Source: Acidobacteriota bacterium (GTDB lineage: Bacteria; Acidobacteriota; UBA6911; RPQK01; JAJDTT01). Taken from it: a stretch of DNA of 64,000 nucleotides. Under the pieces are notes generated by a model. It had not been told where the DNA came from. It saw only the letters and a list, made by a program, of their open reading frames with translations, and did no database searches. Where the stretch lies: assembly GCA_965217775.1 (NCBI GenBank), contig CBDCJH010000001.1, positions 64,001 to 128,000 of the forward strand, read 5' to 3'. Shown here one piece after another: positions 1 to 64,000 of the stretch. The position numbers and the translations under genes are program-made. Each line of letters begins with the position of its first letter. Positions within the stretch are counted from its first letter, which is position 1.

Positions 1-1233
1 GATTCCTTTCAGATAGAGGCGAGACTCGATGTAGGTTCTCCATGGACGTTTCCGGGTAAAGTCCTTTTCCTCAATCATAGAAATAAGAGGGGGACCACGC
101 CTCTTAGTTGGCATGGTGCGGCACTTTTGTATGTCTCTCGCACACTTCATTGCATTGGGTGTCAGCGGCGTTGCGATCTCATAGTTTTCAAACTTGCCGT
201 AGGACACGTCCACGTAGAAGACCGGGGACCACGTGTTTCTCTTAGCCTTGTCCATGAGCGAGAATCGGCCTCCGAACGTGTAAGCAGAATAAATGTCATC
301 TACATCCCAAATTCGAAGCGCCTTCTCACTACCCGTTATGCTTTGAAGGACGTACCTCCCAATAAAGCCACCCGACCACTGGTAGCGATCGTTTGATCCC
401 AACGCTGCGACTGGGAAGTAGCGACCGACAACACCACCAAGGTGAATCGTCGCAGCTTTCTGTGACTGGATAAACGCACTCGAATCGAAGCCACCGCTGG
501 CGTCCCCGGTGCTTGTCTTCACGCCAACCGAAGAAAGGCGAATGTTGACAATGGGATCAACGACGCATTCTCTTTCTGGGTCCACTATGGCTGGCATCAG
601 GTCAAGCGCCATGTACAGGTTCGCCTTAGTGAACGGTTCATTCGACCCCGCTTGAGCAGGGGCTTGAAGGTTCAACCTGTGCGTAGAGTTCGCCAGAACC
701 ACTCCAGCCGTGGCGTTCGCCCGCAGTAGACTTAGTACTGTTTTGTCGTCGGAATCACCTGCTGTGCCTTTGGCGTGTTCCGACCATGGGCCGCCGCCGC
801 CTTCATTGTAAGCGCGAACCCGGTAGTGTTTCGTCGTACCGGCAAGGAGGTCGGTGTGGTGATACTTTGGTTTCTTGGGGTCAATGTCGTCGCATAGGAT
901 GATCCAGCCGGTGTTGCCGTCGTCGGAGACTTGGAGCGTGTAACCGGTGATCGTGGCATCTGCAGCCGGTTTGTTCCACGTCACCTCGATGCTACTGATT
1001 CCGGAGACCGCTTTCAGTCCACAGACTTTTTCTGGCTTTGGTGGGGAGGTCGTCTCCCCCGTGCCTGTCCCGAACCCGAGGACAGAGGCGTACATGAGGA
1101 CGATGAGGAAGGCAAGAATATGACTGAGACGGGAGATAAATGAGAGCTTCTTACTCCTCCGCCACCCTCGCGGACCATTTGGCAGATTGGGCGGGATGTC
1201 GGGAGTGAGCCATCGGGCGGGTTCTTCTGACAC
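1..1233 (-). CDS. Membrane-anchored or secreted fibronectin type III domain protein (3' end runs off the window)
   Basis: Manual translation gives 411 open codons from GTG at 1233, with AAGGAGG RBS at 1239-1245. N-terminal hydrophobic stretch HILAFLIVLMYASVLG. FN3 hallmarks IEVTWNKP..ITGYTLQVS..TKHYRVRAYNEGGGGPWS. Absent from the ORF track because there is no stop in the window. Confidence 0.8.
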   Translation of the reverse strand, partial: MSEEPARWLTPDIPPNLPNGPRGWRRSKKLSFISRLSHILAFLIVLMYASVLGFGTGTGETTSPPKPEKVCGLKAVSGISSIEVTWNKPAADATITGYTLQVSDDGNTGWIILCDDIDPKKPKYHHTDLLAGTTKHYRVRAYNEGGGGPWSEHAKGTAGDSDDKTVLSLLRANATAGVVLANSTHRLNLQAPAQAGSNEPFTKANLYMALDLMPAIVDPERECVVDPIVNIRLSSVGVKTSTGDASGGFDSSAFIQSQKAATIHLGGVVGRYFPVAALGSNDRYQWSGGFIGRYVLQSITGSEKALRIWDVDDIYSAYTFGGRFSLMDKAKRNTWSPVFYVDVSYGKFENYEIATPLTPNAMKCARDIQKCRTMPTKRRGPPLISMIEEKDFTRKRPWRTYIESRLYLKGI

Positions 1234-1969
1234 TCTAACCTCCTTGAGGAAACCGTACCATTAGTTACCGTATCTATGACTTCGATCATGCCGAGTGAGT
1301 TGCTGAATTCAAGATAAAGTGCCTTACAGGAAATAATCCCACATATCGTCATGCTCTAAGTTGGCCGCCACTTCTGTGCATATCTCAAGTGAACTTTCCC
1401 TGTAACTAAGGACGCAACTTTTTTTAAACGAGAATGCGGAATGTTACAACTTAGTACGTGCCTTTTTAGTCCCCATTTCTCATCACCGAAACGGAAGTCG
1501 GTGCGTTTAACGGCATTTCAATGGTTTTCTTATTCATATGAATTCAAGTGCCGTCTTGCCGACTCGAATGTGGCGACAAAAGCCAAGATCGGGCGATGTC
1601 CAGAGGCATTTGACGTCCCACCTGCGTTCATGAGCCAGATTTCTCAAAGAGCCGACTCCAGCGCAGAGTCCGTCCGGCGCGGCGGACTCCCAAGGTGGCG
1701 TCTTCCCATTCGCTGTTTCCCGTCAACAGCGAACCTGGAGGGATTGCCCTCGCGCCAGAACCGATCACAAACACGAATTGCTAGCCCTGGTTTCACGAGC
1801 CGAAGCGGCTCCTGGCGGCTCACAAGTCTATCACCTGATGTTCAAATACCTATGACGTTTGGGAAACGAGAACCGGACAGTTTCCCCGAAAAAATTGAGG
1901 AGAGGCGCGATAGCCGTAGGTCCGAGGGAGTCGCTGTTGGCGGCGGCCTTCGCCGCTATGCTGGCGCCT

Positions 1970-2071
1970 CGATCTCCCTTCCTGCTTGCCGTGTAGCGGA
2001 TCGTTCGTGGCGTCCACGTTCAGGATCATGTACGCGGGCGGCGCTTGGTGCGCTTCCAGGAACACCTCCAC
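1970..2071 (-). pseudogene. IS1380-family transposase internal fragment
   Basis: VFLEAHQAPPAYMILNVDATNDPLHGKQEGR resembles the IS1380 motif LDxDATDDPxHGxQEG. Only about 34 codons are present. Confidence 0.7.
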
Positions 2072-2316
2072 CGGTCGGAACCAGAGAGAAGGGGACAGTC
2101 ACGTTTTCTGCATGCGATTCGCCAGGACCGAAAAGGGGACAGTCACATTCTCTGCTGTCGCTACTGGGGAGCTCCAGACTCGACTTCCACCGAGCCGCTC
2201 TTCGCCTGGAGACCCAAGAGGAGGATCGAAGCCCTATTGGCCGTTTCGACCTTGACCGAAGAGGAGAAGGAGACAGTCTATTTGTCGCGCGCCGTTGTCC
2301 TTGGTACGGTAGCGTA

Positions 2317-2760
2317 TCAGGTTAGTCCAGACGTAAACGATTGGGTGACCAGGCCCTTGGCCGCGTCTATCCCACCCTCCTTGATCAGGCGAGCAAGAAT
2401 CTTTCCAAAAGTCTCGTCGGGTTGCTGGACGCCATCGGGAATGGAGTTGAGTAGCTTCAGCGCCTTCTCGGTCAACATGCAGCCGTTGACCTGTAGTCCT
2501 CCACGCTGGAGAGCCCGAACGTACTCATTCTCTACGAGCCAATCGATCGTCGAAAAGGCGATCCGCATCTGCTTCTGCTTCTCCTCGTCCACATCCTCTG
2601 AGTCGTCCTTGCGAGAGTAAAAGATGTCACCGTATCCTTTGGGGCGAGTGTCACCGCTGATTTCCCACGCCATAAGATCTTGTCTGACCGGAAAGTTCTC
2701 ATAGAGGCGGCCCAAAATGATGGCGACGTATTCGTTGAACAGGTCGATGTTCTGCGTCAT
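2317..2760 (-). CDS. Hypothetical protein (147 aa)
   Basis: ATG with GGGAGG RBS and protein-like composition (MTQNIDLFNEYVAIILGRLYENFPV). Confidence 0.75.
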   Translation of the reverse strand: MTQNIDLFNEYVAIILGRLYENFPVRQDLMAWEISGDTRPKGYGDIFYSRKDDSEDVDEEKQKQMRIAFSTIDWLVENEYVRALQRGGLQVNGCMLTEKALKLLNSIPDGVQQPDETFGKILARLIKEGGIDAAKGLVTQSFTSGLT

Positions 2761-2853
2761 GCGTCCTCCCCGTAATGGCTGAGTTGGAGCCGAAACTCCA
2801 CTTTACGAGGTGTTCCCACTCGGAGAGAAGGGGACAGTCACGTTTTCTGCATG

Positions 2854-3090
2854 CGCGGCGAGGGCCAAGGCAGTGGCGCCCTCACCGTTCTGGGCGTCGA
2901 TCCGGGCCCTGCGGTCCAGCAGCAATTCCGCGACTTCAGCATGACCGTTCGAGGCGGCTTGCATCAGGGGGGTCCGACCATCGTCGTCCCGAACATCCGG
3001 GTCCGCCCCCCGGTCCAGCAGCAGCTTGGCGATCTCCGGGAATCCCTGATACGCCGCGAAGGCGAGAGCCGTCTGGCCTCCCGCGCCTCG
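2854..3090 (-). pseudogene. Diverged partial copy of the ankyrin gene (matches 4582-4818)
   Basis: 237-bp ungapped alignment with about 22 mismatches by eye, bounded by junction motifs at 2830 and 3112. Confidence 0.9.
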
Positions 3091-3383
3091 GGTTCCCACG
3101 GGACGCGAGAAGGGGACAGTCTATTTTTCCCGCCCTCGGTTCCAACTGCGCCCACCACTGGACCCTTGCCTGCCAGGTCGATTATCTGGTCACGGACCCT
3201 CTACGCGAGAGGGGACCAGATTAGGGACCGCTTGGAGAGGTTGGCGAGGGTGCCTTTCTTGACGTGGCTCTTAGGGCGGTAGGACTTGCTCAGGAGGGGC
3301 CGGAGAGAAGGGGGCAGTCACGTTTTCCGCCCCTCGTTCGATGTCAGGAGGATGGCGGGGGGGGGGGGGGGGGCGCAGACCGG

Positions 3384-3605
3384 CTACTCCTGCTCCTGGA
3401 GCAATCTGGCCAGCGCAAGAAGGGGACAATCTATTTTTCCCATGATGACGTGTGAAACGTACCGTCTTCCCGCCAATACGCCAGCCCATGCGCCGACGGC
3501 CGCAGAGCCTATGGCGAGAAGGGCCTCATTCTCTTTCTCGTAGAATGCCAACAGCACGGAACCCAGCACAGATAGAACAATGGCCGTGCCCAGCGATATT
3601 GCCAC
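3384..3605 (-). pseudogene. Chimeric small membrane-protein ORF fused through a junction motif to a copy of the ankyrin gene's 3' end
   Basis: Two hydrophobic segments, then motif-encoded GKIDCPLL, then ARLLQEQE-stop, identical to the C-terminus of the 4435-6318 protein. Confidence 0.55.
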
Positions 3606-3703
3606 GACTCGATAAAAGAACTGGTACGATTCATAGGTGGGGGGTGGAACCTATCGCAATTGCAGAATTCCCACTATCGCCCCAATCCTGGGGAGCGGGG
3701 GTT

Positions 3704-3925
3704 TCAGCCACCTCTCAGCCCCATAATGACAAGACGCTCCATCGAACCGTCCTTCTTGCGTCTGTACAATTCTCCACCGTCTTCGACCAACCTGGTCAGA
3801 TCGTCCATCACCGACAATGCGCTACTCACAGTTGATGCTTTGCTTCGCGAGTCCAATTTTTGCGTCAGCCTGTTGGTGATTTCGATATCGCGCTCGGTCA
3901 GATTCATGGTGACTTTTCGTAACAC
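3704..3925 (-). CDS. Small protein, possibly ribbon-helix-helix DNA-binding
   Basis: GGAGG RBS. KVTMNLTE beta-strand pattern followed by SKASTVSSAL helix. Confidence 0.6.
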   Translation of the reverse strand: MLRKVTMNLTERDIEITNRLTQKLDSRSKASTVSSALSVMDDLTRLVEDGGELYRRKKDGSMERLVIMGLRGG

Positions 3926-4195
3926 GTGTGCCTCCTATGTGGTTGCAGATTCCAACCATGCTTCGTTCTGGATGCGCATTGTGCCGCCAAGTCGAGGGAC
4001 GTCGAGAGGCCAACCCTGGATCCATCCACCTTTTCAGTCGATGCCAAAGCCCATTCAGCAGCATCTTCAACACTTAACGAGTACTAGAACACATACAGAC
4101 AATGTATGGCGAATATACAGATAAAGTATGGTCATAGTCAAGGTCAAGGGGGGTCGGAACAGGGGACAGTTCCCTTTTCACGAGGTGTGGGTCCG

Positions 4196-4290
4196 TTTTT
4201 GTTGTTCCGGTTCCCGGTGGTGTTCCTGTTGCGGTTCGCGGAGCGCAGGTTCCTGGGGTTGTTGTTCCAGGAGCCGCCGCGAAAAACGCG
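4196..4290 (-). repeat. Diversity-generating retroelement template repeat (TR), CLec/FGE-sulfatase type, 3'-truncated and orphan in this window
   Basis: Reads RVFRGGSWNNNPRNLRSANRNRNTTGNRNN, with every Asn encoded by AAC (10 codons). Confidence 0.85.
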
Positions 4291-4434
4291 CTGGGGGGAC
4301 GGTCAGGCCTCTGGACGGGGCCGAAGTGCACCTCCCGGAAGATCGCCTCGAGGGGACAGTCACGTTTTCCGCAGAGAGAAGGGAACCGCGCAGAGAGAAG
4401 GGAACCGGATTCGCGCGTGCGGCCCAGACGGCTT

Positions 4435-6318
4435 CTACTCCTGTTCCTGGAGTAATCTCGCCGTGACCTTTCGACCTTCGGCCTGAGCCAGCATGAGGGG
4501 ATTGCTTCCCTGGTGGTTCCGGATACGCACGTCAGCGCCGCGGCTCAGCAACAGCCGGGCCAGGTCCGTCTGACCTCGGGACGCGGCGAGGGCCAAGGCA
4601 GTGGCGCCCTCTCCGTCCTGGGCATCGATCCGGGCCCCCCGGTCCAGTAGCAGTTCCGCCACTTCAGCATGACCGTTCCAGGCGGCTTGCATCAGTGGGG
4701 TCCGGCCGGAATCGTCTTGGACATCCGGGTCCGCCCCCCGGTCCAGCAGCAGCTTGGCGATCTCCGGAAATCCCTGATACGCCGCGAAGGTGAGGGCCGT
4801 CTGGCCCCCCGCGCCTCGCGCTCCGACACGAGCGCCGCGTTGCAACAGTTTCCGCACCGACTCGATTCGCCCCCTGTAGGCCGCCATGCCCAGAAAAGAC
4901 TGGCCGCGGGGGGCGAGCGAATTCACGTCCACACCCGCCGCCAACAGGGCGTCGACGATGGGACCGCGGTCCTGGCTCAGCGCCAGCCCCAGGGCCGTCC
5001 AGCCCTCGTTGCTGCGAGAGTCGAGCCGGGCGCCGCCGTCGATGAGCCGCCGCGCCACTTCGGCGTGACCATGGAGGGCGGCGTAGATGAGCGGCGTCCT
5101 CCCCTCCCGGTCCGGCCGGTCCGGATCGGTCCCCCGGGCCAGCAGGACCTTGACCGTCGCCTCGTTTCCTTCCAACGCGGCGTGCACCAGAAGGGTTCGA
5201 CCCGCCTCGTCGGGGGTATCGACCCGTTCCCCGGCCGGGAGCAGCGCTTCGATGACCTTCGTGTGGTCGTACCAGACGGCCAGGTCCAGAGCCGTCTGGC
5301 CCCGATTGGACTTGATCTGCGGATCCGCGCCCGCCGCCAGAAGCGCCTTGACCGCATCCGCCTTCCCCTGGGAGGCGGCCTGCGTGAGAGGTGTCCGGCC
5401 TTGACTGTCGCGGCTGTCCACCACGGCCCCCGCCCGGATCAGAGCCTCGACGATGGGTGCAAAGCCATTGTAGGCCGCCGCCGCCAGTGGTCCGTTGCCC
5501 TCCTTGTCCCGAAAGCCGGTGGCGGCGCCGTGGGCCAGCAGGAATCGGGCCGCTTCGGTCTTCCCTCCCGACGCCGCATGCATCAGGAGCGGGATGCCGT
5601 TGACGTCCACCTCATCGACGTCGGCTCCGTAGCGCACCAGGAGAGCAGCCGTTCGTCCGTGGCCCTCGAACAGGGCCAAGGCGAGAGCCGTCCAGTTGTC
5701 GCGGCTCCGAGTCCCGACCTTGGATCCTCCTTCGAGCAGAGCCTCGACCACAGGCAGGTCGCCCTGGGACGATGCCCGCATCAGGACGGTCCAGCCCGTC
5801 TTGTCTCGCGCGTCGGGTCCGGCCCCGGCCGCCAACAGTGTCCGGACCACCGCCACGCTCCCTCCCAGTACTCCCCAGACCAAGGGCGTATGTCCGCTGG
5901 CGTCGGTGGAGCGTATGTCCGCTCCCACCTCCAGCAAGGCGCCAACGACAGCCACATGTCCGGATCCGGAACCGATCATCAGGGCGGTGGCGCCGTCCCG
6001 GGTTCTGGCTTCCAGTTCCGACCCCCGGGACAGGAGCAGGCGGACGGTCTGTTCATTCCCGCCCATGGCGGCGTACATGAGAGGATTCAATCCGTCCGGA
6101 TCCCGAACCAACACGCTGGCGCCCCGGTCCAACAAGGCCGCGACCTGATCGGTGCGGCCCTCCACGGCGGCCCCGATCAGGGCCGCATTGAGCTCCTGAT
6201 CCTGACCGGCGGCGGAGACGTTGGACGACAGAAGACCCAGAACCAACCACCGGGCGAGGAAGTCCCGGCCCCGCGGTTTCGGCCTTGGCCGCACTTGATA
6301 TCCGGTGGCTCGGAACAT
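4435..6318 (-). CDS. Secreted ankyrin-repeat protein (about 17 repeats)
   Basis: Repeated GxTPLxxAAxxG...LL..GA units and an N-terminal signal-like sequence. Confidence 0.95.
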   Translation of the reverse strand: MFRATGYQVRPRPKPRGRDFLARWLVLGLLSSNVSAAGQDQELNAALIGAAVEGRTDQVAALLDRGASVLVRDPDGLNPLMYAAMGGNEQTVRLLLSRGSELEARTRDGATALMIGSGSGHVAVVGALLEVGADIRSTDASGHTPLVWGVLGGSVAVVRTLLAAGAGPDARDKTGWTVLMRASSQGDLPVVEALLEGGSKVGTRSRDNWTALALALFEGHGRTAALLVRYGADVDEVDVNGIPLLMHAASGGKTEAARFLLAHGAATGFRDKEGNGPLAAAAYNGFAPIVEALIRAGAVVDSRDSQGRTPLTQAASQGKADAVKALLAAGADPQIKSNRGQTALDLAVWYDHTKVIEALLPAGERVDTPDEAGRTLLVHAALEGNEATVKVLLARGTDPDRPDREGRTPLIYAALHGHAEVARRLIDGGARLDSRSNEGWTALGLALSQDRGPIVDALLAAGVDVNSLAPRGQSFLGMAAYRGRIESVRKLLQRGARVGARGAGGQTALTFAAYQGFPEIAKLLLDRGADPDVQDDSGRTPLMQAAWNGHAEVAELLLDRGARIDAQDGEGATALALAASRGQTDLARLLLSRGADVRIRNHQGSNPLMLAQAEGRKVTARLLQEQE

Positions 6319-6369
6319 AAGATTTCGTTGCTGGAAACCCGCTCCAGTCTAGTTTAAGCGACCGCTCCC

Positions 6370-7521
6370 ATGCCAAGAAGAAGTGTCGTCGATCTTCCGC
6401 CTTCCAGTATCCGCATGATGTTCAACGAGGCTGCGGGAAAGGAAGACGTCGTCCATCTCTCCATCGGGCAACCGGATTTCAACACGCCCGCTCCGGTCAT
6501 CGAGGCCATGGTGAATGCTCTTCACGAGGGCAAGACCCGCTACGCCCTGGATTCGGGCGTCCCCGAATTCAGAGAGGCCATCGGCGGCTACTATGAGAGA
6601 ACCCAGGGCGTTCAAGTCCGTCCCGAAGAGATCCTGGTCACTGACGGCGCAGTGGAGGCCATCACCCTGACACTTCAGGCCTTCATCAGTCCAGGCGATG
6701 AGGTCATCTTGCTGGAACCGGCTTTCGTCGTCTACGCTCCATTCATTCGGATGATCGGCGGGGAACCCGTTTCCGTGGTGACGAGGGTCGAAGACGGCTA
6801 CATACCCGATCCCAATCAGGTCGAAGCCGCCGTCACTCCCCGAACCAGGATGATCCTGGTCAACTCCCCCTGCAATCCCACCGGGTCGACCTATCCGGTG
6901 GAGGTCCTCCAGGGGCTGGCCGCAGTGGCGCGGAGGCATGGCCTGTTGCTGGGCTCGGACGAAGTCTATGAACAACTGGTCTACGACCATGAGGGGAGTT
7001 ACCCCTCCATGCTGGCGCTGGAGCCCGACCGGGACCGTCTCTTCGTGTTCCACAGCTTGTCCAAAACCTACGCCATGACCGGCATCCGAGTCGGCTGGGT
7101 CGTGACGGGCCATTCCAATTGGCGGCTCCTGCAAAAGCTCCACACTTTTACCACCACCGTGGCCAACACGCCGGGCCAGTGGGCCGGCATCGAGGCGCTG
7201 ACCGGAGATCAGACCTTTATCCCCCCCATGGTTTCCGAGTACCGGGAACGGCGCAATCTGGCCCTGGATCTGCTTCGAGACATACCGCATCTCTCCAGCT
7301 ATACCCCGGGAGGGGCCTTCTACATCTTTCCCAGATTCGATCTGGACCTGGATGCGGATACGTTTTGCCTGCGTCTCCTGGAGGAGGCGCGAGTCTGTTG
7401 CATTCCCGGAACCGGCTTCGGCGAGTCTTGCCGCCGGGCCTTCAGAATTTCATACGCAGTGGGTCCGGACACCATCCGGGAGGGACTTAGGAGGATACGA
7501 CAGTGGCTTACCCGATTCTGA
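6370..7521 (+). CDS. PLP-dependent aminotransferase class I/II (aspartate aminotransferase-like)
   Basis: LSIGQPDF, NSPCNPTG, SDEVY, SLSKTYAMTGIRVGW. Confidence 0.92.
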   Translation: MPRRSVVDLPPSSIRMMFNEAAGKEDVVHLSIGQPDFNTPAPVIEAMVNALHEGKTRYALDSGVPEFREAIGGYYERTQGVQVRPEEILVTDGAVEAITLTLQAFISPGDEVILLEPAFVVYAPFIRMIGGEPVSVVTRVEDGYIPDPNQVEAAVTPRTRMILVNSPCNPTGSTYPVEVLQGLAAVARRHGLLLGSDEVYEQLVYDHEGSYPSMLALEPDRDRLFVFHSLSKTYAMTGIRVGWVVTGHSNWRLLQKLHTFTTTVANTPGQWAGIEALTGDQTFIPPMVSEYRERRNLALDLLRDIPHLSSYTPGGAFYIFPRFDLDLDADTFCLRLLEEARVCCIPGTGFGESCRRAFRISYAVGPDTIREGLRRIRQWLTRF

Positions 7522-8483
7522 TCATCAGCCAGAAAGAGATCATCTCACGATTCAGCATCCAGGAGTCCATCGACATGGTGGAGCAGGCCTTCGCCAATCA
7601 TGAGAAGGGGAACGACATCCTTCCCAAGAAACTCATTTTCCAGGTCCCGGGCGGCATCAGCGCCTGCATGGCCAGCATGCTCCCGGACCTGAACGTGCTG
7701 GCCATGAAACTGGGACAGGGCCGGGAAGAGAACCCCAAGCGGAACCTGCCCAACATACTCTCCCAGATCTCGCTGTTCGATCCCGACACGGGAAAGCCGC
7801 TGGCCCTGATGGATGGTTCCTGGGTGACCGGGCTCAGAACCGGAGCCTCGGCCGCGGTCGCCGTCAAGCACTTGGCCAGGACGGACGTTCGGACGCTGGG
7901 GATCCTGGGAGCCGGATTCCAGGGGAGGCACGCCCTGCGAGCCGCGGTTCAGGTCCGGTCCTTTGAGGAAATCCGGGTCTACGACTCCTTTCCCAAAGCC
8001 CTGGAAAGCTACGTCGCCGAGCTTTCCGAGGATCTGGGCCGACCGGTGGAGCCGGTCCGCCGCCCGCGGGATCTGGTCACGACGAGCGACGTCATCATTA
8101 CCTGCACCAATACCACCGTCCCCATCGTCCGGAACGAATGGTTGAGACCCGGGACCCACCTGTCGTGCATGGGGGCCGATCAAGCCTGGAAACAGGAATT
8201 AGCCAATGGCGTGCATGCACGGTGCACCATCTTCGGCGATCACATCGAGCAGATTTGCCACTTGGGCGAGGTCTCGGAACCGCTGGAAAAAGGCCATATC
8301 GACCGTTCCGATATCAGGGGCACACTGGGCCAGGTGATCAACGGCTCTATTGAGGGTCGCACTTCCGACGACGAGATCACTCTTTTTGACGCGACCGGAA
8401 TGGCCATCCAGGACGCGGCCGTCGCCCGCCGCATCTACGATCTGGCGGCTCAGGAAAAATTCGGGATCTGGGCCGAACTCTAA
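7503..8483 (+). CDS. Ornithine cyclodeaminase/mu-crystallin family protein
   Basis: TGLRTGA, GAGFQG, DEITLFDATGMAIQD. Confidence 0.9.
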   Translation: MAYPILIISQKEIISRFSIQESIDMVEQAFANHEKGNDILPKKLIFQVPGGISACMASMLPDLNVLAMKLGQGREENPKRNLPNILSQISLFDPDTGKPLALMDGSWVTGLRTGASAAVAVKHLARTDVRTLGILGAGFQGRHALRAAVQVRSFEEIRVYDSFPKALESYVAELSEDLGRPVEPVRRPRDLVTTSDVIITCTNTTVPIVRNEWLRPGTHLSCMGADQAWKQELANGVHARCTIFGDHIEQICHLGEVSEPLEKGHIDRSDIRGTLGQVINGSIEGRTSDDEITLFDATGMAIQDAAVARRIYDLAAQEKFGIWAEL

Positions 8484-8511
8484 TCTCCCACTCTACCCCC
8501 GATCTCCCCCT

Positions 8512-9870
8512 CTACCGTAGTGGCGTCGTCTTCTGCTCCGGACGGGGCTCGATGTCGATGGTTTCGGTGCAGTCGACGAAGAACCAGGAGAGCGCGCTGA
8601 CCAGATACATGGCGGCTACGACGACGAACAGGGGATTGTAGTTGGTGGTTTGGACCCATGCGCCGTCCACCCATTGCCGGGCCGTGTTGTAGTCCAGGAT
8701 CAGACCGAAGAGCGGGGGAGCGAGGACACCTCCCGCGCTGCCCGACGTGTTGATGATCCCAAAAAGAGTCGCCGAGTATCTTCCTCCCAGATCGGTGCAG
8801 GTTCCCCACGTCGTCGGTTGACTCCAGTCGGTGAAGAACTTGACCGCGAACAGGGAGATTCCGGCCGCCACCGCGCTCTCCTGACGGATGGTCAAGAGCA
8901 TCAGCAAGCAGGCCAGGAACTTGCCGCTGAATCCGATGAGGCTCCGGCCCCAACGCCGGCTTCCGCTCCACTGGATGGCCCAGTCGTTGCAGTAGCCTCC
9001 CACCATGCCCCCCACGGCTCCTCCCCACAGGGGCAGGCTCACCAGTATGCCCGCCTGGATCATCTCAATGCCTTTGGCGTTCAGGAAAAAGTCTCCCATG
9101 AACGAAACGTAGATGGTGTCGGCGGCCGCGCTCATGATCTGGCCCAGGACGAAATAGCGCATGCTCCGATTGCGCGCGACCCGGCGCCAGGGGAGCACCC
9201 GGGACCCTCCCGGCTCCGGTTTCGGCGATCCCTCCCGAATCAGATCCCGCTCCGCCTGGTTGGTCCTCGGGTCCAGCTTCGGCGAATTGCGAAACAGTTG
9301 CAGGAAGAGCACACCCAGAAGAACCCCTCCTCCTCCCAACAACACCAGTGCCGATTGCCACGAGAAGCCGCAGTAGCCGATGAGGAGGGTCCCGAAGAGG
9401 ATGGGGGACATGGCCCCTCCGCCCCGGCCGAAAAAGGTGGCCACCCAACCCTGGATGATGGTGCGCCGGCTCCGGGGAAACCAGACCTGGGTGACCTTGG
9501 CCAGGTTGGGATAGCAACCCGCCTGGAAGGTGCCGAAGAGAACACGGACGGCGGCCAGAGAAAAGAAACTGCCGGCCGCGGCATGCAGAGGAAGCGCCAA
9601 AGACCAGAGGATCATGATCAGTCCCAGAAACAGATGTGGACCGACCAGATCGCTCACGATGCCGCTGGGAATCTGCAGGAGCCCGTAGGGAGGGATGAAG
9701 AAGGAGAAGAGAGTGCCCAGCTCGGCCTTGGAGAGGCCGTGGGTCCGTTCCAACTCGGGCCCAATGAAATTCCAGGTGTACCGGTGCAGGTAGAGCATCC
9801 AGGACGAGGCGCAGGCCAAGCCGAAGACCAGCCAACGGACTCGGGTGGGAGACTGGAGGGGTTGCCCCAT
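8512..9870 (-). CDS. MFS transporter (ACS/sugar-acid-like)
   Basis: About 12 TM segments, PTRVRW, VRVLFGTFQAG, WFPRSRR. Start may be 9870 or 9888. Confidence 0.9.
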   Translation of the reverse strand: MGQPLQSPTRVRWLVFGLACASSWMLYLHRYTWNFIGPELERTHGLSKAELGTLFSFFIPPYGLLQIPSGIVSDLVGPHLFLGLIMILWSLALPLHAAAGSFFSLAAVRVLFGTFQAGCYPNLAKVTQVWFPRSRRTIIQGWVATFFGRGGGAMSPILFGTLLIGYCGFSWQSALVLLGGGGVLLGVLFLQLFRNSPKLDPRTNQAERDLIREGSPKPEPGGSRVLPWRRVARNRSMRYFVLGQIMSAAADTIYVSFMGDFFLNAKGIEMIQAGILVSLPLWGGAVGGMVGGYCNDWAIQWSGSRRWGRSLIGFSGKFLACLLMLLTIRQESAVAAGISLFAVKFFTDWSQPTTWGTCTDLGGRYSATLFGIINTSGSAGGVLAPPLFGLILDYNTARQWVDGAWVQTTNYNPLFVVVAAMYLVSALSWFFVDCTETIDIEPRPEQKTTPLR

Positions 9871-9905
9871 GCTGGTTGCCGGTATCAAGAGGAATGTGAT
9901 GGGAT

Positions 9906-9983
9906 TGGCGGGACCGACGAGATTCGAACTCGCGACCTCCGGCGTGACAGGCCGGCGTTCTAACCAAGCTGAACTACGGCCCC
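9906..9983 (-). tRNA. tRNA-Asp(GTC)
   Basis: Cloverleaf GGGGCCG...CTGTCAC...TTCGAAT...CGGTCCCGCCA with encoded CCA. Confidence 0.97.
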
Positions 9984-10062
9984 GCTAGGCCGAGCGCACA
10001 TTATATTCATTCCCCCCCTGTCAGGCAACGAAGCGGCCCCATTCCCGTGCTCCGGCCAAACC

Positions 10063-10143
10063 GTAGGGGCACCCCTTGTGTGGGTGCCCGCTTTCGCCTG
10101 CACGGATCGGCCCGGGGAGGGCGACCGCAAGGGTTGCCCCTAC
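10063..10143. repeat. GTAG-type REP doublet (REPIN), copy 1
   Basis: GTAGGGGCACCCCTTGTGTGGGTGCCC ... GGGCGACCGCAAGGGTTGCCCCTAC. Near-identical to 13799-13878. Confidence 0.85.
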
Positions 10144-10214
10144 TTGGGAAAGGTGCCGGTTCAGTTTTTTCTTAGTAAATCCATGAACTTGTGTTATTAT
10201 CGCTGACTGTGCGG

Positions 10215-10505
10215 ATGAGGGGCATCGGTCGAAACACTGAGACACGTCAAAAGGTAGATTTCAGGTCCGAAAGAAATTTAGCCGTTGCCATCTTGAGACA
10301 GGCGTGGCACGAAGCCGTCATCGACCTGCGGATCGTCAAGGAGAACTCCCGCAAAGACTATCGCCTGCTCAAAAAGAAAGCCATCGAGTGGATCGTCAGT
10401 GACGAAGATGGCTTTCCCTACTGGTGCAAGTTGGCTGACGCCGACCACAGCGCCATCCGGCAGCGCCTCCAGGAGCGATTGAGCCAACAGTACAACTGTC
10501 AGTAG
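10215..10505 (+). CDS. Small hypothetical protein
   Basis: ERNLAVAILRQAW...AIEWIVSDEDGFPYWC. AT-rich TG-TATTAT-like promoter region upstream. Confidence 0.7.
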   Translation: MRGIGRNTETRQKVDFRSERNLAVAILRQAWHEAVIDLRIVKENSRKDYRLLKKKAIEWIVSDEDGFPYWCKLADADHSAIRQRLQERLSQQYNCQ

Positions 10506-10694
10506 ACGCTCTCAGTGCTGTCGATGGAATCGCGGACTGCCTTCCACTTCTACCCTTCTTAGAATTCCTCTATCCCCCCTCCGAGAGGAATTCCCTCGCT
10601 TCTATCTTTCACTCCTGATATTGGTTACCCCGAGTCAGCAAATGCCGACTCCAGAGTCGCAATGACGCCTTTTCTCTCACTCCTCACTCCTCCG

Positions 10695-13682
10695 TCAGTC
10701 CCTGGAAGCCGGGACGACGGTCAGGGTGATCCTCTTGCCCTCTCGCACCACGACGATCTCGGTCGGTGAGCCGATCTCCAGAAAATCGATGGCGTAGGTG
10801 TAGTCGTAGATGTCCCCGATCTCACGGTCGGCCAGACGCACCACCAAATCCCCGGCTCTGACTCCCGCCTTTTCGGCCGGTCCCCCGGCCGCGACGCCGG
10901 AGAGGCTGAGACCCTTTTGCGCACCCTGAGCGTAATCGGGAATCGTACCCAGGTAGGCTCTCAGCCCGCTTCTGGCCCCTCGCCTTCTGGGGTCGCTCAT
11001 CTCCTGGTAATCGGGACGGTCGGGGTTTTCCAAGAGATGGACGGCAATCCGGCTCAGGAACGACGCAATCTTCCGCGTCCCCTGATAGTTGATTTTTTCG
11101 GGGCGGTCTCCGGGCGTGTGATAGTCCTCGTGGGAACCGGTGAAGAGGCTCAGGATCGGGACCTGTTTGACATAGAAGGAGGTGGCATCCGTGGGCAGGT
11201 GGCTCTCGGGCTGCATCACGACGGGTAGATCCAGATCCAGGTTGGACCGCTCGATAGCGGAAGGCCAGACAGAACTAGAACCCACACCCTGCACCACCAG
11301 GGATGTCTTCAAGCGACCCACCATGTCCAGATTCAGATAGGCCAACAGGTCGCTTCCGGACCCATGCCCTGGGCCCGATCCATAGGTTTTCATGAAATGG
11401 TTCGAGCCCAGCAGACCGAGCTCCTCGCCTGACCAGAGCGCGAACAAGACGTCTCGTCCCGGCGGAAGGTCTCCCTTGTCACGGAGGTCCACGAGATGTT
11501 CCGCAATCTCCAGAACCGCGGCGACCCCGGACGCATTGTCGTCGGCCCCGTAGTGGATCCCTCCCTCCTCGTCCGACCGGGCCAGAGATGCGGCCGTGGC
11601 TCCCGAGCCCAAATGGTCCAAATGGGCTCCCACCACCAGCACTCCCTCCCCGGCCCTGCTCTGCCCCACTTGCAGCGTCCCCAGAACGTTCCGGCCGGTC
11701 CTCTGCTCCGTGTTCAGATCGACGTTCGAAGCCACCTCGACTCCGGGCAGCACGAAACCCATCTGGAGCTCGCCGGAATCCAGTTCTTCCTGGAGCTCTT
11801 CCAAGGTCCGGTCGTTGGACTCCAGCAGAATTCCGGCTGTCCGGTCGGTAATGGAGATGACGGGGAGGCGTCCGTCCGTGACCGAACCGTCGAGCCTCAG
11901 CGGGATCAGCTCCCGGCGGACCTTGGAGTTGGGACCGCTGGCGATGAGGAGTCCCTGGGCGCCACGGTCCAGGGCCTGCATGGCCTTGTAACGAAGGCTC
12001 CCATAGCGAGCCAGATGGCGCCGCCGTTGGGGAGACACCTCTTCGGGATAGTAACGCAGCACCAGGACCCACTTGCCGGCCACGTCCAGGTGAGCATAGG
12101 AATCGTAGCCCGGATTCTCCTCCAACTCGGGCGCCACAATCCCATACCCGGCAAAGACCACCTGAGAGGTCCCGAAGGTTCCGGTGGCCGAGAAGGACAG
12201 CGGTCTCCAGTCGTGGTCCAGGCGCAGCGACTTCTTCTCTTCCCCACTCACGATGTCCAATCGGTTCTCGGAGCCCAGTGAGACTCCCGCCGTGAAGGGA
12301 AAGGACTGGAAGAAGGAGCCTTCGTCTCCAGCCGGCTTCAACCCCAACCGAGCCAGGACCGAAGCGGCGTACTCGGTGGCCAGGAGCTCTCCCCGAGTCC
12401 CGGTCATTCGTCCCTCCATCTCCTCGGAAGCCAGGCGGATCACGTGGCGGCGAAGGTCCTGAGCCCGGATCAGGGCCTCACTTGCAGTCTCCGCGGCCGA
12501 ACCGGAGACGGCCTCTCCCTCCGGCTCGGAAAGTCCCAGCAGACGTCTCGCTTCCCGGTCGTCCCAGTCGGCCAGATAGATCTGGGAAGTCTTTCCGGGA
12601 GTCCGGTTGGAGGTCCAGGCCAGCGTATCTCCATCGGGAGAGAAGACGGGCAGACCGTCGAATCCGGGAGTCCCGGTGACGCGCACCGGTTCGGAGCGAC
12701 CCCCGGCGGCCACCAGGTAGAGCTCGAAATTGTCCAGGCCATGCAGGTTGGTGGTAAAAATCAGGTAATCGCCGGAAGGATGGAAAAACGGCGCCCAGGA
12801 CATCTTCCCCAGTCGCGTCACGGGCCGCTGGCGGCCCCCGTCCACGTCCATCAGGTAGATCTCGGCCACCAGTCCGTCCTCGGTGAATCTTCGCCAGCAG
12901 ATCTCCCGGCCGGAGGGACTGAAGAAGGGACCGCCGTCATACCCCGGCGAGGCGGTCAGGCGGCGGACGCCGGTACCGTCCGAGTTCATGGAGTAGAGGT
13001 CCACAAAGGACGAAGGGTCCCGGTCCCGGGACTCCACCTGCTCCGGAGACAGACGGGCTTCGTAGGCCAACCGATTCGAGGCGAACACGATCCGTCCGCC
13101 ATCCGGAGACCAGGAAGCTTCAGCGTCATATCCCATCTTGTTGGTGAGGTTCTGCAACGTCGACGTTCCAAGAGTGAGTCCGTAGATTTCATACTCGGCG
13201 TCGAAATCCCACGTGTACCGGCGGGTCCTGCCCGAGGCCCTGCGCTCCAGTTCCTCGCGTTGCTTCCGCCCGGATTCGGGATCATGGTGGGTCGAGGCGA
13301 AGAGAACCTGACCCCCCGAAGGATGAATCCAGCCGCAGGTGGTCTTGCCCTGGCCGGGAGAGAGCCGGCTCACCTCTCTCCGGACCATGTCCATCAGGTA
13401 GATCTGGAAGAACGGGTTTCCCTCCTCGCGCTCGCTCTGGAAGATGAACCGGGAGCCGTCCCGGCTGAAATAACCTTCTCCGGAACGCCGGCCTTCGAAA
13501 GTGAGCTGTCGAGTTCCGGAAAGGAGCGGCTCTCGTTCGCTTGAAACATGATTCGGCTCCGGCGCCGGAGCTCGGCTGAATCCCTGGCTGCCCGAGACGG
13601 ACGCCAGGATGGCCGCCCCGACCCAGACCGCCAGCAGGGTGGAAGATGACCCAGGACGCATCGCGGGAGATCGGTCTCTCAT
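10695..13682 (-). CDS. Secreted M28 peptidase with TolB-like (PD40) propeller, PA and PDZ domains
   Basis: PD40 repeats (GYDGGPFFSP), VGAHLDHLG, GADDNASG, SGEELGLLGS, LNLDMVG, YHTPGD, C-terminal PDZ (YLGTIPD). Start uncertain. Confidence 0.92.
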   Translation of the reverse strand: MRDRSPAMRPGSSSTLLAVWVGAAILASVSGSQGFSRAPAPEPNHVSSEREPLLSGTRQLTFEGRRSGEGYFSRDGSRFIFQSEREEGNPFFQIYLMDMVRREVSRLSPGQGKTTCGWIHPSGGQVLFASTHHDPESGRKQREELERRASGRTRRYTWDFDAEYEIYGLTLGTSTLQNLTNKMGYDAEASWSPDGGRIVFASNRLAYEARLSPEQVESRDRDPSSFVDLYSMNSDGTGVRRLTASPGYDGGPFFSPSGREICWRRFTEDGLVAEIYLMDVDGGRQRPVTRLGKMSWAPFFHPSGDYLIFTTNLHGLDNFELYLVAAGGRSEPVRVTGTPGFDGLPVFSPDGDTLAWTSNRTPGKTSQIYLADWDDREARRLLGLSEPEGEAVSGSAAETASEALIRAQDLRRHVIRLASEEMEGRMTGTRGELLATEYAASVLARLGLKPAGDEGSFFQSFPFTAGVSLGSENRLDIVSGEEKKSLRLDHDWRPLSFSATGTFGTSQVVFAGYGIVAPELEENPGYDSYAHLDVAGKWVLVLRYYPEEVSPQRRRHLARYGSLRYKAMQALDRGAQGLLIASGPNSKVRRELIPLRLDGSVTDGRLPVISITDRTAGILLESNDRTLEELQEELDSGELQMGFVLPGVEVASNVDLNTEQRTGRNVLGTLQVGQSRAGEGVLVVGAHLDHLGSGATAASLARSDEEGGIHYGADDNASGVAAVLEIAEHLVDLRDKGDLPPGRDVLFALWSGEELGLLGSNHFMKTYGSGPGHGSGSDLLAYLNLDMVGRLKTSLVVQGVGSSSVWPSAIERSNLDLDLPVVMQPESHLPTDATSFYVKQVPILSLFTGSHEDYHTPGDRPEKINYQGTRKIASFLSRIAVHLLENPDRPDYQEMSDPRRRGARSGLRAYLGTIPDYAQGAQKGLSLSGVAAGGPAEKAGVRAGDLVVRLADREIGDIYDYTYAIDFLEIGSPTEIVVVREGKRITLTVVPASRD

Positions 13683-13798
13683 CGGGCTACAATAGCAGCC
13701 CCTGCCAAGCATCGTCATGGTCTCCACCAACAACACTGTCCCCATTTTTCTGGGGGTTCAGTAGAACAGGGGAAGCAGGTTTGAACGAGGATCGCGAC

Positions 13799-13878
13799 GT
13801 AGGGTCACCCCTTGTGGGTGCCCGCTTTCGCCCTTCACTGATCGGCCCGGGGAAGTCGACCACAAGGGTCGCCCCTAC
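13799..13878. repeat. GTAG-type REP doublet (REPIN), copy 2
   Basis: Same arms and spacer as 10063-10143. Confidence 0.85.
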
Positions 13879-13933
13879 GTTTTCCTCTTTGGTCCGTTTG
13901 ACACCCGGAAATAGGGGTGACTATTCTCCCGTG

Positions 13934-14818
13934 ATGGCCACGGACGCGACATCGACGCTGCAGAGGGTCCCCCTTCGGGAGGGTGAGCCGGTTCTGCTCA
14001 TCGGACCCAAGAACAAGCGCCACATGCTTCAACTGCGCCCAGGTGGCCTCTTCCACCACTCCCATACCGGCCACGTCTCCCACGACGAGATCGTGGGCAA
14101 GCCCCCAGGCTGCCGGTTTCTGAGCCGCCAGGGAATACCTGTCGTCTGCCTGCGGCCTACGCTGGAACGGTACGTTCTCAAGAGGCTGCGCCGTCGAACC
14201 CAGATCATCTACCCGCGGGACTCGACGCAGATCCTGCTCCGGGGCGACATCTATCCTGGGGCCCGGGTTCTGGAAGCGGGCCTGGGGTCCGGATCGGTCG
14301 CCCTGATCCTGCTCCGTTTCCTGGGACCGCAGGGTCATCTCATCTCCTACGAGCGCCGGGAAGAGTTCGCTTCGCTGGCCCGGGACACGCTCTCCGAATT
14401 CGCGGGCCTCTACGGGGCTTCGGGAGCGCGGCACACGATCGTTCTGGAGGATGTCTACGACGGGATCCGGGAGGAGGACCTGGACACGATCCTGCTCGAC
14501 GTCCCCGAACCGGAGAGCGCCGTCGACTCGGCGGCAGCGGCGTTGAGACCGGGCGGCAGCCTTCTCTGTTGGCTTCCCACGGCGCTTCAAGTGTACCGCC
14601 TGGTGAGAAAATTGCAGCGCGACCCGGACTGGGCGCACATCGAAACCACCGAGTCGCTGGTCCGTCCCTGGCACGTCAGCGAGGCTTCCATCCGGCCGGT
14701 CCATCGGATGGTGGCGCACACCGGCTTTCTGGTTTCCGCCCGGCGTATCTATGTGGAACCTGCGGATCAGAACTCCACGGTGGGAGCCGCCTCAGCCCCC
14801 TCGGAGGCTTCGAAGTAA
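13934..14818 (+). CDS. trmI: tRNA (adenine-N1)-methyltransferase, TrmI/GCD14 family
   Basis: TQIIYPRD, VLEAGLGSG, SYERREEF, LLDVPEP, RPVHRMVAHTGFL. Confidence 0.9.
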   Translation: MATDATSTLQRVPLREGEPVLLIGPKNKRHMLQLRPGGLFHHSHTGHVSHDEIVGKPPGCRFLSRQGIPVVCLRPTLERYVLKRLRRRTQIIYPRDSTQILLRGDIYPGARVLEAGLGSGSVALILLRFLGPQGHLISYERREEFASLARDTLSEFAGLYGASGARHTIVLEDVYDGIREEDLDTILLDVPEPESAVDSAAAALRPGGSLLCWLPTALQVYRLVRKLQRDPDWAHIETTESLVRPWHVSEASIRPVHRMVAHTGFLVSARRIYVEPADQNSTVGAASAPSEASK

Positions 14819-15333
14819 GCCGTGCTCCGCTCGAAGCCGTAAAAGCCGGCCACCAGGTTGGTGGGAAACCGGCGGACCGTCGTGTTGTAGTTCCGTACCG
14901 CCTGGTTGTAGCGGCGCCGCTCCACGGCGATCCGGTTTTCGGTACCGGCCAACTCATCCTGCAGGGCCAGGAAGTTCTGATTGGACTTGAGTTCGGGATA
15001 GCGCTCGGCGACCAGGAGAAGGCGAGACAGCATCCCTTCCATCTGGCCGGCGATCTGAGCCTTGCCGGCGGTGGTCCGGGCGGCTCCCCATTGGCTGCGC
15101 AAGCGGGTGACCTCCGTAAAGACTTCCCGCTCCTGGGCTGCAAACCCCTTCACGGTGTTCACCAGGTTGGGGATCAGATCGTAGCGCCGTTGCAACACCG
15201 TCTCCACTTGGGCCCAAGCACTCTCCACCCCCTCATTCAACGTGACCAGCCGGTTGAAAGAGCCGGTCAGACTCATGCCGATGATGAGGAAAAGAAGCAG
15301 GAAAGCTCCCAAGACGATCCATGTCTTCTTCAA
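14767..15333 (-). CDS. lemA: LemA family protein
   Basis: N-terminal TM, LQRRYDLIPNLV, YPELKSNQNF, LAGTENRIAVERRRYN, FPTNLVA. Confidence 0.95.
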   Translation of the reverse strand: MKKTWIVLGAFLLLFLIIGMSLTGSFNRLVTLNEGVESAWAQVETVLQRRYDLIPNLVNTVKGFAAQEREVFTEVTRLRSQWGAARTTAGKAQIAGQMEGMLSRLLLVAERYPELKSNQNFLALQDELAGTENRIAVERRRYNQAVRNYNTTVRRFPTNLVAGFYGFERSTAYFEASEGAEAAPTVEF

Positions 15334-16070
15334 GACGACAACTCCTGTTCATCAGCCCGTCCCCGCCCCTGGACGTAGCTGTCGATGGTGTCCACCACCG
15401 TTTCAACGGTCTTCAGAAAATCTCCGAAGAGGGCGTCCGCGTTGACTTGTCTGACCTTCATGTGTCCTTCCTTGAGGGCTTCGACGGTTTCGAACGGTGT
15501 GGGGTCCAATGGGATCCGCCGGGCTAGAGCGGCCAGCGCATCCAGCTTCTTGGCCGGCGCCTCGATCTGGTAGAGGCGAAGGGCCGCACGAAAGAGGACC
15601 AGGAAAGAAGCAACGGAACGGACCAGGACTTCCACCACGTCCCGGGGCTTGCCTCCCGTAATCAGATAGGCTTCCCGCAGTTGAATCAGCTTTCCCTTGA
15701 GCTCCGACTCCACCTGGTGTCTCAGATTCCCTTCACTGACCGGAATCCGGCTGAGGACATCCGCGCCGTAAAGGACCCGGTTCGCCGCCTTCATGTCCAG
15801 GATCTCGATGGGGAAGACGTCCGCCGACTGTTTCAATCGCTCCAAAGTGAAGAGCAGCGGAGGCGGATTCCCTGCCTTGACCCAACGCCGAGCCACGCTG
15901 GACAGAGCCCGCAACTCCGGCACTCCCAGACTCTCCGCGATGACGAGCACATTGTAGTCCGAGCGCTTCTTTACGAAGTCACCGGCGACGGCCGACCCGT
16001 ACAGAATGACCGACCTGAGACTCAAGGGTTGGACTTTGCGCAGCTTCTCGACCAATTGTTCCGGTTTCAT
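15330..16070 (-). CDS. Nucleotidyltransferase-fold protein
   Basis: SVILYGSAVAGD...SDYNVLV, a Pol-beta-like GS/DxD motif with the second Asp replaced by Asn. Confidence 0.8.
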   Translation of the reverse strand: MKPEQLVEKLRKVQPLSLRSVILYGSAVAGDFVKKRSDYNVLVIAESLGVPELRALSSVARRWVKAGNPPPLLFTLERLKQSADVFPIEILDMKAANRVLYGADVLSRIPVSEGNLRHQVESELKGKLIQLREAYLITGGKPRDVVEVLVRSVASFLVLFRAALRLYQIEAPAKKLDALAALARRIPLDPTPFETVEALKEGHMKVRQVNADALFGDFLKTVETVVDTIDSYVQGRGRADEQELSS

Positions 16071-16098
16071 GTTTTCAAATCCGATCCGAGACCGACGC

Positions 16099-16860
16099 TT
16101 ACCAACTCCTGCCGGCGCCTCCGCCCCCGGAGAGCCCGCCACCGAAGCCGCCGAAGCCCCCTCCCGAGAATCCGCCGCCATAGCCGCCCCGCGGGAACCC
16201 GGCACCCATTCCGAGAGGCAGAAACAACCCCAACAGGGGACGCCGCAGGAACAGGAACAGGAGAAATAGCAGATAGAGCAGGTTGCCGGCGCCCGGACGG
16301 CGGCTTCTTCGAGGCTCCGACGGGACGGCAGCCCCGCTGAGAGTGACTTCCGCATCCCGGGCAATCACCCCGGCAATCGTGAGCGCGCCCCTGGCCAAGC
16401 CACCCCCATGGCGCCCGTGGCGGAAATCCGGCATCACCGCCTGGTCCAGAATGCGTCCCACCAACGCGTCCGGAAGGAGTCCTTCCAAACCGTAACCGAC
16501 TTCAATCCAGATCTTGCGATCCTCCAGCGAGGTGAGGATCAGAACACCGTTGTCCTTGCCTTTCCGTCCCACTCCCCAGCGCTCGAAGAGCCGATTGGCG
16601 AAGTCCCGGATCTCTCCTCCCTTCAGCGACCGGAGAGTGACCACCGCAATCTGAGCCGACGTCTTCTGCTCCAGTTCCCTGAGCCGAACCTCCAGTGACC
16701 GCCTCAGATTGGCGTCCATCACGCCCGCGTAGTCGCTGACGTAACCCTGGGGCTTCAGACTCTCCAGCAGGGTGTCCGGCTCGACCTGGGCCTGGGATTG
16801 ACTGCCCAGCAGGAGGAGCAGGGGCACCAGCAACCAACGGCTCGTTCTCACGGGCTCCAT
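16099..16860 (-). CDS. TPM domain protein (YgcG-like)
   Basis: YVSDYAG, WGVGRKGKDNGVLIL, IEVGYGLEG, and a Gly-rich tail ending GGGAGRSW. Confidence 0.93.
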   Translation of the reverse strand: MEPVRTSRWLLVPLLLLLGSQSQAQVEPDTLLESLKPQGYVSDYAGVMDANLRRSLEVRLRELEQKTSAQIAVVTLRSLKGGEIRDFANRLFERWGVGRKGKDNGVLILTSLEDRKIWIEVGYGLEGLLPDALVGRILDQAVMPDFRHGRHGGGLARGALTIAGVIARDAEVTLSGAAVPSEPRRSRRPGAGNLLYLLFLLFLFLRRPLLGLFLPLGMGAGFPRGGYGGGFSGGGFGGFGGGLSGGGGAGRSW

Positions 16861-16889
16861 TGTACTCGACTCGCCGGTAACCCGATCGG

Positions 16890-16937
16890 AGGATCGCGAA
16901 GCGGCCCGGGGAGGGCGACTACAAGGGTCGCCCCTAC
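16890..16937. repeat. Half REPIN (right arm only) of the same GTAG family
   Basis: CGGCCCGGGGAGGGCGACTACAAGGGTCGCCCCTAC, preceded by GAGGATCGCGA as at 13787. Confidence 0.8.
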
Positions 16938-16943
16938 TGCCGA

Positions 16944-19261
16944 TCAGAGCCGGATCCGCCGCAATCTCAAGGCGTTGGCGATCACCGAGAGAGAGCTGAG
17001 AGCCATGGCCGCGGCGGCCAGCATGGGGTTCAGCGTGACTCCCCAGAGAGGATACAGGACCCCGGCCGCTACCGGAACACCCAACATGTTGTAAAGAAAA
17101 GCTAAAAACAGATTTTGGCGAATGTTTCGCAGCGTCGCCCGGCTCAATCGGAGAGCTCGAAGAATGCCTTTCAGATCCCCCCGAACCAGGGTCACCCCGG
17201 CACTCTTGAGGGCGATGTCGGATCCCGTGCCCATGGCGATGCCCACCTGGGCCAAGGCCAGGGCCGGGGCGTCGTTGACGCCATCCCCCGCCATGGCCAC
17301 GATCCGGCCCTCCTCCTGGTACCTATGAATCAGACTCGCCTTCTCGTCGGGCAACATCTCCGACCGGACCCGTTCGATCCCCAGCTCACTCGCCACCGCG
17401 TCGGCCGTGGTCCGGCCGTCGCCGGTGAGCATGACGATCCTGAGGTCTTGGATCCTCAACTGCGCCAGAGTCTCCCGGGCGGACGCCTTGACCGGGTCAC
17501 CCAGACCCAAAACGCCGGAGCTACGCCCGTCGACGGCCACGAAGAAGGCCGTCAGCCCGCGGTGGCGCAACTCTTCCGCCTGCTGATCCAGATCCCCCAC
17601 CCGGACGGACAGACCCGCCAGGAAACGCCGGTTGCCCACCGCCACATCCCGGCCCTCCACCTTTCCCCGGACCCCCTGTCCGGCCACGGAATCGAAGCGT
17701 TTCACGGAAGGTAACTCCAGACCCTCCCGACGCGCTCCATCAACCACGGCCCCGGCCAGGGGATGCTCACTCCCCTGTTCGACGCCGGCGGCGAGTCTCA
17801 GGATCTCCTCACGCTTCCATCCGGCGGCCGGAAGCACGGCCTGAAGCCGGGGTCTCCCTTCGGTGAGAGTGCCCGTCTTGTCGACCATCAGGGTATCCAC
17901 GCGCTCCAGGACTTCCAGCGATTCGGCGTCGCGAATCAGGACCCCCGATCGGGCCCCCTCCCCCACCCCCACCATGATGGACATGGGAGTGGCCAGACCG
18001 AGGGCGCAGGGACACGCGATCAGCAATACCGCTGCCGCCGTGACGAGCGCGTTGGCCCACCTGGGTTCCGGTCCCAGCAGTCCCCACGTCACTGCCGCCG
18101 CCACCGCCACCAGAATGACCCCGGGTACGAACCACGCCGCCACCCGGTCCACCAAGCGGTGGACGGGCGCCCGGGAGCGTTGGGCTTCGGTGACCATCCG
18201 GACGATACGGGCCAAAAGGGTCTCGGTCCCGACCCGGCGAGCCTCCATGACGAGCGTACCGGAACCGTTCGCCGTCCCGCCCGTCACCGAGTCTCCCGGT
18301 TGTTTCATGACCGGGATGGACTCGCCGCTGATCATGGACTCGTCGACGCTGCTCTCTCCCTCCAGCACCCGGCCGTCCACCGGGACCTTGTCCCCCGGGC
18401 GCACTCGCAGCCGATCGCCCGGCTGCACGTCCCCCAAAGGCACCACTTCTTCGCCTCCGGCGACGATCTTCCGGGCGGTGGGCGGAGACAGTTCCAGCAG
18501 GGACCGGATGGCGCTGCCGGTACGCGCCCTGGCTCTGAGCTCCAGGACCTGCCCCAGAAGGACCAGGGTCGTGATGACGGCGGCCGCCTCGAAATAGACG
18601 CCCACCTGACCGAGGCTGTCCCGATAGACATCCGGAAAAGATTTTGGAAACCCGACGGCCGCCAAGCTGTAGACGTAGGCTGCGCCCGTGCCCAGGGCAA
18701 TCAGCGTGAACATGTTCAGGCTGCGATTCAGAATGGAGGCCCAGGCTCTCTGCCAGAAGGGGAGCCCTCCCCAGATCACCACGGGCGTGGCCAGCAGCAG
18801 CTCGATCCACTGGCGGAGCGTCGGAGTCAAGGTCCCGGAGATCGGACGTCCCGGCGCCATATCCAACATGGACAGCAGAAAAAGGGGAACGGTGAAACCG
18901 AGACTCCAGCGGAAACGCCGGGTCATTTCCCGCAATTCTCCGTCGTCGTCTCCTGCCGCCGGGTCGTACGGCTGCAAAGCCATGCCACATGAGGGACACG
19001 ACCCTGGTGTCGGCGACTCGACGCCGGGACACATGGGGCAGACGTAAGCGAAGGCGTCCCCATGGTCCCGGACCTGGTCCTCGGAAGGGTCCCCTCCCTG
19101 GTGCGCAAGGGCGAGTTCCGGATCGGACCGGAACAAATCGGCGCAGTGTGAGCAGCAAAAGTAGTACCTGGTTCCCCGGTGGGCGACGGTGACGGTGTCG
19201 GGTCCGGGAGTCACCGTCATCCCGCAAACCGGATCGATTTCACGCTGCTCGGACGAGGGGC

Positions 19262-19265
<4 letters not shown>
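16944..19265 (-). CDS. copA: Cu(I)/Ag(I) P1B-type ATPase with YHS and heavy-metal-binding N-terminal domains
   Basis: DPVCGM, YVCPMC, SGES, CPC, DKTGT, HP, GDGVND, YN and MxxSS. Confidence 0.93.
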
Positions 19266-20346
<1,081 letters not shown>

Positions 20347-20350
<4 letters not shown>

Positions 20351-21735
20351 GACGGAGGTTGTCCCTCACCCTTGATTCGCCTGAGTCCGAACTTCCGCAT
20401 CCGGTAGATCAGAGTGTTTCTGGTGATCCCCAGGTACCGCGCCGTACGAACCTGATTCCAGCGGTTCCGCTCCAGCGCCGCCAGCAGGATGTCACGCTCC
20501 AGCTCTTGCAGAGAAAAGCCTTTCTCCGGGAGCCGGAACATCCGGCCGTACGAATCCGCGGGAGGGCGGCGGATCTCGATGGGCAGGTCCTCGCGCTCGA
20601 CGCTTCCGGTCCGGTTGAAGAGCACCAGCCTCTCGACGACGTTTTCCAGCTCCCGGACATTGCCGGGCCAACGGTACGACTGCAGCAGCGAAACCCCCTC
20701 TTCCCCGAACCGCACCTCCTTTCCCAGTTTCCGGGACGACTCACTCTGGAAATGGTGGATCAGAAGCGGGACGTCTTCCCGGCGCTCCCGCAAGGGGGGG
20801 ATCCTCAAGGGCGCGACCGAGAGCCGATAGAACAGATCTTGCCGGAATCGGCCCTCGGCCATGTTCCGGACCAGGTCCTGATTCGTGGCCGCCAGGATCC
20901 GGACGTCCACGGGAGAGGGTACGGGGTCTCCGATCACATCCATCTCCTTGTGCTGCAATACCCGGAGCAGCTTCACCTGCATATCCAGCGGAAGCTCCGC
21001 CACCTCATCCAGGAACAGAGTCCCGGTGTCCGCCACGGCGAACTTTCCATGCCTGTCGGCGACGGCTCCGGTGAATGCGCCCTTCCGGTGACCGAAGAGT
21101 TCGGACTCCATCAGGTCCCGCGGAATGGCGCCGCAGTTGACCACCACGAAGGGACGATCCCGGCGCGGACCGTTGAAATGGATGGCCCGCGCCAGGAGTT
21201 CCTTCCCGGTCCCCGTCTCTCCCTGAATCAGAACCGTCGTCCCCACCGCCGCCAGTTGGCGCGCCATGTCCAGGACCTCCCGGAACTCCTTGGACGATCC
21301 CACGATCCCCTCGAACTCGAACCTGCGCTGCACCTCCCGGGAGAGTCTCCGGTTCTCCCGAATCAACTGCGTCATCTGCAGGGCTTTCCGGATGGAGTGG
21401 TGGATCTCCTCCCGCTCGAAGGGCTTGGTCAGAAAATCGGAGGCCCCGCCCTTGACGGCGTCGACGGCCCCCTCGATGGAGCCGTGGGCGGTCAGGACGA
21501 TCACGGGCAGGTCCGGGTCCAGCCGGCGGATCCGTTCCAGCAACTGGAGGCCGTCCATCCCCGGCATGCGAAGGTCGGTGACCACCAGGTCCACGTCGGA
21601 CTCGCGAACCCGGTCCAAGGCGCGGTCACCGGAAGAGACGCAGCAAGTGTCGTACCCGAACTGCTCGACCTGATAACCCAGGACCCGCAGGAAATTCCGG
21701 TCGTCGTCGACCAACAGGATCCGTTCGGATTTCAT
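20347..21735 (-). CDS. Sigma-54-dependent response regulator (NtrC/ZraR family)
   Basis: REC domain, GETGTGKE, GAFTGA, WPGNVREL, Fis-type HTH. Confidence 0.95.
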
Positions 21736-21759
21736 CTTCTATCCATTGTAACCAACATG

Positions 21760-21814
21760 TGTATCATATGAGACATCTGTTTTATTTCCCACATTCTATG
21801 ATTCATATGAACCA
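21760..21814. promoter_or_regulatory. Two palindromic putative enhancer (UAS) sites
   Basis: TGTATCATATGAGACA (21760-21775) and TGATTCATATGAACCA (21799-21814). Confidence 0.65.
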
Positions 21815-21915
21815 TAGAACAGGCTCGTCGATCCCCGGACCGTCTCCGGCCGGTAAGCATCAAATATCCAATTTGGAAGGACTTAGCACCCGCATCCGGG
21901 GGCAGGAGCTCCAGT

Positions 21916-21930
21916 TGGATCGGAAATTGC
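21916..21930 (+). promoter_or_regulatory. Sigma-54 -24/-12 promoter for tolC-cusBA
   Basis: TGG-ATCGGAAA-TTGC with exact GG-N10-GC spacing, next to a sigma-54 activator gene. Confidence 0.7.
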
Positions 21931-21961
21931 GTGCGAAAACAGGCGAGCCGGACAAGTGACG

Positions 21962-23461
21962 ATGAAGAGATCGACACCCTTAACAGCCCGTGGTGAAAGT
22001 CGCCACGGCATTCGACCGTCCCTGCATCCCGGCGAACTGCGTTGCGATCGGCTCACATACTCCCGGTATGCTCCCTCATCGCGCCTTGTCCGGCGGGCGC
22101 AGGAACGGTCTCGGTGCTCGCGGGACTCTCACCACGGACTGTTAATCCTGACGGCCGTATTGCTGGGAGTCGGGCTCCTCCTGCCGGGGGTCCCCGGAGT
22201 CTACGGAGCGCAGCCGGATGCGGAGCAAGCCTTCCACATCCCGGACCCGCTGCTGGGTGAGTACATTCGCACCGCCCTCGACTCCAACCCCTCCATCCTG
22301 ACCGAGCTGGCCCGTTACCGTGCGGCTCTCCAGAAGGTGCCCCAGCAGACCGCTCTTCCCGATCCCATGGTGAGCTTCGGCCGCTACCTTCGCAGCGTAG
22401 AAACCCGGGAAGGTCCTCAACTGAGCACGCTCACACTCAGCCAGCGGTTCCCCTGGTTCGGCAAGCTGGACCTGAAGGGCAAGATCGCCTTCAAACGGGC
22501 GGCGGCCCGATACCGTCTCTACCGCGCCCGGGAAAGGGAAGTCGCCGCCGACGTGAAGCGAAACTTCTACGACGTGGCCTTTCTGGACCGGGCCCTGGAA
22601 GTCGTACAGGAGGAGAAATCTCTGCTGGCTCACTACGAGAATCTGGCTCAGGCTCGTTACGCTTCGGGCAAGGGACACCAGCAGGAGGTGATCCGGATCC
22701 AGGCCGAGATCAGCCGGACCATGAGCCGGCTGGAACTGCTGGGACAACAACGCCAATCGGCGGCGGCACGACTGAACAGCCTGCTGGACCAGCCTCCGGA
22801 AAAGCCCGTGCCTCGACTCCTGCTTCCCGCTGCGGCGAAGGTCAGTATCAACTTGGATGAATTGTACGAGCTGGGGAAGCTTCACCGGCAGGAACTCAAG
22901 GGGACCATGGCGCGGATCGAAGCTTCGGAGCAGGGCGTGGAGCTGGCCAAGAAGAGTTTCTGGCCGGATTTCACACTGACTGCGGGGACCGTCAACGTGG
23001 GCGGTCTTCCGCCGCAGGACCTGTTGCCGGCGACGCGTCCCGGCGGCGGAAAGAATGCCTACAACCTCTCGGTGGGCATCAACATTCCCCTCCAAAGGCA
23101 CAAATACCGCGCGGAGGTGATGGAGGCCGCGGAAAACCTGATCGCCGAACGCAGCACGTATCGAGATCTGCGAAACCGGATTCAACTCTCCATCCGGGAC
23201 CTGGCGGTTCGCATCCAGACCCTGTGGAGACAGATGGACCTGTTTGAACGGGTCCTGATTCCCCAGACCCGGGAGGCGCTCCGTTCCGCCGAGTCCGGAT
23301 ACCGGAACGGGCAGTTGGGGGCCCTGGAGCTCTTGGACAGCGAACGGTCCCTGTTGGAAACGCGCGTGCTCCAGGCTCGCCACCGGGCCGACTATTTGCA
23401 GGCCCTGGCGGAAATGGAGCGGGCCGTCGGAGCACGTTACCCCGGATCGGGAGAAGACTGA
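21962..23461 (+). CDS. TolC-family outer-membrane factor (CusC role)
   Basis: ALPDPMVSF, SQRFPWFGKL, YRNGQLGALELLD. Lies upstream of cusB and cusA. Confidence 0.9.
   Translation: MKRSTPLTARGESRHGIRPSLHPGELRCDRLTYSRYAPSSRLVRRAQERSRCSRDSHHGLLILTAVLLGVGLLLPGVPGVYGAQPDAEQAFHIPDPLLGEYIRTALDSNPSILTELARYRAALQKVPQQTALPDPMVSFGRYLRSVETREGPQLSTLTLSQRFPWFGKLDLKGKIAFKRAAARYRLYRAREREVAADVKRNFYDVAFLDRALEVVQEEKSLLAHYENLAQARYASGKGHQQEVIRIQAEISRTMSRLELLGQQRQSAAARLNSLLDQPPEKPVPRLLLPAAAKVSINLDELYELGKLHRQELKGTMARIEASEQGVELAKKSFWPDFTLTAGTVNVGGLPPQDLLPATRPGGGKNAYNLSVGINIPLQRHKYRAEVMEAAENLIAERSTYRDLRNRIQLSIRDLAVRIQTLWRQMDLFERVLIPQTREALRSAESGYRNGQLGALELLDSERSLLETRVLQARHRADYLQALAEMERAVGARYPGSGED
21984..22141. mobile_element. 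158-bp MITE with TTAA target duplication, in frame inside tolC
   Basis: TIRs CAGCCCGTGGTGA / TCACCACGGACTG, with TTAA on both sides. A second, inverted copy lies at 55024-55182. Confidence 0.88.
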
Positions 23462-24963
23462 TGAAAAGATGGGTTCTACCGGTCTTGCTGATTTTTCTGG
23501 CGGCGGCCGCCCTGATCCTGGTGGATCCTTTCGATTGGCGCCTGATCCATCGGTTCCGGAAGGGAATCCCCTCCTGGTTCGGCATTCTGTCTCCCCAACG
23601 AGATTCCCAGGAGGGACAGCTCTGGACCTGCGGCATGCATCCCCAGGTCATCCGCCAAGGGCCGGGAAGCTGTCCGCTCTGCGGGATGCGCCTGAGTCCG
23701 TTGAAAGGATCGACCGCCGGCCGGGAAGGCTCCGGGACAGATCGGGAAGGTGCCGGGACCGACCACGTCATGTCCCGTTCCCGACTCTCGCACGGCTCCA
23801 CGGGCGACACCGGTGTTTCCGGCGAAACGGAGACACGCACCGCAGACAACCAACAGCCGGACGTTCCGGAAACGGAAATCGAGACCCGTCATCAGGACGT
23901 CGTTCGAATCGACCCGTCCTTCGTCCAGAACTTCGGCGTGCAGTGGGTCGCAGTCCGGCGGGTCGATCTCTCCTTCACCATCCGAACCGTGGGAAACCTG
24001 GTCCACGACGAAGGGAAGATGTCCTGGATCAACACCAAGTACGACGGTTGGATCGAGAAGGCTCACGTCAACTACGTGGGTGAGCCGGTCGAGAGAGGCC
24101 AGAAGCTGCTGGAGATCTACAGCCCCGAACTGGTGACCACCCAGCAGGAGTATCTGCAGGCCATGGACTACGCCGAGCGGCTCGGCGGAAACCAGTACCC
24201 CGAGGTCGCCGAGCGGGCCCGATCCCTGGTGGAGTCCAGCCGGCGCCGGCTGGATCACTGGGACGTCGACTCGGACCAGATCCGCCGTCTGGAAGAGTCC
24301 CGAGAGCCCCGGCACACCGTCACCTTGGTATCACCGGTCAGCGGAGTGGTGGTGGAGAAAATGGACAAGGCGTTGGAGGGGATGCGAGTCCGTCCCGGAA
24401 TGAACCTCTACAAGATCGCCGATCCTTCCAGCCTCTGGGTGGAGGCGGAGGTCTTCGAGCATCAGATTCCCTGGCTGCAGATCGGACAGGCCGCCTCCAT
24501 CGAGATTCCTGCCCAACCGGGACAAAAATTTCAAGGCGCCGTCCGGTTCCTGTCCCCCGCCATCAGCGGCCGGACCCGGACTCTCAAGGTGTCGGTGGAG
24601 TTGATGGATCCCGATCCGAGCCTTCGCGCCGACATGTACGCCAACGTCACCTTCGACGTGTCATCGGTCCGCGGAGCACTGGCGGTTCCCGAGGACTCGG
24701 TGATCCACAGCGGCCGCCGGAACCTGGTGGTCCTGGATCGGGGAAATGGAGCCTTCCAGGTCCGGGTGGTGGTGTTGGGCAGAAACGGCAATGGATTCTG
24801 GGAAGTGAGGAAGGGTCTGGCCGTTGGCGATCGGGTCGTGATCTCTTCCCAATTCCTCATCGATTCGGAGAGCCGTCTGAAGGAGGCCATTCGGAAAATC
24901 GTCTCTCCGAACTCCACGGACGCCACGGGGAACACAGGATCCTCCATGCATCATCAGCACTGA
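23461..24963 (+). CDS. cusB: CusB-type RND periplasmic adaptor
   Basis: WTCGMHP..CPLCGM metal-binding domain, IYSPELVTTQQEY, SQFLIDSES, His-rich tail. Confidence 0.92.
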   Translation: MKRWVLPVLLIFLAAAALILVDPFDWRLIHRFRKGIPSWFGILSPQRDSQEGQLWTCGMHPQVIRQGPGSCPLCGMRLSPLKGSTAGREGSGTDREGAGTDHVMSRSRLSHGSTGDTGVSGETETRTADNQQPDVPETEIETRHQDVVRIDPSFVQNFGVQWVAVRRVDLSFTIRTVGNLVHDEGKMSWINTKYDGWIEKAHVNYVGEPVERGQKLLEIYSPELVTTQQEYLQAMDYAERLGGNQYPEVAERARSLVESSRRRLDHWDVDSDQIRRLEESREPRHTVTLVSPVSGVVVEKMDKALEGMRVRPGMNLYKIADPSSLWVEAEVFEHQIPWLQIGQAASIEIPAQPGQKFQGAVRFLSPAISGRTRTLKVSVELMDPDPSLRADMYANVTFDVSSVRGALAVPEDSVIHSGRRNLVVLDRGNGAFQVRVVVLGRNGNGFWEVRKGLAVGDRVVISSQFLIDSESRLKEAIRKIVSPNSTDATGNTGSSMHHQH

Positions 24964-24989
24964 AGGTCCAACCCACGGTGATCTGAGAA

Positions 24990-27900
24990 ATGCTTGGGAA
25001 AATCATCGACTGGTCCCTGGAAAACCGCCTCCTGGTCATCCTGGCCACCGGTTTCATCATCATCGCCGGACTGTATTCCTTCCGGCAGACCCCCCTGGAC
25101 GCCATTCCGGACCTCTCTGACGTCCAGGTCATCATTTACGCCGAATACCCGGGCCAGGCCCCGCAGGTGGTGGAAGACCAGTTGACCTACCCCATCACCA
25201 CCCAGATGCTCTCCGTGCCCTATTCGAAAGCCGTGCGGGGGTACTCTTTCTTCGGTTATTCCTTCGTCTACGTCATCTTCGAAGACGGGACCGACATGTA
25301 CTGGGCCCGGAGCCGGGTGCTGGAGTCCCTGAACTACGTCAGCACCCGTCTGCCCGAAGGAGTGAGTCCCACCCTGGGACCGGACGCCAGCGGCGTCGGG
25401 TGGGCCTTCATGTACGTCCTCAAATCGGAACGGAGAAACCTGGCCGAGCTTCGCAGCCTCCAGGACTGGTTCCTCAAGTACGAGCTCACCTCGGTCGACG
25501 GCGTGTCGGAAGTCGCGAGCGTCGGCGGCTTCGTCAAGCAGTACCAGATCACCGTGGATCCCAACAGGCTCCGAGCCTACGACATTCCCATCTCCCAGAT
25601 TCGCCAGGCCGTCCAGCGGAGCAACAGCGAAGTGGGGGGACGGGTCCTGGAGATGTCGGAAACCGAGTTCATGATCCGCGGCCGGGGATATATCCGGAAC
25701 GTGGCGGACCTCCGGGAGATTGCGTTGGCGGTGTCTCCGGCCGGAACGCCGATTCTCCTGAGAGACGTGGCCACGGTCCAGATGGGACCCGAAATGCGGC
25801 GGGGGATCGCTGAATTCAACGGCGAGGGAGAGGTGGTGGGCGGAATCGTCGTGGTGCGGTCCGGGGCCAATACCCACCAGGTCATTCAAGGAGTCAAGGA
25901 GAAGTTGGAGGAGCTGCGCCAGGGTCTGCCCGGGGACGTCGAGATCCTGACCGTCTACGACCGGTCGGCTCTGATCGAACGGGCGGTGAAGACACTGGGG
26001 GAGAAACTCCTGGAAGAGGGGCTGGCGGTCGCCCTGGTGTGCATCCTGTTCCTGCTCCATTTGCGCTCCTCGCTGGTGGCCATCATCACCTTGCCGGTGG
26101 CGGTCCTGATCTCCTTCATCGTCATGGAGCAGCAGGGGATCGACGCCAACATCATGTCTCTGGGGGGCATCGCCATCGCCATCGGGGCCATGGTCGACGG
26201 CGCCGTCATCATGATCGAGAACGCCCACAAGCACCTGGAGGCGGATCGCGGCCGCAAGGACCACTGGCAGATCATCGCCGAGGCCTCCAAGGAGGTCGGC
26301 CCCACCCTCTTCTTCGCCATGCTGGTCATCACCGTCTCCTTCATTCCCGTCTTCACTCTGGAGGCCCAGGAAGGGAGGCTCTTCAAGCCCTTGGCCTTCA
26401 CCAAGACCTGGTCCATGGCGGCGGCTTCGATTCTGGCGATCACTCTGGTGCCGGTCCTCATGGGTTACTGGATTCGGGGCCGGATCCGGTCCGAGAAGAG
26501 GAATCCCCTCAGCCGTATCCTGATCCGGCTCTACGACCCGGTGCTCCGTCTCCTGCTGAGGTGGAAGTGGACGGTCCTGCTCCTCACCGCCGGGACCTTG
26601 GGGTTGACCTGGTTTCCCTACTCCCGCCTGGGATCCGAGTTCATGCCGCCCCTCTATGAAGGCGACCTGCTCTACATGCCCACCACCCTGCCCGGAATCT
26701 CCACCACCAAGGCCCGAGAGATCCTGCAGCAGACAGACAGGATCATCGCCAGCTTTCCCGAGGTCGACCGCGTCTTCGGAAAGATCGGGCGAGCCGACAC
26801 GGCCACCGACCCCGCCCCCCTGAACATGATCGAAACCACCATCATGCTCAAACCCGAGTCGGAGTGGCGCCCCGGCATGACCCCGGACACCCTCATCGCT
26901 GAGTTGAACCAGGCCATTCAGTTCCCTGGACTCACCAACACCTGGACCATGCCCATCAAGACCCGGATCGCCATGCTCTCCACCGGAATCAAGACCCCGG
27001 TCGGGATCAAGTTGTCGGGACCGGACCTTACCGTGCTCCAGAACCTGGGGCAGGAGATCGAGGCGGTGGTCCGCCGCCTGCCCGGCACCCTCTCCGTCTA
27101 CTCGGAGCGGGTCATGGAGGGCAACTACCTGGACTTCGACATCCGGCGGGACGCCATTGCCCGCTACGGGCTCACCGTGGGCGACGTCCAGGATGTGATC
27201 CAGTCGGCCATCGGCGGAATGAACATCACCACCACCGTCGAGGGTCTGGAGCGCTATCCGGTGAATCTACGCTACAGCCGGGAATTGCGGGACAACCTTC
27301 CTGCCCTGCGGGAAATCCTGGTTCCCACACCACGGGGGTCGCAGATCCCCCTGGGACAGTTGGCCTCCATCCGAATCCGGAAGGGGCCGGCTTCCATCAA
27401 GACCGAGAATTCCCGCCCCAACGCCTGGATCTACGTCGACCTGGCAGACATCGACGTGGGGAACTACGTGACCATGGCGCGGCAGGCGGTCGCGGGCCAA
27501 GTCGACGTTCCCGACGGATACAACGTCGTCTGGAGCGGTCAGTACGAGCACATGGTGCGGACCCGCCAACACCTGATGGCCGTGATCCCCATGACCCTGT
27601 TGATCGTCTTCGTCATCATCTACCTGAACACGCGCTCCGTTTTCGAGACGGCCATCGTGTTTCTGGCGGTCCCCTTCTCCCTGGTGGGAGCGTTCTGGCT
27701 GCTCTATCTGCTCGACTACAACATGAGCGTTGCGGTCTGGGTCGGGATCATCGCCCTGATGGGACTGGATGCGGAAACCGGCGTGGTGATGCTACTCTAC
27801 CTGAACGTGGCCTACGGGAAGGCAGTCCGGGAGGGTCGCATGCAGCGGCTTTCGGATCTGACCGGTTGCATCCGCGAGGGCGCGGTCCACCGTGTGCGCC

Positions 27901-28088
27901 CCAAGGTGATGACGGCCTGCATCATCCTGGCGGGTCTCATTCCCATCATGTGGAGCCGTGGAGCCGGCGCGGACGTCATGAAGAGAATCGCCGCACCCAT
28001 GGTCGGCGGAGTGACGACTTCCGTCCTCCTGGAACTCTGTGTCTACCCCGTCATCTACTACATCTGGAAGGGTTGGAGGCTGAAATGA
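24990..28088 (+). CDS. cusA: CusA/CzcA heavy-metal RND permease
   Basis: LDAIPDLSDVQV, MSLGGIAIAIGAMVD, EGDLLYMP, DPAPLNMIET, RVRPKVMT. Confidence 0.96.
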   Translation: MLGKIIDWSLENRLLVILATGFIIIAGLYSFRQTPLDAIPDLSDVQVIIYAEYPGQAPQVVEDQLTYPITTQMLSVPYSKAVRGYSFFGYSFVYVIFEDGTDMYWARSRVLESLNYVSTRLPEGVSPTLGPDASGVGWAFMYVLKSERRNLAELRSLQDWFLKYELTSVDGVSEVASVGGFVKQYQITVDPNRLRAYDIPISQIRQAVQRSNSEVGGRVLEMSETEFMIRGRGYIRNVADLREIALAVSPAGTPILLRDVATVQMGPEMRRGIAEFNGEGEVVGGIVVVRSGANTHQVIQGVKEKLEELRQGLPGDVEILTVYDRSALIERAVKTLGEKLLEEGLAVALVCILFLLHLRSSLVAIITLPVAVLISFIVMEQQGIDANIMSLGGIAIAIGAMVDGAVIMIENAHKHLEADRGRKDHWQIIAEASKEVGPTLFFAMLVITVSFIPVFTLEAQEGRLFKPLAFTKTWSMAAASILAITLVPVLMGYWIRGRIRSEKRNPLSRILIRLYDPVLRLLLRWKWTVLLLTAGTLGLTWFPYSRLGSEFMPPLYEGDLLYMPTTLPGISTTKAREILQQTDRIIASFPEVDRVFGKIGRADTATDPAPLNMIETTIMLKPESEWRPGMTPDTLIAELNQAIQFPGLTNTWTMPIKTRIAMLSTGIKTPVGIKLSGPDLTVLQNLGQEIEAVVRRLPGTLSVYSERVMEGNYLDFDIRRDAIARYGLTVGDVQDVIQSAIGGMNITTTVEGLERYPVNLRYSRELRDNLPALREILVPTPRGSQIPLGQLASIRIRKGPASIKTENSRPNAWIYVDLADIDVGNYVTMARQAVAGQVDVPDGYNVVWSGQYEHMVRTRQHLMAVIPMTLLIVFVIIYLNTRSVFETAIVFLAVPFSLVGAFWLLYLLDYNMSVAVWVGIIALMGLDAETGVVMLLYLNVAYGKAVREGRMQRLSDLTGCIREGAVHRVRPKVMTACIILAGLIPIMWSRGAGADVMKRIAAPMVGGVTTSVLLELCVYPVIYYIWKGWRLK

Positions 28089-28765
28089 AACCAAGTCTGT
28101 TCGCTCTCCTGACACTGCTCTGTTTCGCCACCGGCGCCTGGGGAGATTCGATGCGGGTCCGGCACGACCACGATCCCTGGGGCAAGTGCGAAGGCGAATT
28201 GATCATCGACCAGGAGGGGATCGAATACCGGTCGCCGAAAAAGATGGACCACAACCGGAAGTGGGTCTGGCAAGACATTCAGAGCGTCGACCGCAAGTCC
28301 CCCTCTCGCCTGAGCGTGCTCACCTACGAAGACCAGAAGCTCCGTCTGGGCCAGGACAAGGTCTTCGACTTCGAGCTGCTGTCTCCTGATCAGACTTTTT
28401 CCGACCAGACGCTGTCGCTCATCTCCGGCAAGCTGAAGAAACCGGTGACCGATCGCGTCACCGACCCCATTGATGCCGAGTACCAGGTCCCGGCCAAACA
28501 CAAGCACACTCTCGGAGGCTGCGAAGGCACGCTCTATTTCGGACCGGAGACCATCGTCTACGACAGCGAGGACTCGTCGGATTCGAGGAAATGGAGAAAG
28601 GATCGGGACGTGGCCAACGTCTGGTCCTCGCAACGGTACGAGCTGGAGATCCGGACTTTCGAAGAGAACCGCCGCAACTTCGACAAGATGCGGGTCTTTC
28701 GCTTTCAGCTCAAGGAGCCTCTGAATCAGGCATACTATGAGAAACTTCGTCGCGAACTGCCGTAG
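28085..28765 (+). CDS. Secreted hypothetical protein with internal duplication
   Basis: Signal peptide. Two repeats, HDHDPWGKCEGEL and HKHTLGGCEGTL. Confidence 0.75.
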   Translation: MKPSLFALLTLLCFATGAWGDSMRVRHDHDPWGKCEGELIIDQEGIEYRSPKKMDHNRKWVWQDIQSVDRKSPSRLSVLTYEDQKLRLGQDKVFDFELLSPDQTFSDQTLSLISGKLKKPVTDRVTDPIDAEYQVPAKHKHTLGGCEGTLYFGPETIVYDSEDSSDSRKWRKDRDVANVWSSQRYELEIRTFEENRRNFDKMRVFRFQLKEPLNQAYYEKLRRELP

Positions 28766-28804
28766 TCTTGGCGAGTGGCGACCGGCCCCCAGGGTAACTG
28801 TGTC

Positions 28805-29344
28805 ATGAAGGAAAATGGGCCGCCGCCCGACGCTCCGGCCAAGCGTGCCGGTAGGGGCTCCCAGGTGTTTCGAGGAACTGCGCTCATACTGTTGATATTG
28901 CTGCTGGGCGGCAGCGGCTATTTCCTGTACACGCTGGAGACGGGAACCTGCGCCGTCTGCCAGAGACCTCTGCATGGAGACTCGACCTACCGAATCGTAC
29001 TTTCCGGAGGAGAGGACATCGACGTCTGCTGTCCTCGTTGCGGGCTCCATTACCAGGAGCTGAACGGCCACCGGGTGAAAGAGGCGTGGATTGGAGACGT
29101 CGCCACCGGAGAGCTCCTCCCCGCCGAGCAGGCCGTCTACGTCGAAGACAGCTCGATTCGCCAATGCTGCTCGCTGGAACGGCCCCGGGAAGATGGATCC
29201 GGCCACCAGTACACTCTGGCCTGGGACCGGTGCCTGCCCGGCCTGGTCGCCTTCAAGGACCGCCGGAGCGCTCTGGAATTCCAAGCAGGCCGCGGCGGCG
29301 TTATCCGAAGTTACCAGGAGCTGTTGGCGGCGGGTCACCGGTAA
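28805..29344 (+). CDS. Membrane-anchored NosL-like Cys-rich metal-binding protein
   Basis: TM, CAVC, CCPRC, AEQAVYV, LVAFKDRRSALEF..GG.I.SY (NosL-like C-terminus). Confidence 0.65.
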   Translation: MKENGPPPDAPAKRAGRGSQVFRGTALILLILLLGGSGYFLYTLETGTCAVCQRPLHGDSTYRIVLSGGEDIDVCCPRCGLHYQELNGHRVKEAWIGDVATGELLPAEQAVYVEDSSIRQCCSLERPREDGSGHQYTLAWDRCLPGLVAFKDRRSALEFQAGRGGVIRSYQELLAAGHR

Positions 29345-29382
29345 CGGCGAGTCCGCAGGGCAGCGCAATCAGGGAGAGAACC

Positions 29383-30261
29383 ATGAAGAGAAGACGATTT
29401 CTGGGGGCTGCGACGGCATCGGTGTCGGCCGGACTCTGGACCGGAGAAACTTCCGCCTTGCCCGTTTCGACCCGGCAAACCACCCGGACACCTCCCCTGC
29501 GCCTGGGAACGGTCACCTACAACCTGGGCCGGAATTGGGACCTGGAGACGCTCATCCGCAACTGCACCGAAACCGGGTTCGAGGGGGTCGAGCTGCGCAG
29601 CACCCACGCCCACGGCGTCGAGATCGACATTTCTCCCGAGAAGCGCCGGGAGGTGATGATGCGATTTCAGGATTCACCGGTCCGCCTGGTGGGCCTGGGC
29701 AGCGCCTGCGAGTATCACTCACCCGATCCGGAAGTCCTGCGCCGCAACATCGAAGAGACCAAGGATTTTGTCCGGCTGGCCCACGACGTCGGCGCCCCCG
29801 GCGTCAAGGTGCGCCCCAACGGTCTTCCCGAAGGGGTCCCGGAGGAGAAGACCCTGGAACAGATCGGACTGGCCCTGCGGGAATGCGGAGCCTACGGCAA
29901 CGGCTGGGGCGTCCAGATCCGGATGGAGGTTCACGGACGCGAAACCGGCCGCATCCCCCGCATCCGCAAGATGCTGGACTATGCGGATCACGACAACGTC
30001 CGGATCTGTTGGAACTCCAACAAGACGGATCTTCTGGACGGGGGGGTGGAGACCAACTTCAACCGGATCAAGGACCGGATCTCGCTGGTCCACATGCGGG
30101 ACCTCTTCGTCGAAGAGTACCCGTGGCGGCTCCTCTTCCGCCTGCTCCGGGAGATGGAATACCCGGGCTACTGCCTGGCCGAGATCCCCGAGAGCACCGA
30201 TCCGATCCGGGTCATGCGTTACTACCGGACCCTGTTCCGAGCCTTCCAGGGGCTGGTCTGA
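29383..30261 (+). CDS. Tat-exported sugar phosphate isomerase/epimerase (xylose-isomerase-like TIM barrel)
   Basis: MKRRRFLG signal, GFEGVELR, MEVHG, VHMRD. Confidence 0.85.
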   Translation: MKRRRFLGAATASVSAGLWTGETSALPVSTRQTTRTPPLRLGTVTYNLGRNWDLETLIRNCTETGFEGVELRSTHAHGVEIDISPEKRREVMMRFQDSPVRLVGLGSACEYHSPDPEVLRRNIEETKDFVRLAHDVGAPGVKVRPNGLPEGVPEEKTLEQIGLALRECGAYGNGWGVQIRMEVHGRETGRIPRIRKMLDYADHDNVRICWNSNKTDLLDGGVETNFNRIKDRISLVHMRDLFVEEYPWRLLFRLLREMEYPGYCLAEIPESTDPIRVMRYYRTLFRAFQGLV

Positions 30262-30300
30262 GGCCGCGGCCGTGTCCCCAGCGACCACCGTCCCGGTAAC

Positions 30301-31725
30301 CTATCCCGATTCCGTCCAACGAGTATGGAAGAACTCGCCGCGGGGCCGGTCCACACGCTCGTAGGTGTGGGCGCCGAAGTAGTCCCGCTGGGACTGCAGG
30401 AGGTTGGCGGGAAGCCAGGCCTGCCGATAGCCGTCGTAGAAGGCCAGGGCGCTGGAGGTCGCCGGGACCGGGATTCCCCAGCGGACCGCCCGGGAGACGA
30501 CGCGGCGCCACGACTCCTGCGCACCCTCTACCTGCTCCTTGAAATAGGGATCCAGCAGAAGGTTCTTCAGCTCCGGCTCCCGGTCGAAGGCCTCCTTGAT
30601 CTTCCCCAGGAAGACGGAACGGATGATGCAACCCCCTCTCCACATCAAGGCGATGCCCCCGAAATCCAGGTTCCAACCGTATTCGGCCGCCGCCGCCCGC
30701 ATCAACTGGTACCCCTGTGCGTAGGAGACGATCTTGGACGCGTAGAGGGCTTGCTCCAGGTCGTCGACCAGGTCCGCTTGAGCCGCAGCGCCGCCCGGGC
30801 CGGGCCCGGTCAATAGCTGGGAGGCTTCGACCCGATCCTCCTTGATGGCCGACAGGGCCCGCGCCAGGACGGCTTCGCCGATGAGGGTGAGGGGCACTCC
30901 CATGTTCAGCGCGGAGATGACGGTCCACCGTCCGGTTCCCTTCTGACCCGCGGTATCCAGGACTTTTTCCACCAGCGGACCGCCGTCGTCATCCTTAACC
31001 GCCAATATGTCCCGGGTGATCCGGATCAGATAGGAATCCAGCCTCCCCCGGTTCCAGCGGGCGAAGACGCGGCTGATCTCGTCCGCGGGCATTCCCAATC
31101 CCGCCTTCATCAGATGGTAAGCCTCGCAGATGAGCTGCATGTCTCCGTATTCGATGCCGTTGTGGACCATCTTGACGAAGTGCCCGGCACCGTCGTCGCC
31201 TACCCATTCGCAGCAGGGTTCGCCTCCGTCCACCTTGGCCGCCACAGCCTGGAAGAGGGGCCGGACCTGAGGCCAGGCCTCGGCGGATCCGCCGGGCATG
31301 ATGGAGGGCCCCAGCCGGGCTCCCTCCTCGCCGCCGGAGACGCCGGTTCCGATATACAGAAGGCCCTTGGACTCCACCAGGGAGACCCGCCGCCGGGTGT
31401 CTTCGTAGTTGGAGTTCCCGCCGTCGATGATGATGTCTCCCGGCTCCAGATGGTCCAGGAGCTGCCGGATGAATTCGTCGACGGGCCAGCCAGCCTTGAC
31501 CATGAGCATGACCCGCCGAGGCCGTTTGAGCATCCGGACGAGTTCGTCAAGGGAATGAGCGCCCAGGACACTCGTTCCCCGCGCGGCCCCCGAGAGGAAG
31601 TCGTCCACTTTGGAGACCGTCCGGTTGAAGACCGCCACCGTATAGCCATGATCGTTCATATTCAGGACCAGGTTCTGGCCCATGACCGCCAATCCGATGA
31701 GCCCAATATCCGCCTTGGTTTCCAT
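30301..31725 (-). CDS. gnd: 6-phosphogluconate dehydrogenase, decarboxylating
   Basis: GLAVMG, VKMVHNGIEYGDMQ, QRDYFGAHTY. Confidence 0.97.
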   Translation of the reverse strand: METKADIGLIGLAVMGQNLVLNMNDHGYTVAVFNRTVSKVDDFLSGAARGTSVLGAHSLDELVRMLKRPRRVMLMVKAGWPVDEFIRQLLDHLEPGDIIIDGGNSNYEDTRRRVSLVESKGLLYIGTGVSGGEEGARLGPSIMPGGSAEAWPQVRPLFQAVAAKVDGGEPCCEWVGDDGAGHFVKMVHNGIEYGDMQLICEAYHLMKAGLGMPADEISRVFARWNRGRLDSYLIRITRDILAVKDDDGGPLVEKVLDTAGQKGTGRWTVISALNMGVPLTLIGEAVLARALSAIKEDRVEASQLLTGPGPGGAAAQADLVDDLEQALYASKIVSYAQGYQLMRAAAAEYGWNLDFGGIALMWRGGCIIRSVFLGKIKEAFDREPELKNLLLDPYFKEQVEGAQESWRRVVSRAVRWGIPVPATSSALAFYDGYRQAWLPANLLQSQRDYFGAHTYERVDRPRGEFFHTRWTESG

Positions 31726-31758
31726 CTTCGTTTTCTCCTGTCCTGTTCGACGAGTTCC

Positions 31759-33258
31759 CTATTCTAGCGCGAAGCCGTCGAGGCGCCGGTAAAGCTCCAG
31801 ATGCCGCTCCATCGCCTCGCGGTGACGGCGGCTGCGCTCGGGGTCGGGATCGTAACTCCTGCCCATCTTTGGCGGGACCGCCGCCAGGTCCGGAACCAGA
31901 CCCAGGGACGCGAGCGCCAACAGGGCGGTTCCCCGGCCCGTCACTTCGGGCTCGGCGCAGGCGATGACCCGGCGGCCGAGGACGTCCGCCAGGATCTGGA
32001 GCCAGGCGGGAGAAGAGAGCAACCCCGCACCTCCACCGATGATCTCGTGTTGCCGGGACAAGTGGGGCTCCATGAGCCGGTAGATCAGACAGAGCCGGTA
32101 GGCGATCGATTCCAGAGCCGCCCGGACGATTTCCACCGGCCGTGTCGACAGCGTCAATCCCACCAGGCTTCCGCGAGCTTCGTCACGCCAGCCGGGGCTC
32201 CTTTCTCCCGCCAGGAACGGCAGGAAGACCAGACCGTGGGCCGCCGGCTCCATGGTCTGCAACTCGGCTTCCAGACGGTCCGGTTCGAAATTGACCTGCA
32301 GCCGGCTGGTCAACCACGAGAAGACGCTGCCCCCCTCGGTGGTGGCTCCCCCCAAGAGGGGGCGTCCGGCATCGACCAGGTAGCTCCAGAGACCCGCCGG
32401 AAGGGGGGAAGCAGGACGATCCAGGACCGCCCGGATCGCCCCGGTGGAGCCGATGGTGAGGGCTACCCGGTCCGATCGTATGCAGCCGCTCCCCACGTTG
32501 GCGGCGGCTCCGTCTCCCACCGCCGGGAACCAGGGGACTCGAGCCAGGACCGGCCAGCGCCGGGCCCAGGGATCACGCAGTCCCGTGAACGGTTCCGTGC
32601 AGTCGCGAAGCGGCGAGAGTTGAGACCGCCGGATCGGGAGCATCGAAATCCAGGACTCGTCCCAGTCCAAGAGGTGGCGGTTCAGGAGTCCGCTCCAGGA
32701 GGCGGCGGAATAGCTCACACCGCAGGTCCGAAAGAATCGCGAATAGAGGAACTCTCCCAGAGTCATCCAGCGGGCGACTCGGGAGAAGAGCCGGGGCCGG
32801 CTCCGTTCCAGCCAGAGGAGGCGGGAGGGCAGATAGCTGCTGTGGATGGGACAGCCCGTGCGCTCGTGGACCTCCGCTGGATCCAGCCTTTGCCTGAGGT
32901 CGGCGGCGGCCTGCCGGCTCCGAGTGTCGGCATAGGTGTAGATCGGCGTCAGCGGGCGGCCCTGCTCGTCCACTCCGAGGAGTGTGGGAGAGAGCGTGTC
33001 CAGGGCGCCGGCGGCGATCCGGGCGTCCCGGGACTCGGCTCGGGCCACCGTCTCGTCGAGCGCTTCGGACACGGCCGAAAGGACCTCCTCCGGCTCCAGC
33101 CAAGCCCCGCCCTCCGGGTCGGTCCAAAGACGATAGTGGGCCCGGGCGCCGATTTCAGGCAGAGGACGGCCGTCCATTCCCCACACCTGAGCCCGCAAGG
33201 AAGAAGTCCCTGCATCCAGTGTCAGGACATGGGGCCGACCCGGCCGGACGTTGTTCAA
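31759..33258 (-). CDS. gntK: Gluconokinase, FGGY family
   Basis: LDAGTSSLR, RTGCPIHSSY, PFLAGERSPGW, upstream of gnd. TTG start chosen from a GGAG RBS. Confidence 0.85.
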   Translation of the reverse strand: MNNVRPGRPHVLTLDAGTSSLRAQVWGMDGRPLPEIGARAHYRLWTDPEGGAWLEPEEVLSAVSEALDETVARAESRDARIAAGALDTLSPTLLGVDEQGRPLTPIYTYADTRSRQAAADLRQRLDPAEVHERTGCPIHSSYLPSRLLWLERSRPRLFSRVARWMTLGEFLYSRFFRTCGVSYSAASWSGLLNRHLLDWDESWISMLPIRRSQLSPLRDCTEPFTGLRDPWARRWPVLARVPWFPAVGDGAAANVGSGCIRSDRVALTIGSTGAIRAVLDRPASPLPAGLWSYLVDAGRPLLGGATTEGGSVFSWLTSRLQVNFEPDRLEAELQTMEPAAHGLVFLPFLAGERSPGWRDEARGSLVGLTLSTRPVEIVRAALESIAYRLCLIYRLMEPHLSRQHEIIGGGAGLLSSPAWLQILADVLGRRVIACAEPEVTGRGTALLALASLGLVPDLAAVPPKMGRSYDPDPERSRRHREAMERHLELYRRLDGFALE

Positions 33259-33372
33259 GATCCGTGCTCCATGGCGGTCGCGGGGGCCGGCACGCTGCAC
33301 TCGGGGGCAACTGGGCGATACAATACATCCCACCATGGGACGGGGGAGACAGCCGAGAGGCGGGCGGCAGGC

Positions 33373-33819
33373 ATGAGTTGGACGTCTTTGCTGCTGGTCG
33401 TCCTGTCACTGGCAGGCTTCATCATCTCATCCTATTTCACGGCCGTGGCCTACCGCTGGGTACGGCCGGACGCCGCCTGGATTCCCAGCTTCTGCAGGAT
33501 GGGAGAAAAGACCTGCGCCACTATCGTCTTCACACCCCGGGCCCGAGTTTTCGGCGTTCCCAACTCGGTTCTGGCGCAACTCTTCTACCCGTTCATCGCC
33601 GCCGGGACCGTGGAGGGCTTCCTCTTCACCTTTCCCATCTTCCACTTGTCACTGCTGGCAAGTCTAGTCACGGTGCTGCTGGGATTGTTTCTCACCTACT
33701 CCCTGCTGTTCCTGACCCGTGTTCCCTGCGTCCTCTGCTTCACATCGCACGCTATCAATGTCGTCATTTTCGTGCTGCTGCTTCTGGAAGGGGATTCCGT
33801 TTCCGGAGCACTCTGGTGA
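33373..33819 (+). CDS. Vitamin K epoxide reductase family protein
   Basis: CRMGEKTC loop, FGVPNS, CVLC in a TM segment. Confidence 0.88.
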   Translation: MSWTSLLLVVLSLAGFIISSYFTAVAYRWVRPDAAWIPSFCRMGEKTCATIVFTPRARVFGVPNSVLAQLFYPFIAAGTVEGFLFTFPIFHLSLLASLVTVLLGLFLTYSLLFLTRVPCVLCFTSHAINVVIFVLLLLEGDSVSGALW

Positions 33820-33877
33820 GAGAACCGGTCCGGGATGACAATCGCGGATTCGAATCCCCTCCCCGGGATACGGGCTG

Positions 33878-35038
33878 ATGGACCACTCCATCAACCGCTA
33901 CTTCCCACAACTGAGGCAGATCCCTTCGACCGGCAGTCTGGAGTCCTCTCCCCTCTATCGCCGGCTCCGGCCGGAAATAGACCGGGTCCTGAATACCGTC
34001 GAGACCGGTGAAGACCCGGCACCGCATTCGGGACCGGACAGGAGCTCGGTCCGCGCGGTCGCCTGGAATATCGAACGCGGCCTGGAGTTACCCGGCCTGA
34101 CCCGCGCTCTCCGGGAACATCCGCACTTGCGGGAAGCCGACATTCTCTTGCTGACGGAACTGGATTACGGAATGGCCCGAACCGGAAATCTCCACGTGAC
34201 CCGCGAGCTGGCCCGGAAACTCGGGATGACCTACGTCTTCGCCCCCAGCTATCTCAATCTGGACAAGGGAACCGGTCTGGAAAACGAGGCGCCGGGGGAG
34301 AATGCCCAGGCTCTGCACGGGAACGCGCTGCTCTCGAGGCATCCGGTTTCGGAGCCTCATGCGCTACCCCTTCCCAACGGCAAGGACAAGATGAGGGGGA
34401 AGGAGAAACGCCTGGGGTGCCAGCGGGCGATCCTGGGTCTGGTCGAGCATCCTCGGGGACGATTCCGTGCCGTCAGCCTCCACTTGGACGCCCACTCCAG
34501 CCAGGCGCATCGGCACCTGCAGATGTGCCTGTTGCTGGACCATCTCCATGGCTGGCACCCTTCGCTGCCGGTGCTCATCGGAGGAGACTGGAACACCTCC
34601 ACCCACCATGCCCGGCGCGCCGTATATTCGATACTCGGATACGCCCGGCGGGTCCTCATGGGGATCGACAACGTTCTGGACAATCACTATCCCTATCCGG
34701 AACGCTGGTTTGAACGGCGCCTCTTCCGGGAACTGGAGAAGCGAGGCTACCGCTATCGGGACCTGAACCAGATGGGTGTCTGCACCCTCCACTACGACGC
34801 CGCGAATCTGGCCACCAACCGGAACATGGCCGAGTGGATCCCCAATTGGTGCTTCTGGTTCATCGACTGGGCCCTGAAGGACCATCAAGGCCGATGTTCC
34901 ATGAAGCTGGACTGGTTCGGCGGCAAGGGGATCCGTCCCGATCCCCAGTCCCCTCCACGCGTCATCGGCGGACTCGAGGAGAGATTCGGCAAGCTGTCGG
35001 ATCACGACCCGATCCTCTTGGACTTCAGGCTCGGGTAG
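33878..35038 (+). CDS. Endonuclease/exonuclease/phosphatase family protein
   Basis: WNIERG, GNALLSR, HLD, GGDWNT, SDHDP. Confidence 0.9.
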   Translation: MDHSINRYFPQLRQIPSTGSLESSPLYRRLRPEIDRVLNTVETGEDPAPHSGPDRSSVRAVAWNIERGLELPGLTRALREHPHLREADILLLTELDYGMARTGNLHVTRELARKLGMTYVFAPSYLNLDKGTGLENEAPGENAQALHGNALLSRHPVSEPHALPLPNGKDKMRGKEKRLGCQRAILGLVEHPRGRFRAVSLHLDAHSSQAHRHLQMCLLLDHLHGWHPSLPVLIGGDWNTSTHHARRAVYSILGYARRVLMGIDNVLDNHYPYPERWFERRLFRELEKRGYRYRDLNQMGVCTLHYDAANLATNRNMAEWIPNWCFWFIDWALKDHQGRCSMKLDWFGGKGIRPDPQSPPRVIGGLEERFGKLSDHDPILLDFRLG

Positions 35039-35140
35039 GAGCGGGGGTTTTCAACCCCCGATTCCGGGTCCGCGATGAAGAGTGGACGAGAGTGAAGAGG
35101 GGGAGAGGGATTAAGAGGGGGACAACATGTCCCCCCTCCC
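35035..35140. repeat. REP-like palindrome pair
   Basis: GTAGGAGCGGGGGTTTTCAACCCCCG, and inverted GAGGGGGACAACATGTCCCCCCTCCC. Confidence 0.55.
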
Positions 35141-35183
35141 AGGAATCCGGGCTATACTCCCTATCCAATCAAGGAGGATTTTC

Positions 35184-35669
35184 ATGACAAGTACCGGACT
35201 GGCTTGGCTCGGCTTCGCGATGATGACGGTGTTTTGCTGGGGCATGTACGGCACCCTTCTCCATGCCGGGCAGGTGGCCATGGGGGACCCGGTGAACGGC
35301 CGTTACAAGGCCTTCCTCTTCGTCGGTCTGGCCTATTTCCTGATCGCCGTCCTGGCTCCGCTGCTGGTTCTGAAGAGCCAGGGGGCGGACTGGAGCTATC
35401 CGGCGCCGGGAATGGGCTTGTCACTCGTGGCTGGAATCCTGGGAGCTGTCGGAGCCTTCGGAGTCCTCCTGGCCTTCGGAGCCAAGGGCTCTCCCAGTGT
35501 GGTCATGGCCATCGTCTTCGCCGGAGCGCCCATCGTCAACGCCTTCGCTTCCATGGTTAGACATCCGCCGCCGGGCGGGATCTCCAGTATCCAGTGGCCG
35601 TTTGTCCTGGGCATCTTGCTGGCCGCCCTGGGAGGTTGCCTGGTGACGCTCTACCGTCCGCAGGGGTGA
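35184..35669 (+). CDS. Small membrane protein (EamA/DMT-like half)
   Basis: Five hydrophobic segments and an AGGAGG RBS. Confidence 0.75.
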   Translation: MTSTGLAWLGFAMMTVFCWGMYGTLLHAGQVAMGDPVNGRYKAFLFVGLAYFLIAVLAPLLVLKSQGADWSYPAPGMGLSLVAGILGAVGAFGVLLAFGAKGSPSVVMAIVFAGAPIVNAFASMVRHPPPGGISSIQWPFVLGILLAALGGCLVTLYRPQG

Positions 35670-35693
35670 CCCCCGTCCGTGAGACGAGACACG

Positions 35694-36593
35694 ATGAAAT
35701 CAGGACCGGAGATCAGCGTCGCCGTCGTTCCCGTGGCCGGATTGGGCACTCGCCTCTTGCCGGCCACCAAGTCTCAGCCCAAGGAAATGTTGCCGGTGGC
35801 CAAGAAGCCGGTGGTCCAATACGTGGTCGAAGAACTGGGCAGGAACGGCATCCAGGAGATCCTCTTCGTCACCGGAAGGACCAAGACCTCGATCGAGAAC
35901 CACTTCGATCCGGATCAGCAGTTGATCCGGAATCTGAGGGAGTCGGGAAAGGAAGACCTGCTGCTGGAGCTCGACTACGAGCAGACCGAGGTCCAGTTCT
36001 TCTACACTCGCCAGCGGCTTCAGCGGGGATTGGGGGATGCGGTGCGGTGTGCCCGCCAATTCACCCAGAACCGACCCTTCGTGGTCGCACTGGGAGACAG
36101 CATCATCGGTCTCGATTCGCCGTCGCACGTCGTGAGCGCCATGACCCGGATCCATCGCGAGTCGGGGGCGGCGTGCGTGGTCGCCGTCGAGACGGTTTCT
36201 CCTCAGGACATCTTCCGGTATGGGATCGTGGAACCGGGAGGCGACGGTCCCGAATTTCCCATTCTGGGTCTGATCGAGAAACCGCCTGTCGGGTCCACTT
36301 CCAGCCGTCTGGCCTTGGTCGGCCGGTATGTCTTCTCACCTTCCATCTATCGGAAGCTGGACCAGGTCCAACCGGGAGTCGGCGGCGAGATCCAGTTGAC
36401 CGACGCCATCCAACTGCTGCTGGAAGCAGGAGAGACGGTCATCGGGGTCCGTCTTCCGAAGAACGAGAGGCGCTACGACATCGGCAACTTCGAGAGCTAT
36501 TTCGAGACCTTCGTCGAGTTCGCCCTGCGCGACCCGGATCTGGGCTCCGGGCTCCGCAAGCGTCTGCTGGAGCGTTTGGTTGAAGATCACTAG
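35694..36593 (+). CDS. UTP--sugar-1-phosphate uridylyltransferase (GalU family)
   Basis: PVAGLGTRLLPATKSQPKEMLP, GLGDAV, IEKP, GEIQLTDAI, YDIG. Confidence 0.92.
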   Translation: MKSGPEISVAVVPVAGLGTRLLPATKSQPKEMLPVAKKPVVQYVVEELGRNGIQEILFVTGRTKTSIENHFDPDQQLIRNLRESGKEDLLLELDYEQTEVQFFYTRQRLQRGLGDAVRCARQFTQNRPFVVALGDSIIGLDSPSHVVSAMTRIHRESGAACVVAVETVSPQDIFRYGIVEPGGDGPEFPILGLIEKPPVGSTSSRLALVGRYVFSPSIYRKLDQVQPGVGGEIQLTDAIQLLLEAGETVIGVRLPKNERRYDIGNFESYFETFVEFALRDPDLGSGLRKRLLERLVEDH

Positions 36594-37602
36594 GGCCGCG
36601 GCCAACGCTCGCATCGGCCTCCTGGGCAACCCTTCCGACGGCTTCTATGGCAAGACCATCTCCTGCATCCTGAGAAACTACTCCGCCAAGGTCGTCGTCT
36701 ACGAGTGGCCCGAATTGGAGATCATTCTGAGCCGCCAGGACCGCTGCGAGTTCCGGCAACTGGAGGATCTGGTGGACGACGTCCGGCTCAACGGGCTCTA
36801 CGGCGGTCTCCGCCTGGTCAAGGCCACGATCAAGGTCTTCGCCGAATACTGCTGGCGAGAGCAGATTCGACTCCCTGAGCAGAACTTTTCCCTCAGGTAC
36901 GAGACCGACATTCCGCGCCAGGTGGGCCTGGGAGGATCCAGCGCGATCATCACCGCGGCCATGCGGGGTCTGGCCGAGTTCTACCAGGTGTCCATCCCCC
37001 GGGAGATACTGCCCGGACTCGTCCTCTCGGTGGAAACGGAGGAGATCGGCATCGACGCGGGCCTCCAGGACCGCGTCTGCCAAGTCTACGAAGGCCTCGT
37101 CTACATGGATTTCAACCGGGAGACCATGAGCCGCCTCGGGCACGGACTCTACGAGTCCCTCGATCCCGGCCTGCTGCCCCCGCTCTACTTGGCATTCCGC
37201 AACGACCTGAGCCGGATCTCGGGGATCTATCACAGCGATTTGAGGGGCCGCTGGAACCGGGGAGAGAGCGCGGTTCACAGGGCCATGGAACAGTTCGCCG
37301 ATCTTGCGCGGCAGGGGAGAGAATGCCTGTTGCAAGGGGACGCGGTGGAGTTGGCGCGCCTGGTGGACCGGAACTTCGATATCCGATCCGGCCTGTCCCG
37401 GTTGGACCCCAAGAACGTCGAGATGATCGAGATGGCGCGGTCCCACGGAGTCTGCGCAAAATACGCCGGATCGGGGGGATCCATCGTCGGAATCTGCGGG
37501 TCCGCTGAGACCTTCCGTGACCTGCAGGAAGACTTTCGCACCATTGGGTGCACCGCCATCAGGCCCAGAGTGAGTTCACTCATCGATTCCCAGGGAGCAT
37601 GA
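36580..37602 (+). CDS. GHMP kinase, glucuronokinase-like
   Basis: ARIGLLGNPSD, YGGLRL, IPRQVGLGGSSAI, AGLQDRV.QVY.GLVYMDF, GSGGS. Confidence 0.85.
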   Translation: MKITRAAANARIGLLGNPSDGFYGKTISCILRNYSAKVVVYEWPELEIILSRQDRCEFRQLEDLVDDVRLNGLYGGLRLVKATIKVFAEYCWREQIRLPEQNFSLRYETDIPRQVGLGGSSAIITAAMRGLAEFYQVSIPREILPGLVLSVETEEIGIDAGLQDRVCQVYEGLVYMDFNRETMSRLGHGLYESLDPGLLPPLYLAFRNDLSRISGIYHSDLRGRWNRGESAVHRAMEQFADLARQGRECLLQGDAVELARLVDRNFDIRSGLSRLDPKNVEMIEMARSHGVCAKYAGSGGSIVGICGSAETFRDLQEDFRTIGCTAIRPRVSSLIDSQGA

Positions 37603-37603
37603 A

Positions 37604-38650
37604 ATGACAACGGAACACCAAGACCGAAACCCGAAGCGAATCTTCAAGCTCGTGATTTATCCCGCCGTGGATGCTCGCCGCCTTGCCGCGATCGTGGAAG
37701 CTGCCGGTGACGGCGGCACCGTGGTGAACGCGCCCGACGAGGACGCCGCCGCCGCGGTCCTGGTGGACGCCGACGCCTTCTTCGGCAAGATGACGCCCAA
37801 GCTGCTGGCAGCCGCCACCCGATTGCGCTGGATTCAGGCGGGCAGCGCCAGCATGGAACATTACCTGTTCCCCGCCCTGGTGGATCACCCCGCGATCGTG
37901 ACCAACATGCGAGGGATCTTCTCGGACGTCATTGCCGAACACGTTTTCGGGTTCATCCTATGCTTCGCCCGGAATCTGCACCACTACATCCGCAACCAGG
38001 CGAAAAGAACTTGGGAGGTGGTTGGAGACCCCAGCTGGAAAGTCCCCGACTTCGTGCGAAGCCTGCGAGACGTCGCTCCCTCGGACTGGGCTCACATCCA
38101 CCTTTCGGACACGACCTTGGGAGTGGTCGGTCTGGGCGGCATCGGCTCAGAGGTCGCTCGCAGAGGTCTGGCATTCGGGATGCGGGTGGTGGCGGTCGAC
38201 CCCAGGCGAGAGGAACGTCCTCCGGGCGTGGAGGCGCTCTGGAAACCGGACCGGCTGGAGAATCTCCTGGCGGAGAGCGATTTCGTGGTGATTTCCGCTC
38301 CCCACACGCCGGAAACGGTCAAAATGTTCCGGCGGCCCCAATTCCGGCAGATGAAGCGGACCGCCTTTCTGATCAACATCGGACGCGGCGTCATCGTCGA
38401 CCTGAACGATCTGGTCGCGGCGCTGGAGGCGGGAGAGATCGCCGGTGCCGGCCTCGACGTGTTCGAAATCGAGCCGCTTCCCCCGGAGCATCCTCTCTGG
38501 CGGATGGAGAACGTCATCCTGACGCCGCACTGCGCTGCCCGGTCCCCCAGGATCCCTGATCGATTCGCTCAGGTGGTGGTGGACAACGTCAGGCGATACG
38601 CCGCCGGCAGGCCGGTCAAGAACGTAGTCGACAAGAACGCGTGGTTTTGA
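37604..38650 (+). CDS. D-2-hydroxyacid dehydrogenase
   Basis: GLGGIG, INIGRG, LDVFEIEPL, LTPH. Confidence 0.92.
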   Translation: MTTEHQDRNPKRIFKLVIYPAVDARRLAAIVEAAGDGGTVVNAPDEDAAAAVLVDADAFFGKMTPKLLAAATRLRWIQAGSASMEHYLFPALVDHPAIVTNMRGIFSDVIAEHVFGFILCFARNLHHYIRNQAKRTWEVVGDPSWKVPDFVRSLRDVAPSDWAHIHLSDTTLGVVGLGGIGSEVARRGLAFGMRVVAVDPRREERPPGVEALWKPDRLENLLAESDFVVISAPHTPETVKMFRRPQFRQMKRTAFLINIGRGVIVDLNDLVAALEAGEIAGAGLDVFEIEPLPPEHPLWRMENVILTPHCAARSPRIPDRFAQVVVDNVRRYAAGRPVKNVVDKNAWF

Positions 38651-38652
38651 AA

Positions 38653-38831
38653 GGAGCGGCGACTTTCTTGTCGCCGACCAGGGGGGCAGGGGGGACGGAG
38701 TCCCCACTCTACACATTCCGGCCACGGAATTGCATGGCAGTACAGAAGAGCAGGCGGCAAGAAAGCCGCCTGTCCCAGTGGGCGACAAGAAAGTCTCCCC
38801 TCCCAATGGGCGACAAGAAAGTCTCCCCTCC
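38653..38831. repeat. GGAG-type REP cluster between convergent genes
   Basis: GGAGCGGCGACTTTCTTGTCGCCG, plus two tandem inverted copies of TGGGCGACAAGAAAGTCTCCCCTCC (38779 and 38807). Confidence 0.75.
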
Positions 38832-39964
38832 TAAATGGAGACCACCTTGCCGGTGGCGGCCGACTCGTAGCCGGCCATAAGCACCTTCAGCACCTCGGCA
38901 GCTTCCGCGATGCTCATGTCGCTCTCGCGATTCTGCTCGATGCAGTCGATGAAGAAGGACTCGTCCGATTGGTTCGCCTCGGGGACCGTACGCCAAGTGA
39001 ACTTGTGGACCCCGCCCGCTTCCCGGGTGCTGCTTCTCCAGAATCCCATGGGATCTTCGGGATGCGGCGGCCCGGGCCGCCAGGCAGGCGCGTCGCAGGC
39101 GACTTCGAACCGGGGCCGCGCGCCGTCCACGAATCGGCAACCCCGGGTCCCGGCCAGGAAGATCCCCGAAACTCCACCGGCCAGATGACTCAGCCAGCCG
39201 ATTCTCGCTCCGCTCAGGGTCCCCACCAACCCGCCTTCGAACTCCATGGTCAGGGCCGCGAAATCTTCCACGTCGTTCTTCTGGTGCTCCTGGAAGAAAT
39301 AGTTGGCGGTTCGAGCATAGACGCGTTTCACCGATCGGCCTGAGAGCCAACGCATGATCCCGATGGAATAGACCCCCATGGTGAAGAGTTCCCGTTTCGA
39401 GTCGATATAGGTGAACCTTCGGGGAGGGAAATGCTCCTGGCGGGGACGGTCCAGATCAGCGGTCCCGGTGTGGCCCTTGGAGAACAGAAGGTCGCTGTGC
39501 ATGCTCACCAGTTCCCCCAGGGCGCCGCTGTCGGCGAGCCTCCGGGCCCGTTGGGCCCAAGGGGTTCGGAACATGCTGAACATCTGGCTTCGAACTCCGG
39601 CCCTTCGGATCTCGGAGACCAGAGAGGACGCCTCCTGGTTGGAGACGGTCAGAGGCTTGTCCACGTAGACGTGCTTGCCCGCCCGGGCACAGAGCGCGGC
39701 CACCCGGGCGCGGCGTTCGAATTCGACGCAGACGCTGACGACCTGGACGTCACTGCGCTTCAGCGCATCCGACAGATCGGGGATGAAAGGGATCCCAAAG
39801 CGGCGGGCCAGCGATCGATTCAAACGATCCCGCCGTTCCGGGACTCCAGGCTCGTCGGTGACCGCGACCAGGCGGCAACGCGGGTCTCGACCGAACGCCG
39901 CTCCGTAATTCTCCTGGTGGGTCAAGTCTCCGGCCACCAGGAGGACCCCGTAGGTTTTGCCCAT
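38831..39964 (-). CDS. Gfo/Idh/MocA oxidoreductase
   Basis: AGKHVYVDKP, GALGEL, VEDFA. Confidence 0.85.
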   Translation of the reverse strand: MGKTYGVLLVAGDLTHQENYGAAFGRDPRCRLVAVTDEPGVPERRDRLNRSLARRFGIPFIPDLSDALKRSDVQVVSVCVEFERRARVAALCARAGKHVYVDKPLTVSNQEASSLVSEIRRAGVRSQMFSMFRTPWAQRARRLADSGALGELVSMHSDLLFSKGHTGTADLDRPRQEHFPPRRFTYIDSKRELFTMGVYSIGIMRWLSGRSVKRVYARTANYFFQEHQKNDVEDFAALTMEFEGGLVGTLSGARIGWLSHLAGGVSGIFLAGTRGCRFVDGARPRFEVACDAPAWRPGPPHPEDPMGFWRSSTREAGGVHKFTWRTVPEANQSDESFFIDCIEQNRESDMSIAEAAEVLKVLMAGYESAATGKVVSI

Positions 39965-39975
39965 GGATCGCTCCC

Positions 39976-40443
39976 CTATCCGACCCGCACCGGAAGTCTC
40001 TTTCGCAACGACTCTTCGACCGCCTCGACCAACTCCCCTCGAACCGCGCTGGAGTCCGTGCTCCAGAGTCGTTCCTCGGTCTCACCGGCGAGACCGGCTT
40101 CCGCCAGATCATGCCGCAGGGTGCCATGGTTCCCGACCAGGAGCAGATCCGCTCCCGGCGCACCCTCCCGCTTGAGGATCACGACGACCTGACCGGTGCG
40201 CCCACCCTCCAGATGCAGTTGCAGAGACAGGTTCCCGGACTCGACGCTGCCGGCGACGAAGATCTCGTCAATCGCCGGGCCAAGAAGCTCCTGGATCAAC
40301 TGAATGCCCGCCACGGAGACGGGGACCAGGTGCCCGTGGTCTGAAGACGCCACGATCACCAGACGCACGTAAACTGGAGTTCCCAGGCGACCCTGCTCCA
40401 GTTCCTGCTTTATGGCCGCGGTCAAACGGGTCAGGTAGGTCAT
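39976..40443 (-). CDS. Hypothetical protein resembling a stand-alone Gfo/Idh/MocA C-terminal domain
   Basis: GRLGTPVYVR...VEAVEESLRKRLPVRV. Directly upstream of the Gfo gene. Confidence 0.6.
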   Translation of the reverse strand: MTYLTRLTAAIKQELEQGRLGTPVYVRLVIVASSDHGHLVPVSVAGIQLIQELLGPAIDEIFVAGSVESGNLSLQLHLEGGRTGQVVVILKREGAPGADLLLVGNHGTLRHDLAEAGLAGETEERLWSTDSSAVRGELVEAVEESLRKRLPVRVG

Positions 40444-40511
40444 GATTCCGGTGTTGGGGATTGCCTGTTTCCGGCGTTCCCGGGAGCGTTCATAGCATGA
40501 TTCAACACCGG

Positions 40512-42827
40512 TCAGAAATCCAGCAGATAGGTGAACTTGGCCAGGATCGTCCGGTCCAGGGTCCGCTGTGTCCGATATGCACCGGGCACCATCGGTCCTT
40601 CGTGAGGGTCGAGACCCGTGGGATCGAAATGGCTGTTGTAGACGATGAAGAATCCGGTGCTGCCGGTGCGAAGCAGGGCGAATCGGATGTTGGTGCCGAT
40701 CTCCCGTTCGGTGCTGTTGTACTGGATCAGAGACTGGATGTAGCTCTTGGGCGTGAAGGAATAATTCACCTGGACCATGGCCAGATTCGTGCGAAAAGGC
40801 CCCTCCGGGAGGTCCACCGAATTGTGCACGTAGCGGGCGGCCAGCAGAAACTCGGCTCCCACGCGGAATCCGGCCCGAAGGCTGAGGGTGTCGATATGAC
40901 CCGAGTAGAATTCTCCCCACGAATAGTTGGCGCCGCCGAAAAGATTGGCGCTTTCGTCCGATTCGACAGTCAACAGCCAGTTGTTGAAACGGTAGATTCC
41001 CTTCGGCAGAACGATGTCGTCGAAGATCTCGAAGGGTTCGAAGAGCTGTTCGAAGTTCTGGTTGAACGCGAACCCCACCGACCCGCCGTTCTGGAAGAAG
41101 ACACGCATGTCGTTGTGACGCCAACCCGACTCCTGAGATCCGTCGAAGCGATAGTGTCCGCGCCAGGAATGATGCGGCCAGAAACGGCGGAAAAAAGGAT
41201 GATTCTTGGGACGGGGATTGAAGAAGATTCCGTAGGAGGGCCTCCGGTAGCCTGACCTGGGCACGAATCCCACCTCCGGATTGAAATCCTCTCCCACCTC
41301 CAGATAACCCAGGTCCCAGTTGAAGAAATCGGTGTTGTAGCTCACCGACGAGCTGGCGGCATGATCGCGCCCGTCAAGACCCGGCGTCTCGGTGCGGGCG
41401 GCGTAGTTGAAGAAGGTCCAGCGTTCCCCCAGTCCGATGTTGGCGTCCACGCCGTAGGTCCGGTTGAACTCGTTCGGCCCCGCCGCAGAGCCGGTGGCCA
41501 CCTTGTTGATGAAGATGGCCCCGAATCCGCTGCGGGAACCCACCTCCCGGGCCACGCGCAGAACGGTGAAGTTGTGCGCCGGAGTCACGTCCTCCACTTC
41601 ATTGGTCTGCATGTTGAGGACACCCAGGTTGAAACGATTCAACTTCCCGGTGAGGCGGGCGCCTCCCAGAATGGGAACCTCGACTCCGCTGGGGTCGATG
41701 CCGATGCGGCGGCTGAAGAAGAGTTCCGCCTGACGGGGACTGCCGACCTGGAAGTAACCGGCATTTTCCAGGAAGAAGGGTCTCTTCTCGGGGAAGAACA
41801 GATCGAAGCGGGTCAGATTGACCTGCTCTTCGTCCACCTCCACCTGGGAGAAGTCGGTGTTCAGGGTCGCGTCCAAGGTCAAGGTCGGCGTGAGTGTGGT
41901 CTTCATGTCCACGCCCGCGTCCAGAATCCCGTCCTTCAATGGAGCGGATCCCCGGTAATCGTGGAGGAATCCGCCCTTGACGTAGGGAATGACCTGGCGG
42001 CTCGGCCGAAACTCCAGGTCCAGGCCGGTCAGTTCCCCGGCCAGGGAGACGCGGTGGATCTCGAACCCGCGGGTGACCGGGGCCCAGTAAGACTGTTCGT
42101 TTTTTCGCCGGAGGTTGCGTTTGAAGTTGATTCCCCAGGTGCGATCGGTTCCGGGTTCGTAACGCAGGCTCCGGAGGGGAATCGCGAACTCGGCTTCCCA
42201 GCCTCGCTGTGTGATCCTGGCCTGGACCGTCCAGACCGCATCCCAATTCAGGTTGAAAGCGGACGCCCCGCCCCTTTGGGCCCCTCCGAAGCCGCTGCCG
42301 CCTACGGACCCCGCTCGGGCAGGTCCACCTCCGGCGCGGCTCCGGCCGCCGTGGATGATCTGGGCGTCGAACTCGATGCCGCCGGGAGTCGTGGCAAAGA
42401 TGTATCCGCTCTGGTCATCGTCGTACGTATCCAGGAGAACCTCGAATGAATCGGTCTCGTCCAGGACGCCGTCCCGCCGGGCCTGGGTGGAGACGACGGC
42501 TTCCGGCCGGGAATCGAAGCAGATGACACCGACGAAGAGGGTGTCGCGGTTGTATCCGATCCGTACTTCCACCCGTTCGGTCGCCGGGGCCCCCGTTTCG
42601 GGGAGCTGTTGGATGAAACCGGTGGCGGGCGCCATGGACATCCAGGAGGAATCCACCACGCCGTCCAGCACCGGCGGCTCCGACACGGGAAACGCCCTCA
42701 TACTCGGCTTGCCGGGGGCCGCGCCCAGAAACTGTGCCCCCCCCTGCAGAAGCGCCAGAAGAAGGAGCAGGGAGGGAATGGCCCACGCCACGAAAAAACG
42801 CTTTGTACGGTTCACGTTAGCCCGCAT
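40512..42827 (-). CDS. CBM9-like/DUF5916 outer-membrane protein
   Basis: PVLDG, WDAVW, GWEAEFAIP, NTDFSQVEVD, FPEKRPFFLE, C-terminal YLLDF. Confidence 0.88.
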   Translation of the reverse strand: MRANVNRTKRFFVAWAIPSLLLLLALLQGGAQFLGAAPGKPSMRAFPVSEPPVLDGVVDSSWMSMAPATGFIQQLPETGAPATERVEVRIGYNRDTLFVGVICFDSRPEAVVSTQARRDGVLDETDSFEVLLDTYDDDQSGYIFATTPGGIEFDAQIIHGGRSRAGGGPARAGSVGGSGFGGAQRGGASAFNLNWDAVWTVQARITQRGWEAEFAIPLRSLRYEPGTDRTWGINFKRNLRRKNEQSYWAPVTRGFEIHRVSLAGELTGLDLEFRPSRQVIPYVKGGFLHDYRGSAPLKDGILDAGVDMKTTLTPTLTLDATLNTDFSQVEVDEEQVNLTRFDLFFPEKRPFFLENAGYFQVGSPRQAELFFSRRIGIDPSGVEVPILGGARLTGKLNRFNLGVLNMQTNEVEDVTPAHNFTVLRVAREVGSRSGFGAIFINKVATGSAAGPNEFNRTYGVDANIGLGERWTFFNYAARTETPGLDGRDHAASSSVSYNTDFFNWDLGYLEVGEDFNPEVGFVPRSGYRRPSYGIFFNPRPKNHPFFRRFWPHHSWRGHYRFDGSQESGWRHNDMRVFFQNGGSVGFAFNQNFEQLFEPFEIFDDIVLPKGIYRFNNWLLTVESDESANLFGGANYSWGEFYSGHIDTLSLRAGFRVGAEFLLAARYVHNSVDLPEGPFRTNLAMVQVNYSFTPKSYIQSLIQYNSTEREIGTNIRFALLRTGSTGFFIVYNSHFDPTGLDPHEGPMVPGAYRTQRTLDRTILAKFTYLLDF

Positions 42828-42892
42828 TACCCATCGGGGGATTTCCGAAACTTCTACGGATCGATCGTTTCAAGAGGTCGGCTGGATTCCGG

Positions 42893-43447
42893 CTATCCCC
42901 TCCGGACGTCACCGGGCCAGCGTCCGATTCCACCGGCCAAATTGTAGAGATTGACGTATCCCTGGACACCCAGTTGGGCGCAGGCCTGGGCCGAGCGGCC
43001 TCCGGCGGCGCAATGCATGATGATGCGGTCGGCGTCTCGCGGGATCTCGGAAGTACGGCCGCCAACTTCTCCGAGGGGGATGAGCTTGGCGCCGGGGATC
43101 CGGACCGCGGCGTGCTCATGGGGCTCCCGGACGTCGATGATCAAGGTATCCGGATGCCGGCGAAGCATTTCCATGGCTTCTTCACCGTCGATTTCGTCGA
43201 AAAGGCCGCCGGAAAGGACGGCCTCCGTCACGTGTTTCCCCTGGGCCACCCTCCGGAGCAGTTGCCCCTGATTCTCGAGCTGCTCCTGCTGTTGGGAGCC
43301 CGCCCTGGAAACGTCCTCTTCCAGGGTCTCGAGCTTCCGCTCCAGCGTTCGGATCCGGCCCTTCGCCGCGGAAGCCGACCGGAGGGCCAGCAGGCCCGCC
43401 GCCAGAGCCAGAAACGAAACCACGGCCACGATCGTTTGAGTCTCCAT
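42893..43447 (-). CDS. Membrane-anchored coiled-coil rhodanese-domain protein
   Basis: N-terminal TM, IDVREPHE, IPGA, HCAAGGRS, NLAGGI. Confidence 0.88.
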   Translation of the reverse strand: METQTIVAVVSFLALAAGLLALRSASAAKGRIRTLERKLETLEEDVSRAGSQQQEQLENQGQLLRRVAQGKHVTEAVLSGGLFDEIDGEEAMEMLRRHPDTLIIDVREPHEHAAVRIPGAKLIPLGEVGGRTSEIPRDADRIIMHCAAGGRSAQACAQLGVQGYVNLYNLAGGIGRWPGDVRRG

Positions 43448-43457
43448 GTTCAACACC

Positions 43458-44348
43458 TCATTCCCTGGCAAGAATCTGATCGAAAAAAATGCGACTGTTG
43501 GGGAGCCCCTTCGCCCGGAGGACTTTGGTCACCATCTTCACCATTATGGGCGGACCGGCCAAATAGGCCTCCGCCTCGGACGGGGCCTCCACATGCTTGT
43601 CGACCGAGAGTTGAATATAACCGGTCTCACCTTGCCAGTCGTCCCCTTCGCGGGGAGCGGAGAGTGCCGGCGTGTAGGTGAAGTTCTCTTTCTCGGCGGC
43701 CCACCGAGAGAACAGGTCGTGCAGCAGCAGGTCCCTCCGACTCCGGACACCAAAGAAAAAGTGGATCGTCCGGGTCCGGTCCATTCCCTGTTCGAACCAG
43801 TATTCCAACAAACCGACGAAAGGGGCGGCCCCGCTGCCGCCGGCCACCACCAGGATGGGATGGTCGCTGTCCTGACCCAGGTAGAGCGTGCCGGTGGGAT
43901 CGCTGAGGTGGAGAACGTCTTGGGGCCGGAGACGGGTGTGGACGTAGGTCGAAGCGACGCCTGGCGGCACGTCCTTGCCGGGCGGCGCCCGGAAGTGCTT
44001 GATGATGAAGTCGAATTCCGGAAGCCGGCCGGGCGGGGAGGCGAAGGAGTAGGGTCGAAAGACCGAACCATGCGTCGTCCGGTATCGAGCGTTCCACTCC
44101 TGGACGAATTCTTCCGGGACCTTGAGAAAGACGAATTGTCCCGGCTTGAACACGAACCCGCCTGGATTCAGCAGGACCAGGCGCACCCGCTTCACGTCGT
44201 GGGTCAGGTCCGTGATCTCGACGACTCTGGCTTGGTGCGGAAAATCGAGGGCCAGAATCTGGGAGCCCAGTCCCAGGCACAGCAGCCAACTCAGACGCAT
44301 CATCCAGCTCATCGGACTCTTGCAGCCCCCTCCCGGTTCAGAGTTCAT
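43458..44348 (-). CDS. FNR-like FAD/NAD(P)H oxidoreductase (NqrF C-terminal-like) with signal-like N-terminus
   Basis: [32 protein letters not shown]. No 2Fe-2S domain. Start may be about 35-45 nt downstream. Confidence 0.85.
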
Positions 44349-45655
44349 TGAGCCAGTCTTCTCCTGAGAAAATCAAGGGCACGCGTAATGAGCCGCTCGC
44401 GTCCCGATCTGCCGGGCCGGAAGCCGACCGACTCGGCTCGGAATCCTTGGGCCCGGGACCCGGCGCAGAGGGTGACCCGGTTGGCGTCAACATCCTTCGG
44501 TCCGGAAACCAGAAGCACCCATCGATCCTCCTGGGCGCCGGCCACGATTCGAGCCAGTGCGAGAACCAACTCATCTCCCTCGCGAGCCTGTCCCAAAGTC
44601 TCCGACCCTTCAGACGCCAGCAGCGCCTTCAGTCCCGCGTCGCTGGCGGCCACATAGCTGCCGAACAGAACCGACGCCGCGGAGGGAGTCCCGGTCAATC
44701 GAGACGAGAGGCCACCTCCCGTCGCCACCTCGGCCACGGCCAGCGTCGTCTTGCGATCGGCCAGAAGCCGCAGGATGGTTTCTTCGAGCGTCGACCCGTC
44801 AACGGAATAGACATGTCTCCCGAGACGCTGCAGCATCTGCTCCCGCAACGTCAGCAGGCGTCCTCGAATCCCCGGCAAGCTGGAGCGGCCGTAGAAGGTG
44901 AGGTCGACCCGTCCCGCTTCGAACGTGGACGCGATCCTCACCTCGGACGGCAGGCTGATGTGCTCGTCGATAACGCGCTGGATACTCGACTCGCCGATCC
45001 CGACGAAACGCAGGGTCACCGATTCGACCGACGACTGGATTCCGAAACGGCGGGCCAGAAAGGGAATCAGTTCATCCCGAACCATGGGCCGGAGCTCCCG
45101 GGGCGGGCCGGGCAGCGCCACGATGACGCGTTCACCGTCATCGAAGACCAGCCCGACGGCACTTCCGACACGATTCTTCAGATAGGTGCCACGGGACGGA
45201 ACCTGCGCCTGTCGCCGGAGGCTCGGACGGGATACCCGGTCTCCGTAGCGGCGCCGAAACTCATCCATCACCTGAAGCGATTCCTGCAAAGGGATGCCCG
45301 TGTACTTGGCCAGGGTCTGGCGGGTGATGTCGTCGCCGGTGGGGCCGAGCCCTCCGGTGACGACGACGATCCGGCTTCGCCGCGAGGCGTAGTCGAGGGC
45401 TCGCCCTATTTCCCGCTCGTCGTCCGTGACGGTGACCGACCCGACGCAGCGTCCTCCGAGGGGCCGGAGCGTCCGCGCCAGAAACTGAGTGTGCGCATCG
45501 GCGTACGCGCCTTCCAGCAACTCTCTTCCGGTGACGATGACGACGAACTCGGTCTCCGAATCGGAAGCCGGCGGAACCTGTGCGCAGATTTCGGCCAGCA
45601 GAAGAATGACTACAAACCCGAGCGTAACCAGCCACCGGCTTTCAGGAAAATGCAT
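44345..45655 (-). CDS. CinA-like protein (COG1058 domain plus degenerate PncC domain) with signal-like N-terminus
   Basis: [39 protein letters not shown] replaces AESCTGG. Confidence 0.85.
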
Positions 45656-45811
45656 GCCTCGCTCCCGATCGACTCCCGATCGACTCCCCCTTCAGTCTAC
45701 TACGATGACACCTCCCAAGCCGATGGGATCGCTTGCCGTATCCGGCCCGGACTGGTATCTTTCCTGCCGAGCGGGCGCCCCGCTCACCCAAGAACATCGA
45801 AAGGAGATCTC

Positions 45812-46420
45812 ATGCCATTCGAATTGCCGTCCCTTCCCTACGCCAATGACGCCTTGGAGCCTCATATCGACGCCAGGACCATGGGGATTCATCACGACAA
45901 GCACCACGCCGCCTACGTGGGCAACCTGAACAATGCTCTTTCCTCGCATCCGGAGTTGGCCGGCCTGAGCCTGGATCAATTGTTGGCCGACAACTGCGCC
46001 GCGGTTCCCGAGAGCATTCGGACTGCGGTCAGGAACAACGGCGGCGGCCACGCCAATCACTCCCTGTTCTGGACCCTGATGGGACCCGGAGGCGGAGGCG
46101 AACCGGGCGGCGCCCTGGCCGACGCCATCAACTCCACTTTCGGCAGCCTTGCCCAGTTTCAGCAGGCCGTCGCCGCCGCCGGCGTGGGCCGGTTCGGATC
46201 GGGCTGGGCCTGGCTGGTGAAGAACGCGTCGGGATCGCTGGAGGTCCTCTCCACCGCCAATCAGGACTCGCCCGTCATGGCCGGACAGGTTCCTCTTCTG
46301 GGTGTGGACGTCTGGGAGCACGCCTACTATCTCCGCTATCAGAACCGGAGGCCCGACTACATCAAGGCCTGGTGGAACGTCGTGAACTGGGATGCCGTGG
46401 CGGCGCGCTTCGGTTCCTGA
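45812..46420 (+). CDS. sodA: Mn/Fe superoxide dismutase (Mn-type signature)
   Basis: [34 protein letters not shown]. Confidence 0.96.
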
Positions 46421-46788
46421 GTCTTTGACTGGCTCTTGACTATTCGCGCGATCCGAAGTTTCCCTGTCTGAACACGGCGAGACGTTTGGAACCGCCTTTC
46501 CGCAGGCTGTCCGGGAGTAACCACAGGATCAAGCACAAATAACGGGAAAGAAACAGCCGCTTGTGGGCCCCGAATACGGGTGGGCCCGACAAGATGGCCA
46601 CTTCCACGTCCGCCTTCATCCTGACCAGCCGCAGAACGATTCCAAGATTTCCGCAGCTTTTCCACAGCGGCGTGCACAAGCTGCGGATGTTCCGTCCGGA
46701 GCATGAGACAGCGGGAGACGGGCCGGGAGGAACCGGCACCCGTTCCCAATCGCCGAGGACGCAGACTCAGGGGACGATCAGCCATAGT

Positions 46789-47907
46789 TCAGACCAGAGG
46801 ACAGTCCTTCAAAGTTTCGAGCAATCTCTCCACGTCGTCAGCGGTGTTGTAGAGATGAGTGGACACCCGAATCCGGCGCGAATCTCCCCAGATCAGGATT
46901 CCTCGATCCTCAAACCAACGCATCACAGCCTTCTCTTGGGGAGCGACGAAGCAGACGTTGCCGGCGCGTTCCTGGGGCCGGGACGGAGTCATGATCTCCA
47001 AGCCGAGTTCGGTGAGTCCACGCAACACCCTTTTGCTCAGATCCAGCACATAGCTTTCGATCTCGGGAACGCCCACGCCGGAGATGTAGTCCAGCGCGTT
47101 GTCCAGGATGTAAACCGAGATATAGGAGGGATTCCCGGCCTCGAAGCGGGCGGCGCCGGGCCGCAACTCGTAACGGGTCGGATGGCGCCAACCGGTGAGA
47201 CTGGCCGGAGAGTGCCAACCCAGGAACGGAGGCTTCAGGCCGGGCAGGCGACTTCGATTCCAGTAGAAGATGGAGACCCCGTGGGTTCCCAGCAGCCACT
47301 TGTAGCAACTGCTCATGAGGATGTCGGCGAGGCCGGCTTCCACCGGGACGACGCCCGCCGCGTGGGTCGCGTCCACGCTGAGAAGCGCCCCGGCGGACCG
47401 GACCCGTTGCGAGAGCTCACTTAGCAACTGCCGCTGCCCGGTCAGAAAGCTCACCAGGCTGACCGCGACCACACGGGTCCTGGAGTCGATATGCGATTCC
47501 AGATCGGACACGGAAACCCGCCAATTGCGATGCCGCACCAGGCGCAGTTCCACTCCCAGACGCTCCAGGCGAGTCCAGGGAAGGACGTCGGAAGGGAATT
47601 CCAGGTCGGCCACCACCACGTTGTCGCCCGACTCCCAATCCAGAGCGTGAGCCAACAGGTTGACCCCTTCCGAGGTGGAGGAGAGAAAAGCGATCTCCTC
47701 CGGCGAGACGTTCAGGAGTCTCCCCGCCTTCTCCTTGCACTCCAGATAGGTCTCTTCGAACCGCTGCCGGCCATTGTCTCCCCCGGCCTTGTCGTGGAAG
47801 AAGCGGCTCACGGCGTCCTGATGACTCTTGAGAATGGGAGTTTCACCCCCGGCGCAGAGATGGATTATGCCGTCGAGACCGATAAAGTCGTCCTTGGAAA
47901 CTAACAT
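46789..47907 (-). CDS. Aminotransferase class V / cysteine desulfurase-like PLP enzyme
   Basis: STSEG, EFPS, VDATH, SCYKWLLG, RVSTHLYN. Confidence 0.88.
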   Translation of the reverse strand: MLVSKDDFIGLDGIIHLCAGGETPILKSHQDAVSRFFHDKAGGDNGRQRFEETYLECKEKAGRLLNVSPEEIAFLSSTSEGVNLLAHALDWESGDNVVVADLEFPSDVLPWTRLERLGVELRLVRHRNWRVSVSDLESHIDSRTRVVAVSLVSFLTGQRQLLSELSQRVRSAGALLSVDATHAAGVVPVEAGLADILMSSCYKWLLGTHGVSIFYWNRSRLPGLKPPFLGWHSPASLTGWRHPTRYELRPGAARFEAGNPSYISVYILDNALDYISGVGVPEIESYVLDLSKRVLRGLTELGLEIMTPSRPQERAGNVCFVAPQEKAVMRWFEDRGILIWGDSRRIRVSTHLYNTADDVERLLETLKDCPLV

Positions 47908-48043
47908 CTCACCCGCTCCTTCCGGCCGGCGCCACGAGCAATCCACGATTATGAAGGGAACCGGAATCGCCGACCATACAGTCAAATTATAATGTTCCGG
48001 GGCCGGGGCTGGGGTCCCTGGCTCGTGGAGGTAAAAGAGATCC

Positions 48044-49246
48044 ATGTTTTTTACCCATTTGGAGTGCGCACGCTGCGAGGCCACCCACGATTGCGAGAAA
48101 CCGGCCCATCTCTGCGGCTGCGGCGGACCGCTTCTGGTTCGCTACGACCTGAATCGCGTCCGGGAGACGGTGCACCCGGCGGAATTCGGAGGACGTGAGC
48201 CGAGCCTCTGGCGGTATCGGGAACTGCTTCCCCTCCGCGAACCCGACGCGCGGGTTTCCCTGGGAGAGCCGATGACACCGCTGTTGAGGTTGCACCGCGT
48301 CGGCGCCCGGGTCGGGGTTTCCAGGCTCTACATGAAGGATGAAGGCCTGTTGCCGACCGGGACCTTCAAGGCCCGGGGCGCCGCCGTCGGCGTCTCTCGA
48401 GCCCGGGAGCTTGGGATCGAAGCCCTGGCCCTGCCCACCAATGGCAACGCCGGGGCCGCGTGGGCAGCCTACAGCGCTGCCGCCGGCATCGAATGCGTCA
48501 TCGTCATGCCCACGGACGCTCCCTTGATCCACCGCAAGGAGTGCGCCGTGACGGACGCCACTTTCTACCTGGTGGACGGCCTGATCAGCGACGCGGGGAA
48601 GCAGGTGGCCGACGGGGTGAAGCGGCACGGTTGGTATGACGCCTCAACCCTGAAGGAGCCCTACCGGATCGAGGGCAAGAAGACCATGGGACTGGAGTTG
48701 GCAGAGCAGTTCCAGTGGCAGCTCCCGGACGTGATCATCTACCCCACCGGGGGCGGCGTCGGGCTCATCGGCATCCACAAAGTCTTCCGGGAACTCCAAG
48801 AGCTGGGATGGCTGGATCGGCCTTTTCCGCGAATGGTGTCGGTCCAATCCAGCGGATGTGCTCCCATCGTCCGCGCCTGGGAGTCGGGCCACCGGGAATC
48901 GGAGTTCTGGACGGACGCCCGGACCGTGGCTTTCGGAATCACGGTCCCGAAGGCGTTGGGAGACTTCCTGGTTCTGGACGCTCTGTACGAGACCAACGGC
49001 TGCGCCGTCGAGACCTCGGACGAGGAGATCCTTCAGGCACAACGGCTGCTGGCCCGAAACGAGGGAACCTTCGTCTGTCCGGAGGGGGCGGCGACTCTGG
49101 CTGCGGCGCGGAAACTGAGTCAATCGGGATGGATCCGGTCCGGCGAGAGGGTGCTTCTGCTCAACACCGGATCCGGACTCAAATATCCGGAGTCCGTATC
49201 CTGCTCCCCTCCCATTCTCGCACCCGGAGACTCACTGCCGGTCTGA
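48044..49246 (+). CDS. thrC: Threonine synthase
   Basis: LGEPMTPL, PTGTFKARG, TNGNAG, EGKKT, PTGGG, CPEG. Confidence 0.88.
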   Translation: MFFTHLECARCEATHDCEKPAHLCGCGGPLLVRYDLNRVRETVHPAEFGGREPSLWRYRELLPLREPDARVSLGEPMTPLLRLHRVGARVGVSRLYMKDEGLLPTGTFKARGAAVGVSRARELGIEALALPTNGNAGAAWAAYSAAAGIECVIVMPTDAPLIHRKECAVTDATFYLVDGLISDAGKQVADGVKRHGWYDASTLKEPYRIEGKKTMGLELAEQFQWQLPDVIIYPTGGGVGLIGIHKVFRELQELGWLDRPFPRMVSVQSSGCAPIVRAWESGHRESEFWTDARTVAFGITVPKALGDFLVLDALYETNGCAVETSDEEILQAQRLLARNEGTFVCPEGAATLAAARKLSQSGWIRSGERVLLLNTGSGLKYPESVSCSPPILAPGDSLPV

Positions 49247-49618
49247 ACCGGTCCCTTCCGGCGGAGAAGACGGGCTTTCACCGCGAAACCGGTCCAGGGC
49301 CTCCTGCTCGGTCTCGTAGATCTCCAGCAGGGGCAGGAGCTGGCTGAGAGAGAGGACGTGCTTGACCCGGTCGCCCGCTCTCAGGAGCTTCACCGAGCAG
49401 TTGAAACGTTTGGCCAGCCTGATTCCGGCAACCAGTTCGCCGATGCCGGAACTGTCGATCCAGGAGACGCCGGAGAGATTCAACAGGATCTTCTGCCACC
49501 CCTCGGCGATCAACTCATCCATGACCTCCCGGAGCATCTGATCCCCAACGCCTGCCACCAGACGGCCTTCCAGATCGACGAGGATGACATCCTCCAGGTT
49601 TCGGACTTCTACGTGCAT
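49232..49618 (-). CDS. STAS domain anti-sigma-factor antagonist
   Basis: LNLSGVSWIDSSGIGEL. Confidence 0.92.
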   Translation of the reverse strand: MHVEVRNLEDVILVDLEGRLVAGVGDQMLREVMDELIAEGWQKILLNLSGVSWIDSSGIGELVAGIRLAKRFNCSVKLLRAGDRVKHVLSLSQLLPLLEIYETEQEALDRFRGESPSSPPEGTGSDRQ

Positions 49619-49664
49619 TGTTTTCCCGCCAGTTTCGAAAGCCGAAGGAACTAAAGGTCGGACC

Positions 49665-49931
49665 TCACTTCCAGCGAACGCTCTTGGGTGGCGTCTCGTT
49701 GCACCGCATGCTCTCCGTACGGCCCGAGGCCAACACGGCGCAGGCGAGCTCTACAGCCGTTCTCTGGGCTTCTTCCCGAGTCGCCCCGGCCGCCGTGCGG
49801 CAAACGGTCTGGCCGCGGAACTCGACACAGACCTCGCAACTGAACTTGCGGAGACTCAGACTGGAATACAGGAGGTAGCCCACAAAAAGAGCTACACCAA
49901 GCAGAACCAGGAGCTTGGCAGGGGCAGACAT
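49665..49931 (-). CDS. Small membrane-anchored Cys-rich hypothetical protein
   Basis: TM followed by CEVCVEFRGQTVCR...AC...C. Confidence 0.7.
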   Translation of the reverse strand: MSAPAKLLVLLGVALFVGYLLYSSLSLRKFSCEVCVEFRGQTVCRTAAGATREEAQRTAVELACAVLASGRTESMRCNETPPKSVRWK

Positions 49932-50112
49932 GGGAGACGAGCCTTCGGCTACGGCTCATTCGGGCGGCCGGTACCAGCCGCCCGGTTTCTGCGTCGCTTG
50001 AAGGAAACGGAACGAGACTCAAGAGCCCGCACGATCCACGCCAGTCCGACTCCAACAAAGTGTCGGACTGACGTGAGAATGCGAGATTGCGAGCCGTGGA
50101 GGGTGAACCCCT

Positions 50113-50439
50113 CTATTCGACCACCTTGATCGAGGAGGCGGTCAGCATCATCTTTCCGCCCTCTTTGGCCACGGTGCCCTTGGCCTTGATGCTCTTGCTG
50201 CCCTGGCAGACGTTGCCATGAAACTTCTTGGCAACGTCGTTGTGGACCATGTAATAGGTGACGGTCTTCCCATCCTTCTTCACCTGGATGGCATTCTGAC
50301 AGGAAGCCGTTTCGCCCAAGCCGCACTTGGCGCAGGTGCCTTCACCCTTGAGGGTCTTGACATGGTGGGCACCCATGACGAGACCCGCGGCTGCCAGCAG
50401 AACGACGACGTAGGCGATTGCGAAGACGGGTTTTCTCAT
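50113..50439 (-). CDS. Small secreted Cys-containing protein (DUF6370-like)
   Basis: Signal peptide, GEGTCAKC, CQNAI, FHGNVC. AAAGGA RBS. Confidence 0.75.
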   Translation of the reverse strand: MRKPVFAIAYVVVLLAAAGLVMGAHHVKTLKGEGTCAKCGLGETASCQNAIQVKKDGKTVTYYMVHNDVAKKFHGNVCQGSKSIKAKGTVAKEGGKMMLTASSIKVVE

Positions 50440-50624
50440 GATTCATCCTTTCTGAACTTTGGCGCCCGGTGGCACCTTGATCTCTGAATTGCGTCTCTCG
50501 ACGGCCGATTCATCAGATCCGGCCACCGCCAACAAAGGTTAATATCAATTGGGAGAAACTTCAACGTATTTATCTATGATCTTATTTCGTTGCAATAAAT
50601 AGACAAATATGACAATTTGTTGCT

Positions 50625-51254
50625 ATGAAATTCGGAGACTTGCTCGCAGTAGCACCTCCCAATGGGGTATTCAGAACGGGCCAGATTCTGGCTGGGCAAA
50701 CCTCGCCTGCCCATGTCAGGCGGCAACTGGACCGCTGGGTCAAGAGCGAACGAGTCATCCGGTTGAGGCGCGGCGTGTACCTGCTGTCGGATCTCTACTC
50801 CAAGACGTCGGCTCATCCCTTCGCGGTGGCGAACGCGCTCAAGAAAGCCTCCTACGTAAGTCTGCAATCCGCGTTGGCCCACTACGGCATGATCCCGGAA
50901 TACGTTCCGGTCACTACCAGCGTCACGACCGGCCGTCCGGAAGAGCTTTCGACGCCCATAGGACGATTCCAATTCCGACATGTCAGGATCCCTCTTCTCT
51001 TCGGGTTTGGGGAAATGGAAATCGCAAGAGACCAGATGGCATTGCTTGCGGGTCCGGAAAAGGCGCTGGTCGACCTACTCTACCTGACTCCACACAGCGA
51101 CCGCGTCGAATACCTGCGGGAACTTCGGCTTGAAAGGCCCCGTGGACTCGACCTGGAAGGACTTCACGCCGTCGTTGAGAGGTGTCGATCCGCCAAGATC
51201 GAACGCGCCGTCGAGCGGCTTCTGGAACTCTGGGAGAATCGAGATCCGAGATGA
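50625..51254 (+). CDS. AbiEi-type antitoxin / transcriptional regulator
   Basis: IRLRRGVY, SYVSLQSALAHYGMIPE, PEKALVDLLY. Confidence 0.85.
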   Translation: MKFGDLLAVAPPNGVFRTGQILAGQTSPAHVRRQLDRWVKSERVIRLRRGVYLLSDLYSKTSAHPFAVANALKKASYVSLQSALAHYGMIPEYVPVTTSVTTGRPEELSTPIGRFQFRHVRIPLLFGFGEMEIARDQMALLAGPEKALVDLLYLTPHSDRVEYLRELRLERPRGLDLEGLHAVVERCRSAKIERAVERLLELWENRDPR

Positions 51255-52060
51255 AACCTCTTCTGCTGGAGATCCTCCGGGATCAGCCTGATGATTTCCG
51301 GCGGCGCAACACCGCCCGGGAATACCTGCAGGCGCGAATTCTTCTGGCCCTTCAGGACGCGGGGGCCTTCAGCGACTGGGCCTTTGTCGAGGGTACGGCC
51401 CTGCGGTTCCTGTTTCAGCTTCCCCGCTATTCCGAGGATCTCGATTTCTCTCTCACGACGCCGGGAGAGAATGCTCGATTCGAAAAGCTCATCCAGTCCG
51501 TCAGCAGAGATCTTCTGCTGGAAGGATACGACGTGGAGATACGGTCCCGTCCGCGCCCGCCGGTGGCAGTTGCCGCGATCGAAATACGTGGTCTCCTATA
51601 CGAGCTCGGGCTGTCTCCCCATTCCGACGAGGCGATCATGGTGAAGATCGAGATCGACACCCGCCCTCCCCGCGGTGCGCGCACAACGACGCGCTTGGTC
51701 CGTCGCTTCGTCTGGTTGAATCTTCTTCACTACGACCGGTCTTCGTTACTGGCCAGCAAGCTGCACGCAGTGCTGACTCGCAAGTATACGAAGGGTCGTG
51801 ACCTGTATGACTTGGGTTGGTACCTTGCTGATCCCACTTGGCCGGCTCCGAACCTGGTTCAGTTGAACAACGCCCTCCGGCAGTCGGGTTGGGACGTACC
51901 CGTCGTCACACCGGCGAACTGGCGCGAGCTGATCAGGGACAAACTGAACACGATTGACTGGGAACAGGCTCTTCGGGACGTTTCGCCATTTCTGGAACGG
52001 AGACAGGACATGGCTCTGATTTCCAGGGACGTTCTCCTGCGGCTGCTGGCCGAACCGTAG
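51251..52060 (+). CDS. AbiEii/AbiGii nucleotidyltransferase toxin
   Basis: FVEGTALR, RYSEDLDFS, KLHA, GRDLYD. ATGA overlap with the antitoxin. Confidence 0.88.
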   Translation: MKPLLLEILRDQPDDFRRRNTAREYLQARILLALQDAGAFSDWAFVEGTALRFLFQLPRYSEDLDFSLTTPGENARFEKLIQSVSRDLLLEGYDVEIRSRPRPPVAVAAIEIRGLLYELGLSPHSDEAIMVKIEIDTRPPRGARTTTRLVRRFVWLNLLHYDRSSLLASKLHAVLTRKYTKGRDLYDLGWYLADPTWPAPNLVQLNNALRQSGWDVPVVTPANWRELIRDKLNTIDWEQALRDVSPFLERRQDMALISRDVLLRLLAEP

Positions 52061-52209
52061 CTGATCTCCAACTTCAAGGAGATGCTCCGAGAAGATCCAG
52101 GCGAAGTCGCCTCTGACTTTCAGAGCAACGTGGGAAATACGGAACGCCCGCCGGTTGACAGGGGTAGGTGCGGGTGTTCCAATTCCACTCCAATCAGGGA
52201 GAAGACCAG

Positions 52210-53061
52210 ATGCGGGTGGGACAGGGTGACTATCAGTACGAACCGGTGGGCGATTGGGCCAAGCTCCCGTCGGGTTGGACCTTCGGCTGGATTCCGGCCA
52301 TTGCCGTCGACAGCCGGGACCGGGTCTACGTCTACAGCCGAAGCGAGCACCCCATGGTCGTCTTCGACCGGGACGGGAACTTCCTCACCTCTTGGGGAGA
52401 GGACCTGCTGCACAACGCTCACGGCCTCCGGATCGATGCCGAAGACAACCTGTACTGCACCGAGTGGAAAGGCCACTGCGTCCACAAGCTCACGTCGGAC
52501 GGAGAGCTCCAGTGGACCCTGGGCACGCCTGGCGTCCCCCGTCCTCCGGGTCTGCCTTTCAATCTGCCCACGGATCTCGCCATCGCCCCCGACGGCTGCC
52601 TCTTCGTCAGCGACGGCTACGGCAACGCCAAAGTGCACAAGTTCTCCCCGGACGGCGTGCTCCTGAAGAGTTGGGGCGAGCCGGGCACGGGACCCGGGCA
52701 ATTCGATCTGGTTCACGACGTCTGGGTCGATTCCGATTATCTGGTCTATGTCTGCGACCGCTCCAACAACCGGATTCAGATCTTCGACGGCGACGGAAAC
52801 TACTTGAGGGAGTGGACCGATCTGCTCCAACCCGATTTCGTCTGGTTCGATCCGGACGAGACCGTGTTCGTTTCGGAAATCGAACACCGAGTCAGCGTTC
52901 TGAGCCGGGACGGCCGGCTGCTTTCCCGCTGGGGCGAAAAGGGGGACGGTCCCGGGCAGTTCCCAGGCTTTCCCCACGCCATCTGGGGGGACAGCCGGGG
53001 CGACCTCTACATCGGCGAGGTGGGCGTCAACGGCAGCCTGACCAAATTCGTCCGGGTGTGA
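52210..53061 (+). CDS. NHL-repeat protein (PAL-like beta-propeller)
   Basis: FNLPTDLA, SDGYGNAKVHKF, GPGQF, DRSNNRIQIFD. Confidence 0.88.
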   Translation: MRVGQGDYQYEPVGDWAKLPSGWTFGWIPAIAVDSRDRVYVYSRSEHPMVVFDRDGNFLTSWGEDLLHNAHGLRIDAEDNLYCTEWKGHCVHKLTSDGELQWTLGTPGVPRPPGLPFNLPTDLAIAPDGCLFVSDGYGNAKVHKFSPDGVLLKSWGEPGTGPGQFDLVHDVWVDSDYLVYVCDRSNNRIQIFDGDGNYLREWTDLLQPDFVWFDPDETVFVSEIEHRVSVLSRDGRLLSRWGEKGDGPGQFPGFPHAIWGDSRGDLYIGEVGVNGSLTKFVRV

Positions 53062-53096
53062 GGCTCCTCTCTTCCCGGACCTTGATGGAGACCATC

Positions 53097-53831
53097 ATGA
53101 CAAGAACGAAAACCCTGCTTTCGGGAATATTGGTTTGCTTCGCCTCCTGCGCCGCACCCGACTCCGAGCCGACGATGGAGGAGGAGGCGGCCCCGATGTT
53201 GAACACCCTGACCGAGGAGGAGCGGGCCGAAGGTTGGACGTTGCTCTTCGACGGCAAGAGCCTGGATCAGTGGCGAGGTTTCAGGAGCCAGGAGGTTCCG
53301 AAAGGGTGGGAAGTCAACGACGACTCCATCCACTACGCCGGAAAGGTCCGGGCCGGGGACATCATCACGCGGGAAGAGTACGGCAACTTCGATTTGCGGC
53401 TGGAATGGAAGGTCCTGGAGGCCGGCAACAGCGGCATTTTCTTTCGGGCCAGTGAGGACTTCGAAAGCCTCTGGTTCACGGGACCGGAGATGCAGGTTCT
53501 GGACGATGCCGGCCACCGCGACGGCGCCAAGCGGGAGACCAGCGCCGGCGCCAACTACGCTCTTCATCCCCCCGCAAAGGACGTGGTTCGAAAGGCCGGC
53601 GAGTGGAACCAGGTCGGAATCGTCGCCCACGGCAACCACGTGGAGCACTGGATGAACGGCGAGAAGATCGTGGAGTACGAGCTGCGCAGCGAGGACTGGA
53701 AACAGAGGGTGGCCGCCAGCAAGTTCAAGGATCTCTCCCACTACGGGCTCATGGACATGGGTCACATCGTCCTTCAGGACCACAGCGATCCGGTCTGGTT
53801 CCGGAACCTCAAGATCAGAAAGTTGAACTGA
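53097..53831 (+). CDS. DUF1080 (3-keto-disaccharide hydrolase-like) lipoprotein
   Basis: Lipobox FASC, LLFDGKSL, NSGIFF, GPEMQV, GHIVLQDH, FRNLKI. Confidence 0.88.
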   Translation: MTRTKTLLSGILVCFASCAAPDSEPTMEEEAAPMLNTLTEEERAEGWTLLFDGKSLDQWRGFRSQEVPKGWEVNDDSIHYAGKVRAGDIITREEYGNFDLRLEWKVLEAGNSGIFFRASEDFESLWFTGPEMQVLDDAGHRDGAKRETSAGANYALHPPAKDVVRKAGEWNQVGIVAHGNHVEHWMNGEKIVEYELRSEDWKQRVAASKFKDLSHYGLMDMGHIVLQDHSDPVWFRNLKIRKLN

Positions 53832-53879
53832 ACCGTCCCTTGGAGCCCAAAGAGGAACGGCCACGCCCGAGGTGCCGGA

Positions 53880-54947
53880 TCAGGCGTTGACGACCAGCAG
53901 GATCTCGCCGGCGAAGATGCGGGGATTGGTTCGGAACATCACCAGCACCCCATCCTGAGGGCTCCGGACTTCCTCCAAGGGCGTGCCGTCCAGATCCCGG
54001 ATCATTCCCAGCGCATCCCCTTGCCGAACCCGCATGCCCAGGCGGGCGTCCGAGAAGAAGAGTCCGCTGCATCCGGACCGCATGGAGACATCCACGTCAC
54101 CGTCCCCGCAAAGCCGTAGCGGTTCGTAATCCGCTTCCAGACCGGCGGAGGAGAGTTTCGCCATGTCGAGAAACTCCAGCAGATTGGCCAGGCCCCGAGT
54201 GTAGCAATCCACGTCGTCGGGATGGGCTCGCCCCCCGCCGCGAGCCTCGGTGTACAGGGACGGAATCTCCAACTTCAGGGTCTCGGTCAAGGTCCGGCCC
54301 GGAGAGACCTTGGGATGCTCCCAGATCATGGGGGCTCCAAAGCATTCCGCTGCCGCCCGGGCCGTATCGGCCTGACGGCCCAGAGCCGCGTAGCCGACCA
54401 GAGTCATCATGGCGTAGTTTCGGCCCGAGCTGTGCAGGTCGATGTACAGGTCGGCATGCCGGAAGACCTTCTCCAGCATCAGAGCAGCCAGACGCTCGCT
54501 CATGCTCCCCGAAGAGGACCCGGGAAAAATACGGGCCATGTTGAGGCCGTCCACGGGGTTCGCCCGCGTCGCCTGCCAAAACGCCGGAAGCGTCACCACC
54601 GGTACGGCGACGAAGGTTCCGGACAAGTTGGAAGGGTCCAAGGCTTCGAAGGTCCGAAAGATGGCTTCCATGCCCTCATACTCGTCCCCATGCACGCCGG
54701 CCGTCGCCACCAGAGTCTTTCCTTGGCCCGAATCGCCCTTGGCCGCCAGGACGGGGATCGACAGCGAACCGGCATCAAGCCGCGCCGAAATGGCGTCAGA
54801 AATCGCGTCCGGGGAAACCATGTCGCCGCAGGTCATCCGAACGCCGTCGGCCAGTCGGGTCAGGTCCGGCGCCTTCAACCGCAACTCGTAGACGTCCTTG
54901 CTGCCCTGAGGCAAGCTGTCGAAATCGAATTCTTTATGCCGAGTCAT
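53880..54947 (-). CDS. Succinylglutamate desuccinylase/aspartoacylase family protein
   Basis: GVHGDEYEG, NMARIFPG, IDLHS. Confidence 0.88.
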   Translation of the reverse strand: MTRHKEFDFDSLPQGSKDVYELRLKAPDLTRLADGVRMTCGDMVSPDAISDAISARLDAGSLSIPVLAAKGDSGQGKTLVATAGVHGDEYEGMEAIFRTFEALDPSNLSGTFVAVPVVTLPAFWQATRANPVDGLNMARIFPGSSSGSMSERLAALMLEKVFRHADLYIDLHSSGRNYAMMTLVGYAALGRQADTARAAAECFGAPMIWEHPKVSPGRTLTETLKLEIPSLYTEARGGGRAHPDDVDCYTRGLANLLEFLDMAKLSSAGLEADYEPLRLCGDGDVDVSMRSGCSGLFFSDARLGMRVRQGDALGMIRDLDGTPLEEVRSPQDGVLVMFRTNPRIFAGEILLVVNA

Positions 54948-55023
54948 TTGCGACCCCTCCTCTTGGCAGCCCTTGGCGAGAATCGTTTGGAAACGTATCC
55001 TCACTCGATTGCGTTTTCAACAT

Positions 55024-55182
55024 CAGCCCGTGGTGAATGTCCCGCGAGCACCGAAACCGTTCCTGCGCCCGCCGGACCAAGCGCGATGAGGGAGCATACC
55101 GGGAGTATGTGACCGAGTCGCAACGCAGTCCGCGCACGATGCAGGGACGGTCGAATGCCGTGACGACTTTTGCCACGGGCTG
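55024..55182. mobile_element. MITE, second (inverted) copy, intergenic
   Basis: Highly similar reverse complement of 21984-22141. TIRs CAGCCCGTGG / CCACGGGCTG. Confidence 0.85.
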
Positions 55183-55263
55183 ATAAGGAAACGGTCGGAA
55201 TTCATCGCACCCACGTGACAACCTGCGAGACACCGGTTCTAATTTGGGACGGAGGAACGAATC

Positions 55264-56778
55264 ATGCGCGTATCCTGGTTTCGAGTCTTGACGCTGCTGG
55301 CCGGTTTCACGGCCTGGACCGGTCCCTTTCTTTCGGCGGGGGAGGCCACTTCCATGGAAGCCGTTGACATCGGTTCCCGGCTGGAACTGTTCGCTGACGA
55401 CCATTTGATCGCAAAGATGGAGGGTGTGGAGATCCGCCTTCACCCACCCCGGTCCGGCGGCACGGTCCTGGAATTCGATCGGCCCTGGGAGGGGAACACC
55501 AGTTGGCAGCTGAGCGTCTTCAAGGACGGCAACCTCTTCCGAATGTATTACATGGGGCGCACCGCGCCGGACTATGCGCGGAAAGCCGGACTGACTCCGG
55601 ACGAGAAGCTCACGCCTCCGCATCCCAACTTCCTCTGCTATGCCGAGAGCCGGGACGGAATCCATTGGACGCGGCCCAATTTGGGCCTCTACGAGTTCAA
55701 TGGATCCACCGAAAACAACATCGTCACCGACCACGCTGGGGGAGCGCCCCTGCTGGACACCCGGCCGGGAGTCGACCCGGCGGTCCGCTTCAAGTCGCCG
55801 GGCGGAGTGGGCATCAATCCCCGATTCGGCCAGGCCAACGAACGCTCCATCGGCCTGGTGCTCTGGGTCTCGCCGGATGGGCTCCGCTGGAAGAAGTGGC
55901 GGGAGGACCCCCTCTTCGTCACCTCGTTGCCCAATGCCTTCGACTCCGTCAACGTCCTCTTCTGGTCCGAATGGGAGAAACAGTACGTCTTCTACTTCCG
56001 GTACATGCTCCAGGACGTGCGCACCTTCGCCCGGACCACTTCCAAGGACCTCCTCAACTGGACGGAGCAGGTTCCCTGCACCTTCAACGGAAAGGCCCGG
56101 CCGGTAGATCACCTCTACACCAATGCGGCCACGCCCTATTTCCGGGCCCCTCATATCTATCTCGGGTTTCCCAAGCGCTTCCAGCCCTTGCGGCAGATCC
56201 ACGACGATGCTCCCCGGCCCGGCATTTCGGAGACCGTCTTCATGACCAGCCGTGACGGGATCGACTGGAACCCCTTTCCGGAGGCGTTTATCCGGCCGGG
56301 ACGGCAGGAACGAAACTGGATCCACCGAACCAACAGCACGGCCGTGGGCGTGGTTCCCACTGCCCCGGATGAGATCTCGATCTACACGTCCCGCAACTAC
56401 ACCTACCCGTCCACCTACCTGGAGCGATTCGTCCTGCGCACCGACGGCTTTACTTCCATCAAGGCTCCCTACTCCGGCGGGGAATTCGTGACCAAGCCAT
56501 TCCGGTTCGAGGGCCGGGATCTGGTCCTCAACTTCTCGACCTCGGCCGTGGGGAGCATTCGCATCGAGGTCCAGGACCAGGACGGGCAGCCGATTCCGGG
56601 TTTCACACTGGAGGAATCGCCGGTCATCTTCGGAGATCACATTCAGAGAAGAATCCGGTGGAGCCGGCCGGGGTTCCTTCCCACCGACCCCATGAGATTC
56701 GACCGGCTGGCGGAAAGGCCGATCCGGCTCCGCTTCGTCATGAAGGACGCGGATATCTATTCGTTTCGGTTCCGGTGA
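55264..56778 (+). CDS. Secreted beta-propeller glycoside-hydrolase-like protein
   Basis: Signal peptide, Asp-box-like repeats (SRDGIHW, SPDGLRW, SKDLLNW, SRDGIDW), LRTDGF. Confidence 0.75.
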   Translation: MRVSWFRVLTLLAGFTAWTGPFLSAGEATSMEAVDIGSRLELFADDHLIAKMEGVEIRLHPPRSGGTVLEFDRPWEGNTSWQLSVFKDGNLFRMYYMGRTAPDYARKAGLTPDEKLTPPHPNFLCYAESRDGIHWTRPNLGLYEFNGSTENNIVTDHAGGAPLLDTRPGVDPAVRFKSPGGVGINPRFGQANERSIGLVLWVSPDGLRWKKWREDPLFVTSLPNAFDSVNVLFWSEWEKQYVFYFRYMLQDVRTFARTTSKDLLNWTEQVPCTFNGKARPVDHLYTNAATPYFRAPHIYLGFPKRFQPLRQIHDDAPRPGISETVFMTSRDGIDWNPFPEAFIRPGRQERNWIHRTNSTAVGVVPTAPDEISIYTSRNYTYPSTYLERFVLRTDGFTSIKAPYSGGEFVTKPFRFEGRDLVLNFSTSAVGSIRIEVQDQDGQPIPGFTLEESPVIFGDHIQRRIRWSRPGFLPTDPMRFDRLAERPIRLRFVMKDADIYSFRFR

Positions 56779-56796
56779 GACGCCCGATCCGCTAGA

Positions 56797-56934
56797 AGCG
56801 GCAACCGCTTCGAAGCCCTCAAAGGTGACCGCGAAGGCCAGTACAGCATCCGCATCAACAACCAGTAGCGGATTTGCTTCGAATGGCCCAAAGGATCCCT
56901 CGGACCCGAGAATGTAGAGATTGTCGATTACCAC
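56797..56934 (+). pseudogene. higB: HigB/RelE toxin remnant
   Basis: [28 protein letters not shown]...VEIVDYH. The 5' half is missing and there is a TAG at 56866 in place of the conserved Trp. Confidence 0.88.
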
Positions 56935-56947
56935 CAGGCGAACCGCT

Positions 56948-57247
56948 ATGGCTGTGCCCGCAATCCATCCCGGCAAACATGTCGCCGAAGAACTGAAAGA
57001 ACTCAATATGAGTGCCGCCGCGCTTGCGCGAAAGCTCAAGGTTCCTACGAACCGCATCACTGAGATTCTGAACGGACGAAGGGCCATTACCGCCGATACG
57101 GCCCTGCGCCTGGCGCACTACTTCGGCACCAGTCCCGAATTTTGGCTAAATCTTCAAAAGATCTATGAATTGCGCGTTGCCGAGAAGAAAGCCAGCAGGG
57201 AGCTCAAGACCCTGCCAATGCTTGCGAACGAACACGCTCACGCCTGA
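56948..57247 (+). CDS. higA: HigA antitoxin
   Basis: IHPG, RITEILNGRRAITADTALRL, EFWLNLQ. Confidence 0.93.
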   Translation: MAVPAIHPGKHVAEELKELNMSAAALARKLKVPTNRITEILNGRRAITADTALRLAHYFGTSPEFWLNLQKIYELRVAEKKASRELKTLPMLANEHAHA

Positions 57248-57267
57248 AATCCAAATGCGGATTGCCG

Positions 57268-58449
57268 TCATCCACCGGGACTGGTTCTTCGAAGGGGCTC
57301 GTCGTCCGTCAGGATGCGAAGGTATTCGTCGTAGGAGTAGGCGCGCCCGCGCCGCTTTCCCGTGATCTCGCGCAGCACGCCAAGACTCTCCAGCAACCCC
57401 ACGGCCTTGCGGGTCGGCGGCGCCGTGAGGCCGAGCAGGTCTGACGCCGCGGCGACGGTAACGACCGGACGGGACGGCAGGCGCTCGATCAGCCGGATGG
57501 CGGTCACGGTCGAACGCTCGTGGGCCAGAACGCGGCCACGGTCGCGCCCGACAAGCGTATGCAGCTTCCGAGCGACCCGAACGCCGTCATCGGCAGCCTC
57601 GCGCACGCATTCGAGGAAGAACTGGGTCCAACCCTCCCAATCGCCAGCGCTACGCACGGCCGCGAGCCGGGCGTAGTACTCCGGCTGGTTCCGCCTGAAT
57701 GCCAGGCTGATGTAGAGAAGAGGCAGATCGAGCAGCCCCCAGTGATCCAACAGGAGCGCGATCAGCAACCGGCCGATGCGTCCGTTGCCGTCGAGGAAGG
57801 GATGGATCGTCTCGAACTGGACGTGCGCGAGACCCGCCCGGACCAGCGGCGGGAAATCGCTGTCCTGGTGCAGCCACCGTTCCAGCGCACCGAGCGCGCC
57901 CGGCACCTCCTCCGGCGGAGGGGGCACGAAGCGGGCGTTGCCGGGCCGCCTGCCACCGATCCAGTTCTGTGAGCGGCGGATTTCGCCGGGCTGCACGTAC
58001 TCGCCTCGTACACCCGCCATCAGGATACGGTGCGCCTCGCACAGGAGGCGGATGCTGAGCGGCAGCCCCTTGGGATCTGCGATTCGCGCGCGGGCGTGGG
58101 CGAGCGCGTCCACATAGTTGCAGACCTCGCGGACGTCGTCCGGACGGTCGCTACGGTGCGTGGCTTCGAAGGTGAGCACGTCGCGGAGCGTTGCCTGCGT
58201 GCCTTCGATCTGCGAGGTGACGACCGCCTCCTTGCGGACGAATCCGTAAAGGAACCAGTCGGTGCTCGGCACCATCGACCCCGCTACGGCAAGTCGGGCC
58301 AACGCGGTCATGGCGGCGGCATGAATCTCGGCGGCCACGCCGGCCAGGACCAGAGGCGGATCGACCGGAGGAAGCGGGTAGGGGACGAACGCGCGCACCT
58401 CTTCTCCGAGGGTGCTGGTGATGCGGTATTGACCGGTCTGGCGAGCCAC
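57268..58449 (-). CDS. Fic family protein
   Basis: TSQIEG, HPFLDGNGRIGR, C-terminal HTH. Confidence 0.93.
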   Translation of the reverse strand: MARQTGQYRITSTLGEEVRAFVPYPLPPVDPPLVLAGVAAEIHAAAMTALARLAVAGSMVPSTDWFLYGFVRKEAVVTSQIEGTQATLRDVLTFEATHRSDRPDDVREVCNYVDALAHARARIADPKGLPLSIRLLCEAHRILMAGVRGEYVQPGEIRRSQNWIGGRRPGNARFVPPPPEEVPGALGALERWLHQDSDFPPLVRAGLAHVQFETIHPFLDGNGRIGRLLIALLLDHWGLLDLPLLYISLAFRRNQPEYYARLAAVRSAGDWEGWTQFFLECVREAADDGVRVARKLHTLVGRDRGRVLAHERSTVTAIRLIERLPSRPVVTVAAASDLLGLTAPPTRKAVGLLESLGVLREITGKRRGRAYSYDEYLRILTDDEPLRRTSPGG

Positions 58450-58539
58450 GATTGCGAAGCGCCCCTTTCCTGCGCTTCAATTTAAGAAAACGACCGTTTC
58501 TTCGTCAACCTGATAATGAATCGATCGGTTCCTTGTCTG

Positions 58540-58710
58540 CCCCGGCACGAGATCGAGGAACGCGGCGATTGCGTGACGATACGCTTCCGACGTGCAGACT
58601 ATGTTCCGCTCAGAGGTAAATGGGATGCCGTGATCGAGCGGCAAGAGCCGATTCTGGCGCTGCTCGACGGCACGGAGGATGGCGTGGCGTGGCGCGAGAT
58701 TGTCGCCGGT
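58540..58710 (+). pseudogene. Fragment resembling the C-terminal HATPase/HTH part of an ATP-binding regulator
   Basis: EIEERGDCVTIRF...ERQEPILALL...REI. Ends just before a junction motif. Confidence 0.35.
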
Positions 58711-58769
58711 TTCGAGCTAGCGCCCCCGCGAGAAGGGGACAGTCACTTGCTTTCCCGTCCGACGCCTTG

Positions 58770-58905
58770 TCGCACGCCTTGCACGTCCTCCCGATTGCGA
58801 GCGGCCATCAATATTCCCCGCTCCTCCACCCATTCGAACCGCCGCAACCCGAAGCGAGAACGGATCCTGTGCACGTGCGACGCCACTGTAGAGGGGTCCC
58901 CAGGA
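58770..58905 (-). pseudogene. IS1634-like transposase fragment
   Basis: GDPSTVASHVHRIRSRFGLRRFEWVEERGIL..ARNRED resembles DPxTV..QV..L..RFGL..V..VGDRGM..SARI.ED. Confidence 0.6.
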
Positions 58906-59126
58906 TCGTTGTTCAAGGCTGAACTGTAAAGGATGTCCTGACACCAAACAGCCAACGCATCACCCCCGAGTCGGCACGCCAACCCAAAGCCGGCGCCAAT
59001 GGCGACGATGCCATCGGGGAGGCCCCGGCCCAGGCTGTCGCGCTCGTTCGTTACAACGTTCAGCGGAAGTGCCTTGATCACATCACGGGAGAAGATATAT
59101 TTCGTAGATCCAAAAGGAGACTGTCC

Positions 59127-59366
59127 ATGGGTGCGACATCGCAGATCTGCAAGTGGGGGTCCAGCCTGGCCGTCCGTATCCCCAAGCCCATCGCCGAGCA
59201 GTGGGGGGTGCGTGAGGGCTCCGCCGTCGAGATGGTCTTGCGCGGCAACGAAGTCTTGCTGCGCAAGAAAACCGACAGCTTGGCCGACATGCTGGCGACT
59301 GTGACGGACGAGAATCTGCATCCCGAGGTGGACTCTGGGCCCGCCCAAGGCAATGAGGCATGGTAA
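59127..59366 (+). CDS. mazE: MazE/AbrB antitoxin
   Basis: KWGSSLAVRIPK, ENLHPEVD.G...GNE.W. Confidence 0.93.
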   Translation: MGATSQICKWGSSLAVRIPKPIAEQWGVREGSAVEMVLRGNEVLLRKKTDSLADMLATVTDENLHPEVDSGPAQGNEAW

Positions 59367-59713
59367 AAAGGTCCTACGTCCCCGGAAACGGGGAAATCGT
59401 GTGGCGGACCTTCAATCCTCAATCCGGCCATGAACAAGCCGGACGCCGCCCGGCCCTGGCGCTGAGCCCGAGAAGCTACAATCGGAAAACCAGCCTCGCC
59501 CTGTTCTGTCCCATCACCTCCCGAGCCAAGGGCTATCCCTTCGAGGTCTCCCTTCCTGCCGCCGACGCCGTCACCGGGGTCGTTCTGGCCGACCAGATCA
59601 AGAACCTGGATTGGCGGGCCAGACGGGTCCGTTTCGAATCGAAGGCGCCGCCCCGGGTGGTGAGCAAAGTTTTTGAGAAGTTGGCTGTTCTATTGGATCA
59701 AAAGGAATCCTGA
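59360..59713 (+). CDS. mazF: MazF endoribonuclease toxin
   Basis: FNPQSGHEQAGRRPAL, CPITS, GYPFEV, LADQIK.LDWRAR. Confidence 0.94.
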   Translation: MVKRSYVPGNGEIVWRTFNPQSGHEQAGRRPALALSPRSYNRKTSLALFCPITSRAKGYPFEVSLPAADAVTGVVLADQIKNLDWRARRVRFESKAPPRVVSKVFEKLAVLLDQKES

Positions 59714-59839
59714 GCCGCACCGTGAACGGAAGCTAATCGAATTGACAGAGCGGAACCGAGAAGGGGACAGTCACTTACTTTCACGATGGCCGTCTCCCCG
59801 AAACGCCCTGGAACCGAGAGGGGGACAGTTACTTTCTTT

Positions 59840-59900
59840 CCCTCCCGATGAAAAGCCTCGCCAACTCGCCGGGCAGGTTTTCATCGAGTCTTAGTCGCAT
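59840..59900 (-). pseudogene. DUF5615 PIN-like toxin, 5' stub
   Basis: MRLRLDENLPGELARLF, cut at the junction motif at 59821. Directly downstream of DUF433. Confidence 0.7.
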
Positions 59901-59912
59901 GGGGAGTCTCTA

Positions 59913-62556
<2,644 letters not shown>

Positions 62557-62734
62557 GGCTTGGCCGTGACAGATATTCGGATCGACGGATATGTACTCAT
62601 CCCAGTCCATAGTCAATTCATCTCCGCGACACGGGTTCATGCTCCCCTTTCGCCTTATCCGCCGTCAACCGCGACCCGTGCGCCATTATGTCGCGGCTAA
62701 GGCCATCGCTCTACGCCTCGCGAGAAGGGGACAG

Positions 62735-63778
62735 TCACTTTCTTTCTCGGTTCGGATTTGTGCCGCGGTTGGCTCGCTCTTGAATGTCGGCACATCTCTC
62801 CATCAGGGATTCGAACCGCTCTTCGTCATCAAGCAACATCCCATCGCCGAGCATTCTGCCGTAGTCGTCAGCCAGGGCTCTATAAAAGGGGCCGTGCGGC
62901 ACCAGTTGCAACTCACCGGACACGGCGGCTTCGTAGTCGATCCAACTCCCTCCGGCGTCCTTTTCCCGGAAGAACGCCGACTTGTGCCGTGCTACCGAAA
63001 GCGCCAAGTTGCGGTCGGTTATTGACTTTGCGGCGACGCCCGCATCGTCCAAGCGGACCAGATCATACCAGTGCCGAGAGAGCCGTTCTCCCCGGCTTCG
63101 CTGCTGGCGGCAGAAGACGTGCACGGCCGTCGCCTTTTCCCAGAAAGTGCGCTCCGCCAGCATGACGAAGGTGCGAGTTGAAGGAAAAGCCACCTCCGAT
63201 ATGTAGGGGGCCGCATCGCACGCTATCGAATGCTCTTTCCGGGGCTCCCCAGTCGAGCGCGCCCCGAACTCCACCATCACTTCGGGTCTCACGAAGCCAT
63301 AGTAGTCTGAGGCCAGCGGCTCATAACCGATGAAGACTCGGTCTCCCTCAGCGTGAACTCGGGCGGAGGGGTCCAAACCCGACAGGTTCGCCTCAATGGC
63401 AGGCAGCGCATGGTCTTCTACCCACACCGCCAGCCGCTTCCTGATTTTCCGCGTCCATCTCTGCTCTTGGCTGCGAGTAGGTGGAAGCGCATCCTCGCCA
63501 CGGCCTGTTACCAGGTCGGGAGCAATGGCCCGGATGTCATAGGTGATGTCAAGGTCTTCCGAGAAACGACGAATGGCATGATACACCTTGGCCAGAGAAA
63601 TGCCTCCCTTGAAGGTTAGATCCCTGCCGAAGGGGCTCTCCGTGAGAGCCCCTAACGTATGCACGACCCATATGTCCTTCTCCAGGAGATGAGCACTCCT
63701 TCCACTCAGGCTGGCCGCCACCCCCAAGACATCCCGCCGGTCCTCGGAAGAAAGCGACTGAAAAGACGTATCAGCCAT
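62735..63778 (-). CDS. AbiEii/AbiGii nucleotidyltransferase toxin (second module)
   Basis: EKDIWV, FKGGISL.K, RFSEDLD, ERTFWEK, SRHWYD. The stop codon lies inside the junction motif. Confidence 0.9.
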   Translation of the reverse strand: MADTSFQSLSSEDRRDVLGVAASLSGRSAHLLEKDIWVVHTLGALTESPFGRDLTFKGGISLAKVYHAIRRFSEDLDITYDIRAIAPDLVTGRGEDALPPTRSQEQRWTRKIRKRLAVWVEDHALPAIEANLSGLDPSARVHAEGDRVFIGYEPLASDYYGFVRPEVMVEFGARSTGEPRKEHSIACDAAPYISEVAFPSTRTFVMLAERTFWEKATAVHVFCRQQRSRGERLSRHWYDLVRLDDAGVAAKSITDRNLALSVARHKSAFFREKDAGGSWIDYEAAVSGELQLVPHGPFYRALADDYGRMLGDGMLLDDEERFESLMERCADIQERANRGTNPNRERK

Positions 63779-64000
63779 CGGCAACCAGTCCGCTCACGGG
63801 TTCTGCCATCCAGGCGGGCATTACGGCACGCGATGCCGCCAACTCCTGCAGGTCTTCGGCGGAGAGTTTGCGCCTGATCACGTCCAGACTCGCCTCCACT
63901 TCGTCTGGCCCCAGCCAGGACAGTGCGCGAACTGCCGCGCCGGCCGGCCGGTGTGGCGCTGCCAGTTGCCAACGGGGGGCATGGCGCAACTCCACCATCA
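63771..64000 (-). CDS. AbiEi/DUF6088-like antitoxin, 3' part
   Basis: ELRHAPRWQL, RALSWLGP, MPAWM. Overlaps the toxin start. Confidence 0.8.
   Translation of the reverse strand, partial: MVELRHAPRWQLAAPHRPAGAAVRALSWLGPDEVEASLDVIRRKLSAEDLQELAASRAVMPAWMAEPVSGLVADG

Follow-up and report, generated by a model that had tools for sequence, protein, structure and literature searches.

Positions 2085-4410 of the 64,000-nucleotide stretch of Acidobacteriota DNA analysed here (hereafter, the window) can be read as a cluster of at least nine co-oriented solo copies of a short motif, forming a hypervariable spot beside a conserved ankyrin gene. Sequence comparison identifies the motif as the conserved repeat at the ends of a TIRYT-type element that is present in many copies, and the motif tracks structural change. 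The explanation that we favour, with a probability of roughly 0.6, is that a Y1 transposase made elsewhere in the genome acts on the motif copies, and that breakage and recombination yield the patchwork of DNA pieces. The contig carrying the window (C1) is a diverged duplicate, 92-97% identical, of a chromosomal region on another contig (C2).

The motif is a near-palindrome of about 23 nt with about 211 copies genome-wide. Most are intergenic: with ORFs called by us over 87% of the genome, 191 of 225 copies fall between genes. They are locally co-oriented, neighbouring copies sharing a strand in 62 pairs against 11 opposite within 1 kb and in 108 against 26 within 6 kb. Its core, GGGGACAG, reads GGGG-A-C-A-G and fits GGGGWSAS, the consensus printed for the inverted repeats flanking TIRYT genes in the parts of two papers examined (PMC3733652, PMC6006769), which bears out the link to Y1 (RAYT-like) genes that the original prediction had put forward. 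Scanning the window with up to 3 mismatches returned 19 matches against 3.48 expected (sd 1.72), a count reached by 0 of 100 shuffles. The array at 2085-4410 holds seven GAGAAGGGGACAGTC copies with at most 2 mismatches and two to three degenerate ones, every one on the + strand, in agreement with the predicted eight or more same-strand copies in 2.3 kb; they start at 2086 (0 mismatches), 2130 (1), 2264 (1), 2825 (0), 3107 (0), 3305 (1), 3417 (2) and 4157 (3), and an extra core, GGGGACAGTC, was read directly from the sequence at 4352-4361. The same scan found no convincing copy on the - strand of this interval; the matches at 2138 and 4165 were rejected as the palindromic shadow of + copies. 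Copies lie 44 to about 740 nt apart, and with spacers of anything between about 13 and 700 bp the array does not resemble CRISPR, as had been stated. Some motif variants contain G-T pairs that RNA would tolerate. The features of the array and its surroundings, in window coordinates, are the following:

1471-2070, no strand assigned: remnant of a decayed DDE transposase (IS), split in three (1471-1893, 1897-1977, 1977-2070), recurring in the genome and in relatives
1868-1893, + strand: degenerate motif-like sequence (GAGAACCGGACAGTT..), a 3-mismatch match kept in the C2 copy
2084-2116, + strand: motif M1 (15-mer 2086-2100, right arm ACGTTTTC), its 33-nt unit identical to 2823-2855
2130-2152, + strand: motif M2 (GAAAAGGGGACAGTCACATTCTC), from motif scan and sequence reading
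2264-2286, + strand: motif M3, right arm TATTTGTC, the arm type at the 5' end of transposase elements
2317-2760, - strand: complete 147-aa ORF with no Pfam family match (ORF call and Pfam search)
2823-2855, + strand: motif M4, from the scan, with the 33-nt unit of M1
2854-3099, - strand: ankyrin-repeat fragment, about 90% identical to 4582-4827 of the intact neighbour gene
3107-3129, + strand: motif M5, right arm TATTTTTC, from motif scan and sequence reading
3214-3297, no strand assigned: part of a further dispersed repeat, of which relatives carry many copies at 80-82%, ending 8 nt before M6
3305-3327, + strand: motif M6 (GAGAAGGGGGCAGTCACGTTTTC), from scan and C2 comparison
3380-3411, - strand: 32-nt copy of the ankyrin gene 3' end (4435-4466), found by BLAST, ending 6 nt before M7
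3417-3439, + strand: motif M7 (AAGAAGGGGACAATCTATTTTTC), kept in the C2 copy and in species G005
3704-3925, - strand: 73-aa ORF with no Pfam match at E<=0.01
4157-4179, + strand: degenerate motif M8 (GAACAGGGGACAGTTCCCTTTTC), from motif scan, 3 mismatches
4193-4346, - strand: orphan copy of a DGR template-repeat region, 14 nt from M8 and directly adjacent to M9
4347-4369, + strand: motif M9, core GGGGACAGTC at 4352-4361, right arm ACGTTTTC, from sequence reading
4374-4405, + strand: two tandem orphan left halves GAGAGAAGGGAAC (4374-4386, 4393-4405) with no right half, from sequence reading
4435-6318, - strand: intact 627-aa ankyrin-repeat gene (Pfam; genome comparison)
58730-62744, + strand: second co-oriented cluster, copies at 58730, 59758, 59816 and 62722 (motif scan)

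The IS remnant ends 16 nt 5' of the first motif copy, and fragments of its IS family adjoin a motif at five loci; the ORF at 1850-2071 on its - strand gives a weak Pfam DDE_Tnp_1_4 match (24.5 bits, below the cut-off of 34.7), and the family name IS1380 given to this scrap is presumptive. The 147-aa gene is complete, and the two ankyrin pieces share one orientation with their order swapped relative to the intact gene, so that the scrambling reported for them is confirmed; the small regulator proposed at 3704-3925 found no Pfam counterpart at that threshold. The copy at 4193-4346 is indeed TR-like, with 94% identity to C1:60858-61010, and 14 of its 18 differences from the VR-like copy at C1:62551 fall at A positions. 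The tandem left halves run into the last trace of a gene that four related species have in intact form at this position, and conserved synteny begins at the ankyrin gene (4435) in 8 of 8 species of the genus. The motif recurs about 55 kb away, as had been noted, in a second cluster whose copies, all on the + strand (58730, 59758 and 62722 with 0 mismatches each, 59816 with 2), separate a Fic gene, a MazE/MazF pair, a Tn5-like IS and an AbiEii gene within a segment structurally different from the C2 copy. Between the clusters, in 4411-58729, just four matches with 2-3 mismatches occur (7602, 10356, 27665, 46792), which is chance level and matches the absence described there.

BLAST of 1500-4700 against the genome gave 17 distinct homology ends, nine of which lie within 16 nt of a motif copy (2070, 2263, 2854, 3099, 3297, 3311, 3411, 4193, 4346) and eight elsewhere (1505/1545, 1763, 1897/1903, 1977, 2560, 3214, 3380, 4435). 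The junctions in the array are real: contigs derived from the reads of four runs, which come from one study and may represent close kin of the sequenced strain, bridge M1-M3, M4, M5-M6, M7 and M9 with no differences (2087-2369, 2682-2852, 3067-3330, 3382-3517 and 4252-4432 exactly), and several of these junctions also appear in the C2 copy and in species G005. Of the 16 motif copies of C1, 13 fall in the 13.1% of the contig that does not align to C2. In the C2 copy the 147-aa ORF breaks off at the position matching 2558, where it meets a motif, the joint (2558->3301) being found in 4 of 4 read runs too; here GAAAAGG of the gene meets GAGAAGG of the motif arm, a microhomology.

The same association extends across the genus. 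One island (L020) occupies a corresponding position in all eight species. Each has 3-13 motif copies there, the content varies, and all 56 copies are on one strand and of one subtype; motif-delimited blocks have been gained, lost, duplicated and re-ordered among the species. A 1350-bp block (X) is kept motif-to-motif in several species and duplicated in G000, and its order relative to a 769-bp block (Y) varies: X..Y-X in G000, X-Y in G004, Y-X in G002, G003 and G007. Species-unique blocks are flanked by motif copies of the local subtype, and the cargo of the arrays comprises a TumE-type toxin pair, MazEF, AbiEii, Fic and genes without known function. By BLAST of the whole island, 24 of its 126 breakpoints are no more than 40 nt from a motif, where 4.9 would be expected; the 102 that are not at a motif count against the favoured explanation, as do two shared blocks that begin off the motif, by 3-100 nt and by about 39 nt. 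Motif copies are clustered, co-oriented and enriched at breakpoints rather than random, the region is very probably no chimera, and its content varies among relatives rather than being invariant, the points on which the original prediction had staked itself.

By tblastn the genome contains 11 full-length copies of a 311-aa Y1 transposase gene (83-100% amino acid identity) and one fragment, and 10 of the 11 lack internal stops. None lies in the window or on its contig, all five Pfam Y1_Tnp matches being on the other contig, in line with the statement that the window encodes no such enzyme. The protein scores 37.3 bits against Y1_Tnp (cut-off 23), the sole Pfam domain reported for it at E<=0.01; the HUH residues (H63, H65) and Tyr162 are invariant across 20 aligned homologues, and the tyrosine motif is Y162-x-E-L-N166-A167, with N invariant and A in place of P in 20 of 20 sequences. 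Foldseek matched its AlphaFold model best to the E. coli REP-associated tyrosine transposase 4er8_A (E 2e-3, probability 1.00), followed by IS200/IS608/ISDra2 transposases; the E value above 0.001 and the middling pLDDT of 69.7 count against the favoured explanation. Searching the PDB with phmmer gave no match at E<=0.01, the NCBIfam model for REP-associated tyrosine transposases (NF047646) reached 50.7 bits, under its cut-off of 80, and the NCBIfam IS200 model did not match. The C-terminal half is conserved in all 20 homologues, and model confidence there is low.

All 11 full-length genes are bounded by inverted motif copies, the arrangement that the original prediction had proposed to look for. 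A motif in gene orientation precedes the ATG by about 270 nt, inverted copies follow the stop codon at 190-260 nt, and homology among the 11 copies starts and ends at these points. The element is the 311-aa Y1/HUH gene between inverted (G/A)AGAAGGGGACAGTC copies, with about 200 solo copies dispersed genome-wide; one complete transposase element found on C2 is missing from the corresponding C1 site. In all, 554 homologues of the protein were found; homologues at 52-58% identity come from Acidobacteriota, and single-contig genomes of the genus have 4-11 matches to the gene each. Among 31 genomes, all 10 with at least 29 motif copies have a Y1 homologue at >=79% identity, and the 10 without a homologue at E<=1e-20 carry 0-3 motif copies. 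The Y1/RAYT link and a trans-acting enzyme are supported.

Traces of how the motif may be processed are seen in half copies. An orphan left half occurs within 60 nt upstream of 13 of 129 motif copies and downstream of 1 of 129 (about 0.8 expected), and GGGGAC is the exact end point of 8 of these 13; the pair of left halves at 4374-4405 in the window is of this kind. Duplicated right arms on the downstream side (5/129) have no clean control. The left-half footprints suggest breakage at the motif centre, GAC^AGTC, rather than next to the motif as earlier proposed; the trans-acting enzyme of that proposal is supported. Under the favoured explanation, the transposase encoded elsewhere would act on the near-palindromes as single-stranded hairpins, with a nick probably near the motif centre (GAC^AGTC). 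At or close to the copies the DNA would repeatedly be broken, copied locally and rejoined, and co-oriented copies would recombine with each other; the stretches in between would be duplicated, deleted and re-ordered in the process. The residue would be intact small genes, ankyrin-gene pieces, one copy of a DGR template and a scrap of an IS. That the Y1 protein is the catalyst, where it nicks and that the intermediate is single-stranded are steps that we infer. Arm-to-arm covariation of the motif is no better than with shuffled partners, which counts against this explanation and its putative hairpin. All copies of one array share one right-arm subtype irrespective of cargo, a poor fit to a simple model in which the arm travels with the cargo.

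Plain recombination between the co-oriented repeats, which could produce a large part of what is seen, remains a live rival, if a rather unlikely one. The repeats would have been seeded once, by the transposase or another route, and then shuffled by host homologous or microhomology recombination and replication slippage while Y1 was idle. Co-oriented direct repeats are a substrate for deletion and unequal crossing-over, the X and Y block orders of G000, G004 and G002-G003-G007 are derivable by duplication and then loss, the C2 gene truncation joins at microhomology, many breakpoints are near, yet not at, a motif, and a single subtype per array is as expected of local duplication or homogenisation. 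Such passive repeats leave unexplained, however, the species-unique blocks flanked by local-subtype motifs, the one-sided footprints ending in GGGGAC (13 upstream vs 1 downstream) and the open reading frames of 10 of 11 transposase copies with invariant catalytic residues; moreover, at 23-33 nt the repeats are on the short side for RecA to exchange them efficiently.

Directed accretion in the manner of an integron is a plausible reading. In its broader form, which we regard as doubtful, the TIRYT transposase and its motif would constitute a second, HUH-based route to integron-like organisation, nicking at GAC^AGTC, joining foreign or local single-stranded DNA and regenerating the motif on both sides. 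Directional cassette arrays would then persist and turn over genus-wide at fixed chromosomal sites, and the window array would be a worn example that captured neighbouring DNA fragments, possibly including DGR-derived single-stranded cDNA. Its stricter form, in which Y1 would take putative cassettes, excised as single strands or circles, insert them at a motif already in place with a motif regenerated on each side, and so build directional stores of accessory genes, appears improbable. It would account for an island of variable content at one place in 8 of 8 species with 56 of 56 copies of one strand and subtype, for cargo like that of chromosomal integrons (TumE-type toxin pair, MazEF, AbiEii, Fic), for blocks running motif to motif, and for a motif strand independent of gene strand and replication direction. 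Motif strand does not track the replichores (29+/29- and 48+/82-). Against it, no empty and filled site pair differing by exactly one motif-bounded block was found, the window pieces are gene fragments rather than cassettes, neither a promoter nor an attI-like entry point was identified, and most island breakpoints (102/126) are away from motifs; this last count, with some shared blocks starting 3-100 nt away, also speaks against the directional accretion locus originally proposed.

It is very improbable that the motif functions chiefly in cis, be it as a terminator, an RNA hairpin or a site bound by protein, and that its position at breakpoints is incidental: near-palindromic form, mostly intergenic location and G-T pairs tolerable in RNA would suit such a role, but orientation to flanking genes is not fixed (70 opposite/opposite, 61 same/same, 31 and 31 mixed), no T-run follows the motif, copies are concentrated in variable islands rather than spread across operons, and the motif makes both ends of the transposase element. 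That the patchwork is an assembly artefact of a short repeat, as the duplicate nature of the contig and an error-prone 19-nt G run in the region might suggest, is largely refuted and scarcely credible, given the read-derived contigs that cross motif junctions exactly and the junctions that recur in the C2 copy and in G005.

TIRYT / RAYT group 1 proteins are widespread, group 1 being recorded in 150 species (Bertels 2017, PMC5581495), and the parts of the literature examined describe no demonstrated activity or role for them; TnpA-Y1 subclass 2.1 is reported there without a REP-like partner (PMC6006769). The present genus offers a study system in which the gene is multicopy and apparently mobile, the end-repeat is abundant, and repeats bound the gene-sized blocks that have been gained, lost, duplicated or moved at syntenic sites in eight species. 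Two questions thereby become testable, namely whether Y1 enzymes cut and join at their own repeats, and whether an HUH enzyme can organise accessory genes cassette-like without an integron integrase. For annotation, short co-oriented GGGGACAGTC repeats flag rearrangement-prone islands with toxin-antitoxin and defence-type genes.

Several known systems resemble the arrays in part. CRISPR arrays differ in their regular repeat-spacer period, which is absent here. The Xer-type dif-like sites of Acinetobacter plasmids are short dimeric palindromes that bound mobile accessory-gene modules; they alternate in orientation and are bound by XerC/XerD, whereas the sites described here, likewise short, palindromic and bounding discrete modules, share one orientation and are linked to a Y1 transposase. 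Integrons and integrase-less attC clusters share with the arrays co-oriented, locally uniform site-like repeats that separate gene-sized blocks, blocks rich in toxin-antitoxin and unknown genes, and a fixed chromosomal place with variable content. An attC site, however, spans about 57-141 nt with paired R and L boxes (GTTRRRY/RYYYAAC), whereas the present sites have 23-33 nt and apparently lack these boxes, the genes lie in either orientation and many pieces are fragmentary. No integrase is found beside the arrays examined, the 26 Pfam PF00589 matches being all on C2 and none on the window's contig, with one 65-aa fragment only inside L020.

IS200/IS605 elements and their miniature derivatives also employ a Y1/HUH enzyme, and their ends are recognised as single-stranded hairpins, a likeness that depends on the hairpin action proposed here. 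Lagging-strand targeting has been reported for IS608 and ISDra2, whereas the motif strand does not follow replication direction. Class 1 enzymes have Y---Q in a core-only protein of about 130 aa, against Y---N and 311 aa here. Both IS200/IS605 ends lie on one strand (PMC6006769, in the part examined, and general knowledge), resembling two neighbouring motif copies in an array; the present gene, in contrast, is bounded by inverted ends. Canonical REP/RAYT systems (REPtron, REPIN; TnpA-REP, PDB 4ER8) provide the best structural match to the modelled HUH-Y1 fold, and have short extragenic palindromes flanking the gene in inverted orientation and an enzyme for which action in trans on the scattered copies has been proposed. 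The consensus of 129 aligned motif copies has, however, no GTAG or GT[AG]G foot, the copies are not arranged as inverted doublets, the NCBIfam REP transposase model is unreached (50.7 vs 80 bits), and instead of one gene per repeat family in an immobile unit there are 11 gene copies and an element present or absent between the two copies of the region.

The closest relationship is apparently to TIRYT or TIRtron (Di Nocera et al. 2013, PMC3733652), which equals TnpA-Y1 subclass 2.1 (Quentin et al. 2018, PMC6006769) and RAYT group 1 (Bertels et al. 2017, PMC5581495). As described in the examined parts of these papers (PMC3733652/PMC6006769/PMC5581495), Acidobacteriota is a phylum given for one TIRYT group, group 1 ranks among the most IS-like RAYT groups, the proteins are long with a conserved C-terminal extension resembling HTH or Bac_DnaA_C domains, the class 2 tyrosine motif is Y---NP, RAYT groups have 1.3-1.8 gene copies per replicon, and the flanking 16-mers of group 1 occur about 12 times. 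Judged against these descriptions, the long Y1/HUH gene between inverted GGGGWSAS-bearing repeats and the solo copies that are single, paired or grouped are alike. The present element differs in its Y---NA motif against the published Y---NP, in its 11 full-length gene copies against 1.3-1.8 per replicon, and in its approximately 211 solo copies, which form co-oriented arrays with locus-specific subtypes and bound gene-sized blocks with interspecies turnover.

The repeats that the original prediction placed at 2085-4410 of the window proved to be real: a mismatch-tolerant scan with GAGAAGGGGACAGTC recovered 19 matches in the window at up to three mismatches, against 3.48 expected (none of 100 shuffles reached 19), and all copies of the array lie on the plus strand. 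The motif also recurs about 55 kb away, at 58730-62722, and is nearly absent in between, as had been claimed; the same scan found just four matches there, with two to three mismatches, which is the chance level.

Features of the motif array and of the second motif group in the window
2086, 2130, 2264, 2825, 3107, 3305 and 3417, plus strand: motif copies with 0-2 mismatches (scan of 2085-4410)
4157, 4347-4369 and 1868, plus strand: degenerate motif copies (scan/sequence reading of 1500-5000)
58730, 59758, 59816 and 62722, plus strand: second motif group (scan of the window)
Upstream end of the 1500-4700 region: decayed DDE-transposase remnant (weak Pfam match)
Window array: complete 147-aa ORF without a Pfam family
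Window array: two ankyrin-gene pieces, oriented like the intact neighbouring gene (4435-6318), order swapped (BLAST)
4193-4346: 153-nt copy of the template region of a diversity-generating retroelement, DGR (BLAST and alignment)
4374-4386 and 4393-4405: two tandem motif left halves without a right half, 3' of the motif copy M9 at 4347-4369 (sequence reading)

Comparison of the region 1500-4700 with the whole genome by BLAST gave 17 distinct homology ends, nine of which have a motif copy no more than 16 nt away. The homology of the DGR template copy ends exactly at the start of M9, and its original, at 60858-61010 of the contig that carries the window (C1), has no adjoining motif. The completeness of the 147-aa gene and the scrambled order of the two ankyrin pieces, both part of the original prediction, held up, the latter by BLAST; the label of “small regulator” for a small ORF went unconfirmed, as neither of the two small ORFs of the array belongs to a Pfam family. 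In the second cluster, a Fic gene, a MazEF pair, a Tn5-like IS and an AbiEii gene are set apart by motif copies.

The Tn5-like IS (2.47 kb; 60145-62496, minus strand) encodes a 783-aa DDE transposase with an N-terminal part similar to the Druantia DruA family (E 7.8e-32), and has three more copies on the second contig of the genome, C2. At 3357-3375 the window contains a run of about 19 G, perhaps a homopolymer prone to sequencing error or a tract formed by slippage; the C2 counterpart is a mixed G-rich sequence. The DGR itself lies just upstream of the window, with a template-like (TR-like) repeat at C1:60858-61010 and a variable-repeat-like (VR-like) copy at C1:62551-62639 that differ at 18 positions, 14 of which are A positions; C2:5234552 and C2:5232938 belong to the same set of places, and 4193-4346 of the window is a second, orphan TR-like copy.

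Across the two contigs of the genome (6.43 Mb) the motif occurs in 49 exact copies, 129 at up to one mismatch and 225 at up to two, or 211 once double matches of palindromic copies are discounted. Alignment of the copies defines a repeat some 23 nt long, GAGAAGGGGAC-A-GTCACCTTCTC. Its left arm and core hardly vary, and its right arms fall into subtypes common to one cluster. Pairing of arm positions was not above that of shuffled partners in a covariation test, a result that speaks neither for nor against a hairpin. Linking at distances of up to 6 kb yields 77 groups of copies, 24 with at least four; neighbouring pairs are predominantly on the same strand, both within 1 kb (62 versus 11 on opposite strands) and within 6 kb (108 versus 26), irrespective of the strand of intervening genes. 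An insertion bias towards the lagging strand as the source of this co-orientation was ruled out by strand counts: GC skew places a clean origin at about 5.01 Mb and the terminus at about 1.70 Mb of C2, and the copies of the two replichores are distributed 29+/29- and 48+/82-, driven by clusters. Local co-orientation is therefore not an effect of replication direction, and reflects local propagation.

Right-arm duplications were found downstream of 5 of 129 copies and equally of 5 in the upstream control, where tandem full copies interfere; no claim is made from them. The right arm does not appear to travel with cargo, since all cargo of one array has one subtype; a block common to two arrays carries the local subtype in each. 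A second family of short palindromes, GGGGACAAGAATGTCCCC, comprises 54 copies (up to two mismatches, one orientation; e.g. C1:45367, C2:3906895 and C2:1536238) and has the same GGGGACA core as the main motif. It was met near two of the transposase elements described below, but it is a separate dispersed family, mostly distant from the main motif and the transposase genes. A dispersed element of about 160 bp, unrelated to the motif, occurs in more than 100 places at 93-100% identity (e.g. C2:1183971-1184128), and another, of about 150 bp, appeared alongside it.

The enzyme was predicted to be encoded outside the window, and all five places with a Pfam Y1_Tnp match are indeed on C2, none on the contig of the window. 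Three of the five are accounted for by a 311-aa Y1/HUH tyrosine transposase, of which tblastn identified 11 full-length copies (83-100% identity; no internal stop in 10), one of them at C2:2626206-2627141, and one 49-aa fragment. In every copy a motif oriented like the gene precedes the start by about 270 nt, and inverted motif copies (CGGAAAGGGACAGTCTCGATTCC) follow the stop at 190-260 nt; homology among the 11 copies stops at these bounding repeats. Three copies of the element are located within 10 kb at C2:1201932-1211083, one with an in-frame TAG. The protein scores 37.3 bits against Y1_Tnp, above the cut-off of 23, and 50.7 bits against the NCBIfam REP-transposase model, under its cut-off of 80. 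A database search retrieved 554 relatives at E<=1e-5, of which one source names some RayT; the full-length relatives at 52-58% identity come from Acidobacteriota. An alignment of 20 relatives shows no variation at the HUH histidines, Tyr162 or Asn166. In Foldseek the AlphaFold model (pLDDT 69.7) matches best to 4er8_A, an E. coli REP-associated tyrosine transposase (E 2e-3, probability 1.00), and next to transposases of the IS200 family; no Foldseek match reached E<=0.001, and phmmer against PDB sequences gave nothing at E<=0.01. RAYT-like genes with flanking terminal inverted repeats have been named TIRYTs, and the units that they form “TIRtrons” (Di Nocera et al. 2013, PMC3733652). The motif and the gene belong to this described kind, and the dispersed motif copies are very probably solo ends of the TIRYT element.

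The motif and the transposase were compared across 31 genomes of the order, the window's own included, which are kin, so that the counts are not independent. Ten genomes, nine of the window's genus and one of another family (G023), have at least 29 motif copies at up to one mismatch, and all ten encode a homologue that is at least 79% identical to the 311-aa protein. The ten genomes without a homologue at E<=1e-20 have 0-3 copies, as in the reversed-pattern control, and a sister genus combines homologues of 44-54% identity with the motif variant GACAGAC. The dense arrays of G023 are head-to-tail stacks of units 120-200 nt long, which come in a few types, always have the motif at their start and include many internally deleted copies. 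In this 3.4-Mb genome, 77 copies of the identical 15-mer lie mostly in dense one-directional stacks at 1.42-1.49 Mb of its contig C1 (loci L016-L019), a region that also contains the 79% identical transposase gene.

Contig C1 of the window's genome is 144 kb long, with the window at C1:64001-128000, and aligns colinearly, in the reverse direction, with C2:5152009-5303614 (92-97% identity). It represents a large segmental duplication or else a sister strain caught in the same assembly; both forms have similar depth in four sequencing runs. The chain between them has 25 gaps, every large non-IS replacement has motif copies, and the unaligned 13.1% of C1 holds 13 of its 16 motif copies. A whole transposase element is present at C2:5250100-5251760, with a diverged target duplication of about 230 bp on its far side, and absent at C1:45479. 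The window array aligns piecewise with C2:5224704-5226809, where the 147-aa gene is broken at the equivalent of 2558 (GAAAAGG) and fused to the equivalent of M6, the motif copy at 3305. The predicted variability of the locus was also observed in eight congeneric species, in all of which synteny with the window begins at 4422-4446: the conserved gene directly follows the ankyrin gene, without a motif, in G001, G002, G003 and G006; G005 and G007 have different inserts, each with a motif; the sequence of G004 is unrelated; and the G008 contig ends at the locus. The window keeps about 30 nt of the conserved post-ankyrin gene, fused to half a motif.

Fragments of the IS family found at 1471-1763 abut the motif at five loci (C1:25652-25716, C2:1813581-1813697, C2:5279084-5279106, C2:2122561-2122578 and C2:5226809-5226820), with an internal cut in four. 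Targeting of the motif by this family at a fixed end is not supported, since the motif adjoins various internal IS positions, and the contacts look like truncation. The cut position differs between matching C1 and C2 loci, which suggests deletions starting at the motif.

The island C2:2108000-2127000 has conserved flanks in all eight related species, and the islands contain 13, 3, 3, 12, 8, 5, 5 and 7 motif copies (13-mer, up to two mismatches), 56 of 56 on one strand and of one right-arm subtype. A 1350-bp block encoding a GFO_IDH_MocA oxidoreductase (block X) is found in all eight at 88-95% identity. It extends from motif to motif in the window's genome, G000 (two copies, 91% mutual identity), G002 and G007, and stops about 45 nt and 20 nt before the bounding motifs in G004; in G001, G003, G005 and G006 at least one end lacks a directly adjoining motif (displaced, degenerate or absent). 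A 769-bp block encoding a TumE-type toxin and an HTH partner lies after X in G004 and before it in G000, G002, G003 and G007, and several blocks were found in single species. Whole-island comparison, which avoids the bias of cutting at motifs, gave 126 distinct homology breakpoints; 24 have a motif within 40 nt, where 4.9 would be expected, and 102 are farther away. Clustering (77 groups), co-orientation (62 versus 11 pairs) and an excess at breakpoints (9 of 17 ends; 24 of 126 versus 4.9) thus hold for the motif, as originally proposed. Blocks common to different arrays start 3-100 nt from a motif in some cases; segments duplicated within an array usually start 3' of the motif, one of them about 39 nt past it.

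Orphan left halves (AAGGGGA without the following CAGT) were searched for within 60 nt of 129 copies and found upstream of 13 and downstream of one, with about 0.8 expected from the genome-wide frequency; 8 of the 13 end exactly at GGGGAC, after which the upstream flank is repeated. The half sites of the window at 4374-4405 are footprints of the same type. Such footprints could arise if the palindrome broke repeatedly at its centre, between C and A, and was then resynthesized faultily. In the reading that we favour, with a probability of roughly 60%, solo ends of the TIRYT element would be worked on by the Y1 enzyme in trans and the same ends would double as recombination substrates; its chemical part is held with much less confidence than the identity of the motif. 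The main rival, that the enzyme merely seeded the repeats and host recombination did the rest, is less probable but a serious contender. A true HUH-based cassette platform is improbable, somewhat less so if stated more loosely. Of the integron-like accretion originally proposed, the motif family, the enzyme encoded elsewhere, clustering, co-orientation and breakpoints stand; the mechanism is at most plausible, with 102 of 126 island breakpoints off the motif.

A cis-regulatory role fits poorly and is very improbable. Of the 225 copies, 191 are intergenic, 32 lie inside an ORF and two touch a gene edge (our own ORF caller; ORFs cover 87% of the genome). Their orientation relative to flanking genes is without bias (70, 61, 31 and 31 for the four combinations), so a promoter or terminator, which would require a fixed orientation to neighbouring genes, was discarded.

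An assembly artefact is the poorest fit of all. Four runs of one study (X2-X5) contain 55-72% of sampled words of 1800-4500, against a share of 0.05 for a further run, X1; read-derived contigs of the four bridge 2087-2369, 2682-2852, 3067-3330, 3382-3517 and 4252-4432 with zero differences; chimerism at the motif junctions, raised as a concern at the outset, is therefore unlikely. The C2-type joint 2558->3301 is present in them too, at a comparable depth. At 3626 and at five other positions every contig of the four runs departs from the window, so the runs contain a close relative or another copy. The reads also hold joints absent from the assembly, 3129->3548 (418 nt on, eight unmatched letters, four of four runs) and 2108->3380 (1271 nt on, two of four runs), which are not counted as ongoing rearrangement because the motif-side matches are just 23-27 letters.

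Many TIRYT repeats are described as having the consensus GGGGWSAS and solo copies that are single, paired or grouped, and the planctomycete R. baltica as having a “plethora” of TIRYT genes and repeats (PMC3733652). The motif core GGGGACAG conforms to this consensus, so the link between GGGGWSAS and Y1 enzymes in the original prediction was correct. Quentin et al. (2018, PMC6006769) assign TIRYTs to TnpA-Y1 subclass 2.1, long proteins with a C-terminal extension that take in 291 of 292 RAYT group 1 sequences, and state that REPtrons apparently do not move as units. The tyrosine motif of class 2 is given as Y---NP, whereas the family of the 311-aa protein has Y---NA. RAYT groups have 1.3-1.8 copies per replicon according to Bertels et al. 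(2017, PMC5581495), with group 1 among the most IS-like and its flanking 16-mers occurring about 12 times. As for integrons, the search for a tyrosine recombinase adjoining the arrays gave none (26 PF00589 matches, 0 on C1), and the sole match inside the island is a 65-aa fragment. Relative to the literature found on TIRYTs and HUH-linked cassettes, the system described here adds a multicopy, apparently mobile gene, co-oriented motif arrays of a single subtype each and, at syntenic sites across the genus, gene blocks that are bounded by the motif and turn over.
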